This document shows, in pieces, positions 1-64,000 of a DNA stretch of 64,000 bases. The translations under genes and the position numbers were made by a program. The notes below the pieces were generated by a model, which searched no databases, was not told the origin of the DNA, and saw nothing but the letters and a program-made list of their open reading frames with translations. The stretch is from NCBI GenBank assembly GCA_036867785.1, contig CP145413.1:682001-746000 (forward strand), given 5' to 3'. Each line of letters opens with the position of its first letter. Position 1 is the stretch's first letter. Origin of the DNA: Plasmodiophora brassicae (Eukaryota).

Positions 1-1526
1 GGAAAGGGATTATGCTGATCTGCGACGAAGGACACCGTCTTAAGAACGCGCAGGGTAACCGAACCATTGCCGCGCTGGAGGAGCTCGGCGCAACGCGTCG
101 CCTGTTGATCACCGGCACGCCCATCCAGAACCAACTGGACGAACTGTTCGTATGGTCGAACCGATTGGCACGTTGCGCCCTGATCTGACGCGCTGCCGGC
201 TCAACAGGTACGCGATGTGCTCGTTCGTGAACCCTGGGCTGCTGTCGACGCTCGAGTCGTTCCGCCACGCGTTCATCCGCCCGATTCAGGCGTGGAGGGA
301 CGGTGGCGTTGCGTGCTCTGCCGACGACCAGGCCATCGGCGAGGCTCGCGCCGCCGAGCTACAGTCGTTAACGTCGTCCTTCATCCTGCGCCGTACGAAC
401 GACATCCTGTCCAAGTACCTGCCGCCCAAGATCGAGAGCGTCCTGTTCTGTCGCATGTCGCCGCTCCAGCTGGACCTGTACCGGACGTTTGTCGCATCGC
501 ACACGGTCAAGCGCCTGATTGCATCGGGGTCGACGGCCGCCGCGCTGTCGTCCATCGTCACGCTGCGCAAGCTGGTCAACGACCCTGCTCTCATCTACAA
601 CGGCGAGGACGTCGACGGGCTGCCTTTCCCGGACGATTACGACCCGCTCGTCAAGAGCGACGCATGCAAGATGGTGGTGGTCGACGCCATTCTCGATGCG
701 ATGCACGCGCAGTCGCCACCGGGCAAGACCGTCATCGTCAGCAACTTCGTGCAGACCCTCGAGGTCATCGAGCGGATGTGCGCCGCCAAAGGCATCAAGT
801 CGTTCCGCCTAGATGGGCAGACGTCTGCCCAAGCGCGGCAGCCACTTGTCACCCAGTTCAACGACGCATCGCGCCCGGAGACGGTCTTCCTGCTGTCCGC
901 CAAGGCACGTGCGATTCCCGTCATTCATTGCACGCTGACGTTGACCGATGCGTTTAGGCCGGCGGCTGCGGATTGAACCTGATCGGCGCGTGCCGGCTCG
1001 TCCTGTTCGACAACGACTGGAACCCTGCAACTGATGAGCAGGTGGGGCGGTCGTTTCTGGTTGCGCCTCCGGCGTGTCACGACGACGTCGCGCTGACCCG
1101 GCATGGCAGGCAATGGCGCGTATCTGGCGAGACGGGCAGCGCTTCCCATGCGTCATCTATCGGCTGCTGACGGTGGGCGGTATCGACGAGAAGATCTTCC
1201 AGAGGCAGCTGACGAAGCAGGAGCTGGCCCTGGTCATCGACAACAAGGACCAGAACGTGCAGCGCATGTCCCGGGACGACCTGAAGCAGCTGTTCAGCCT
1301 GCGATGCGACGAGCAGTACTGCCAGACGATGGCCATGCTGGAGGAGAAGGGCGCCGACGCGTCCACCGACCCGTCCACATGCTGGGCCATGCACCGCGAC
1401 CCGTCGGAGATCCCCGACCCCATCCTGCACGCCGCCCGTGCACACCTGCCGCCCGGCATGATCTCATTCGCCATGACCAAGACAACGAACCCGGACGCGC
1501 TGCCAAAGGCGCCGCCCACCACATAG
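1..1526 (+). CDS. RAD54: RAD54/RAD54B-like SNF2 helicase, 5'-truncated by the window, spliced (introns ~150-208, 905-957, 1042-1109)
   Basis: SNF2 motifs [64 protein letters not shown] join in frame after splicing. Confidence 0.9.
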
Positions 1527-1889
1527 GCCGGTCTGTCTGTTCAGCCGTCCCGTGTCCCGTAAACTATTTCCAAGAATAACACACACGAACCGTCGTCGTA
1601 CACGCGCGGCTGAGCTAAATTCGTGTCGTCCCAGTGACGAGGTTATTCCAGGAGGGGTGGGGACCTCCAGCACATTGGTCAGAGCCGTATCGTCCGCCGA
1701 GTGACAGCAGCAGCAGCAGCAGGGAGTAGCGCGGCTGGTCGTCTGCAGATTCCAACCGGTCGCTTAAGGTACGTGTGCCACCGGTGTGCGGGTCGATCGC
1801 GCCCCCCGAGCACCAGTCGTAGTAATATCGGCGTCGCCTACCGACACGCCGCATCGTTTGGCGCCGGCGCCCGCCCAGACCACGTTGCC

Positions 1890-3021
1890 ATGAGCGGCGT
1901 CGACACGCAGGCCACCTGCAACCGGGGTAGGCGTGCGTGCCACGCGCGTCGTCGTGGTTTCGTGTCGCTGACGACCGCGCTTGGCAGACGCGCTGGAGCA
2001 GCGCCTGGCGCAACGGGCGGCACCGGAGGAGCTGGAGCGCCGAGGCATCCTGAAGCAGGGCGGCGTGCACGCGTCCGCCCGCACCAACCTGGAGCGCTCG
2101 CTCGCCAAGGACGTCGTCGGGCGCCGGATCGAGCAGCGCCCCGCCCTGGACAACCTGGTCCAGGCGAACATCGCCGTCGACACGTCGCTGGCGCCGTCCC
2201 TGCACGGCCCGGCCCGCGCCCTGGACCGCCAACGTCGTGCCGATCAGCTGCGGGCCGCCCTGGCGCACCGGCAGGCCCCCGACCAGGTCAAGAGCGTCCT
2301 GCCGGCGGACGACGTTGCACCACGGCTTCGTCAGGCGCGCATCGCCCTGGAGAACGCGTTCACGCGCGACCACCTGAAGCACATGCTGGGGAGCAGGCCG
2401 TCGCCGGACGACCTCGTCAGGGCCAACATCCTCAAGGCGCCGTCGTCGGTGGCGCCGGCGCTCCAGGCGACGCAGCAGGCCCTGGAGAAGCAGATCCTGG
2501 CCGACAAGCTCAACGACTTCATCGGGACGCGCCAGGCGCCGGCGGCGGACGAGCAGGCGGCCGCCTCAATCCAGGCCGTCCAGCGCGACCTGAAGCGCAG
2601 CATCGCCAAGTCGAACCTGTACCACGCGTTGCAATCGCGCCCGACCGCCCTCGAGCTCCAGCAGCGCGGCATACTGGACGACGACTACGACGAGGCGTGC
2701 CTGAGCACGAACGCGACGGCGAGCGCGGGCCCCGGCCCCGGCGACGACGCCGTCGGCCAGTTCATGCCCGCCCGTCACGACAGCGCCTTCGACGACCCGT
2801 TGGACACGCGCGCCCGCAGCTTCCTGCTGACCAGGACGCTGCTGCAGGCGGCCGCCGCCCTGTACGACGCCGGCGAGATCAGCCAGGCGCAGAAGGGCGC
2901 CCTCAAGGACCTGATCGTCGACCAGGACCCGTCGATCCTCGCCGCCGCCGACCTGTTCGACGCCGACGGCGATGTGCACGACTTCAAGGACACCCTGGTC
3001 CGGCTGTCGTTCCGCCGTTAG
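1890..3021 (+). CDS. RPEL-repeat (G-actin-binding) protein; join(1890..1926,1988..3021)
   Basis: Several RPEL-like motifs: LEQRLAQRAAPEELERRGIL, RRIEQRPALDNLVQANI, MLGSRPSPDDLVRANILK, LQSRPTALELQQRGIL; GT-AG intron restores the frame. Confidence 0.8.
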
Positions 3022-3377
3022 CCCTCGCGCGCGCGCGTCCCAGCCCCGGCACCCTGTCTCGTTCAGGTCGGAATACACACTTGCGTTTGTGTTGTACGTG
3101 ACGTACGGCGATGGGGAGGTGCGGGCGTGGGTCGGGTACGCGCCCCCCTCTCTCCCCAATTTTCAACGGCAGAGAGCGCTGGGACCCCACGTCACGCGCG
3201 GTCGACTGCAACACGAGCGATGACTCAACTGCGTTTGGGCGCCCGCGTATCGGTTGCATATTCGCACGCCCTTGGTAGGTAGCGGCCCAGTGTGGTCACG
3301 TATCGTCATTCACGATATTGTCGCGCGGCGAGCACACCCCCCGAACGTGACTTAGGTAGTCTACTAGTAGTATCACT

Positions 3378-4748
3378 ATGAACGCGCACAGCCGAGCCTG
3401 CATCATCGTCGTTGCTGTGGTCGTTGTCCTGGTCGGCGGCGCCAGCGCCCACGATCGTCTGCGCAAGGACGTGTCGCATTTGGATGCCGCCTCGCAGGAC
3501 AGGTGCAACCAGCTGAAGGCGCAGGCGCAGCAGTTCCACGCGACGTGCAAGAAGCTGGTCGCCGCCGGCAAGTGCAACACGCCCGACTTCCAGGACGCCA
3601 AGGCGAAGCGGGACGACTGCCTGGTGCAGATCGGCAAGATCGCCGGCCCGCAGGTCGACGTGCACAAGTTCTGCGGCGTGAAGGCGATCCCGTTGCCGGC
3701 GCAGAAGACGACGGTGGACCACCTGCCGCCGGCGCAGCGCCAGCAGTGCATGACGCTGAAGAACCAGGCACAGCAGCACAAGCGGCAGTGCGATTCGCTG
3801 GTGGCGGCCGGGCAGAAGGGCACGGCGCAGCACCAGCAGGCGCAGCAGGCCAAGGACGAGTGCAAGGCCAAGATTGCGGCCATTGCCGGCCCCGGCGTCG
3901 ACGTCGACGCGTTCTGCGGCGATTCGCCGATGAAGGCCACGGTGGACCACCTGCCGTCCGACAAGCAGGCCACGTGCAGCAGGCTGAAGGCGCAGGTGCA
4001 GTCGGCCAAGGACAAGTGCAGCGAGCTGGAGCGCGCCGGCCTCAAGAACACCACCGAGTACCAGCAGGCGCTGATGCAGAAGACTGACTGCAAGGTGCAG
4101 ATCAGCCAGATCGCCGGGCCCACGCTCCGGGTCGACGAGTTCTGCGGCGACAAGCCAGTGCCCACGCCGGCGCCCACCCCGGCCCCGTACCACAACACGA
4201 CGGCACCGACGCCAAAGCCCACGCCGGCACCGACGCCTGCACCAACGCCGGCTCCGACGCCAAAGCCAACACCGGCCCCGACGCCAGCGCCAACACCTGC
4301 CCCGACGCCAAAGCCAACGCCTGCACCGACGCCGGCACCGACGCCGGCACCGACGCCAAAGCCAACGCCTGCACCGACGCCGGCACCGACGCCGGCACCC
4401 ACGCCAGCGCCAACGCCTGCCCCTACTCCAGCGCCAACGCCTGCACCTACGCCGGCACCTACTCCAGCGCCAACGCCTGCCCCTACGCCGGCACCGACGC
4501 CGGCTCCTTACTATACGCGGGCACCGACACCAGCACCAACGCCGGCCCCGACACCAGCACCAACGCCGGCCCCGACACCAGCACCAACGCCGGCCCCAAC
4601 ACCGGCACCAACGCCGGCCCCGACACCGGCCCCGTACGAGAACGAGTACACGACGTACGGCGACAGCGACTCGGAGACGTCGTCGGTGTCGACCGGGGAG
4701 GCGTCGTCGTTCGCTTCGACGGGCACGTCGTCGTCGGCCTCTGCCTAA
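3378..4748 (+). CDS. Secreted protein with 3 Cys-rich helical repeats, a PTPA-repeat stalk and a Ser/Thr tail (candidate effector or surface protein)
   Basis: Hydrophobic signal peptide ending ASA; three ~70-75 aa repeats V(S/D)HL..C..LK.Q.Q....C..L..AG....C...I..IAGP...V..FCG; intronless 456 aa ORF. Confidence 0.85.
4160..4635 (+). repeat. Coding 12-bp tandem repeat (PTPA/PTPK)n
   Basis: Degenerate ccgacgccggca-type 12-mers with synonymous variation. Confidence 0.95.
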
Positions 4749-4907
4749 AATACAGGACGCCTGCGGCACTCTTCTGTCTCCGTCTGTCGTCGCCATCACT
4801 CGTCGTGCCCGTACACACGCGACGCTGGACCGGCAGGAGTACGTAGGCAGGGTGCCCCGGCCACTGACACACAGCAGGGTGAACGTCCCTATTAACGGGG
4901 GCAACCG

Positions 4908-5737
4908 ATGGCGACGCGGTCCGCAGCGGGGCGACCGTCGATGCGCCCGCCGCTGTCCAACGCCGAGGTCGAGTTCCTGGCCACCGGCACGGTCGTCACG
5001 ATATCGCCGCGGTTCAACCTCGAACGCCTGCGCCTGTGGACGGTACGCGCCGTCGTCGTCGGCTGCTGTTCGTGGCTGAACCGGGGGGCGTGGCGAACAG
5101 GGCGGCGTCGGGCCGGTGCGCCTGAACCAGCCCGTGCAGGTGCCGCTGTGGGTCGCCCTGCACCTGAAACGCTCCCGGAAGTGCTCGATCCTGTGCCCGT
5201 CCTGGCTCAACCTGCAGTACATCAACGAGCGCATCGAGCAGGAGCGCGCCGATGACCTGTTCACCGACCTGCCCGAGCACTACCTCGAGGCCGCCGCCCT
5301 CCTCTTCAAGCAGTACGAAACGCAACGCGTGCACCGTCCTATGACGTAGCCCTGCGACTGAGCCCGTTGAAACAGCGCGCCCGATGACATCCCGAACGTC
5401 GTCAAGGTGAAGGCGGCGCTGAACGCCCTGGAGTCGATCCGGGTCGCCAAGCTACGCGTCGGCCTGCAGGAGATCCAGCCCGGGTTCACGTTCGCCAAGG
5501 TCGGTCGGATGTCGTCGTCGTACGGGTTGCGGTGGCCCCCAGTACCCCCCATGCTGATCACACGTTCTGGACGCGCAGCTCAATAACGTGACGCTGATGG
5601 AGATCCAGCAGATCCGGTCGTACACGTCGGCGGCGCTGGACCAGCTGTACGACATGTCGCAGGAGAAGTTCCTGGAGCGGACGGGCGCCTCGTCGCAATC
5701 GCAGGCCGAGACGCAGCAGCCGTCGCTGAACCTGTAG
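4908..5737 (+). CDS. PSF2: GINS complex subunit Psf2, spliced
   Basis: EVEFLA..VTISPRF, PVQVPLWVALHLKRSRKCSILCPSWL, LP.HYLE, IRVAKL, LNNVTLMEI motifs across short introns. Confidence 0.9.
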
Positions 5738-5941
5738 CAGCCATGTAGTTGTAATAACGACGGCGATGCAATGTGTGTGCCGTTCCATGCGCTGTGTGAT
5801 TCGTGCCTGCGTCGTGTCGTAGGTCTGGTCGAGTTCCCCCGCTGCGTCCGGGCGGCCATCGCTGACCCGATCGGCGTTGCCGTCGGACTGCGCCATCGGT
5901 CGACCGGCGCCCAGAACGAACCGCGGCAGCAGGCGGCCGTG

Positions 5942-7468
5942 ATGGCACAGGGCGGCGGCGACGTTGCCGACGACATCAGCCTGTTCGACCGGGCCCTGGC
6001 CGAGTACGAGGCCGGGCAGGCGAACCTGGACCACCGGCTGGCGTCCGCGCTGGAGGCGCTCGACGCCGACTTTAACAACCTGGAGGCGCTCGCGTCCGAG
6101 GGCAAACGCCAGGTGCTCGTCGGCGACCGCGCGCCCACCCGACGGAACCCCCGCTGATTCGCGGCGGTTCGCATGGCGCAGGTCCCCGAGGCCGGCCGCC
6201 TGTTCGATGTGATGGCCGACCTGAGGCCGTTCATGGACAGCGCGCAGCGGGACGCGTACCAGGCCCGCCTGGATCGGGTTCGCAAATCGCTCGACAAGCT
6301 GCGCTCCATCGAGCCTCGCCGGGGCACCTGGGTCATCCGCATGTTCCTCGGCGAACGCGTCAATACGAAAGGTTCGTATTCGCCCGCCCGCAAGCGGCGC
6401 TGCTGCCTGCTGCCTGCTGGTGCTGACGGGCGACGACGCGTAGTGTGGAAGCGCTCCGAGCTGTTCGCCATGAAGGACGCGTACAACAACTACAAGTCGA
6501 AGTCGACCATCATCTTCATCCTGTTCCCCCTGGTCCAGCTGCTCGTCTCCAGCCATCGATTCATTGGCATGTCCGTTTGTGTGGCGGGGCGCCCGTCTGG
6601 TCGCCGTCCTCTGCACAGAGTTGCCCCCTGACCGTATGCTGTTGGAACACGCAGACTGCACCAGCTCTGGCTACTGCATTTCTACCTGTCGCTGTCGCTG
6701 CGGGAGAGCCTCCTGCTATGCAACGGGAGCAACATCATGCCCTGGTGGATCACGCACCACTACGTGTCCATGGCGATCTCCGTCGCCACGCTGGTCTGGC
6801 ATGACGGGCCTGGATGTAGGCGCATCGCATCGCCCGTCGCCTGCGTCCCATCTTGCTGAGCGTCCGCCTAACAGACCGCTGGTTCATTGGCAATGCAACC
6901 AAGCTGATGATCTGGCAAGGGTTGATCATGTTGTTCCAGACACAGGTGCGTGTGGGGCGGCGACGCTCTCTCTCTGCAATGTCGTTCGCTGCGCTGACGT
7001 GTACCTCGTTGCCTCAGTACCAGAAGAGCCGGCACTATGTCAGGTACCGCGACCGTCGCACAGCTGCTCGACGTGATCAGGAAACTGACGGGCGCCCCTG
7101 CCTGCAGGATGAGCTTGGGCAAGGCCGGCGAGCTCGACGTCCCATCCAGTGAGACGCTGGTCGAGAAGCCGACCAACCTGACCATCCTGGTGCCCCTGCT
7201 CTACATCACCTACGCCCTGCAACTCTTCACGGGCACGACGCTCATCCTGAAATCCACCGTCTTCCCCGGATCGCTCTGGAATGTACGTGCCCTGTGTCCC
7301 GTCCGTCGTCGTGCGCTGAGACCGCGCGTTTCCCAGTTTGTCATCATCGGCACGCTCATGTGCCTGCTCGGCGTCGGCAACAGCATCGCGACGCTGCGCG
7401 TCCTGCGCAAGAAGCGCAACGAGCGCCGCGCGCAATCGGCGCGCCTGCAGGAACAGAAATGCCAATAG
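5942..7468 (+). CDS. TMEM120: TMEM120/TMPIT family membrane protein, multi-exon
   Basis: N-terminal coiled coil; FLGERVN, KDAYNNYK, LSLRESLLLCNGSNIMPWWITHHY, YQKSRHY, GNSIATLRV motifs. Confidence 0.85.
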
Positions 7469-7674
7469 CCTACCATACAAACACACGTCCGGCGCCCGTC
7501 GTATTATATACGCATCATCAGGCGCGACGTCTGGCGTCTGGTAACCCGGCGCCCTGCCCGCGTGATCCGGAGCGCGGCGCGCCTGCCAGCCTGCCACGAC
7601 GACGTTCGGAGCCCGCGCGGTCCTTCATTTGTCGCGCGGCACGCCGTTGGATGTGCTGTCGACCGTAGGTAGGT

Positions 7675-9812
7675 ATGCGAGCGGGGCACGCTGCCGATGC
7701 GGACGACGCGCTGGCCCTGTACGAGGCCGTCCGGGCGTCGTCGTCGCCGGCGCGTCGGGCGCTCAGGATCATCGACGAGGCCATGGACCGATGGGCGATC
7801 GGCGACCAGCTGGCCCTCAGCTTCAACGGCGGCAAGGACTGCACCGCGCTCCTCCACCTGATCAGGGCGGCGCTCGCCAGACGCCAGGTGCCGCCCGGCG
7901 ACCTGGTCACCGTCTACTTCCATCCCTGCGACGACCAGTTCCCGCAGCTCCTCGAATTCATGGCCCAGGTCACGACCAGGTCGGCCGACCCCCACCTGGG
8001 TCCAGCGCACCCTCCCCGCCTCCCGCTGATCATCGTCATCATCGGCCCGCATTAGGTACGGGTTCCAGCTGAGGACGTTCCGCAATTCGTACCGGGATGG
8101 GTTATGGGAGCTCGTCGGGCACGTGCCATCGCTGAAAGCGGTCTTCATGGCAAGTCGGCGTTGTGCTGCTGCGACAGCGGTCTGACCCGATGCGTCCCTC
8201 CCACAGGGCCAGCGACGAAGCGACCCGTCGTGCGCCGCGATGAACACGTTCGCCCACTGCGACGTCGGGTGGCCCGATATCATCCGCGTCAACCCGATCC
8301 TGGGTGCGGGCAACAACGGTTCGTACGTTGCGGCCAGTCGTGTAATGGGCGCTGCTGGTAGATTTGACATACGGCGTCGTCTGGGCGTTCCTGCGGTCGC
8401 ACAACCTTCCGTACTGCAAGCTGTACGATGAAGGTTTCACATCGATTGGTACGTCCACGCCCCGGGTCCCGCCCCCGGTGAACGGTTTAACGCCCGCGCC
8501 TCGTTCAGGCCCGATGTCCCTGACGGCGCCGAACCCTGCGCTGCAAGCCGCCGATGGCCAATCGTTCCTGTCCGTCTGACGTTGCGGCGCCCATCGCGAT
8601 CACTGATCAACCGTTTGTGGGCAGTCCCGCGTACCTGCTGGAAGACGTCGAGGCGGAGCGTGCGGGGCGACGATCCCCGAAGCGGAACTCGGTCAACGGC
8701 ATGACGGCGGCCCTGCTGATCATCGGCGACGAGCTCCTCAACGGACAGCAGGCGGACCTGAACTCGCCGTTCCTGTGCAAGGAGCTCCACGACTGTGGCG
8801 TGTACGTCAGGAAGGTCGCCATTGTTCCCGACTGTTTGCCTGTCATCGCCGCCGAGGTGCGCCGCCGTTGAGCCCGCGTTTCGGGAACGATCGTCCCATT
8901 CATCTGCCGTTGCGCACTGGACAGGTTCGGGACCTGTCCCCGAAGCACGACGTGGTCATCTCGTGCGGAGGCCTGGGCCCAACGCCGGATGACGTCACGA
9001 TGGAAGCCATGAGCGAGGCGTTCCGCATGCCGCTGGCGCATTCGCAGGAACTCTTCGAGTGCCTCATGGGCAAGTACGACCACTTGACGGGTACGTGCGC
9101 GCCCGTCGTCCTCAGATCGGGCGGCGACAACCTCACTTGCTTGTGCGCTTGCTGTTGATACTGTATCGGTGCCTCAGGCCAGGAGCCCAACGGCATCGAA
9201 TCGGACTGCCGGCGGATGGCGCGTATCCCTCGGGGGTCGCTACTGGTCCACGCCCTGTAAGTTCGACGTGGCACGCGACGGCTGGTGCTGCGATGACGCC
9301 CGTGTCGTGCTGAAGCCACTGCGAACAAGGCGCCGGGTCGCCGGTATTCCCCGCCTGCGTACAGGTCGGCGCGCGCGTGTGCCGCTGCGATCGATGGGCA
9401 TAACCCTCGCCCAGGTTCGCAACGTGTTCCTGTTTCCCGGTGTCCCGTCGGTCGTTCAGAACAACTTTGCGGCTGTCAAGGAGCGCATCATCGAGAGCGG
9501 CGACGCCGGGGCCTTCCACAACCGCGCCGTGCGGCTCAGCGTCGACGAGATCGCCGTGGCACACGTCCTCCAGCAGGTCCAGGAGCGATGGGGGCGTGCC
9601 GTCCTCATCGGGTCGTACCCGTCCGAGGACACCGCGGCGTCCCACAAGGTATGGGCGGCGGGCAACGTTCATTGCCCGGCGACACGCATCGCCAACGTTT
9701 GGGCGTTCAGGTCGAGGTCCGATTCGAGAGCAAGTCGGAGCCGGCGCTGGCGGAAGCCTTCTCGTACTTTATCCGGGAGGTGCACGACTATTCGGTTGTG
9801 CTGAAGCAATAG
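7675..9812 (+). CDS. FLAD1: Bifunctional FAD synthase (PAPS-reductase-like N-terminal domain + MoCF/CinA-like C-terminal domain), multi-exon
   Basis: LSFNGGKDCT, RVNPIL, YCKLYDEGFTSIG, PNPAL; then LIIGDELLNG..DLNS.FLC..L, GGLGPTPDDVT, NVFLFPGVP. Confidence 0.85.
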
Positions 9813-9881
9813 AGCGCATGGGGGGTTCCCGAGAACGGTATGCGACGTCTGTACTCATGATGTGCATGCTGGATCTGCCCG

Positions 9882-10659
9882 TCATGCGCTGGTCTGCACG
9901 TGGGCGGCCTCGTTGCCGGTCATGAAGGGGTGTCGTTGAGGCGACGCCGCCGCCGGCGCTGATCTGGTGGGTGTCGGCACCGACGCCACCGGCGCCATGT
10001 GGACCTGGTGTGCCGTGCGCATGTGGTTGATCAGGCTGGATCGGCGCGACGCCCCGGTGCCGCACTGTGGACAGTGGAACAGCTTCTCGCCGCTGTGCAC
10101 CCGCTCGTGCCTCTGTGCGCACGGCCCCGTCAAACGTCGTCCCGTCGCCCCCCACCACCAGAGCCCCTGCCCGTGTGTACCTTCAGGTTGCTCTTCTGGG
10201 AGAAGGTCCTCGGGCAGATCGTGCACTGAAACGGGCGCTCCCCCGTGTGCGTCCTGATGTGCGTCACTGCGTTGGCGCGTGTGTGAGCCGCTGTCTGTCG
10301 CACGGACGACCCCGATTGCGCATCCGGTTACCGAGGTTGCTGTTCTGATGGAACACCTTGCCGCAGTACGGGCAGTCGAACCGGCGCGTCCGTTGCTGGG
10401 CGGGCGCCGCCCTGCTGCTCTTGCTGATGGCCCGGAAGGCGGACCGGTTCCGGTCCGATTTCTCCAGCAGCGGCCAGGCGGTCGGCGTTCGCAGGCACCG
10501 CGGGCACTTGCACAGGTCGAACTGGCGCTGCTGGATCAGGCCGGCGGTGACCGGGCTGGGGCGGCACGGCAGGACCAGGATAGGTGCCGTCTCGAACGCC
10601 GGCGACATCCACCCGCCCGATAGCGGCAGGTACCGTTTCAGGTGCACGACGGTGGCCAT
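9882..10659 (-). CDS. C2H2 zinc-finger protein (3 fingers), spliced
   Basis: [60 protein letters not shown]...HMRTAH. Confidence 0.85.
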
Positions 10660-11135
10660 CTTCTGGCGACCAATGCACACACGAGTGTGGCCCTTGTTCG
10701 CTCGACGCGCACCCTGCGTGTTTGCCCGAGGGGCGGGCACGCGGGGCCGCGGGCCACCACCCACCAGGGAACGTCTGGAACCATTCGACGATCTGGAATA
10801 TTCGATGAGGCAACGCGCCGACGCGGTCACCGAGCGATGGTTCGTCGCCGGCCTGTGACGCGCGCATGCCACTCGCCGACGGTGCCCTGCAAACGGCGGC
10901 ACAGTGCCCGTATCAGGGGATGCATGCGTTCGCACTCGGTCGCCAGGGGGCCGCTGGTGGCGTTCGCGTCACACGTAGACGAACGTCGATGGGTATTTTA
11001 CTGTGTGGACACGCACCGGCAGCAGCTCAGCCCTGACGACTGGGCAACTAGAACGGGCCCTCTGTGTGGACGGCTGGTCAGCCTGTTGTTCGCAACGGCG
11101 GGCGGGTGGGGGTGCGACGCGCGCATCCTACCGAC

Positions 11136-12248
11136 CTATACGCGAAGTATTTGGAGCTTCTGGTCGAACGCAATGCCGACCCAGTCCGGCTGGCTGGACG
11201 ACCATTGCAGGGTGTTGACCTCGGCGGCCGCCGTGTACGCCAGGATCGGGTCGTCGATCGGCTTCGGCATTTGCGACAGGTCCCAGATCAGCGCCTGGCT
11301 GTCGTCACCGGCCGTGCAGATGTGGCAGCTGCTGTGCGGCGCCCAGGCGATCGAGTTGACGCACGACGAGTGGCCCTTGAGCTCGGCCACGGGCAGCGAC
11401 GGTGCCCGGATGTCGAGAATGACGACCTTGGACTGGTCCATGAGGATCGTGGCCAGGTAGTTGTGGTCCTGTTTGTTCCACCCGAGCCTCAGCAGAGGGA
11501 CCAGGTCGGGCGACTCGTAGATGATCGTGCTGTGCTCCAGCGACCTCAGGTCGAACATGCGGACGGACCCGTCAGCGCCGACCGACGCGAACACGTCCTG
11601 CGACGGGGCGAACGCAATGTCGTACACCTCCTTGTCGTGCGCGATCAGCTGCGTTCTGGCCTGCTGCGTCTCGACGTTCCAGATCGTGCAGGTCGTGTCG
11701 ATGGACGACGTGCCGACCAGGGTCGGGTCCGTCTCGTTCCAGTCGAACGAGGTCAGCGGGGCGCAGAACTCCGAGTTCTTGTTGTTGTTCAGGAGGCACT
11801 TCTGCGACACGGACCCGTCCTCGGCCACCGACCACAACCGCAGGTAGTCGCCCGTCGTCGCAAGCAGGTCATCACCTGTGCCGACCTGCGCCCACACACC
11901 CATCGGTTAGCCAGCACCGCCGACTGGCGTCGATCGCCACCCGACCTTATCGGGCGCCCATATGATCTTCGTTGACGGGTACGGGTGGTCAAACGTGGCC
12001 GTGCACTCGAACTTGCCCATCTCCTCGTTCAGCTGGATCACCTCGATCTGCGCATGGCTGGCGCGTTGGTTCGTGCGGGTGGGGAACGCGACGTACGACG
12101 CGCCTACCTTATTAGTGTACTCCTCGATGAAGGACCCGATGGCGAGTCGGAATTTCTGCGACGCCCTCACGCTCCAGTTCATAGCGTAGACGACCCATGG
12201 CGCATCGTACGTGTATATCTCCTTCTTCTTGTTCTCGCATGCCGTCAT
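11136..12248 (-). CDS. DCAF7: DCAF7/WDR68 (AN11/TTG1 family) WD40 protein, 2 introns
   Basis: [73 protein letters not shown]-terminus. Confidence 0.95.
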
Positions 12249-12691
12249 GGCGTGCGGGGCGCCAGGCCGGTCTCGACGACGACCGATGCCAAACTGCGTT
12301 CACCCGCGGACCACAGACGCCGCGCGCGCGCGCCCCGCACTTTACCCGTCACGCGCAGCGCACTAAACTCCGCCACACAGCAACCAGTCGCGCGACTGCG
12401 GACCCCCCGTCAGTCGCACACTGCCGCCGGCGTGGCGGGCGGGCACCGCCGGGGGCACACCTGGCCTGCACCACTGACTGCTGCACCGACCGCGGGAACC
12501 GCCATCGAACTAGCGTGGCGGACACTGGTGTGGGCGATGCCGCTGCTGTGTAATACAGTATACAGATGACCATATACACAACCGTAACGGCGGGTGACCC
12601 GGCTGATGGCCCCCTAGGGCCTGCAGAGTCGGCTCGTCACACGAACGCCCGACAAGTCATAGTCATCTGCGAACGGGTCGCCGGCGGCGTC

Positions 12692-15680
12692 ATGCCGGGG
12701 GATCCCAATGCGCGCGTCGTCCTGCAGGACGCGATCGACCACCGCAACAAGACGCTGCCGCGCATGCGCCTGCCGGATGGGCGCCTGGTGCCCTTCCCCA
12801 TCTGTGCCTTCCGCGATTTCGCCATGTTCGGCAAGGGCGTCCTGCTGTACTTCACCATGCTGCGCAAGCTGTACAAGGCGTTCCTGGGCATGTTCCTCCT
12901 GGCCATTCCGCAGATCGCCTTCTCGCTGATGGCCCACGACATCCAGCCGACGCCGTTCTTCGCTGAGCAGACGACGCTGGGCGCCTTTGGCAGCGCGAAC
13001 GTCACCCAGATCGAGGTGCCCCTCATTGGGCAGTCCGTGCCAAAGTCGAACGTCGGCCTGGCCATTGTCGCCCTGGACGCCGTCATCGTGCTGTACTTTT
13101 ACGTGTTCCTGCGCCTGCTGAAGCGGGAGCAGATCAAGGTGGCCGCCGAGAGTGACGACACGACGATCACGGCCGCCGACTACACGGTGCGGGTGAAGAA
13201 TCTGCCGCCAACGCTCACCGACCGGTACGCCCTGTACGAATTCTTCCAGGAGCGCTGGGGCAAGGTCGTCGACGCCGCCGTCTCCTTCAACGACAGCGAC
13301 CTGGTCGCCCTGTACATCGAGCGCGGCCTGATCAAGCACGAGATGGCGCGATGGAGGGCGTCGGAGAAGTCGGAGGAGCGCACCGCCAAGCTGGACAGCC
13401 TGGCGAAACGCGCCGACAAGCACGACGCCAAGATCGACGCCTTCAAGGGGTCGTTCCAGCGGCGCCCGGTCGACGCGTACATCTCGTTCAATTCGGCGCA
13501 CGACCGGCACACGTGCCGGAAGGCGTACCCGAACACGTGCTGGTCCCGCTGTTGCATGTCGCGTCGCCTACGCTTCCAGGGGTACCGCATACAAGTCACC
13601 GACGCGCAAGGTCGGGCTCAGCTGGGCGCCAGCGACACCGAAGGCCATCATGTCTGACCAACCGTGCTCGGTGGTGTCGCAGAACCGTCGAACATCTTGT
13701 TCCACAACCTGAAGTACTCGGAGTCGTCGCGCTGCCTGCGCCGCTGGGTGACGACCGTCGCGACGGTCGTGCTCATGATGGTGTCGCTGGTGATCGTGTT
13801 CCTGGGCAGCGAGCAGAAGCAGAACCTGACCAGGTCGACGACGACCTGCTTGGGCGTGACCGTGTCCCGGGATCAGGCGCTGGCCGGCACCGACGTCGAC
13901 TGTTACTGTGCGTCGCTCTCGACGGCGCAGCTGTACAACGACAAGTCGATCTGCCAAGGGTACGTCGAGGGCGTCGCCATGTCCAAGCTGATGACAGGGA
14001 TGATCGCCCTGACCATCTTCATCGTCAACGTGTTCCTGCGGTCGGCGGTCGTCTTCCTGGTCAAATGGGAGAAGCACAACACGCTGTCGTCCCAGGAGCG
14101 CGCCGTCACCGGCAAGCTCTTCGTCGGCCTGTTCGTCAACACCGGCATCATCATCGTCCTGGTGAACGGCAACCTGTCGGCGCTGGCCCTCGGTTCGATC
14201 TTCAGTGGCGCCTACAATGACGTAACGGCGTCGTGGTATCGCGACGTCGGCATCAGCGTTGTCATGACCATGGTGCTCAACGTGCTCAACCCGCACCTGA
14301 TGCCCGTCCTCCAGATACCGGTCGCCGCCTGCTCCCGGTACTGCTCCAAGGCCAAGATGAAGACGCAGAAGGTTGGGGCGTCGGCCGCCTGTGCTCGGTA
14401 TGCGCGCGCTGATTAACCGCCCCAGGACCTGAACGAGTTGTATTCGGGGCCGGAATTCGTCCTGTCCGACCGGTACGCCGGCCTGCTGAACACGCTGTTC
14501 GTATCGTTGCTGTTCTCGGCTGGCATCCCAATCCTGCTGCTAACGGCGGCCGCGACGTTCGCCACGATGTACCTGTTTGACAAGGTAGGCCCGGGCGAAT
14601 GCCGCCCATCGCCGACCGTGACGACGATTGCCTGGGGCAGATTGCACTGCTTCGCCTATACCGCAACCCGCCCATGCTGGACGAATCGTTAGCCATGTTC
14701 GCTGTGCAGATCATGCGCTGGGCCGTCGCCCTGCACGCCGCGTTTGCCCTGTGGATGTACTCGTTCCCGGGCATCCTGCCATCGCCCAATATCGGGCGCA
14801 GCAGTACCATCGCAGACCAGGGCACGTCGCAAGCGCCGTTGCTGGGCGATCGACTGACTTCCATCCATGGCTTCATCCTCTTCATCCTCTTCATTATCCT
14901 GGTCGTCCACATGGTAGATGGCCGGCCAGTGTAGGGACGCAGCCTGGGCTTACGCACGCTCGTTTCCATTCAGCTGCTGGGGCGGTTCTGGTGCTGCTGT
15001 CGCGGGAAGCACGCCAAGGTGGCGCAAGGCGAGGAGCAGATGTCGTACCTGGATGCAATTCGGGCCGGGATCCGAATCGACAGCTACCACATGCACGGTA
15101 TGGGACGGGAGTACGATGTGCACCCGTGACAGGGATGCCGACAATATGGTGCCGGTCGTACAGATCAGGCGCAGTACATGGACGCATTCCTGAAGACAAT
15201 GTCGATGAAGCAGATGCATGCTCTCGAACCGCTAACAGGTCGGGAAGCCGCCAGGGGCGCGTGCGTCTCTAACTGGGCCGCCCACCACAGAGGAACTGGC
15301 CGAAGCTCGCGGCCTGCGGAAGCCGCCCGCCGCTGTTGGCCCCGGTCCGGCCCCGGCCGCAGGTGCCGCTCCAACACCAGCCCAACCCGTGGACATCATT
15401 GACAACTCCCCAGCTATGATGACGGTACGCTGCCTCGACAGAGACAGGCAGCCCGCGTCCTGCTAACGTGTGTGCTGTGCGCGTGTGCCCAGGTGCAATG
15501 CCCGAACTGCGGCAACTTTGCCAATGTCAGTCCAGTAGCGGCACGTCCACGTGCGTTGCTGACGTTTACATGGTTCAGGTGCCGGTGCCCGGCCTGGGGG
15601 TCACACCGGGGCAGATCTTCAGCTGCCCATGCTGTGGGGCCATGTTCGCCATTGCGCCACCGGCAATGCCCGGTGTCTGA
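12692..15680 (+). CDS. OSCA/TMEM63 (CSC1-like) mechanosensitive channel with a C-terminal CxxC-CxxC ribbon, multi-exon
   Basis: FGKGVLLYF, TAADYTVRVKNLP, AYISFNS, AQ|EPSNILFHNL, EKH..LS, FVGLFVNTG, WYRDVG, GPEFVLSDRY, FSAGIPIL, YLFDKIALLRLYRNPP; 3' exon structure approximate. Confidence 0.8.
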
Positions 15681-16757
15681 TGATCATCATGGGGACGCCG
15701 CGCAATGGCCACCTTGCCGCACCTGGACTGTCAATATACATTAATGGCGCCGGTTGTACGGAGGCGGCCTTCCCCGAACGATAGAGGCACCGCGGTCGGC
15801 ACTGACAGGGCGTGTGCGCCGACGATGACGGAACTTGGAATTCGCGGCCGCATAACCATCCGCCTTCTACGTACGTGTGTCACACACGCATCAATGATTG
15901 CGTCCAGCACGTTTGCGCTCGAATGGCGAAACCGATAAGAACGACTTCACACTGCTCATAACTAACCTGACGGTTTGAATTCGCTGGCGCCCGGCCACAA
16001 GTTCTGCTCAAAAACATAACATCGACAGTTCCGAGCAAGACATGGTTCTGTCTCGGGGCAACACTGTGGCCTCCGACGGCCGACCGCGTACGACGATCTC
16101 ACTCGCGCCGGTTAGGGACAGCGTTGCCTGAACCTATGGGCTTTGGTTTTAGTCACGTTACAACAACTGACCATGCTGAACCGTGCGATGAAATGCTCCG
16201 TCTCGAGGTGTCGACCGTGATGCACACAGCACCATCGTGCCACAGACCTCTTGACGGGAAGACAGACGTGGTGCAGAGCATGAAAGTCTAGGATGATTGC
16301 TGCTAATGCACTGTTGACGGATCAGAAACAAATGCTTTGGATTGGGAAATCGCGTCGTTGTTGCTGCTATCACCCGCACGAGCTCATCGAAAACATGCAA
16401 AGCGGCGAGATTGCCCGGTACAAGCCAACGCTGCGATAATCATGTGAAAATCGCTTCGAGGAAATTACGGTCACCAGCGGGGCGAGGATGAGCGCAATAG
16501 AGGCACAGCGTAACGAGTTGAACTAGTAAGTAGACCTTCCGCGCCTGTAGACCTTGAGGTTTACCGGATATTCCGTGAGCCTTCCTCGTCATTTACGTAT
16601 CGTCGTGCCTAAGGGAACACCCAGGTCGACAACCACGCCGACCACTGCCAAACGACAACACACCGTTCAAACGGAGTCATGTCAGAATTTTACAATAAGG
16701 CAGGACCTTGACAGTGTCGGCAATTACGCATTGGGTCCGACTGGCAGCGTTGTGGCA

Positions 16758-17242
16758 TCAGTACTTGTACTTGGTGGAATCTAGAGATCAGGCACACGTC
16801 AGTGATGGTCATCAGCATTGGGCGATGACGACGTACAGTCTTTGGGGCTGACAACAAGACCGCGACCTTTGCGGGCACCCTTGAAGACAGTCTCAATGAT
16901 GTCGACCAGTTCTTGCTTATTGGTCAGCGCCCAGTTGATCTTGTTGTTGTTCCCGGTCGACAAGTCGACCATGATGTGCTTGTTGCGGTAGAAGAACATG
17001 ATTGTGCACGGGTCGAACAGCTCGTACATGGTGTTGAAATCCGGCACCTGCGTAATATCGACCAGGTAGATGACGGCAAAGTTCTTGACCTTCTCCGCGA
17101 TGCCGAACAGGGCCTCGTCCTGCAGCATGCACGTCTTGTCATCGTCGTGGCCGAACCGAATCACCACGACACGCTCCTCCTCGGCAAGGATGGCCTGGTC
17201 CACGGCCCACCCGCTGGTCAGGTGCGGCAGCATAAACGCCAT
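16758..17242 (-). CDS. DIM1: U5 snRNP thioredoxin-like protein Dim1/TXNL4A; intron 16781-16836
   Basis: MAFMLPHL.SGW.VDQAILAEEERVVVIRFGHD...NKHIMVDL.TGNNNKINW...GRGLVVSPKD|YSTKYKY*. Confidence 0.97.
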
Positions 17243-17498
17243 GGCGGGCGGATATCACCAGACGGACGGCGGGCGCCGCTCGTTGATCCAGTGCCGGATT
17301 TGACCGCGACGGCAGTGGCGCACGCAGCAGCGCGGACTGCGTGACCAGGTCATTTTTGCGCTTTGGGGGAAACTTCCGCCTGGCCCGGGGGTCGGGACAG
17401 GCAGACCCAAACGTGTTGTAGGACCGATTTGGCGCGGCCCTGAGACCACCCACGGCGCGTTGCACAACGTGGCCGGTCTGCGCTCCACGGGGACGGGT

Positions 17499-20245
17499 AT
17501 GGAGGGCGTCCAGGACACTGCCGATGCACGCATCCCGTTCAAGGTCATTCGCTGTTCCTCGTTTGACCATGGGTCCAGCGCCGATGCGCTGGAGCATGTC
17601 GACCCGCAGTCGATCGGGTGGGTATCGGCGCCGTTCTGCACGTACCCGCAGGAGCTGGTCCTCGAGCTGGACCGTCCGGTTCGCCTGCGCCAGATTCAGA
17701 TTCTGTCCCACCAGTATATGATTGCGACGCGGGTCGAACTGTACATCGGAAAGTCGAGCTCGACCTTCACCCGCCTCGGGTACATGTCGCTGGACCCGAA
17801 TCGCGCCTCCCACTACAAGGCGCGCGAACTTAAAACGGTCGACATCCATCCGCAGACCGATGCCAAGTTCATACAACTCGTCATCCGGGGATGCCACGAG
17901 AACGAAGCCAACATCTGCAAACAGGTACCCCGTTGTCTGCCCTGACGCGGGCCTACCTTCTGATGCGAAACGTTACGGCCCCCCAATCAGGTTGGCATTG
18001 TGGCCGTGCGGATCCTTGGTCGACGGATAGCATCTGGGGTGGACCCGTCCGATCTGGCTGTGGATGTCGAATGCGACCCGACGACCGCCGCCTACCTGCA
18101 GCAGTTGCATGCACAGAAACTGCAAGCCGTCAGGAACGAGGACTACGACGAGGCGCAGCGCCTGAAGCAGCAGATCACGGCGCTCCGGGGCATCGGATAC
18201 GAGCTGGCCGCCCTGGAGGTCAAGAAGGCCGATGCCGTCGAAATGGAGGACTACGAACTTGCCAAGCGCATCAAGGTGAAGATGGATGAGTTACGGCGAC
18301 AGCATGCGCCTCAGTACAAACCACCACCAGCACATCATCATCATCAGCAGCAGCAGCAGCAGTCCGTCCACCAGGCCCAACAGCTGCAACGGGTTCCCAG
18401 TTGGCATCGTCAACCGTCGCCCTCGCCACAGCCTGGCTCCGTATCTCGGCCGCCTTCGGCGCAGCCCCGATATGAACCGCACCATGCCGATGTGATCCCC
18501 TATGACGAACGGCCGTTGCCGGCACTAAAGTCGCACCCTGATGATCCTGAGGAGACCGCCAACCCGTTCGGCGATAGGTACGTCGATCGTGGATGCTATC
18601 GGGTGCCGCCGCTGATCGCTCTCTGTGAACCCAGGGCTGGCTCGGTGCATATCAATGCCGCTGCTGACGTGCCGTCCTCATCGTCGGCAACGGGTGATGT
18701 GTCCGATCCCCCCGCCCTGTCCGAGGCCAACCGTGCCGCGTTTGCCGACCTGATCGGCGTGTTCGGCGAGGCGTGTATCGCCCTGTTCTGCTCCAAGATG
18801 TTCCAACATCGCGTGTCGGCGCTGGACGAGATAGAGGCGGCCGTGATGGCCAGTGGTGCCAACCAGTTGAACCGGGCCGTCCAGCCACTGTCTACGGGTG
18901 CCCCTGCCGACGCCGAGTACATCAACCTGGTTCGGCATGCCCTGCAGGCGGTGAGCATTGCTCTGGGCGATTCCATCTGCCAGGTCTGCGTCCGAGCCAT
19001 GTGCCTGATCGAAACCGTCATCGAGACGGCGTTCCCGTCGATGGACATATCGGACATCCAGAACGTGTTCGACCCAGTCGTGCCAACTCTTGTCAACATC
19101 ATGGACCTAAACTCTGGGCGCGCCCGCGAGAAGGCGCGCCGTATCTTCGGGACGCTGATTGACTATCCCGCCGTCATTGGACGATTCCTGTCCAAGCCGC
19201 TGCGCAACTCGAACGTGCCGAAACCGCTCCAGACGCGCGTCGAACTGCTCACCATCCTCATCGAGTCGAACGGGCTGTCGGAGGAGAATGGCATCCGTCT
19301 GGAGCCCATCGTGCAGTACTTTGTCCTGCCCGCGCTTCGCCACCGGCAGAGTTCGGTGCGTCAGGCGGGTGCCAACCTGGCGGTGGCGCTGCACAGCCGC
19401 GTGGGGGCCACGCTGCTGCCCTTCCTGGAAGGTGTCATGAATCCGAAACTGGAAGCGGCCCTGTTCAAGACGATCCGAGATCGGCAGCAGCACCATCAGC
19501 AATCGTCCAAGGGGAAATTGTCAACGCCATTCCCCTCCCACACGCCTGTGCCTGCTCTGGCGTCACTGTCGCCCGTCACCATCCACAACCGAAGAGGGTC
19601 GCCCCCTCAACGCCAGAGGGAATCGTTCGGCAGGCGCTCTCCTGGCGCATTCAGTGTGCCTGACGACGACGCTAATGTTCATGACGCGCCGAACGGGTAC
19701 GATGGTACGTAATGCGTATCGGCGCCTCGTGACGACGTCCCAGACTGAGTTCGTTTCGCAGATGACGGCGAGGACGACTCGATCTGCAGGTTTTGCGGCA
19801 AGAAGGATATGACATTCCGGATTGAGGAGAACTTGGACCTGCATTACTGGATGGCGTGTCCCATGCTGGTCAGCTGCAAACTGTGCGAGCAGGTCGTCGA
19901 GATTCCCACGCTGAACGACCACTTGACGAACGAATGCGAGGCGTCCAACCAGGTGGTGACATGCGCCACCTGCCTGCGGCCGCTGTGCGATGCCGACGAG
20001 GTTCGGCGTCATCAAGATCTGTGCCCGGGCAAAGCCAACGAAGGTAACAAGAACGTGGTGCATTCATTGGTTAACGCGTTTGCTGACTTGGCCCGGGAGG
20101 TGGTAATGAGTGCCCTCTGTGCCAGCTGGTGATTGGACCCGGCGAGGACGGATGGCGGCGGCACCTGCTGCAACCGCCCGGCTGCCCGTGCAACGCCAGA
20201 CAGAAGGACAGGCTCCAAGCGGCAGCATCCAGAGCCCGCACATGA
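17499..20245 (+). CDS. CEP104: Centrosomal/ciliary tip protein CEP104, multi-exon
   Basis: Jelly-roll N-terminus (GW.SAPFCTYPQEL, QILSHQYMIA.RVEL, RLGY..L..N....KARELK.V), UVR-like helices, TOG-like region, C-terminal Zn fingers (CRFCG..LDLHYW..CPML..C..C.QVVEI..L..HL..EC). Confidence 0.9.
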
Positions 20246-20401
20246 TTACCTATACTGTAATACATTGTATTCATTTATTGCGCCACCAGTCGTCAGCTGT
20301 ACGCCTCCTGCAACGCCGACGTACGGCGCGGTACAGCCCGAGACGCAAATCCGTACTCTCTGCGCGTGCAGGGCCACCTGGTGCACGCCGACAGCCGCCC
20401 A

Positions 20402-20473
20402 TCCGAATTCGTATAGTGGCCAGTATGCATCCCTGTCACGGATGAGACCGGGGTTCGATTCCCCGATTCGGAG
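20402..20473 (+). tRNA. tRNA-Asp(GTC)
   Basis: Acceptor stem TCCGAAT/ATTCGGA+G, D-arm TAGTGG, anticodon stem CATCC-CTGTCAC-GGATG, T-loop GGTTCGATTCC, TTTT downstream. Confidence 0.95.
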
Positions 20474-20545
20474 CGTTCGTTTTCGATCCCTGTTTTGCCC
20501 AGCATCGCCGGTGTACCGCAGTGCGGGTGCATTGGCCGTCCATCG

Positions 20546-21145
20546 ATGTCGGCGTCGAACGATTGCCTGGCCCTGATCTCGTACGAGGGCGCCTCTGGGA
20601 CGCTGCAGGCCCAGATCGAGCGACTGCTGGCATCATCAGCGGCGTCGTCGTCTGCGGCGGCGGCGGAGGGTGCTTCGTGCACGCACTCCCGCCGTGTCGA
20701 GTATCGCACGCGGTATTGCATCGATCGATGCGGGAACGACCAGCGCATATCGCCGCACGTCCGGTACGAGATCGTCAACAAGGTCGCCCTGCCTGTTCGA
20801 CCCACATCGAAGACTGCCTGCTTCAACTGCGGTGAGGAAGGTCACCCCGTGGCCAGCTGCCCGCACCCCAGGGACAACGACGTCATACGGGAGAACTCAC
20901 GTCTGCTGAAAGGCGATCAGGGCGCGGGCCAGGGCCAGTCCCAGTATCATCAGTCCAGCAACCAACGATACTACCATGAGCGGCCGGAGCCAAGTCGCGA
21001 GGATCGCCCAGCCGGCAAGTACGCGCGATACGACCGCTCCATGGAGACGACGTCGGGGCGGCACCGCGACTATGATCGTGGGCGCGACTCGTACGCCTCG
21101 GAGTCGTCCAGGTCGCAGTACTACAGCAGGTCGTCCTACCGGTGA
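20546..21145 (+). CDS. CCHC zinc-knuckle protein resembling the ZCCHC8 N-terminal region, with an R/S/Y-rich tail
   Basis: CFNCGEEGHPVASCPHPRDNDVIREN followed by RYYH. Confidence 0.65.
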   Translation: MSASNDCLALISYEGASGTLQAQIERLLASSAASSSAAAAEGASCTHSRRVEYRTRYCIDRCGNDQRISPHVRYEIVNKVALPVRPTSKTACFNCGEEGHPVASCPHPRDNDVIRENSRLLKGDQGAGQGQSQYHQSSNQRYYHERPEPSREDRPAGKYARYDRSMETTSGRHRDYDRGRDSYASESSRSQYYSRSSYR

Positions 21146-21294
21146 ACACGTCGTCTGCAATATTGGAACAGTGTTGGGGGCGCTGCCTGCGTGCGTGTTG
21201 TGCAATGCGTGCTCTTGTGTGTTAATTCCATAGGTATTATAGACATACGGGGAGGGACGACGACGACAGTGACGACGACGACCACGACGTACGA

Positions 21295-23334
21295 TCACGT
21301 CGTGGCCAGCCAGTCGAAGTCGGCAACCAGCGGCAGGTGGTCGGATGGGAACCGGGGGCTGGGCAGAGCCGTGAACTCCGACACGATCTCCTCCGACGGC
21401 ATGTCCAGGTTGCCCAGGACGCGCAGGTGGTTCTTCGTGAAGAAGATGTAGTCGAGGACGCCGACAAACGACCCGGTGAAGTTCGTGAATCGGGGCTCGT
21501 GCGGCCCATACGCCGACATGAGCGGTAGGCGATGGGTGACCGCCTCGGCGGGCGGCAGAACGTCGTAGTCGGAGGCCATGTGGAAGACCTCGTGGTCCGG
21601 GTGCACTCGCTCGGTCTGGATCAGCTCGTAGACGGGCGAATCGGGTTTCGAGTTGAAATCACCACACAGGATCAGCGGCAGGTTCCTCGACAGGACCAGC
21701 TTCTCCAGCTCCTGGCACAGGATGAACGTCTGCCACAGCTTGACGTCCTCGTACTCGGGATCCCAGAAGATGTGCGTGTTGGCCACACACAGCCGGCGTT
21801 TGCGCTGGCGACGAGCGCTGGCAGCCGCCGCCGACCCGGCCGGCAACGGAGGCGTCAGCTCCTCCAGGACGACCACGACGGCAATGTTGCCGCGAGACAA
21901 GCGCCGCAGGGCAGACGACCGGAACTCGCTGCGCCCATCGAGGCGCTGTCGAGCGGCCTCGTTGAACTCGATCGAGTACTGCTCCATGAGGGCGAACCGC
22001 GACGTGCGATAGAAGATGGCGCACCCGTCCATGGAGTTGGACTTGTGGCCCATGGCCGTCCGCGTCTTCATCTTGAAGATGCCGTCGTAGCCGAGCGCCT
22101 TGAGCTGCGGCTGGAAGAACTCGTCGAAGTGATCACCCTGGACCTCCTGCAGACAGATAATGTCGCCCTGCTGCTGCTGGATCTCCTTCAGGATCAGGTT
22201 GCGTCGGTAGTTCCAGAGCAGGGCCCAGAGCGCACAGTACGGGAACACCTGCCTGGTGGCGTAGATGGCGGCCAGCGTGTTGTAGCAGACGACGCGGAAG
22301 GCGGAGGCCGACGGCGTTCCGTTGTGATGGTAGATGAAGGGTCGGGGCGGGGCCGCCTCCGGTTCCGGCAGGACCGGCGACGTCGCCTTCGACATGACCG
22401 CCATCTTGGTGTCGCCGTCCGGAGACGTCAGACGGACCTCCATCTGGATCATCCTGCCTACGTCGTCGGCCCTGGGCGTGTACAGTTTGTCCCTGGAGAC
22501 CTCGGTCCAGATGTTGCGCAGGCAGGGCGGGTACCGGCGCATCAGGTCGTGATAGTCGGACGACAGCGTCGCCGCCAGCTCCGCCTTGGACAGTGAATCG
22601 ACAATGGCCGTCGTCGACAGCGGCATGTCGACGTCGGCGTCGTCATGATCCCAGGGAGCATACGGAGGCGCCGAGCTCGACGCCGCCGCCGCCGCCTGCG
22701 GTGTGCCTGCGGCGCTGCCCCCTGCCAGACCGGCGGCGGGAGACGGGTGGCCGGCCGGCGCGCCCGCCGCCGCCGCCGCCTTGAACCTGGGCGCCGCGTG
22801 CATCTGCCGATGGGCGGGCCACGATTCCGCCCAGTGCTCGTTGGAGCAGAAGTACGACAGGTGCACGGGCAGCGACAGCTTCAGGCACGTGAGGCACTGG
22901 ATCTTGGCGCCGCCATTGCAGTGCGTCACCGAGCAGATGCGCTGCTGGCCTCGGAACCACCTGTACTGCAGGCGCCCGTCGTCCTGCGACAGGTCCGCCG
23001 CCGACTGGTTGCCCTCGGCGTCCTTCAGCAGGACGTACGGCTTGAGCTCACAGTTCTGCACGGGAGGGTTGTGCAGGATGCGCACCGACGCGACCTGGGT
23101 GCCGCCGGGCGACCCGAGCAGCGTCGGCGGCACGACCGCGCCGGGCAGGAATTCCGGGTCGATCGCCGTCACCGGGTAATGGTCGGCGCGCGGCGCCTGT
23201 GGATACGTGCCGGCGGCGGGCGGGCTGGCGGCCGCAGCGGCACCCGGCGGGAACAAGGACGAATCCGACCTGGATCGTGCGGATCGGACATCGGCGTCGG
23301 CAGCGCCCGGATCCGGGTCGTCGCTGCCGAACAT
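21295..23334 (-). CDS. CCR4: CCR4-type deadenylase (EEP domain) with a plant-type N-terminal zinc finger and no LRR
   Basis: YNTLA..YA, W.YRR.LIL.EI, DIICLQEV, DGCAIFY, VANTHIFWDP, CGDFNS.P.S, LDYIFF, PSDH; N-terminal C..C..QC..C...YFCS..H...W..H..H. Confidence 0.92.
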   Translation of the reverse strand: MFGSDDPDPGAADADVRSARSRSDSSLFPPGAAAAASPPAAGTYPQAPRADHYPVTAIDPEFLPGAVVPPTLLGSPGGTQVASVRILHNPPVQNCELKPYVLLKDAEGNQSAADLSQDDGRLQYRWFRGQQRICSVTHCNGGAKIQCLTCLKLSLPVHLSYFCSNEHWAESWPAHRQMHAAPRFKAAAAAGAPAGHPSPAAGLAGGSAAGTPQAAAAASSSAPPYAPWDHDDADVDMPLSTTAIVDSLSKAELAATLSSDYHDLMRRYPPCLRNIWTEVSRDKLYTPRADDVGRMIQMEVRLTSPDGDTKMAVMSKATSPVLPEPEAAPPRPFIYHHNGTPSASAFRVVCYNTLAAIYATRQVFPYCALWALLWNYRRNLILKEIQQQQGDIICLQEVQGDHFDEFFQPQLKALGYDGIFKMKTRTAMGHKSNSMDGCAIFYRTSRFALMEQYSIEFNEAARQRLDGRSEFRSSALRRLSRGNIAVVVVLEELTPPLPAGSAAAASARRQRKRRLCVANTHIFWDPEYEDVKLWQTFILCQELEKLVLSRNLPLILCGDFNSKPDSPVYELIQTERVHPDHEVFHMASDYDVLPPAEAVTHRLPLMSAYGPHEPRFTNFTGSFVGVLDYIFFTKNHLRVLGNLDMPSEEIVSEFTALPSPRFPSDHLPLVADFDWLATT

Positions 23335-23694
23335 GTGCTGCGTGCTCGGCGACGTGCGGTGGCCGGCGACGACGACGACAACGCTGCTTGGTCACGGACC
23401 TGGTCGCTGGACGGCAGAACCACGTTGCGAGGTGCGGCGGCGGCCGGCGACAGTTTTAGGCAAGTGCCGTGTGCCGTCGACAGTGACCGACGCCCACCGT
23501 CCAAGACGCGCTTCCCCGGCCACGCACTTTGCCACGCAGTCGCTGGGCCCTGCGGCAACCGGGGTCTGCAGAGGCAGGACTGGGCGGGCACACACGTGCA
23601 CCTCTGATCCAGACCGACGCAGCAGCCGGCGCGCCGTCCCGCATGGACCCGGACACATGACACCGTTGTGCCTCGTGCCCCATCTTCTGTATTT

Positions 23695-26196
23695 CTATTC
23701 GACTGCGGATGTCTCGCCGGCACCAGGGCCGCCCGTGGCAATATCAATGACAACGTGTGGCCGAACGACAAAGAGCGCCGCGTCTCGACCACGTAGTGTG
23801 AAGTCCATTGAGACCTGGTGCCGGTCGACCGCGATGCTTGACTGGACAGACGATGCCGTTGGGCGGCCTACTTCCATACGGGCCACCGATGCAGGTGGCC
23901 AGACCATGTCGCTCTCGTCGATGTCGCATTCCAGGTGGATGGGAATCGATTCGCGGTTCGCGTTCGTCACGACAATGCCGATCGATTGATCGGACAGGCT
24001 CACCCAGGTGGACGTGGCAATCGAATCCCATTCGTCGACGGCATTTGCATCGCGGCCAATGAAGGTACGGTGCCGGCGAGGTTGGGCGGGCGACGCCACA
24101 GTGGGCCGAACCGCAGTGATCGTAGCCGGGCGGGTCATGCGCCCAAGGACCAGGTAAGGGCGCGCCAGCTCGCGGTACTGCGAAAGCAGGCGCACATAGG
24201 CGACCTCGTCAGCATACTTCGCGCTGGTGAGGTCGTCGAATAGGCCCATGGCCGGTGGCACCGTCGTGCCGCTCATGGAGAACCTGAGTAACGAACGTGC
24301 TGTCAGCATGCACGGCAGGGTTGGCGATAAACCCAGGTTACCATCCCAGCGCCACTCCTGCGCTCCACATGTACGCCAGCTTGGCAGCGAATACGTCAGG
24401 ATTCGGATCCAGATCCGACCGGAAGAATTCCTGCCCGAATGTGTACACGTAGCCGCCGTATATGGACGGGAACAGCGGCACCGACCTGACTTGCGACGAC
24501 GCTGCGCCGAATTCGAAGGCCTACGAAGCAGCAAATGGTGAGGCAGGTGTGCCCATCAGACGGACGCGATATGGCCGACCTGTAGGGTCAGCATGCCATG
24601 GACGCCGCCGATATACGGTTCCGCGTTGCTCTCGGTGACAATCGGCGCTTGGTGCTGGGCGCACTGGTCGAGCATGGCAGTATAGCCGTGAACCCATTGT
24701 GGCCCACCGCCAATGTCGCTGTGGCCATGCGTCCCGTCGAAACACGGCACGGCGGCGGCGGCGGCGATCTGGTCAATGTAGAGGCCATCGACACCGGCCT
24801 GCGGACCGACGAGGTCACCGACGACTCCAGCGATCGTCTCCTGCCAGTACGATGTGGACGGGCACATGACGGCGAACGCGGCGCCGGACCCATACGATTC
24901 CCTGTAGATCGACAGCGACGACGGGTCGGGATCTGGACGATGCGGTGCCGATTTGGCCGCCCATTGCCTGGCGTGATCCGTCTGCCACTTGTCGATGCCG
25001 ATGTCGAATATGCGGCCGTTGATGTATGGGAAGACTCGTATGCCGGCGTGCTGCAGGCGTTCGACGGCAGACCTGAACCCGTCCTTGGCGGGCATGTACT
25101 CGGGGTACCCTGTGTCGAACTTGTGTCTGGCGTGCCACTCGTACCAATGCAGGGCCAAGTCGGCCTGGAACAGGCGTCGCATGGCCATAGCGTGCGCCAC
25201 AACTACTTCCGGGTCGCCTTGCTGATCGTCAAACACGTCGTACTGTTGCCAGCCGGTGTTGATCCAGATGTGCTGGGCCAGGAGCCAGTCGGGAACATCG
25301 CCGCGGGTCTGCATCGGACCACGCCCAATCCACCATGCGTGACCTTCGACGAACCGTGTCCGGTAGAGATGGGCGGCATGCCAGTAGTCATGCACAGGCA
25401 TCAGTACCCACTGGAACGGGACCGTCACTGTGCGCCCATGCAGCGCGCGACCTTGCACCGATGGCCAATACGACACGCCCATGGCAACGGAACCGTTGGC
25501 CGATGCTATGGTTCGCATGGTCTTGGACGACGCCAGGGAATCGTGTGTCCCGAAGTACAGTGCCGAGTACAGGTGATGCCGGTGCGGGTGCGGGTCCGGG
25601 TCGTCCAGCTCGATGGCCATGAACTGCATCGTGCAGTCGCCCGACGGGTACGTGCCCGACATCTGCGCCATACGGGTGCGGTCCTCGACAACCAGGCCGA
25701 AACCGTGCGGGAACAGAACGGAACGCGCCCGAGGGAACGCGCCGATGATGAACTGGATGTCCCAGATGGCAATGGCGCCCGGCCCCGTGTAGTCGCGTGC
25801 CAACACGTCGAATTCGACCGAGATGGCGTCCTGCGATGCCGTCATCGTGATCTGGACATCGATGCCACGACCGTCGATGTCTTTCCACCGCATCAAGGCC
25901 ATGTTGGCCGATCGAGTGAACCGGCGCGCTCGGGCCCAGCTGCCGTCGTACGTGACCGACAGGTTCGAGTCGACCACGGTCAGCGACCACATTTCGTGTG
26001 CCGATACTGACACGGCGCGCCCGCCCATATCCATCTCGACGATCCGCAGCGCATGCCGGTCAATGCCTAGCTGCAGATGGTCGCATCGCAGATATTCTAT
26101 GGGAGACGGATCGTGCGCGCCCAGTAACGTTCCAGCAGTGCTGGCCACCAGTGCAAATGCGATGACGACGGAAATAGGGCCGGCAGATGTCATCAT
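23695..26196 (-). CDS. Secreted DUF6259-like putative glycoside hydrolase, 2 introns
   Basis: Signal peptide; YPSG.CTMQF, YFGTHD, HWYEWH..FDT.YPEY.P, PYINGRIFD, MCP.T.YWQ, DGLYIDQIAA, C....HGH..GGG, TESNAEPY, VPLFPSIYGGY; family assignment from recall. Confidence 0.75.
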
Positions 26197-26510
26197 GTAC
26201 CCGCCAGTGGACGGCAACCTACCGTGTATGGTGACGTCGGGATTGGCGAACAATGGGCAGCGCACGTATCCAAGAAGGGTCGCGGGGAGTCGCGAGTCGC
26301 GACCGATGATGGCCCGGCAGAGCCCGCGCAAAATGGGCCCGTGCTCGCGTTTTGCCGAAAAACGTCATGGCCCGGCCGACAGGGACCCGAAAGTCCCAAT
26401 CGAGGGAGGCACAGTGTTGTTGGGAGTTGTGACCAGCGAGGCCCCGCCACGCCGCCGCCCACACGCACCCTGACAGCAGCGGTCGACGGAGACACCGGGC
26501 ACTGACCGCC

Positions 26511-26929
26511 ATGGCCAAGGATGAGCACGCCAACGCCAATATCCAGGCACCAGCAGCATCGGCGCCGGCCGGTGCACTGCCGGCCGAGGCCCGCCTGTCG
26601 CAGTCTTGGGACGAATGTATCGAGCATTTCGTGGTGAAGACCGGCTACGGCATCATTGCCGGTGGCCTGGCTAGCTTCATCTTGTTCCGTATGTGAACGA
26701 ACTTGACGCGCCATGCAAATTACGCGCCTGACTTGGACAACGTGTAGGGTCGCCAACCTCTCGGGCTCTCGTAACGGGTCTGGCGGGCGGGTTCGGTGCC
26801 GGCCTGTCGTACAGCGACTGCCAGTCTCTACTGTGCAAATCGAAGGGCGCCAAGGACTGCAAATCGAAATGCCCAGTAACAGGAACGGCGACGGGAACGG
26901 CGACCGGCACCGAGGCTGCCCAGCATTAA
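26511..26929 (+). CDS. MIC10: MICOS subunit Mic10 (MINOS1), one intron
   Basis: WDECIEHFVVKTGYG...G...SFILFR|..GLAGGFGAGLSYSDC. Confidence 0.85.
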
Positions 26930-27110
26930 TTTGACGGCTGTCACCTGATCGCCGCCGGGGATGCCTCACACAAGCGCGGCTGTTTCCGCAATATAAGACG
27001 GACGGATATGCGGCATGAGACGGTTTCAATTTAGGGATCGATTGATAGTTACGTAGTTTACTTGGCAAGCAGTTAGGTACATAGATAGCTTGATATGTCG
27101 CGCGTCAACA

Positions 27111-27901
27111 TCAATGTGCCAGCTTCCAGACGACAATGAAGATGGCCGCCAGGACAATCAGCATGATCATGACCCAGATGAACTTGTCGGTCGCTAGACG
27201 CCGACCTAGTCGTTTCCCGATGAATATGGCACGATCTAGGGTGTCCTCGATCTCGAACGCTTGATCATGGATCCGCGTCAGCTGTTCGCCCTGCTGTTTC
27301 AGCTTGGCCGCTGTCCTACAAGCTCACGAGTCAGCGCCCATTAATCATATATATCCTCATGCATGGTTACTCTGTGCCGACTGCCTTGGTTTCCTCGATG
27401 ATTCGCAGAGCATTGTTGCCTGAATCCGTGGTTTGTGCCATCAGACTCTGCCCATACGCCAGCAGACGCCGCTCTCGCTCCACTTCGTCGATTCGCTCCG
27501 ATACAAAGTCGCTGCTTTCTATAACAACGTTGGCGTTAGCTTGTTCGAATTCGGACCGTGCCCACTCCAGGTCCCGTTGGAACTCTTTGACCTTGTCGCG
27601 ATGGGCGCGTAGCACCTGTAAGACATGATCAGTCGCGTACGTGAGCAAAACGGCAGTCTGCCCTAGCACATGGCGTACGTACGAATCTCCATCTGTGGCA
27701 TTCGTCAGGTGACAGTAATCGGCATTCGCTGTCCAAGATCTTGAGCTCGCGGCTAACAAGCGACACGCTGGACGTGAGCTTATCGAGAAGAGCCTGCCGG
27801 TCGGCAGGCCGATCCAGGTCGGCCAGCGTGCGGAACTGGACCTCACAGTGGTTGATGCTGTCGACCAGACAATCATGCCGCAGATCGACGTCGGTACTCA
27901 T
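27111..27901 (-). CDS. NPSN-type (Vti1-related) Qb-SNARE, 2 introns
   Basis: Habc-like N-terminus; SNARE motif IIEETKAVGTE|TAAKLKQQGEQL..I....EI...L.RA; RRLATDKFI followed by a C-terminal TM helix. Confidence 0.85.
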
Positions 27902-28601
27902 GACGACAGGGAACCGGTTCAGTTGTAACAGCGATGACGACGCAGAGCGCGCAATTCCGCATGACCCACCCGTCCAGCTATTTTCGGATAGTCCGATGCC
28001 CGTACGTCACCGTACGTCACTTACCGGTAATGGCATGCGGCGGACTGGGTGTATAATTCGGGACGAACCTACGGCTCATGGTCACATAACGCGTGAAACA
28101 GGCCTGCCGATTTGCCAAGATCCCGGAGCATGCCCTCCAAGATGCTAAGACAGGAAGCAGTTCGCTCGGCGACCCAGTGCAGTGTGAACACGTAGCCGGG
28201 ATATTTTTATGACCGCACTGATCAGTGTCGCTACCTAGTCTGATCCTGGATACGCTGGCGCTGCGCGCAGAACCGATGATGCCATAACCGAAATGAAGGC
28301 TGTCATTCGTAACGTCAACAGGCGACATCATCATATATGACTTCAACATGTTCATTGCGCTCCTGCCTACGTTGTTTGAAGGCTTCAGGCTTATGCCTGT
28401 GTAACGAACTGAGGCGCACTTTCCCCGGCCCGGGTAGGTAACTCCGTGGCGGAGTTCGTGGCGGCTGTCCAGTTGGCCGTTGAGTTTGCATAAACCAGGC
28501 CTTCTGTCCTGTTGTCAGTGTGAGGCTATCACCAGCACGGGTCAAAAACAATCCCCGAGTCCCGTGTTCAGCACACGTAAACTCAACAAGAATTCGGGCT
28601 C

Positions 28602-30648
28602 ATGACGACCGAGAACGGCGGTGATGGCGCAGGCGCGCAGGTTGGTGGTGGTGATGGCCCAGGCGCGCAGACCATCCGGGTCAAGGCCGAGGACATAGTC
28701 AAGATCCAGTCGACGCTGGACGTCATCCTGGAGCGGCTGGCAGCGGTGGACGCGGGCAGGGCGGACACGGATGCTACGGTCGCAGCGCTGGGACTGGACC
28801 TGGAGGAGATCAAGGAGGTTGTCAGAAACAGGGCGGCGGCGCCTCCGGAGCGGGGCAACCAAGCAGGAGGTGCGAGGGAAGATGGGAGCGCCGGGGTCGC
28901 CGCAGAGCCCGGGACCAGAGCACTCTTGCGAGGCGCAGTGTGCGTGCCACGTGGCAGCAGCATTGGCGACGACGAGGACGATATCGGAGGACGCTATGGA
29001 AGGGGTGGCCGGTGCGAAGGCTACGAAACAGATGACCGTCGTCAACTGCCGACCAAGATATCCCTCAAGGAATGCTTGTGTAACCCCTGGAAGAGCAAGG
29101 AGGAGGTGAAGACGTGGCTGAACCGGGCCATCGCGACGGTGCGACGATTGAGGGCCAGCCGAGACGACATACAGGACTATGTCATCAGCAAGTTGATGGA
29201 ACCGCAGCTGCGGGCCCATGTGGTGGCGTCGGCACGACTGCTGCCTGACGCGCCGTTCGTCGACGTGCTAATCGACGCGAGAGACAAGCTCCTGGGCACC
29301 ATGCAGACCCGAACGCGAGTTCGTTCGTGGAAGAGTGCGGCGCGAGCGCTCAAGCAGGCCGACAACGAGTCGTTGAGTGACTTCCTGGTCGTCAGCAAGT
29401 TGATGGAACCGCAGCTGCGGGCCCATGGGATGGCGTCGGCACGACTGCTGCCCGACGCGCCGTTTATCGACGTACTAATCGACGCGGGAGACAAGCTCCT
29501 GGGTACCTGCATGCAGACCCGAACGCGGCGTTCATGGAAGAGTGCGGCGCGAGCACTCAATCAGGCCGAAAACGAGTCGTTGACTGACTTCCTGCCGAAA
29601 TTGGAAACGGTCATTAACGAGTTCGTCGAGAACGATCCCGAGAACGCCGACGACGAGGAGATATTCGACATCTATTTGGCGGCGATCACCGCTGACGTGA
29701 AGGCGACCCTGGAAACGGAGCACAATCTCTGGGCGCACCTGGACGTGCGGGAGACGTACCTGGACAAGGTGAGGTACCTCAGGGAATGCCTATACGCCCA
29801 GCGCGCCAAGGAAGACGCCCAGTCGAAGAAGCGGATGTTGGTGGTGGCGGTCTCCAGGCCGCCCGTGTGCAGCACCTGCAACAGCAGGGACCACTCCTGA
29901 AGGGACTGTGACCGCGCACGCGCCAAGGGGAGCTGCAGGGCCAGTAATGGAGCCCAGCACTTCCGGTTCGAGTGTCCGAGGCGCAATGCAAGCCCGCAGT
30001 TGAGCGACGTGGGCGCGACAACGAATGGACCGACGATACCGGCAGTAGCCATGAGACCGTAGGCAGCGAAGGCGTCAGCGGGCGCGACGGCGCCGGCCGC
30101 GTCGTCCGGCTGCCGGGGCGGGGCAGCCGCAACCGTCCCAATCCCCTTTGATCCAGGAGGGCAGGGGGAACTGCGATCGGTCGCAGCGTTCGAGAACGAG
30201 GTCGTCGGCGACCACGTGCACGCCATGGTGGACATCACTGATCACGGTGTGCGGACGACGCATGACGGCGTTGCTCGACACGTGGGCATGAGCGGTCAAC
30301 ATCGCGAGCCGGTACGCAGTGCAGGCGGCCGGTGTGGCGGTGACGCGAGGGGCGCTTCAGCTGGAGGACTTCGCGGCTCAACCTGTCGAGAATGCCGGAG
30401 CAGCGGAGCTTCCGTTCAGCATCGGTGGGGCACAGACGACCATCGGGGTCACTGTGTGTGACGACGCGATGCCGCACGACGTCATTATCGGCCTCCCACA
30501 ACTGCATGCGTGGCGAACGCGATGGGACCTGGCGCAAGGTCACGTCGAGATCCCAGGCGTCGCGTCCTTCTGACCTGCCCGTACGACGAACGGGGCGGAC
30601 GTTTCAGTTGTGCCTGATGGAGGACGTTGACGTGCGGCGGGACCAAGT
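28602..30648 (+). mobile_element. Degenerate Ty3/Gypsy element G1, 5' part (gag, CCHC, protease remnant); continues at 58123
   Basis: Gag-like ORF 28602-29900, broken knuckle CSTCNSRDHS*RDC, LLDTW protease-like motif and DVIIGLP; frame continues across the TSD CAAGT. Confidence 0.7.
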
Positions 30649-30795
30649 TGTCAGGAGACGACACGACGGACGACTATTGTCTCCACAACACGGAATTAAC
30701 CGACTGCCGAAGCCGTCGGTTGCCGTGGACGTTTATTCAAACTGCGCGGCTGCGCGACCCCCGTCGCGGTCGTGCCATAACAGTATAGTCCCCTG

Positions 30796-33207
30796 TCATC
30801 GGGCCGGCCTGCGGGGTGGCTTTCGCCACTTCGGCCCCGGCTTGGTTGGGTACCGAGCGTGGAAGTTAGCCAACAATTCGTTGAGCCCACCTGTACCGTG
30901 TAGTTCTCCTGCGGGTTCCCACGTGCGTTCAGAAGGCGGGTACCCCTCCCAGTCGATCAAATATTCCAATCGGGAACGGCGATATCGAGAATCGAGAACA
31001 TCGTGAACGATGAAGAGGGGAGCATCGTCATCCGCGAGAAGAATCGGTGGAGGAGGAGGTTGAGTGCGACCAGGGATAAGGTTGGCGACGTAAGGCTCGA
31101 GTTGAGATACATGAAATACATAGTGGATACGGAACTCGGCAGGAAGGTCGAGTTGAAAGGCAACCGGATTGACGAGTTGGCTGATAGGGAATGGCCCTAA
31201 AAATTGGTAGTCGAGCTTCGCGCCGGGTCGCAGAATTTTCAGGGAGCCGCGACGTAACATCACTAAGTCGCCCACCTGAAACTTCGGAGACGTTTGCCGC
31301 TTCGCGTCGGCGAATCGTTTGGAATCGGCAGAAGCTCGAGTCAATTGGCGGGTCAAGAAGTTGCGAATCCTCTGCAAGGACTCAGCTCGCTCGTCGGCAG
31401 TCGGATTGGCGCTGGTAGACGGTCGAGGTTGCACGTCCATCACACGTGGATGGTAGCCATAATTCGCGAAAAACGGTGACATACCTGTCGCGGTATGGTC
31501 TGCATTGTTGTACGAAAATTCGGCTACGGCAAGGAGCGGATGCCAGTCGTCGTGTAAGTAGTTGACGTACGCACGGAGATACTGTTCCATGACTTGGTTC
31601 ACCCGCTCGGTTTGGCCATCGGATTCTGGGTGCCGCGAAGAAGACAGGTTGCGTTGCACGCCGAGACGTATGAGAAGTTGCTTCCAGAACTTAGCGATGA
31701 ACTGAGGCCCTCGGTCCGCCACGATATCGTCAGGGAGGCCATGTAAGCGGAAGACATTTGCTAGAAACAAGGCGGCAAGGTCGACAGATGATATTGTTTC
31801 GTTGCAAGGAATAAAATGCGCCATCTTGGAGAGGCGGTCAACGACGACGAGGATGGAGTCATACCCGTTCGAGCAGGGAAGCTTGACCACGAAGTCCATG
31901 GAAATGGACCGCCACAGAGTCGTCGGCAGAGGGAGTGGCATGAGTAATCCGAAGGGCTTGTGCCGAGCCGTCTTAGTCCGACGACACGTATCGCAGGAGA
32001 GCACGTAGCGGGTTACGAAAGTGGTTAAACGCGGCCACCAAAATTCGCGGCGAATTAACTGCACGGTTTTTCGAATACCGAGGTGGCCCGCCGTGACATT
32101 ATCGTGGAAATAGCGAAGAATGTCCAGTTTGCAGTCATCGCCAGAGACAACCACAGAATGTCCACGGTATAGAACGTCGTCTCAGACGCTAAAGTGGCGG
32201 CCGCTCGGACGATGAAGTCGCTGACGGGTGCGGCACACAAACGGGTCGGAAGCTTGGTTGCGGCGGATACGATCGAGGAGTGCGTCGGTTGGAGTATCGG
32301 TCACGTGGATCTGGACCTCCTGTAGAGGTCCTGGCCCGAGCCGCGACGGTGGAAGGAGCAGGAGTGACTGCTGGAGCACACCTCATCCTGATCAGAAGGC
32401 GCGTATTCGGGGCGACGAGTCAGGGCGTCCGCCTTGCCATGAAGACGGCCTGGTCGGTGTTGGATAACGAAATCAAATTCGTTAAGCAGTTGGGACCATC
32501 GGACTTGACGACGATTCAGTTTGTGAGTGCTGGTGAAGTACTCCAGATTCCGATGATCGCTGTGGATGACGGTCTGGTGCCGCGATGAGTCCAGGAACTG
32601 ACGCCACTTCTCGAAGGTCTGGACGACCGCGAGAAGTTCCTTGTCGTAGATAGGAAAATTGATCTCAGCAGGCGCGAGCTTGCGCGAGAAGAATGCCAAC
32701 GGGTGAAGTTCATCATCGGGCTCCCGCTGCGACAATACCATTGCCACCGCGAAATCGGAAGCATCCGTTTCCACTTCGCACGGGCGATCTGGGTCGAAAT
32801 GAGCAAGGACAGGGGCTGACGTGAAAGCAACCTTGAGCGCCGTGGATGCGGCTTCTGCCGATTGGTCCCAACGAAACGGCACGTTATCACGCGTGAGATT
32901 TGTCAGCGGTAAGGCCAGTTCTGCGAAGTGGGGAACGAAGATAGAAGTTAGCGAACCCGAGAAATACCTGCACCCCGTGGACGTCGGTCGGCTGTTGCCA
33001 CGAGAGAATGCAATCGATCCTGGAGGGGTCAACCCGTATCCCGGAGGAGGACACCAAGAAACCTAAGAATTCCACTTCGACCGTATTGAAGACGCACTTC
33101 TCCAGTTTAGCGTGGAGTTGAGCAGTGCGGAGTCGCTCTAGGACGAGACGGACATGGCGTTCATGGTCCTCGGGAGTCGATGAGTAGATCAGGATGTCGT
33201 CCAAGTA
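30796..33207 (-). pseudogene. pol of element B: RT C-terminal part, RNase H, integrase, chromodomain (frameshifted)
   Basis: YLDDILIYS, ETDASDFA, YDKELLA, DHRNL, HHCC GHLG..KT..C..C, ISMDF, PESDGQTER, chromodomain YLIDWEGYP..E.TWEP. Confidence 0.9.
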
Positions 33208-34779
33208 TTCCTCATTTTCATCCAAAATGCAAAATCTGCTACGGTTCCTTGGCGGAGTTCGTGCGGTTTGATTGGTCCGCGCCCAGTCATGGCACTGTCG
33301 TCTGACGAGAGTGATAGGGCGTCGAGCTTGGGATCTGATGCATCGCGCCGGCGGAATCGACCCCCAGAAGATGATGAAGGGTCGTCTCGTGCACAGCGAA
33401 ACGAATCTGGGCCCAAACTCTATCGCATCCGTTTCAAAACTTTCGTCAAGGCGTATTGTAACGCGCATGCGCGGCCCAGTTCGTCTGTTGGCATGACGGA
33501 GATCAATGCCGACTCCCTACAAGAGTTTCTTCATGCGCTTCTCGATGTCTGTCGTCGCCATGTCGTCGGCATTGCGGTTCGGGACGGTTTGGATGAGCCA
33601 GCCTCCTTTGTCCTTCGGCCGGCACCAATTGAAGCGGAGGACCTTCCGGGTCTAATTCGTTTCAAAGCGAGCAATCACGTATATAACGTCGGCGAAGACG
33701 GAGGTATTTCTCGTAATATTTTCAGTTATTAGCATTGATTTTGGGTTCACCTAGACCTTTCGGAAAAGACTCTGACACGGTGGACGCACAATGCCACCAA
33801 GCCGGACCTGTACATTTACAAGTACGGCAACAACATCGTCAATGTATCCGAGTTCAAACGGTTCCAGACTACTGTCCTGGGCGTGCCCCAGGTTGACAGG
33901 GCAGGTCACCCGTCAAACGAAGCGGTCGCTTCAGTTGTGGCCCAACTGAAAGACCGCTGGGGCCATATCTATGTGTCGGATCCGATTAACTGGCAAATCT
34001 GGGCCAGCGAAATCTCGCGTCTTAGTGCCCCACAACAGGCCGCTTGTAGTCAGTCTCGAGCCAATATCCCAATGACTTTATCATCCATCCCATCCACGGC
34101 GTCGGCCATGCCATCACAGTGGAGCTAAATCCGTGCAGGCCCCCTTTTCCTCAGGACAGCAGGACCCTTCTCCTCAGGACAGCAGCATCTTGAGGTCGGG
34201 CACGAGACGCTAAATATAGAGCCCCGCTCTACACTGCCTTTCTCCGAACTCGTGCCCGGAACCAGCAACATCATCATCGTGCCCGGCGACGATAGGGAAG
34301 ACGGCGAAGGGTAGTGTGAGACTCGGAATCACCCAATACTCACTAAAAACCACCTTGTAACCCCATGGGAAAAATCGGTGGAAAATCCATTTACGGACAC
34401 CCTTGCCACAGCCAGCCGAGATGGAGATACATGAACTGACGAAAACATCGGCGATGGGGCGCTCGACCCAGATGGGTGGAGCCCGGTCCATATACACCCG
34501 AAAAGTATCATTCACCTACACAGGGAACCCATCGGGGTCAAATCGGGGTCAATTGGGCAACGCGGCCTCCAGAATGGTGGTCGGTCAACCTGTCATACAG
34601 TTATAGAGATCCCTTCATTCGGTCACACGTACGGTGTGTTTGGTGACTCTGCAGGAATTGCTACCACTGTGGGTCAATTCGGGGCATTCTGCTCCAGACT
34701 GGCCACATTGCGATTTTCACAACATAAGTATCGTTTTCGGAAGTGCGTGAGTCGCGGCGTCATTGGTGTGCGTCTGTGA

Positions 34780-37700
34780 ATGAGTCGACCACGCAGTCTG
34801 GGATCGAGTAGCGACTCACCAGAGCATCCGGGCGGTGATGCTTCTCGGGACGTGAATATCTTCTTTGAGCATGTGCGCGAATACCAGCGTCGTCGCGCAG
34901 CTGCCGATTCTGATCGCCAGCGGAACAACGTCGCCGCCGGCAACCGTTTTCTTGAGATTGCTCGTCGAGCTCTGAGCGAACGGCGCAATCCTTCAGTCGA
35001 CGTCATGCACAATCCGTTTCTCCGGCTCTTCGATGAGCACCGTCGGCGGCGCCAACGTCGACCGACGATGACTGTAACGAGGCATGGAGACAATGTTTCT
35101 GTGGAGCCGTTTGATATCCGCCCGGCGCTGTTGGAGAACAATGCCCGTTCCAATGTTCAGGAATTCAACGAGTGGCGCGAAACTAACTGCAAAGAGTACA
35201 TGAATGAGCTCAGGCTTTCCGATTTCCTGGTGGCCGAAATCAGCAAGAAGCTGGAGGAACTCGAGGCACCGAACATCGATCCGACAATTCTCGACAATTT
35301 CGATGAGGTGATGCGGTCAAAGGGATCGTACAACTCCCTCAATAATATGCTGAAGATTGCTTCCAACCGTGCTAAGGAGTCACGTATTCGTCGAAATGCA
35401 CTGGTAAGAACACACCGCTTTGTTCACGAATGTAAGTTCTCATGGTCATTTGGTAGATTCGTGATATTTGTGAGGCCAAAGGGGTACCAAGTGACGACTT
35501 TACTGATGCTCTGGATGTGGACCTGAATGCTACAGCCGAATCTATCAGTGTGTTACGCAGACACCTTCTGGATATGGGGGTGACGTCACCCTTTATCAGG
35601 TACAAGGCCTGCTGCGGTGGTCATGTGTGGCCCGATGGCGCAGATGTGCCATCGTCAGAGGCCTGCTGTCGTCAGTCAGAGCCGTGTATCTACTTTTCGC
35701 GAATTTTGTTTCTGCAGTGTCTGTTCCGGTCGAACACGTTCTGCAAGATGCTCCACGACGAACTCGACCGCCATCGAGATATCGCATCGGCTCCTTTGAG
35801 AAGTACGTATATGCAAGACTGGACGGATGGAGACTTCTTTTATACGGTGTATTCGCCGTTTATGAAGTCTTGCCTCGAGAACGGCGAGTTCCCTCTCTCG
35901 TTGTCATCCATGATCGACGGGGCAGATCTTCTCAGCTGGGGATCTAAGTCAGTTGTTCCTCTTGTCCAAATTGTGATGGGGTTACCGGCTTCGGTTCGCT
36001 GTCACCCTTTATCAGGTACAAGGCCTGCTGCGGTGGTCATGTGTGGCCCGATGGCGCAGATGTGCCATCGTCAGAGGCCTGCTGTCGTCAGTCAGAGCCG
36101 TGTATCTACTTTTCGCGAATTTTGTTTCTGCAGTGTCTGTTCCGGTCGAACACGTTCTGCAAGATGCTCCACGACGAACTCGACCGCCATCGAGATATCG
36201 CATCGGCTCCTTTGAGAAGTACGTATATGCAAGACTGGACGGATGGAGACTTCTTTTATACGGTGTATTCGCCGTTTATGAAGTCTTGCCTCGAGAACGG
36301 CGAGTTCCCTCTCTCGTTGTCATCCATGATCGACGGGGCAGATCTTCTCAGCTGGGGATCTAAGTCAGTTGTTCCTCTTGTCCAAATTGTGATGGGGTTA
36401 CCGGCTTCGGTTCGCTGCAATCAGGGCCTTATGTCCCCTGTGGCATTGATCCCAAACGTTGCTAAGGGTCATCGACGTGCAGTGCAGAGACTGGACGCTT
36501 TTGAGCTGAATTTGATGAACTACTATGGATTCCCAGTGTTCGACGCAGTCGAGAAGAGAGTCAAGCATGTTCGATGCATCTCGGCAGTGATGGTATGTTG
36601 TCCACATATAACAGTTTGTATGCTGCAATACCCGTATTAACCGCCTCCATCAGCCAATGGATTATATCGAGCTCTGTCACACGAGCTGTACTAGCCAGAA
36701 CGGCAAGCAGGATGCTTGCAATAAATGCAGCATCAGAGGCCGTTCAGCAAACCGATCTGTCAAGTACCATGGGGCATTTATGTTCGCGTCATCGGATGTC
36801 CAACGCCATGTCAGTATACTGGTAGCGTTGCTAAGTACGGGTTGATCACTGAAGATTTATGCTTGCTGATATAGTTCTGTAAAAAATATGAAGACATGCT
36901 GGAGTATCTCGACGCATTGCCTTCCGATAAAAGGCCGAGCGACGTGCGTTCACTTGATCAGCTACGTGATGATGTGCGCTGCAAAGACGACGACGAAGTT
37001 CGGCGTCGCATGACGTCGAGGAACGTCGGTGACCGTGGTGGATACCGTCACCCGGGTTATGACGTCTACTCCGTTGGCCTTCTGTGCAGTTTTGGACACG
37101 CGTCCAATTACGTGCACGATCCTATGCACGCCATCTGCATGCGTGCTGTTCGCCCGCTTTTTCAAGCGATCGACTTCTACGGATCGGGTTCATCATATTA
37201 CAATCCTGAGGTAAGCGGGCCTGCTCGACTGCACGGCCAACTGTAACACCGTTTGCACAGACTGAGAAACTGTTCGGTCGTGGAGACTGTCCCAGTCCTG
37301 TGTGGGCTTGGCCCAATAACACTGCCTATCCCGCTAAAGTGAAGGCTGGTGTAAAATGGTCCTCCCTGGCTGTTGAAATCGATCATGTTTTGGAGAACCT
37401 TACGTGGGTATCGCGAACCGGTGGTTCAACGAAACCAAGGAACCCTTTGGTGAGTTCCTGGTGGAAAGCAGCTGACTCCCTTGTTTGGCTCGGCGACGTT
37501 GGCATTGGGATCTGGTGGTCTGTTGTTTCGCGGGTGCTGGTTCGAACCCGTCCAGACTCTCCCATTGCTTCGTTCTGGATACCGATGTTTCGTTTTCTCG
37601 ATGCGCTGTCATCAATGCTTTCGAAGGCTTTTGTTAGAAGCAACCTAGATCGTGTGTTTTCTAACTTTCTCGACGCTCTGGCGCATCTAGAATCTGTCAT

Positions 37701-38943
37701 GCCCTGCGGGCTGATGACCATATCGGTACGTTTCACAAACGGCTTCACGGCTTCACCGATTTCATACTGTTCTGATGTTTTCGTGTCAGATGCATTCTCT
37801 TGTTCATTTGCCGGAAATAATCAAGCGATGGGGTCCGCTGGTCGGTCTTATTTGGGTCTGGCCAATGGAGCGATGGCTGCACTTCATGAAAGACGTTCTA
37901 CAAGCGACCGTCTCTGAAACGGTCAACATCGCGTCCTACATGCAGCTGATCTGTGCTGCTACGTTCCTGCGCAGCGACTTCTACAGACAATATTCGCTGA
38001 GGAATGACTGCCCCTTGATGTTTGGTAATGCCACAGGCATGGATGAAATTCCTACCGCGCATCTGTCGACCCTACCCATCGATCTGCGCCCTCCGCTGTC
38101 GTCTGTAGAACTTAACGATACGATGCGGTGTTGGTTGCATGTTCATCTGTATTCAAATACGCACTGGGCCTCTACCAAGAATCATTCTTGGAGGGTCCGG
38201 TATCGGCGTTTGGTGGCGCTTTATGCGCAGGCGTCTGGGAATCCAAGAGGTCTGAATTCATTCTCTGGCATGTTTCGTCATCTTGGAAGCTTCGATCTGT
38301 TCTGCTCGTTGCACAAATCGTCGTTCGGATCAGTCTGCCTTCCAAAGTCTGTTCAATCCAGCTCTCGTGCTGACATCGGTACTGAGCTTGCCATTTTGGT
38401 TCACGACAATTGGTTTGAAATCATTTCAGGTAGATGTATGTTTCGGAAGCAGGACGTTGACGAGTCGTACAAGACATGCAACTCGAAGTTTGTTGTCGAA
38501 TTCGAAGAGGCTGGCCTCTACATGGGTGACATAAGCAACCTCGTCAAGCTCGATCTAGGCTGGTCGCATCGGTTGGCACATGAGGCGGATTCGATTTGCT
38601 TAATTCTGGTTGGCCGATGGTACAAACTTCACGCCTGCGACAAGCCGTACGATCGAGTTCTTCCCAGATTTTATCCCAACCGTATTTATCAGCAGTTCTT
38701 CTCTTGGTTTTGTAACTGACTTGTCATTGTGTAGGAAATGGGTGGTATAACCCTGGAAGCGCAGATACGATGTGGCAGGCGCTTCACGAGGTCGTTCCAA
38801 ACAACATCGTTACGGTTCCGGCATCAGTCATCCACAACAATGCCGTCGTACAAGCGACAATGGTTTGTATTGAATCCAGAGGAAACATGACTGCTGAAAC
38901 ATTACAGTCAACAATTGCTCGAGATATCGGTGCGGCAGTTTGA
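34780..38943 (+). pseudogene. EnSpm-type transposase (multi-exon, disrupted by a 416-bp tandem duplication)
   Basis: DWTDGDFF, IDG...SVVP....GLPASVR, HDPMH, MHSLVHLPEIIKRWGP....WPMERW motifs typical of TnpD/DUF4218. Confidence 0.75.
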
Positions 38944-39306
38944 GTCAAGGTACATTGCATTGTTGTTTGAACTCTTGTACGAAACTATCTGAATCAAGTA
39001 CCTGTACGGTAGCTAGCTCCTAAGCATTTGCAAGCAATACAAGGGTATTGAGTAGTCGCGTCGATATTGAATTGCTTCGCGAATCGATACGGCCACTGCC
39101 GATTTCACGATCGCATTCGCCGCTGCCTGCCACGGAGGGCAGAAACGAGAAGGTGCGACTCGGAGTGCCGTCGCGCGCTTTGCTGCAGAGTGCAGCAACC
39201 GGCACCCGATGTCGCATGCAGTTACAGTGTACGGCCAGCCCGGTGAGCGCGTGCGGCTGCCTCGTGTGACGTGAGACTGGCGGTTGCTGCTCAATAACGA
39301 AAGCGT

Positions 39307-40121
39307 ATGGCGAGTGCAGGGTCGCATACCGTTTCCCTGAGTCTGGCGCAGAGACAAGCGGGCGTGCCGTCTGCGGAAGAGGAAGAACTTCTGAAGAAGT
39401 TTCGGTCACAAGGCGCGCGGCAAGAGCGCACAGCAGAGCGTAAACGTGCAATCAACCTTGCCAGGACGATATACACGTCGTTCGTTACACGCGTGTCTGT
39501 CCGGCGAAACGAACATTAACTGTTATTGTATAGGACATACAAGGCCGACCTGTCGAGGGATTGCCATAAAGACGTGGAGATACACATCAGGATGTTAAGA
39601 GAGGGTCCATCCATTGGACTTCCGGTCAAATGGTGGACCGTAGAGGATACAAAGCAACGTTTGTCGAAGTCTGCAACCAAATCTTGTCTCGAAATTCTAA
39701 ACGTATCTTCGTGTCAGTCATTAAGCAGACGCGCAAGAGCAAGCGTAAGGCCGAAAATGTATGTTCGCGCGAATCGAACGTGCTGTGCCGACATACTGAA
39801 AGTACGGAGATGAAGGATTCACATATTTGTCGCCAATTTAATAATCATTGTGTAGATGGTCACGACGACTGCCTGTTTGACTTTCTCCGACAGTTGAGAC
39901 AACAGCTAATGCCACATGAGGCGAACGCGCAGTTTCGTGAGAGCCACATCATTGACATGGTTGTCGCTGGGCTTCTGCAAGTCCTTGATCGCGTGTAAGA
40001 CGGCGCCTACCGGTAAGCTTGCTCTGTGGATCTCAATGTTGCTGGTATTATCCAATGTATACTTTTCATTTTAGGAGGTAATCGCCATGGAAAAAGTGAG
40101 GCTCCAGACGCCATTATGTAA
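39307..40121 (+). CDS. Possible second (TnpA-position) spliced gene inside the CACTA element
   Basis: ORF pieces joined by short GT-AG gaps; no recognised domain. Confidence 0.35.
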
Positions 40122-42535
40122 TAAAAAGGTTTATGTCTCCCAACGTTTCCGAGCGAGGTGCACGCCGAGAGAAACTATAAATAGTAGGTTTCCAAATTTA
40201 GTAGGGTTGTGACGGGCACCCCGACGACAGTGTGACTGGATGGCAAGTGGGAGTCAAACAGGGGTCATCTTGGGGCAATGCTGAAAAGCCTCATTTGAAC
40301 CCTTATTTGACCCCAGATGGTTCCCTGTGCTAGCTCAGCGGCCGACACAGATGCGTGGACCCCCAGCGCAACAGAGTCTCGATAGTCAGAACGCCCTGAC
40401 CAGAGTCAAATCTGCGGTGACGAGTGACTTAACGGATGCTGCCGAATGTCCCGTGACACAACGATATTGATGAGGCCACCTGTGTGACTACCCATCGAAT
40501 AGCGTGATGGCCTCTCAGAGGAGCGCCATAAACCGTGGTTGCATGATCGCATAACAACCAGGTTGACTGATTCCATGACTTGCATGCAAACCAGTTGCAA
40601 TGGTCCCAATTATTTGAGAACCGGGCCCACAATTATTGAGGACCATGATCATGATCATCCTCGTATCGTCCATTGCAGAACCGATACGGTTGCGTCGTCC
40701 TTCCGGTCCCGACGGTACTGAATAAGCGTGTTTGACGGTTGACTCCTGTACAACCACAAACCGTAAACACTGCACAGGCATTGTCATTCATACCTAATGC
40801 CGTCGTCGCTGCTTCTGCTTTGTCTGGCGTTGCGCGTTACTCGCTCGCTTTGGTGCTGGGGCGAAACGACGTAGAGCTTCCGCTTGTGGATGATTGTCTC
40901 CCAGACGTCTTATGAGCTGGTACACTACATAACTCGGGAACGTCCTCATAAATGATATGTGCAGGTTCCCACGTCGCCTCCTCAAGATCAAACCCAGACC
41001 ACGATACCTTGATCTGCAGTTCTTGCGTGTCTCGATCGATACGACAATCCAATAGATCGTCCACAATCAAATGCTGGTCAGTGTGTTGGAGATGGCGCTT
41101 CAAATCGACGGTCATGTTCAAGTCAGCGTCTGCATATCGTCGAATTCGTTGCGTGCGTGCGTTGAAGCGTCGTTCAGATAGTGGGTTCTCCAACTCATAC
41201 ACTTGCTCGTTGATTTGCTTGACAACTCGGTACGGTCCCCGCCACTGCGCTATCAGCTTCTGCGCAGGACCTGGTACCGGCTTGGCATTGAGCACGTAGT
41301 CGCCAACGATGAACGATTCGTAGGGACTACTCTTGAGTCGTCGTCGTCGTTGCTCAACATTGGCAGCATGTCGCTGTGCCTTCGCTTCATCGACGGCCTT
41401 GTGGATCTCGTCGAGAGTCTCTTGCAACATCTGCACGTATTTGGCGAATCCCTCCGGTGGTACTCGTCGACACTGTCTTTCTACTGGGTCCCAGATCTGG
41501 TCAAGCGGGCTTTCCGGTGAACGTCCCGTGATAACCGTGAATGGCGCGTAGCCGTTGAGTCGTCGACTTGGTGTGTGGTTGATGACATGCTGGACAACAG
41601 GACATAAGTACGGCCAGTTGTGCGTGCTAATCTGGGCCTCGTTCAGGACTGATCGCATGACGTTAAGCACCGTGCGGTTCACGCGTTCCACCGTGCCGTT
41701 AGCCCACGGACAATATGCCGTTGTGATGTGATGCTGAACATCTCGTAGCCGGGTAAGCTCCTCCATGACTTCTGCAGTGAAGTGTGAACCACCGTCCGTG
41801 ACCAGGTACTCGGGCGTTGCGAAATCGGCAATCCACTGATTCAGAGCTTACGCAGCAACACGACTTGTCGCTTCAGCTGATGGAATCAGACGAACATAAC
41901 CACTGAAGTCATCCTTCAAGAGCAGGATATACTTGTACTTGTGGTCCGCGCCCCTGACAGGCTCCACATAGAGATAGTCCATGGTGAGTACGTCGAACGG
42001 CTGGTGACCATGTAATACTTCACCGAGCGGCCGAGGAACTTTCTTACCACCGCGTGTCGTGATGCAATGCAGGCATTGCTGACACATCGCTTCAATGTCC
42101 TGATTGATCTTGGTCCAGAAGAAGCGCTCCGTGATCATCTGCTTGGTTACTTCCGACGCACGATGACCAGCGCTTACGCAATGGCCAATGACCAGGATTC
42201 GAAGGCGTAGACTCTTGCAGTCTTGATGACAAGGAATAAGAACGGCTTTGCTCTCGTTTTTCCACAGACGATCAGCTTCATCGAAGTAGACCCCGTCCTC
42301 GATCTTCTCATCTCGTGACAGAAAGCGTTGCGAATCGCGGATCTCCTTTTCGGTCGGCCAGCTGAATTCAGGATTTGCCGAGGAGTGACTCGCAAATCGT
42401 CCATCTGCATGATGCGCGTTGCTCTACATGACAGTGCGATGCGACCAGCTCCCCATCGGGTCAGAAGGTCTGCCCATACGTTGTCGGTTCCAGCGATCTC
42501 CTTCATCTTGTAGCTGAAGCCTTGTAGATGCAATG

Positions 42536-45500
42536 TGTCAAACAACATGTCCAGTACAACCAGCAGCACATGCCTGCAGCACGCCGTCACGCACTCCGAA
42601 ACTCCGCGCTCGCCGCCGTTGGCAGCCGTTACGTCGTCGGCGACTACGTCGCCACTGTAACGTCCACCGTGCCGTTGCGCAAACGCCGTACGTAATACAC
42701 TTCACTTCGTTATCGTCTTCCACAGATTAACAGTCGTAAGCGCAGGCGCTTTACCTCTACTCGTCATGGCCGAGCGCCAGGCGACTCCGACACCGAACGC
42801 GGATGACGACCCGTTGAATCACCTGACGATCGACGAGATCGACATCCGTCTAGCCGAAGCGGAGGCAAAGGTCGCAAGGCAGGAGAAGATCGACCGTCTT
42901 CGAATCCTGCAGCAGCAGCTGGCGCGCCCGCCCAGCTGTCCACCGATCCCGTCCGTGCCGATGGTCGCCGAGGCGCACACCCGAAGCGACGCAGGTCGGC
43001 TACCGCTGCCCAAGTTCGATGGAACGCCAGACTCGTTCACGTCCTGGATTCAGACCGCGGCCCTCTGGCTCCGCAACCGTGGATACGCGAACGTCATCGG
43101 GATCAACGAAGATGGCTCGCCGACCGCTACAACCGGTACGACGGACGACCCAGCTCTGGAGGCGGCCGCGCGCGAGATTCTACTCGTCCACATGCTGGAT
43201 CACAAGATCGCGTCTGCGTTGTCCTTGTTTCAAGCAGGATCGGCTGCCAAGTGCTGGCGCGTGCTGTTCCAGGCGTACAGCCCGTCGTCGCTGGCCTCGG
43301 TTGTGCGCGCCATCCGCGACCTCGTCACGATCCAGCACACGCCCGGCGAATCAGTCGCCACTTACGCGGCCAGAGTTCAAGCAGCAGCTCATCGCGTCCG
43401 CGCAACGGTACCGACCGAAATGCTGTCCCTTACTGACGCTCTGGTTGCCGTCCTCATTCTGGCCAATGCATCATCCGACCTGGACGCGGTCGTCGCCGGC
43501 CTGCACAACCGTGCACTGGACACGCTGCCCAGTGTCTCCGAGGTCGTTGCGTCACTGACGAGCGAAGAGATTCGCATCCGAGACGTGCGGGACCGACAAG
43601 AATCGTTCCAGACGGCCAACCGATCCAGCTGCAATACGTCGACACGTACCCGTGGACCTCGACGTAACGAGTCCTGCGTCTTTCATCCGGGATCGAAGCA
43701 TACGAATGGCGAATGCAGCCTGCAGCGGCACATCCGGCATCGAGACAACAACAACAACAACAACAGCAATACATCGTCACCAACGTCCCACGAGTATCCA
43801 TCGTCTGGCGCTCTCCCGACAGATCCGGCATCCGAGCCAACGCGTGCATTGTCGGCACGCCACTCCATCGACGCGAGCGCGAGCTCAATGGGACTATTGG
43901 ACTCGGCCTGTTCCACAACGATGACACCCCTGCGCCAGCATCTCAGCCGTTATCGACGCGTCTCTGGACCAGAAGTCGAACTAGCTGATTTGTCGCGAAC
44001 GACTACGTCCGGTCGGGGCGTGATGTCATTCGGCAAGGATGCCCAGGCGATGAGTATCGACTCACTGCACGTCCCACGACTTGGTCAAGCGCTTGTTTCA
44101 GTCGGACAACTCACCCGATCAGGCCACAAGATCGTATTCGACGGCGCCACCGCGACCATCTACTCGAAGGACAGCTGGACGGCACCCACCGGGCAGCCAG
44201 TGGCGATCAGCACCCGTGGACAAGACAACCTGTACCGGATCGCACTATCAGCTCCATCCACCAACAACACGCAACCGACTGTACCAGCCTGTTCCCTGAT
44301 CGTATCCGACATCGCCTGTCGCGCCGCAATGGTCACCGCTGCATCTCCCGATCTGTGGCACGCACGAACCGGCCATCTCGGCTATGGCAATCTGAACATC
44401 CTGCGGAACCGCTGTCGTGGCATGAAATTCGACGGCCCCATTCCCAAGCGTTCGGACCGGTGCCCATGCGAAGCCTGCCTCCTCGTCAAAGGTAAGCGTT
44501 CCTCATTTCCTCCGAGTAAGTCGCGGGCACTTCGTGTCGGCGATCTCGTGCACAGCGACTTATCCGGTCGGTGGCCCGTTGTCGGCATTGGCGGCTTCGA
44601 GTACTACCAGACGATGCTGGACGACTCCACGCGCTACCTGACGGTCTACCTGCTTCGCCGCAAATCGGACGCCCTCGATGTCATTAAGAACTACGACGCG
44701 CGCCTTCGCAATCAGGAAGTGCGAGGTATCGGGGACTTCCAGACCGACGGTGGCGGCGAGTTCAACTCGAAGGCATGCGTCCTGTTCTACAGCACGTCCG
44801 GCATCCTGCACCGCAAGTCAGTCCCGTACACACCGGAACAGAACGGCCGCGCCGAGAGCGTCAATTACACGCTCTGTTGCATCGAGCTATCGATCCGGTG
44901 TCATGCCCACATGCCCGACTCCACGTGGCCCTGGTCGCTGTCCTACTCTGCCGTCCTGTACAACATCCACCCGAGATCCGTCCTTCCCGGACGTCGCACA
45001 TCGTTCGAGGCAGCTCGTCGCGCCCGACCTGACGTCTCGGCCCTTCGTGTCTACGGTTGCGATGCCTATGCCATGCGACCACATCCCCCCACGAAGAAGC
45101 CGAGCAAGTTGGAGCCTCGTCGTGTTCGCGCTGTGTTCATCGGTTTCACGCCCGGCATGAAGGCGTGGCGGTTCTACGACGTGGACCGCGAAGACACGTT
45201 CGAGAGAACGACTGCCGAATTCCTGGAGAACTCGTTCACATTCGGTTTTGGAAGATCGGCCTCGGCCAGTTCATCATCAGCGCCACCATCCAGTCCCGAG
45301 TCGAGCCCTGCGCCGAACGTTGACACGATCGTCCCGACGCCCATCTCTTCCGACGCCATCATGGCACCTCTACCATCGACGTTAGCATCCTCTATCGCAA
45401 CAGCCCCTCCCGAGCAGGCATGTGCTGCTGCTGGTTGTACTGGACATGTTGTTTGACACGCCCCCTCCAGCAGCACACGCCTTGGTACCGGTGTCGATGA

Positions 45501-45651
45501 TGCCGGCCAGGATCAGGTTCGCGTGATAAGAAGTGCTGAGGGCGGGCTTCGTCAGGTAGTCGGCCGCCATCTCGGCGGACGGGCACTTGTGGACCATAAT
45601 CAGACCGGCCTCGACGGCCTCTCTGGTGTAGTGGAACTGGACCTCGATATC
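42536..45651 (+). mobile_element. Ty1/Copia element, rearranged: 5' LTR (42536-~42724), gag-PR-IN ORF 42766-45456, inverted RNaseH/PPT/LTR fragment 45412-45651
   Basis: LLDSACS protease, LWHARTGH..C..C, VHSDL, QTDGGGEF, TPEQNGRAE; minus-strand MAADYLTK + GGAGGGGGCG + LTR start. Confidence 0.9.
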
Positions 45652-46802
45652 CTTCGTTCGATCTGCGCCGTATGCTTCTTGATCTCCGAGTTCCGGTCGA
45701 AGATGAACGTCAGATTGCGATGATCGCAGTAGAGCAGGAACTCCCGGGATGTCTGCAGTAGGAAATCACCGCGCTGCGTAGCGTTGATGATCGCGGCTGC
45801 CTCCTTCTCGATCGTAGGCCATCTGATCTCTGCACCTGAGAAGCGCTTGCCGTAGAACGCGAGAGGTTCATGTCGTTGTTCACATACAGGCAGGTTGACG
45901 TCATCCATCGGGATCTGCGTAACCACCGCCGACCATGCTGCATCACTGGCGTCCGTGAACGGACAGGTCTGATAATCCTCCTTCGGAAACGCCAGCTGAA
46001 CGTGTTGAATCAAAGCGAAGCGCACGTCCTCGAATGACTTGCTGTGCTGATCGGACCAGCCCAGTGCGTCCAGCGAGACACATGATGGCGATGATGATCG
46101 AATGCGCTTGAGCTCCTCGTTGGCAATGTCAAGCAGCTCTTGCAGCGGTCGTACTATACTTGCGTAGCCGGGTACGTGGGTACGCATCCAGTTGGCCGCC
46201 CACAGAAACTGCTGCAGGTCCGTAGCGGTCTTCGGGCGTGGCATGCTGGTCAGCGCCTCGATGCGTTCTGGATCATGCCGAACTCCTTCTCGCGAGTATA
46301 TCCTGCCGCACCACTTCAACTCGCGAGCGAACAACGTGCACTTGTTCGGGTTCAGCTTCAGGTTGCGCTCGCGACACCGCTCCAACACTCGTGTCAGTTG
46401 ATGAAGAAGGTCTTCCTCCGACCTCGCGAATCCGAGTATGTCGTCAATCCAGATGAGCAAATTCTCCTTCATGTCGTCGAAGATAGCAGCCATTCGGGCG
46501 TGGAACTGAACCGCCGAATTCATACCCCCTTGAATGCTCCTCGTAGGCGTGAATACAGCGTCGTCCGTCATGAAGCTGAAGATTTCCTGACACTCCTTAG
46601 CCAAAGGCATCAACCAGAAGCCCTTGAAAGCATCAATCGTGAAGAAACATGTCATGCCGGAGAGCTTGCGCGTAACAGCCTCAACATTCGGCATCGGCCA
46701 TGCTGTGGGAACACACCGTGCGTTCACTTTACGAAGATCGACACATAGACGATAGCCATCGCCTTTCGGTTTCTTGACGACTAGGACTGGACTTGCCCAT
46801 CG

Positions 46803-46997
46803 TGTCGAGGACCATGTCCTACCACCGGCACACGATGACATTGTGTGGGTGCGCGACTGTGTCACGTCCACAACAGAGGCTCCGCCACCGTCGCCGTTGC
46901 CGGTAACGGCTTTGGCAAGCCCTGTTACACTGCGTTACGTCGCCATCGTCTCGCGCCGATGTCGGTGGAATAAATCACTTCGTTATTGTCTTCCTCA
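46803..46997 (+). mobile_element. Copia-type solo LTR inserted in the RT of C1
   Basis: TG..CA, 5-bp TSD CATCG, splits NSR|WASPV; homologous to the LTR at 50065-50260. Confidence 0.88.
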
Positions 46998-48811
46998 CAT
47001 CGCGAGTTCATGTTCATGTAGACAAGACCGTTCTCCTTCAGCATACTGATCATGTCGTCTAGGAACTCCTTCTGCTTAGGATTGTAGAACCGAGGCTTGC
47101 ATCGGTACGGAGTAGCGTCCTGCTTGAGTTGTGTTACCATCGGTTCGACATCGACAGGCTTGTCTTGACCCAGACGCGTGCGGAATTCGTTCAGATGTCG
47201 TCGCAAGATCAATCGTAGCTTAGCAACTCCTTGACGAGACATGCCATTGAGACGCGCTTGGTGTACCATCCGGTTACAAGAAGCTTCGATCTCGTGAGCA
47301 TTGATCGGTCCCAAGTCAACTTCACTTGACGATGGTTCCATAGAGTCCGACTCTGGTACTGGGTAGTGATCTCCTCGCAACGTTGCCATTCTCGCGGCAA
47401 TTCGCCTCACGGTCTCGATACAATCGACATCGACTGCGGCATATCCTGAGAGCGTATCCATCTCGGTGCATCCTGACGCGATGATGTTCTCGAGTTGCTG
47501 ACGCGGATTGATGCCGAGAGTCGTTAGCAGATTGTCACCGAACAGGATCACAGGAATCTCGTCGCAAACGTAGAAGGTCACATGATACAGCGCCAAATTG
47601 CCAACTTCGGTCTCCAGGATCGTGATTGGAACTTGCACCGTGCGCGTTATGGTTCCGATAACTTTGCCTTCTGCTGAGGTGACGTCTCGTTGCTGAACGT
47701 CACGGAACGTGGCTTCTTTCAACTGGACGGCGATATGGCCAGGCATGATGTTGCCTCCGCGGCAGCCGGAATCCAACTCGTACGGAACACGTATGCCTTC
47801 CAGCACTACGCGTTGTAGATCATCGACGGTATCATTCGCGATTTTGGCCTCAATGTCTTGGGTCGTCAGGCCATGACTCGCTGGAAGCTTCTTGATCTGC
47901 GATTCGATCCATCCTTCCAGGTCGTCATCTGTCAGCAGGTCGACATTGTTCAGGAACAGGTGATTCAACGCGATGCAGGTCAGTTGCGGCGTGGTAAAGC
48001 AGAATCGTATCGCTTGAGGCTTGATCCTCGCGGCTTCCGGACGGTTACCCTCACGGTCGATCACCACTGCACAATATCGATCGTACTGCACTTTCAACTT
48101 CAAGATGGATGTGGAGTCCAACTTCGCGACCCGTGGCAGGATGCTGACATCCGCGTCCTTGACACCAATATGCTCGTCCGTGCTGGACGTCGTCTCCGAT
48201 GCCATGGCGCAGCGTCTCGACGTGGTGCGGGACGAAGTCAGACGTGTGGGATCAGACAGAGTGCGCACTGTAGTCAGTCTCGAGCCAATATCCCCAATCA
48301 CTTTATCATCCATCCCATCCACGGCGTCGGCCATGCCATCACAGTGGAGCTAAATCCGTGCAGGCCCCCTTTTCCTCAGGACAGCAGGACCCTTCTCCTC
48401 AGGACAGCAGCATCTTGAGGTCGGGCACGAGACGCTAAATATAGAGCCCCGCTCTACACGCTAGGATCGCCGAACCGCCGCCTGGGGACATCATCCAGCT
48501 GTTCCGACATTCGCCAGCGGATGGTGATGCTGTGGTTGCTTCGTTGCGGGAGGACAATTCCCAAACATTAGCTGCCCTGGCTGACCTAGGTGAGCAAGTC
48601 ATTGAGGTCCAGGAGCGAGTCGTTGAGGGCCAGGACCTACTGGGAGAATGTCTTCATCGCATCGAAGGCATGCATCGCTGCATCAAGCGATATCGAAAAT
48701 CAGCCATCGCGTTGCGGAACGCCCTTCATCCCGATGAAACTGTATCTTCGAGGAATCTTTTTGAGGGCATCCCGGACGTGCTAGATGAGGATCACCAATG
48801 AAATGCTCAAT

Positions 48812-49560
48812 TTATTCGAAGCCTAGCTCCGCCAGTGCCTCTCGCCGGTATCCAGCAGCGCCGGCGTCGAATAGTCCTGATGGAAGGTAGCCACAGTTCC
48901 TGAACAACGCGCGCAACGAGCATTCGCGGTTGGTGTCCAGAACTCTAGATATGACCTTCGGGAGATCTTTCGCCTGGATCTCGCCCTCCTGGTAATGTCG
49001 ACGCAGTGCCTTCTTTACCATCCCAAAGAAGAATTCAATAGGATTGTAGAAAGGGCAATACGCCGGCAAGAAGATTGGGATAATTTCAAGGGATCGCAGA
49101 TAGGCGACGATGTCGGGGTGGCAATGAATTCTCGCACCGTCCATGATCCAAACTGAACGTCGACCTGGATGTTTTTGAACACGGCCGGAAAGAGCATATT
49201 CACGACAGCACTTTACGAATTCAGCACGATTGAAGTTGCCCTCGATCATGAAGGAGCTTTCCAGGCCATCACAGCCTATGAAACAGAGCAAAGAAACGCC
49301 CTTCATGCGGCCGTATTCGCCTCGATAATACAGTTTTTCACCCTATAGGCTGCCGTTAAACAGGCCGAGAAAGCGTATGACACTACAAATACACAACCTG
49401 AATTGCCCAGCCCTTCTTGCGACGCATGCCTCGATTGTCCATCTTACACTCGTCGAGGAACGCAAGAGTCGCGTTGGTCCAGTCGATTTCATTTCACGGG
49501 CGAATCGAAGCACATCGGCCTCCCGGATATGCATAGCCCGCCGCTCGATAAACTGAAAGG
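48812..49560 (-). pseudogene. DDE_3 (Tc1/IS630-type) transposase fragment
   Basis: SVWIMDGARIHCHP..., FLPAYCPFYNPIEFFFG. Confidence 0.8.
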
Positions 49561-50064
49561 CCATTTAGACAGTTGAACCGTAGAATAAGGCCATCACGTA
49601 CCTTGTGCGTCAGATTATATTCTCTCATTATTCTCCATACTGAGCTTGCGCTGATAGTCGCGTTCCATTGGACGTTGAACGACCTCTGAACCTCATCGAG
49701 GCCGTCATTAAGGGGATCCAGAACCAGTACCGGGACGTAAGTGCCAGGCGTACGCCGGTCGTACGGGCCTCAATCGCTTGCCTCAATCGCTTCGCAAGAT
49801 AACGTTGTCCGTCGGCGCAATCTGCGTCGACGTCGTCCTGAGCCAGATCCAACACCCTGCGCGTCATCGTCGAACCCGCCTCAGCAAATTGCGCCATTCA
49901 TGTCACCTCAAGCTACGCCACGATCCGTCTCGTGCCGCGTCAACGAGCCAAGGCATATGAGCACGTGCAAGGCGGTGTTGTTCATGATTCAGAGTCAAAG
50001 GTCCAGCCGGGACACATCCGTTCGACCGTCTTCCGCATGCAACCGCGTGCCGTTGGAGGGGGCG

Positions 50065-50260
50065 TGTCGAGGATCATGTCGTACCACCGGCACACGGTGA
50101 CACCGTGACAGTGCGCGACTGCGTAACGTCCTCGGCAGAGGCTCCGCCACTGACGCCGTTGTCGGTAACGGCTTGGCAAGCCCCTGTTACACAGCGTTAC
50201 ATCGCCACCGTCTCGCGCCGATGTCGGTCGGAATAAATCACTTCATTATTGTCCTTCTCA
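50065..50260 (+). mobile_element. Copia-type 3' LTR with upstream PPT (truncated element)
   Basis: GGAGGGGGCG then TGTCGAGG...TTCTCA, similar to 46803-46997. Confidence 0.8.
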
Positions 50261-52343
50261 GCCGCCGATATGGGTGCCAAGCACGAAAGAGGCGGAAGCG
50301 GTGGCGGAACATTGGCGGTAGCTGCGGTCGCCGGCGCAGGCGGTGCGGCGGAATTCACTGGTCGACCAGCTGCAGACACAGGCGGCACTAGTTCCGGACC
50401 GTCGACCAGAGAAGCAGCCACCGGCACTAATGGCTGGTCAGTAGCAGGCGCAGGCTGCACTAGTTCCGGAACGTCGACGGCGACCAGAGAAGCACCCACC
50501 GGTGGTAACGGCTGGGCAGTAACGGGAGACGACGAGACGAGGAAGTGATCAATGTCCGAAGGCGGTGCGTTCGGAAGCGGTCCGGGTTCGACGGGCAACC
50601 CGTCGGCGCAGCATAATAACGCGGCCGTGTCAGGAGAGCTGTAGACCGGACCGCCAACTAGGCCACGAGAGCAAAACATCTCACCGACGGGAGTTCGAGC
50701 CTCCTCGAAGTCCGCCGTGGACGGAGAGTTTTGGGGAGGATGGTAGATAGTACGGACGCGCCAGGCACGAGAGCAGGTCTGCGAGTCGTCTACACGGGTA
50801 GGCGGCGGACATCGCTCGATCGTCGGGGGGTACGAGCTTCCCCGGTGAGATGTTTTGTAGACCGGACCGCCAACTAGGCCATGAGAGCAGCTGCTCTCAT
50901 GGCTTAGTTGGCGGTCCGGTCTACAAATTATACGGTGACTCGGAGCGTCAATAACGTTGAGGACAATTGTGTCGTGGAAGGCCCCGTTGACGGAACACGG
51001 CAATGGCGACGTCTCCAATGTGATCGGTGGCAGGTGACGGCCGTCAACAACCTTGACGGGAATCGGTTGTGCTTTGGAGCGGAGCGGCAGGCCATAGCGG
51101 CGGGCGAAACCGGCGTCGACGAAGGAAGATGTCGCTCCACAGTCCAAAAGGGCCGTCGTCGCCCACGGGCGATCGCCCGTGCCGGCGTCGACGAAGGAAG
51201 ATGTCGCTCCACAGTCCAAAAGGGCCGTCGTCGCCCACGGGCGATCGCCCGTGGATTGGAACGGAACGAGTAAATGATGAGACGAAACAAAGAGCAGTGA
51301 CGAGGACAGTGTCGGGTTGCGAGGACGAAGAACATTCGTGTATCGAGAGAGGGTGAGCTGCCAACCCGGGAGCAGGCACCCTTGACCATTTCCCGGCGGA
51401 CGATGTGGGCATGTTGCGACCATATGTCCGGGCTGCAGGCAATACATGCACAATCCTTGCCGTTTGCAGCGCTCGCGCTCCTCCGGCGTTAGCTTGGTCC
51501 GACTGGCCGGCGAGGCATCCGTAGCGAGGAGCGCGTGTGCCGGGGCATAGAGGGGGGCCAGGCGCGCTGCCTCTTTGACCATGGCGTCGAATGTCGGCGG
51601 ATTGAGCTTGAAAAGCTCGGTCGAAAGCTCTGGGACGAGCGACTTGCGGAATTTCGTCGCCAGGCGCTTTGACGGGAGAATGTACTCACCCTTCGAGGCC
51701 GACTGTACGGCGTTGTACAGGTACATGAACCGACGCAGATGAGCATCGAACGGTCCCGTTTGACGAAGAGCGTCGAACCGGGATTCTAGGGTCTCGACGT
51801 CCGGTTCTGGAAAATTAAACCGGAGCAGCGCGGCGAACGCTGCTGGGGAGGCGGTCGCATCCAGTTGACGAAAAACGAAACGCGCTTCGCCCTTCAGGCA
51901 GCTAGCCAGGAGCGCGCGAGCGCCCGCTGACAGGGGCTGGGTCGACGAGAGATCGACACGGGCAATGCTAGCGAATAGCGCCAGCCACTCGCTCGCCGGC
52001 AGGTCGTCGGAATTGCCGGAAAATTCGCTCAACGACACCTTAGTCGTCGTGACAACAGGATCGTTGCGATGTGACGACGGCTCAGCAGATGTTGCCGACG
52101 CTCGCCGGCAGGTCGTCGGAATTGCCGGAAAATTCGCTCAACGACACCTTAGTCGTCGTGACAACAGGATCGTTGCGATGTGACGACGGCTCAGCAGATG
52201 TTGCTGAGGGATCGGTCATGGGCGTAGGCGGCGTAGAGTGTGGACTGGCGAGCGCGGTGGTAAAGATCTTCAGCTGCTCCTCAGCGCGAGCCCGCATTTC
52301 CGTGAAGAACGCATCCTGTTGGATCTGGAAGGCCCGTAAGGCA
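50261..52343 (-). pseudogene. gag-protease of element B (N-terminus at ~57748-57875, beyond the C2 insertion)
   Basis: CMYCLQPGHMVATC knuckle, ALLDCGATSSFVD protease; frame rejoins across the TSD GGCA. Confidence 0.85.
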
Positions 52344-52998
52344 TGTAGTCCGGGGTCCTATATTTAGCTCCTCATCACCTACGTCAGCATCAGCATCCTC
52401 CAGATATTCACATGCGCCAGAGATTCATATGTCGAGATATGCGGGGATCGAGAGCACGCGATCACGTGCGCCGCTGATGGGAGAGCGGGGTACGGGATCG
52501 ATGGTGGATAAACGGCATTCGTCTATTGTGTCACCCGAGGCTTGACGGAAGACACTATAGTGGCCACTACGTGTCGTACGTTGACTCTCCGTGAACGACA
52601 CCGACGACGACACGACATGGAGCTGACAAGCAGCAGCAGCAGCGGCGGCTCGACAAGCGCTACCATCGTTACGAACGCCGATGCGAGCATCCTGCCCAAG
52701 GCTAACAACCTTGACTCGACATTGATCCTGACGCTGCGCGAGGCGTACAACCGCTACGTCGCCATCTTCGAGGATCGGGAGGCGCAGCAGCCGCGGGGGC
52801 GTCGACTTCGTCCGCAAGGCATCCGGCTGTGCTTCACCGCCGTGCAGTTGAAGGCCATTGCCGAAAATCACCTGGACCTGGACGACGGCGCCGAGGCGTT
52901 GACTGACGAATTGCTGGACGGATGGATCCGACAAGCAGAGCAAGCTGACTCCCGCTGCGACAACTTCAGGTGGACGCCGCGTACCAGCCCATCGCCCT

Positions 52999-55900
52999 GT
53001 GCCTGCCAACCGGCAATCGGGCCCACATCCAGCGACCGTGAACGCTCCCAAGCGCAACCGCGAACCGACGGCGACAAGTGACAGCAGCCAGATGACGGGG
53101 ACGACTGATGGCAAGCGCGACTTCAAATGCTGGCACTGCTCTGGGCCACATAAGATGTCGATGTGCCCAGAGAAGCCGACGAGGGAAAGGCGCAATGAGC
53201 TCGCACGTCATCATCGGCCCGCAGGCGGACATCATCCCGATGGACGTCGACCGATTAAAGTCGCCAAAACTCGCGCCTACACTGGGATCCAGCACGTGAC
53301 ACAGCAAGTAGAGATCGAGGGAAGGCGTATCCCTTATGTTCTAGACTCTGGCTGTGATGGGGGAAACCTCATACCTGAACACGTTGCGAATGAGTTGAAG
53401 GGCGCCACGTTCGAGGTTATCGAGCCCCGAGAAATCGCATCAGCCGACGACCAAGTCATTGCCGTCAGCACCCGCATCGTCACCGTTCCAGTGACGAAAC
53501 TCGAAACCAAAGCTGGGAATCTCACCCTGTACCATGTTGCCTACTATGTCTGCGACGCTATTCCAGTCATCTTATTCGGCGACACACTACTCTCTATGAT
53601 CGGCATCAGTCCACGTCAGCAACTCGAGGACATGATCGCATCCGGCACCACCGAGTTTGATGCCAGACTATCTGGATGCGCCATGTTCGATGTGGAGTCG
53701 TTCGACGCCGTCAGTGAAATCGTTGCAAGGATGGCGACGTTGAGCGGCGACACGTATCAGGCGCCACATGTACACGATGCGGCGGAACCTACCTCCAGTG
53801 ATGTCGACTTAGGGCCGATCAACGTTCAAGAGATTGAGGCATCCCTCACCCGCCTGATACATCAAGCACGCCTCAACGGCATGTCTCGTCAAGGGGTTGC
53901 ACGGCTACGACTCATCCTTCGACGACACGTCAACGAATTCCGCACACAGCTTGGTCAGGACGGTCCCGTCAACATCGAACCTATGATTACCAAGCTTCAA
54001 CCAGACGCCACGCCGTACCGATGCAGACCACGCTCCTACAACCCGAAGCAAAAGGAGTTCCTCGACGAGATGATCAAGATGCTGTTGGAAAACAATCTGA
54101 TCTACCTCAACATGAACTCCAGATGGGCGAGTCCCGTTCTTGTGGTCAAGAAACCGAACGGCAAGGGGTACCGCCTGTGCGTCGATCTGCGCCAGGTGAA
54201 CTCGCGTACGGTACCAACTGCTTGGCCGATGCCCAACATCGAGGCGGCCAGTCGGAAGCTGGCTGGCATGACCTGCTTCTTCACGATCGATGCCCACAAG
54301 GGGTTCTGGCTCATGCCAATTGCGAAGGAATGCCAGGAGATCTTCTCGTTTATGACCGACGACGGCGTCTACACACCTACCAGGAGCATTCAGGGCGCGA
54401 CCAACTCTGCCTTGCAGTTCCAGGCGCGGATCGGGAAGATCTTCGACGACATGAAGGATCACCTCTTGATATGGATCGACGACCTGCTGGGATTCGCCAA
54501 AACGGAAGACATTCTACTGCATCAGCTTGCACGTGTCTTGGAGCGAGCGCGCGAACGCAACTTGAAGTTCAACCCGGACAAATGCGTCCTATTCGCTCGA
54601 GAGCTGAAGTGGTGTGGGCGCATCTACTCTCGTGATGGAATCCGACACGATCCTGAACGAATCGAAGCGCTGACCAACATGCCGCGTCCTAACACTTTCA
54701 AAGAGCTACAGCAGTTCATCTGGGCGGCCAACTGGATGCGTACCAGTGTTCCCGGTTACGCGTACATCATCGCCCCGCTCCAGGAGCTCACGGACAAGGC
54801 GAACGAGGAGATGAAGAGAATCCAGTCTTCGTCACCTTCGTCGATTCGGTTACATGATCTTGGATGGACAGACCGGCACAGCAAGGCCTTCGAGGACATA
54901 CGCTTTGCGCTGATCCAGCACGTCCAGCTCGCGTACCCGAAGTCTGATCACCAGACATGCTTGTTCACGGACGCCAGTGACCTAGCATGGGCTGCGGTCA
55001 TTACCCAGATTCCGAGGGAGGATATCGACCTACCAGTTCATGAACAACGACACGAACCACTTGCTTTCTACGGCAAGCGGTTCTCTGGCGCTGAGTTGCG
55101 ATGGTCAACACCGGAGAAGGAGGCAGCCGCCATCATCAAGGCGACTGAACGTGGTGACTTCCTTCTGCAGACGTCGCGTGAATTCCTCATGTTCTGCGAC
55201 CACCGGAACCTCACGTTCATCTTCGCGAAGGACGCTGAGATGAAGAAGCACACCGCTCAGAAAATCGAGCGCTGGGCGCTACATCTCCAAGGGTTTGATT
55301 ACCGTACCAAGGAGATCTCCGGCACTGCCAACGTCTGGGCCGACCTTTTATCTCGATGGGGCGCAGGACGAATCGCACTGGCGTGCCGGGCAACGCGCAT
55401 CTTGCAGATGGACGATCTTCGCGTAACGCCGATGACGCATCCCGATTTCCAATGGCCGACTGAGACCGAAATTCGCGAATCGCAAAGGCTATTGTCGCGT
55501 GAAGAGAAAATCGAGGACGGCGTGTTCTTCGATGATGACGCTCGTTTGTGGAAGTCGAAAACGAACGCCGTTCTGATCCCGACTCACAACGACTGCACCA
55601 GCTTGCGCCTACGCATCATGATCATTGGTCATTGTGCCAGTGCTGCTCATCGCGCGTACGACGTTACCAAGGAGGCAATCACAACGCGATTCGCTTGGCC
55701 GGGCATGGACAAGGACATTCAGCAGATGTGCCAGCAGTGTCTTCATTGCATCACGACGCGGGGAGGAGCGAAGGTTCCGCGTCCGCTTGGAGAAGCGTTG
55801 CATGGCCACATTCCATTCGAGGTCCTGCACATGGATTACTTGTACGTCGAACCAGTTCGAGGAACCGATCATTCTTACAAGTACATCCTCGTGATGAAGG

Positions 55901-56763
55901 ACGACTTCAGTGGTCTCGTCCGATTGATTCCATGCGCCGATGCGACCAGCCGAGTTGCGGCAGAGGCACTATTCCAATGGATTGCCGACTTCAAAACACC
56001 ACAATATCTTGTCACCGATGGCGGATCTCACTTTACCGCCGAACTCATCAAGGAGCTGACCAGGCTGCGAGACGTCGAGCATCATATAACGTTGGCGTAC
56101 TGTCCATGGGCAAACGGGACTGTTGAACGCGCCAATCGCACTATCGTTGGCATCCTACGAAGCGTTCTGAGTGAGGGGCAGATCAGCACGCACAGCTGGC
56201 CCTACCTCTGCCCATTGGTGCAACACGCCATCAACCATTCGCCGAGCACACGCCTCGGAGGTTTCGCGCCGTTCACGGTCGTCACCAAGTTGAAACCCGA
56301 GCACCCTCTGGACAGCATCTGGGATGGCCCCTACCGAGTTGTTCAACGCGTCAATGACCAGGTCTACGAACTCGAAGACCTGTTGACTGCACGGCGCTTC
56401 CAAGCACACACGCAACGCATCCGCCGCTATGCGGACGCCGATCTCAACATCACCACCGAAATCAAGCAGCACCTTGAGCGGCTTGACCAGCAGTTCCACG
56501 TTGACGACCTTCTCGATTGTCGTATCGATCGCGAAACTCAGGAGTTGCAGATCAAAGTCGCTTGGTCCGGCTTCGACCCATCTGAGGCTACTTGGGAGCC
56601 TGCAGCACTTATCGCCGAAGATGTACCGCAGCTTGTGGAACAACTTATTCGGAAACTGGGCGATACTCATGCACACGTCGCTGCAATGAGGCAATTGATT
56701 CCGGCGGCGAAACGCTCTCGCACTCGGAATGCAACATCGCATCGAAAGAAGCGACGATCTTAA
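52999..56763 (+). CDS. C2 polyprotein: CCHC, protease, RT, RNase H, integrase, chromodomain (gag N-terminus frameshifted, starting at 52617)
   Basis: CWHCSGPHKMSMC, VLDSG, WASPV, WIDD, FTDAS, CDHRNL, HMDY, TDGGSHF, NGTVER, VAWSGF...EATWEP. Confidence 0.92.
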   Translation: MPANRQSGPHPATVNAPKRNREPTATSDSSQMTGTTDGKRDFKCWHCSGPHKMSMCPEKPTRERRNELARHHRPAGGHHPDGRRPIKVAKTRAYTGIQHVTQQVEIEGRRIPYVLDSGCDGGNLIPEHVANELKGATFEVIEPREIASADDQVIAVSTRIVTVPVTKLETKAGNLTLYHVAYYVCDAIPVILFGDTLLSMIGISPRQQLEDMIASGTTEFDARLSGCAMFDVESFDAVSEIVARMATLSGDTYQAPHVHDAAEPTSSDVDLGPINVQEIEASLTRLIHQARLNGMSRQGVARLRLILRRHVNEFRTQLGQDGPVNIEPMITKLQPDATPYRCRPRSYNPKQKEFLDEMIKMLLENNLIYLNMNSRWASPVLVVKKPNGKGYRLCVDLRQVNSRTVPTAWPMPNIEAASRKLAGMTCFFTIDAHKGFWLMPIAKECQEIFSFMTDDGVYTPTRSIQGATNSALQFQARIGKIFDDMKDHLLIWIDDLLGFAKTEDILLHQLARVLERARERNLKFNPDKCVLFARELKWCGRIYSRDGIRHDPERIEALTNMPRPNTFKELQQFIWAANWMRTSVPGYAYIIAPLQELTDKANEEMKRIQSSSPSSIRLHDLGWTDRHSKAFEDIRFALIQHVQLAYPKSDHQTCLFTDASDLAWAAVITQIPREDIDLPVHEQRHEPLAFYGKRFSGAELRWSTPEKEAAAIIKATERGDFLLQTSREFLMFCDHRNLTFIFAKDAEMKKHTAQKIERWALHLQGFDYRTKEISGTANVWADLLSRWGAGRIALACRATRILQMDDLRVTPMTHPDFQWPTETEIRESQRLLSREEKIEDGVFFDDDARLWKSKTNAVLIPTHNDCTSLRLRIMIIGHCASAAHRAYDVTKEAITTRFAWPGMDKDIQQMCQQCLHCITTRGGAKVPRPLGEALHGHIPFEVLHMDYLYVEPVRGTDHSYKYILVMKDDFSGLVRLIPCADATSRVAAEALFQWIADFKTPQYLVTDGGSHFTAELIKELTRLRDVEHHITLAYCPWANGTVERANRTIVGILRSVLSEGQISTHSWPYLCPLVQHAINHSPSTRLGGFAPFTVVTKLKPEHPLDSIWDGPYRVVQRVNDQVYELEDLLTARRFQAHTQRIRRYADADLNITTEIKQHLERLDQQFHVDDLLDCRIDRETQELQIKVAWSGFDPSEATWEPAALIAEDVPQLVEQLIRKLGDTHAHVAAMRQLIPAAKRSRTRNATSHRKKRRS

Positions 56764-56869
56764 CCTGTACCATCACTCTGAATTAATCTCGATACCGTAT
56801 CTGTTCGCGGGTGGACGATACGATGATGATCATGATCATGGATTGGTCTGTCATGACAATCCAACCTGG

Positions 56870-57045
56870 TTGACGGCAACGTAACCATGGTTCGACTTGG
56901 CTGGTTGCTTTGGGCACCACGGTCGGTTTTGACTTGGCTGGTTGCTCGGTGCACCACGGTCAAAGTTCGGTTCGACTTGGCTGGTTGCCCACGGGACCAC
57001 GGTCGATTTGACCTGGCTGGTTGCCATGTGCACCACGGTCAATGT
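56870..57045 (+). repeat. Degenerate tandem repeat (~35-45 nt, GAC(C/T)TGGCTGGTTGC..CACCACGGTC) in the C2 3' UTR
   Basis: 4-5 copies visible. Confidence 0.8.
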
Positions 57046-58122
57046 TGTTCGATGGACTACGTGCTGTCCATCTCGCGAGGCATTCGGCAGCATCTATTAA
57101 GTTCCTCTTCACCGCAGGATTGACTCTGTCAGGGAGTACTGATGTCGAGGCTCCTGTTGCGCTGGGGGTCCACCCATGGGGGTCGGCCGCTGAGCTAGGT
57201 GAATGACACTTTCTAGATGTATATGGACCGGGCTCCACCCATGGGGGTCGAGCGCACCATTGCTGATGTCGTCGTTTGCTACTTTGCATTCTATCAAGGT
57301 ACCCGAGGTTCTTTGATACGCTAAATCGTGTATGCATAGGTGGAAGACGGTCTCGAAGAGGGTGTCCGTAAATGGATTTTCCACCGATTTGTCCCATGGG
57401 GTTACAAGGTGGTTTTTAGTGAGTAGTGGGTGTTCTGCACTCGAGTCTCACACTACCCTACGTCTTCGTCCGTCATTCTCCTCTCGACTGCTCCTCTGAC
57501 TCCGGTTCTGAGTTCGGGAAAAGGCAGTGTAGTCCGGGGTCCTATATTTAGCTCCTCATCACCTACGTCAGCATCAGCATCCTCCAGATATTCACATGCG
57601 CCAGAGATTCATATGTCGAGATATGCGGGGATCGAGAGCACGCGATCACGTGCGCCGCTGATGGGAGAGCGGGGTACGGGATCGATGGTGGATAAACGGC
57701 ATTCGTCTATTGTGTCACCCGAGGCTTGACGGAAGACACTATAGGCACCCGCGAGGGCGCGATCGGAGGCGTCCACATCGGCCAGGGTCGTTGGGTCGAT
57801 GGGAGAGGGAGGCGTCGTTGGGCACTTGGCTTCGTCAGCCGTCGAGCCCGTCGAGCCGGAGCGCGTGACCGTCATCGATACGTACACGATCGAAGAACGA
57901 ATGGGGCGGACAGGCCGAACGAGAGACGATGCGACGACAGACGGTGACGACAGACGGCGACAGACAGACGGTGACGACAGACGGTGACGAACGGTTAAAG
58001 TCGGACGACTATTGTCTCCACAACACGGAATTAACCGACTGCCGAAGCCGTCGGTTGCCGTGGACGTTTATTCAAACTGCGCGGCTGCGCGACCCCCGTC
58101 GCGGCCGTGCCATAACACAAGT

Positions 58123-59320
58123 GGTAGCGGTGCAAGTCCGGGCGGAGGCGGTGGCCGATGGTTCGTTGCTGGTACAACGTCGACGCCGGGGCACGAAGAC
58201 AGCGGCGATCGCGGAAGGCTTCGGCCAGCTAAAGGACGGCGTCGCGACGATCTTGATTGGGAACCTGTTCAGCAGGCGATGTCGGTAGAAGAGCCGGATC
58301 GTGGCGCTGGCGAAACCGGTCGGGAAGCAGCGAATTTGTTCGATGACGGTCGGAGCCATTGTGCCCGAGAAAGGTGGAGCAGAAGCGCCGATGACGCAGC
58401 ACCAGGCAGCGGTCGTGGACGCCGTTCATGTCGGATGGGACAAGGCGACGCCACGGCGCATCCGGCGATGGATAGCTATGCGAATGCGGATCGGTTCAAT
58501 TCGGAGTTCAACCCCGTGGGCAAGACGGAGACGGAGGTCCATCGTATCGCGCTGGTGCCCGGGGCCGAGCCGGTCGCGATGCCGCGGCGACGTCTACACC
58601 CGCACCTCGAAGACCAACTCCTGGAGACGACGGTGCGCTGCTGAAAGTCAGAACGATCCGTCAACGAGTCCATGGGCCGCAGAAGTGGTCATGGCGCGCA
58701 ATGCCAACGGGGGATTCCGCATGGCGGTCGAGTATCGGCGAAGGGCGGGCGAGCAAGAACGGCGGGTGCTGTTCCTGCCTGAGAGCGTTCGGAGCGAGCA
58801 GCTGAGACGGGCGTACGACGATCAAGTAGCGGGACACTTCGGCCAGGCGAGGACGGTGCAGAACTTACGGCAGACGGTTTTCTGGTCAGGCATGGTACGG
58901 GATGCACGTCGCTACGCTGAACGGTGCCGGGCATGCCAGCGGGCCAAGGCTCGAATACAGTCGGCGCAAGGTCTACGACAGGAGTTCGAATTCGTCGAAG
59001 ACGACGTCCCGTTCCTGCCCTGGTATTCGGTTCATGTGGACCAAGTGGTGGACCTACCCAGGACATCCCGCGGGAACGAGCACGTCCTGACGGTCACATG
59101 TCGGGTATGTCACGCGGCGGTGTCCCTGGAGACGGGAGACCCTTATCCGGCACGTGTTCCTCCAGAAGGGGTTCCTGATGATGGTGACGGCGGACCGTAG
59201 TCGGTCGTGGCGCAACGACCTGTTCGAAGTGCTGTGCAAGGGGTTCGGGTTCCGGTTGACGATGGCGGTGACGTATCGCGCGCGAGCGAACGGGATGGCC
59301 GAACGTCCGCATCGATACAG
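58123..59320 (+). pseudogene. 3' part of Gypsy G1 (RT and integrase remnants, internally deleted)
   Basis: HRIAL.PGAEP, STSPWAA.VV...GFRMAVEYR, GHFG..RT...FW..M...C..CQ, VHVD.V..LP. Confidence 0.75.
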
Positions 59321-59353
59321 AGTTTAACCTCACTTTAGTCACACCTCGAAATA

Positions 59354-60371
59354 CCGTAAACTTCGATGCGCTGTGCCTAGCGCATCCTGTGATCCCCTGT
59401 CCAAAAAAAGGCTTCGAACTATTTTGCGACCACCGACTCCGAGGGCCAGTCAGCTCGACATCATATCAGGCCCGAATTTTCAAGGTCGCAACCACAGCAT
59501 GGTCCCGATCCGACAGCAGACCGGCGATGTCGTCCGTCCATGTTGAGATTGTAGGGATCGAGATCGGCAACCGTGGACGCTGCTGTCAAGAGCACACCGT
59601 GTGCGGGTCTGTCCTGGAACCAGACAGCATTGTCCGGTTGCGCATTGTTCAAATCATTAATGGTAAGTCATCCCTAATTCGTCGACGATTTAACGACAAT
59701 GATATCCCCAGATGCGGGCAACACCGAGACGGCAATTGCCGTTTATCGTGTGAGGAACGGTACTGGTCAATGTTTGGTGGGATTCCTGCCCCGTCATTAC
59801 ATTGCGAGAGCCAACCGATTCGACAACCGACTTGCAAGAGTTGCCGAATTGTAATCTCGCTCTGACAATGTGTACGACCGTCGACGGTCGCATCGCCATG
59901 GCGGCATGGCACGTTTTATCCTGCTGTAACGCCATCTATTGTTTATTCTGTATTTGTAAAATAGGGAAAATCATGGCTACGCCATGACCTTTCGGATCAC
60001 TCCAGGCGATAGCTCTTGCAACGATCGGATTATCCACGATGCCACTTGAGGACGTGTTGGTGGATCCAACGGGTCACCGATGGGCTTTAAAGCCTGGAAA
60101 ATTTTCCAGTAACCAATGCTCCCATTGATCCCGGATTCGTGACTTAAATGATCGGTTGATACCACGTCGATCGGCTGAACGAGTGTGGTGCAATGGCTGG
60201 GAACGTACTCCACCTGGACGCCAATACTGTTGATGCTCAACAGCACTGGTGCCATAACGTGGCATCGGAAAGAATCCAGAAGCAATACAGGACTTTGAGC
60301 CTCAACAGGCACACTCGCAATGTACGGTTGTAGACACTGTTAAACTCTGTCAGTCCAATGATCGTGTCATA
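59354..60371 (-). mobile_element. pogo/Tc2-like DNA transposon remnant (DDE_1 transposase 3' part, ~59977-60340)
   Basis: TA+CCGTA terminus at 59352-59358; LLLDSFRCH..., VPSHCT..VQPIDV(G)INRSFKS. Confidence 0.7.
59527..59929 (+). pseudogene. HIRAN-like accessory gene in the pogo element (intron 59663-59711, internal stop at 59852)
   Basis: VEIVGI...GR.C.EH..CG..L...VRLR|..E.AI.VY....C.VGFLPR. Confidence 0.5.
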
Positions 60372-61072
60372 TGTGACGACAGAGCAAGATCTGTCAACCA
60401 CACGGATTGACCGACTGAGGTCGGTCCAACGCCGTGGACGTTTATTGTAGTAGTGCGCTGCCGAGGAGCCTAATTAGGTGCCGGCTGAGTCGCCAAGACA
60501 GCGACTCGACGGTGACATAATAGTCCCCTTTTACGGGCGTCGAAGACGGGGTCCGGATTTGTCTGGGTACCGAGCGTGGAATGCCGCGAGCAGGCGATCG
60601 CATCCGCCGGTGCCCTGCAAGTTGAAGGCGGGTTCCCAGGTGCGCTCGGATGCAGGGTAGCCTTCCCAGTCGATATAATACTGCAGCTTACCAGCACGGT
60701 ATCGAGAGTCCAGGACTTCCGTCACGATGAACAGCGGTTGGTCATCGTCGTCGAGCAGAATCGGGGGTGGCGGAGGCTGCACACGATTGGGTATCACGTT
60801 CGGGACGTACGGTTCCAGTTGGGATGCGTGGAAGACGTTGTGGATGCGGAAGGAGGCCGGAAGCAGGAGTTCGTAGGCGACCGGATTGACGATGCGACTA
60901 ACTTCGAAAGGCCCGAGCATTTGGACATCCAGCTTACCGCAAGGCCGGCCAGTCGCAATTGCCCCTCGACGGAGCATGACCAACTCCTCGATCTTGAAGT
61001 CGGGATGAGGTCCGCGTTTCCGATCCGCAGCTCGTTTCATGGTGCTGACAGCACGATGCAGTTGGCGGTGTA

Positions 61073-63916
61073 TGTCACGACTGAGTCGTGTTGGCGACTC
61101 AGCCGGTACCAAATTGGGCTCCTTCGTAGCGCACTAGGTACAATAAACGTCCACGGCGCGGACCGACCTCAGTCGGTCAATCCGTGTGGTTGACTCATCG
61201 TGTTCGGTCGTCACATTTTGACCGACTAACCTTCTGTCGTCGTCTTGTCTCGACTCGTATCGTATTGTGCCGTATCGTATCGTATTGTGCCGTATCGTAC
61301 CGTGCCGTACCGTTTCTATCGTTCGTATTGTATTGCATTCATGGCAGGAGGCGATGGGTCGATTCCGTCATTGGCGGACGACGTCCCATCGTCCGCGAAT
61401 CCGGATGTTGCGGGAGCGTCGGATTTTGCCCTCGGTCCCCTGTCGCAGCTGCACTTCGCGCGGGGTGTTCTGCCACTGGCGAATCATCTCCCTGCACGAC
61501 CGCTCACCCCGCCCTCGCTCAATAGTACCGCTGCCGATTGGCCCGACGACTCTCGGTCCTCTTCGAACCGTCACTCCCCGCCTGCCTTATCGTCCCTACA
61601 CGTTTCTGCCGCCTCGACGTCTCTGCAGGACCCCGGCGGCGTGCCTCGGCATGACCCTGTCTCCTCGACGTCGCAGCATATTGGCGCTTCGTCCGTTGGG
61701 GCTCGGGTGCCGGCGCCACGGGTGTCTCCGGGCCCACCCTTAACGTCTATTGTTGTTCACTCACAAGACATTCCGCGTTTTTCGGGAAGCGATGGTCTGT
61801 CGACGACGCGTTGGTTGACTGCGTTCTCTCGGATCACCCAGACGTCGTTAACGTCTACAAGTCCTCTATCCGGCGATGTGCAATGTGTCTTAACGACAGC
61901 CTTGCAAGGTCAGGCCCTTGAGACTTACCTCGACTTGCCTGCGGACGCGTCTATGGCGGACGTAGCGTCCGTCCTGCTCCATGACTTCCCGGGACCTTCG
62001 TTCAAGCAGGTTGAAGCGAAGTTTGACAACCTGAAGCAGACTGCAGGTGTTGCTCACCACGCACTGGCATTCCAATGCTTGTACAAGGACCTTCAAAGAC
62101 TTGACCCATTGTACAGACTCAATCCGGCCCGCTTGGCGGAAAAGTTCCGCCTCTCGTTGAACCCTGCGCTCTCCGAAGCGCTGTTCTTCTACAACTTCAG
62201 AGACTACGACAAAGTTCTCGAGATGGCGGCTCATCTTGAGTCGAAATATCCAATCGCCGCCATCAACGCTGGCGGTGATGCAAGGGCACAACCCCTGACT
62301 TGCCATTATTGTCACGAGGTTGGGCATTTTATTGCGTCCTGCCCGAAGAGGCCACCGTGCCCGCACTGTCATAAGGTTGGCCACCGCTCATCGCTGTGTC
62401 CCGAGCGGTCCGGCAACCCTCTCCACGTCACTGATCTGTTCCTTATGACGTCTCCCTCAATACCACATCTGTTGGTATCGGTACGCCTCGTTATCGGCTC
62501 ACGCCGTGTCAACGCTATCGCCCTGTTAGACTGTGGTGCGACTTCCAACTTCATCGACTGGTCGTTCTGTCGTCACCATGAAATACCGGTTCGCTCTAAA
62601 TCGCGTGCCATTCCTGTTCGCGTCATCGACGGGCGACACCTGTCTCCAGTAACTCAGGAAACCGTCCCGCTACGTGCTACCGTCGACGGATGTTTCGACA
62701 GCGATGTCGTCCTGAACATGATCCACTCGCCTCAACACCCTATCATTCTTGGGCTGCCTTGGTTGGCGGATACAAACCCAGATATCGATTGGCGTCAGCG
62801 CCGCCTACAGCGCCGCGGAGGAACCCTCGTTGGGATGTCACGCCGTACAGGAGACGTCCATGAGTCTGGGTCCTTCGTCTCTTCGGCGGGACCATTTGCA
62901 ACAGTAAAGCGCGGGGATAGTCTCTCAGCTGGGGTCTCGCCTCCTGCACGAAGCGTTCCTGCGCTTGCGTGTGCCATCCCTTCAGCTGAATCACTCGAAA
63001 CGTTGCCGCTTACATCCGTGTTTGTCGACGGCAAGCTGGCTTCTGTAGCTAACGACGACCACCCGGAGTGCCACATTGCCATTGCTGCCGTCGACGACAG
63101 GCCGAGTCCTTCCGCTTTCGATTATGGTAGCATCCCGGGGGGTCGCCGCCTTCAATGCTACTGTTGCCCCCAGCCGCACCGATCTCTTATCATTGACCCG
63201 TTCAGGCTCCGAGTCCACGCCCCTTATGTCCTCCTTCCGGAACTTGGGCCCCGTTCGACGAGGGGTGAGACGGTCTCTCCCGCCGCCTCCGCCGCCTCCC
63301 TCCAATGATGGCTTCCGAGACGGCCACAGCCTCAATCTTCTGATGTTCGCAACCTTTGTCGCCCTGACCTGGCTCCTAGTTGGGTGGCCGTATTTTCCAA
63401 TAGCACAGCTGTGTACGAGCGCCTCTGCGGAGCCCCCGCCCTTGAATGCGCCCGCCGAGTCCTTCTTTGCACATTTTGCTACGTTCGAGGATGACCAGGC
63501 CTCATCAACCTCGATCGCGTTTCTCAACCCCGATCTCATGTTCCTGGACGCCGCCGCACGTGTGTTTGCCCACAAGCTACATCGACGACAGAGTCTTTCA
63601 CCCCAATTCCTTAGCGAAGTTGATTTCGTTCATTGGACACCTGACGCCCTGACTCGTCGACTGGAGTACAGACTGTCGCCTAATGATGAAGCAGTTCTTG
63701 CTAGGCCTCACCAAATGCTTCCACCCAGACAAGCCCGCAGCCCGTTCCCGGTGCGGCTAAAAGGGGACTATTATGTCACGACTGAGTCGTGTTGGCGACT
63801 CAGCCGGCACCAAATTGGGCTCCTTCGTAGCGCACTAGGTACAATAAACGTCCACGGCGCGGACCGACCTCAGTCGGTCAATCCGTGTGGTTGACTCATC
63901 GTGTTCGGTCGTCACA
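61073..63916 (+). mobile_element. Non-autonomous chromovirus-derived element A with 143-bp LTRs (61073-61215, 63774-63916)
   Basis: LTRs differ at one visible base; near-TSD GTGTA/TTGTA; PPT AAAAGGGGACTATTA. Confidence 0.92.
61341..63308 (+). CDS. Gag (2x CCHC) + aspartic protease of element A; RT and IN absent
   Basis: CHYCHEVGHFIASC, CPHCHKVGHRSSLC, ALLDCGATSNFID, IILGLPWL...NP.IDW. Confidence 0.85.
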   Translation: MAGGDGSIPSLADDVPSSANPDVAGASDFALGPLSQLHFARGVLPLANHLPARPLTPPSLNSTAADWPDDSRSSSNRHSPPALSSLHVSAASTSLQDPGGVPRHDPVSSTSQHIGASSVGARVPAPRVSPGPPLTSIVVHSQDIPRFSGSDGLSTTRWLTAFSRITQTSLTSTSPLSGDVQCVLTTALQGQALETYLDLPADASMADVASVLLHDFPGPSFKQVEAKFDNLKQTAGVAHHALAFQCLYKDLQRLDPLYRLNPARLAEKFRLSLNPALSEALFFYNFRDYDKVLEMAAHLESKYPIAAINAGGDARAQPLTCHYCHEVGHFIASCPKRPPCPHCHKVGHRSSLCPERSGNPLHVTDLFLMTSPSIPHLLVSVRLVIGSRRVNAIALLDCGATSNFIDWSFCRHHEIPVRSKSRAIPVRVIDGRHLSPVTQETVPLRATVDGCFDSDVVLNMIHSPQHPIILGLPWLADTNPDIDWRQRRLQRRGGTLVGMSRRTGDVHESGSFVSSAGPFATVKRGDSLSAGVSPPARSVPALACAIPSAESLETLPLTSVFVDGKLASVANDDHPECHIAIAAVDDRPSPSAFDYGSIPGGRRLQCYCCPQPHRSLIIDPFRLRVHAPYVLLPELGPRSTRGETVSPAASAASLQ

Positions 63917-64000
63917 TTGTAGGTAACGGCGAATGGCCGTCAAGTTCTCCACGCGTTCATCGGCAGAAGGATTGGAGCTACCGTGTTTGCAAGGACGAGG

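Follow-up and report, generated by a model that had tools for sequence, protein, structure and literature searches.

Self-priming, in which an element starts reverse transcription from its own RNA, has been demonstrated experimentally in the retrotransposon Tf1. The accessible text of PMC7175516 describes the Tf1 primer binding site (PBS) as complementary to the first 11 nt of the element's own RNA. The cluster of chromoviruses from fungi and vertebrates is the Tf1/sushi group, and the available portion of PMC10085805 gives self-priming as its common feature and fungi, vertebrates, and non-seed plants as its hosts. Self-priming has also been predicted for Tcn1 and TAR, according to the excerpted text of PMC6317226. 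Here we examine compact chromoviruses of the Tf1/sushi group in the clubroot parasite Plasmodiophora brassicae, which, judging from their sequences, very probably prime minus-strand DNA without a tRNA, by way of the 5' end of their own RNA. The mechanism is already known; what is new is the rhizarian host, the very short R-U5, a covarying arm in U3, and the existence of fold-back copies. Our searches of open-licence PMC and bioRxiv turned up nothing published on how P. brassicae elements are primed. The P. brassicae genome papers PMC11191646, PMC6823432, and bioRxiv 10.64898/2026.10.14.759018 gave no element-level description in the available parts of their main text, and their supplements may hold repeat libraries.

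The window, by which we mean the whole 64-kb stretch of DNA that was analysed, has a nest of LTR retrotransposons in its right half. The RT-RNase H region of a related element at another place in this genome shares 100% identity with a named P. brassicae protein, and the best named match of a host gene is in Spongospora. One of these, A1, runs on the plus strand from a 143-bp 5' LTR with TG..CA ends (61073..61215) to a 3' LTR (63774..63916), the two being direct repeats that differ at one base, and its flanks GTGTA/TTGTA make a 4/5 target-site duplication (TSD). Between the LTRs are an open frame for gag, with CCHC knuckles, and aspartic protease (61230..63308, plus strand, first ATG 61341, Pfam RVP_2), and a polypurine tract read from the sequence as AAAAGGGGA (63759..63767, plus strand). 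RT, RNase H, and integrase are all absent, making A1 a non-autonomous gag-protease element. The related family A2 does have RT and integrase, and its copy in the window is the host of the A1 insertion. The A2 integrase C-terminus, with a Tf2-type SH3 and a chromodomain (60534..61067, minus strand; Pfam PF24626 E = 1e-16 and PF00385 E = 6e-12), is broken by A1, and integrase similarity picks up again beyond 63916. The A2 3' LTR (60372..60517, minus strand) is 146 bp long and has the same primer and U3 arm as A1. The gag proteins of A1 and A2 match at 56% and the protease regions at 74%; A1 is a deletion derivative of A2. Rfam gave 0 matches over 57900-64000.

After the A1 5' LTR there come TT and then the PBS, TTGACCGACT (61218..61227, plus strand), with no TGG and no tRNA PBS. 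The PBS is the exact reverse complement of AGTCGGTCAA (61171..61180, plus strand), inside the LTR, and this putative self-primer stands in the context TCAGT and starts 29 nt from the start of AATAAA (61142..61147, plus strand). The exact complement, the lack of a TGG or tRNA PBS, and the TCAGT context after AATAAA had been described in an earlier note on the same DNA, and our rereading of the sequence agrees with it. The 10-mer would be the first 10 nt of the RNA, and the AATAAA a TATA-like promoter element that may also serve as a poly(A) signal. Dinucleotide shuffling of the A1 LTR produces a complement of at least 10 nt in 16/3000 trials; for the other families such a complement is reached in 1-81/3000 shuffled LTRs. 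TGG is found within 5 nt of the LTR in 0 of the 6 LTR types described below, and the PBS is not complementary to a tRNA 3' end. For an A1 RNA starting at 61171, the predicted probability of primer-PBS pairing is 0.89-1.0. A genome search scored 40 matches of 53 candidates; among 30 fetched loci there are 17 5' LTRs (13 A1, 4 A2), and TTTTGACCGACT follows the LTR in 17/17, a count that leans towards matches because the search query contained the PBS.

Family B, on the minus strand, has the Pfam domains RT, RNase H, integrase, SH3_Tf2-1, and Chromo. The earlier note had suspected that the end of its 5' LTR (58002..58117) was deleted, and this is correct: a 27-nt deletion has removed the end of the LTR together with most of the PBS. 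The motif TTAACCG (57998-57992), which the note had taken for the B PBS, is present, but it belongs to the leader, as a second PBS-like copy. In intact B copies the sequence runs TGACA, TC, then TTAACCGAC and T or C, with 9-10 nt complementary to the B primer AGTCGGTTAA (58040-58031, minus strand). The compensatory change that the note had proposed for B is therefore real, since it is seen in intact copies that pair over 9-10 nt, although it had been read from the wrong copy and as a pairing of 7 nt. An intact B 3' LTR of 134 bp lies at 30649..30782 (minus strand), and its element is bounded by the TSD ACTTG. Twelve dispersed fragments of B U3 plus 4 nt were considered as a new family with another primer and rejected, all of them being one capture inside a 0.5-0.7 kb repeat.

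Searching with the integrase of B brings in three more families, namely E (LTR 87 bp, AGTCCGTCAAA / TTTGACGGACT, 11 nt complement), F (LTR 96 bp, 9 nt), and G (LTR 120 bp, 10 nt). The LTR/PBS complement is thus 9-11 nt in A1, A2, B, E, F, and G, and the five autonomous families have LTRs of 87-146 bp. In six out of six LTR types the complementary segment begins at cAGTC, 29-32 nt after AATAAA, and the PBS begins 1-2 nt past the LTR end. R plus U5 is 33-57 nt long across the types, and in E the AATAAA stands at LTR position 12 of 87. The other families have RTs 70-79% identical to that of E. Two pairs of the complement have changed with both sides altered each time: position 8 from C:G to T:A in B, and position 5 from G:C to C:G in E. 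The RT tree of the families is (F,G),(B,(E,A2)), which places B and E on separate terminal branches, and the two changes are therefore independent. The covariation between R and PBS that the earlier note proposed to look for among copies exists, as two compensatory changes between families; none was seen inside any single family. The terminal pair is missing in F and in some B copies. A junction pattern in which five bases may vary on either side has 149 matches, against 92 for the control. By eye we counted, among the 100 matches listed, 34 LTR-PBS junctions of A, B, E, and G (10, 6, 14, and 4), of which 31 are perfect, 2 are G.U-compatible, and 1 has a mismatch. The 34 exclude a 3' LTR whose flank matched by chance and a degenerate match, F cannot fit the pattern, and the remaining rows are unscored.

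The elements fit a Ty3/gypsy chromovirus (the order PR-RT-RH-IN, a C-terminal chromodomain, TG..CA LTRs, a polypurine tract, and a 5-bp TSD), to judge from the Pfam domains of B and of the A2 fragment and from the TSDs; A1 itself has only gag-PR. In a careful RT tree of 35 selected rows, the five P. brassicae families form one clade (100/99), which nests within a larger clade (100/99) of RTs from fungi, fish, amphibians, and environmental sequences. An AU test rejects a grouping with plant and algal chromoviruses (p = 0.0015). An 89-row quick tree, superseded by the 35-row tree, carried long-branch warnings and gave the same placement. Tf1, sushi-ichi, and Tcn1 are not among the 35 rows, and named database proteins from fungi, fish, and amphibians serve to recognise the Tf1/sushi cluster. 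With this understanding, the phylogeny agrees with the earlier note's comparison to Tf1 by putting the P. brassicae elements in the fungi/vertebrate, Tf1/sushi-like chromovirus clade. In a PDB search the nearest RT is that of Ty3, with no Tf1 entry among the 60 matches listed. Environmental relatives were drawn from 78 metagenome loci, 30 of which have a long direct repeat; 12 were measured, picked by eye. The seven with both LTRs complete have LTR/PBS complements of 12, 9, 8, 8, 8, 7, and 6 nt, and the two longest sit 34 and 40 nt after a TATA motif. Loci L197, L202, L225, L229, and L250 were tried as further support and are uncounted, their LTR end having been picked as the best-scoring CA, which biases them.

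When the RNA is folded from its predicted start, the primer-PBS pairing probability is 0.66-1.0 over all LTR types, and an inner U5 stem and a central duplex are predicted in every one. In A1 the inner stem occupies 61184..61216 (plus strand) between primer and PBS in the minimum-energy fold, and is like one of the flanking duplexes of Tf1. The third duplex of the Tf1 "pretzel", between U5 and leader, can be drawn for E and G, and it is no better than with shuffled leaders (417-1558/2000). Upstream of primer nt 2, at a distance of 4-10 nt, U3 repeats seven nucleotides of the PBS core; this U3 arm, as we call it, pairs with primer nt 2-8 over 7 bp in 7/7 P. brassicae LTR variants. The arm tracks both compensatory changes, being GACCGAC in A1 (61161..61167, plus strand), AACCGAC in B (58056-58050, minus strand), and GACGGAC in E. 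The equivalent U3 pairing in nine environmental relatives is 0-5 bp. With U3 attached, fold prediction brings primer-PBS pairing down to 0-0.3 in A1, one B variant, F, and G, and leaves it at about 1 in A2, the other B variant, and E. Since the effect is uneven across LTR types, masking of the primer is plausible, not uniform. The arm may keep the primer copy covered in RNA that has U3 ahead of it, such as 3' LTR or read-through RNA, and so leave priming to the genuine 5' end; we rate this step, the least certain of the scheme, at slightly less than even odds. A1 is covered by contigs of three probable RNA runs, and contigs cannot show transcript starts. A rise in contig depth at 61164-61367 was considered as evidence for the start and set aside, the leader being a tandem repeat of variable length.

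By analogy with Tf1, transcription would start at, or within a base of, the A in cAGTC, about 30 nt after the TATA-like AATAAA. The first 9-11 nt of the RNA would fold onto the PBS, closing a small loop of about 25-50 nt, and the RT would cut behind the primer with its RNase H and extend it. A1 has no RT, so it would need these steps in trans, probably from A2. As in Tf1, the plus strand would then copy the primer into a new PBS, and because of this copying, covariation of R and PBS is to be expected automatically. In such a self-primed element the single-stranded PBS tail would be complementary to the element's own R, and a plus strand ending in the PBS could snap back on R and copy U3 backwards. 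In roughly half of Tf1 cDNA molecules the PBS stays single-stranded at the 3' end, as stated in the accessible part of PMC11042837.

Three B loci (C7, C11, and C12) have the structure that such a snap-back would leave, with an LTR or R-U5, a spacer, the PBS, and then the reverse complement of U3, rc(U3), the switch lying inside the 10-mer. The rc(U3) runs over 69, 77, and 77 of 77 nt. At C7 the element is flanked by the TSD TGTTT. The C12 element has the TSD GGTGG, its rc(U3) arm is itself the integrated end, and its head-to-head U3 junction has two extra bases on each side. With a degenerate fold-back pattern, three of the four matches are the B loci and the fourth (C15) is without LTR context, so that the pattern shows none in A, E, F, or G; a family A search allowing one mismatch also had 0 matches. 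Another head-to-head inversion in B, C6, has its junction away from the PBS. The order of parts suggests that the LTR-PBS-rc(U3) loci arose by snap-back during plus-strand synthesis. Their junctions show PBS-R pairing in DNA, not the RNA start position. A DNA fold model puts masking strongest in A and B, with almost none in E, and expects most snap-back in E, not B. Masking as a guard against fold-back was considered and rejected on the mismatch with this model, fold-backs being found only in B and none in E.

Several other explanations of the complement bear weighing. A very unlikely one is that the PBS binds a piece from the 5' side of a host tRNA that has been cleaved in the D-arm (Leu(TAA), Val, or Lys), the LTR copy being a structural partner or by-product. 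Half-tRNA priming does occur in copia elements, according to the excerpted text of PMC6317226. The 10-mer resembles a tRNA D-loop, and nt 14-26 of Leu(TAA) pair over 13 nt (3 G.U) with the B PBS, from the LTR end onward, and over 12 nt (4 G.U) with the A PBS. By duplex energy, the best unfolded tRNA outranks the 10-nt self-primer in B (-14.2 and -16.5 against -12.1 and -12.8) and beats self in F (-18.3 against -14.5), but it does not in A1, A2, E, or G (in E, tRNA -13.0 against self -16.7), and the comparison favours tRNAs by setting whole unfolded molecules, the best of 51, against a 10-mer. The set behind these values holds 51 distinct short ARAGORN sequences with 24 anticodon labels, a few of them probably false, from 63 of 457 candidates scored, and is without Met, Asp, His, Phe, Trp, Tyr, and other isotypes. 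A different tRNA comes out best from one family to the next (Leu, Val), G.U pairs are needed, and E alters the base that faces the conserved GG of the D-loop and compensates in its LTR instead. A search for the A-box plus the 10-mer gave 80 matches against 129 in the control; ARAGORN, given 40 of the 80 loci, called one tRNA (Ser, with a mismatch), and neither exact match is a tRNA. We know of no element primed from a D-arm fragment. The earlier note had expected no host tRNA, whole or fragment, to pair better than self; this holds for tRNA 3' ends, no PBS beginning with TGG, and in A1, A2, E, and G, but in B and F tRNA fragments pair comparably.

It is also improbable, if a little less so, that AATAAA is a poly(A) signal with cleavage near 61170, so that the 10-mer starts U5, the pairing forms a U5 stem as in retroviruses, and another primer is used. 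AATAAA with a GT-rich stretch is usual in Metaviridae LTRs including Sushi, as the available text of PMC3601003 has it, and a GT-rich sequence is present at 61184-61192. Family E has only 11 nt of LTR upstream of AATAAA, however, which leaves no room for a promoter and R. The linear distance from AATAAA to the primer is fixed (29-32) whereas that from AATAAA to the hairpin varies (10-16), a pattern consistent with promoter spacing; a TATA motif stands at the equivalent place in relatives, and no alternative primer site is visible. The explanation we hold least probable, to the point of being hardly credible, is that the three motif copies are inverted repeats homogenised by template switching or DNA repair with no priming role, the fold-backs being rearrangements or assembly chimeras. 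Template switching can homogenise short inverted repeats and keep them alike, the C6 inversion with its different junction would suit such an origin, and the per-family shuffle frequencies of 1-81/3000 are modest. Against this, position and length of the complement are kept although the RTs are only 70-79% identical to that of E, the complement sits where a primer must bind, and two fold-back loci have clean 5-bp TSDs, with the rc(U3) arm as the integrated end in one.

Self-priming independent of tRNA, as the earlier note had proposed, is therefore the reading we retain, supported by the complement, its fixed position, the two covariations, the RT clade, and the fold-backs, with the RNA start and the RNase H cut carried over from Tf1. 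The self-priming signature is thereby extended to Rhizaria, with natural compensatory changes, and its cis element comes down to an R-U5 of 33-57 nt, short enough for direct RNA probing. Fold-backs offer a sequence-only test for self-priming elsewhere, because such a trace is left only where the PBS is complementary to the LTR of its own element. The U3 arm raises a point that the Tf1 model leaves, the exclusion of the identical primer sequence in the 3' LTR. More speculatively, and with doubt on our part, U3 arm, primer, and PBS might form a three-part switch that separates the 5' from the 3' primer copy in a near-minimal LTR, with snap-back as an inherent failure mode that gives integrable DNA with U3 at both ends and a route to inverted-repeat derivatives; all gypsy lineages examined in this genome may be tRNA-independent by at least 2 different routes, counting a clade with a palindromic PBS and a third lineage with a 17-nt complement.

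Among known systems, the plant Tcn1 clade and the TAR copia lineage (Neumann et al. 2019, PMC6317226, in the text available) likewise have self-priming predicted from a sequence signature. Tcn1 is, as here, an out-of-kingdom member of Tf1/sushi, in different hosts and with no Tcn1 row in our tree, and TAR differs in being a copia lineage. Skipper of dictyostelids (Spaller et al. 2016) is also a protist chromovirus without a TGG PBS; as described in the accessible part of PMC5006619, it carries a polypyrimidine tract in place of a PBS and its LTR offers no complement, whereas the P. brassicae elements have an exact LTR complement. As a separate observation, families C and D form a second gypsy clade in the window, with a post-LTR palindrome that takes in the last base of the LTR and no second complementary copy downstream within 70 nt. 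The Conserved Hairpin Site of fungal GalEa copia elements (Donnart et al. 2017, PMC5445492, in the portion available) bears on these palindromes, not on the A/B mechanism, and differs in that the P. brassicae palindromes are in gypsy elements. The closest likeness is to Tf1/Tf2 of Schizosaccharomyces pombe and to Tj1, Tosmo, Tcry1, Tcn1, and sushi-ichi, which, like the P. brassicae elements, have no tRNA PBS and a 9-11 nt post-LTR complement. Shared with Tf1/sushi are the chromodomain integrase with a Tf2-type SH3, an RT in the fungi/vertebrate cluster, and an inner U5 stem by the PBS, predicted here. The differences are a rhizarian host, where the accessible text of PMC10085805 describes the group from fungi, vertebrates, and non-seed plants; LTRs of 87-146 bp with R plus U5 of 33-57 nt; a weak third (U5-leader) duplex; and, in P. 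brassicae, a covarying 7-bp U3 anti-primer arm together with genome-fixed fold-back copies.

A third gypsy lineage in the P. brassicae genome, with 36% RT identity to the probably self-priming chromovirus family E and a position outside the chromovirus cluster in the RT tree, is represented by locus L293 (positions 220-430, contig C13 near 999.7 kb). The 17 nt following its LTR are the exact complement of LTR positions 77-93, and on this pairing the lineage is a candidate for another self-primer, one of unusual length.

The leader of A1, the non-autonomous gag-protease family, carries a pyrimidine-rich tandem repeat 3' of the PBS (window 61235-61320) that differs widely in length among copies, and analogous repeats are present in the leaders of A2 and B. 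Beyond the protease, the 3' half of A1 (window 62850-63700) resembles A2 only in short patches and has open frames on both strands, none with a Pfam match. The A-like LTR at L303 (C18, around 680.1 kb) has diverged: it has retained the primer 10-mer and lost the U3 arm, the PBS-like copy that pairs with the primer, together with the AATAAA region, and no PBS follows it. The A2 pol copy L127 on C12 has a long pol frame without the Y[LIVM]DD motif, which is present in copies of B, E, F, and G.

In the contigs of probable RNA runs, depth is highest, up to 2900 in run X1, over an insert at 59350-60340 that separates B from A2 sequence, and the sole ORF scanned there gave no Pfam match. Within this insert, a GT..AG joint at 59661-59711 appears in three probable RNA runs. 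Further GT..AG-bounded skips, each in single contigs of such runs, lie over A2 integrase and A1 sequence at 60635-60691, 61007-61060, and 63125-63205, and it is possible that element or antisense transcripts are spliced there.

Pieces of family B are found in other arrangements. Twelve copies (L165-L176) of a dispersed 0.5-0.7 kb repeat, on C4, C5, C9-C13, C16, and C20, hold a captured B U3 with primer nt 1-4, then a 24-nt tandem array; the separate locus L177 breaks off 8 nt into the primer. Two loci hold complex rearrangements: at L181 (C12:20167-20700) a U3-U3 head-to-head junction in which each end carries two additional bases, like joined unprocessed cDNA ends, and at L032/L052 (C6:227676-228326) an LTR-leader head-to-head inversion. 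In the window, a single B element with TSD ACTTG (30649-58117, minus strand) extends over 27 kb and contains nested insertions: gypsy families C and D, both of the palindromic-PBS type, a copia element at 42661-45456, and, at 48815-49342, part of a DDE transposase. The nest is possibly a centromere-like retrotransposon cluster. A perfect 417-bp tandem duplication occupies 35585-36417.

The palindromic-PBS type forms a second, distant gypsy clade, with about 25-30% RT identity to A/B/E and named relatives mostly from oomycetes. A perfect 10-12 bp palindrome overlaps the 5' LTR end and replaces the PBS, as at window 52558-52569 (plus strand) and 48269-48260 (minus strand); further loci are L289, L290, L296, L291, L297, L132, L288, L322, and L323. 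Six palindrome cores, all different, are GTGGCCAC, GTGCGCAC, AAACCGGTTT, GAGATCTC, GAAGCTTC, and GTGATCAC. Such a palindrome could permit priming between two RNA copies. The palindrome is similar to CHSeq1 of the fungal copia element GalEa (PMC5445492).
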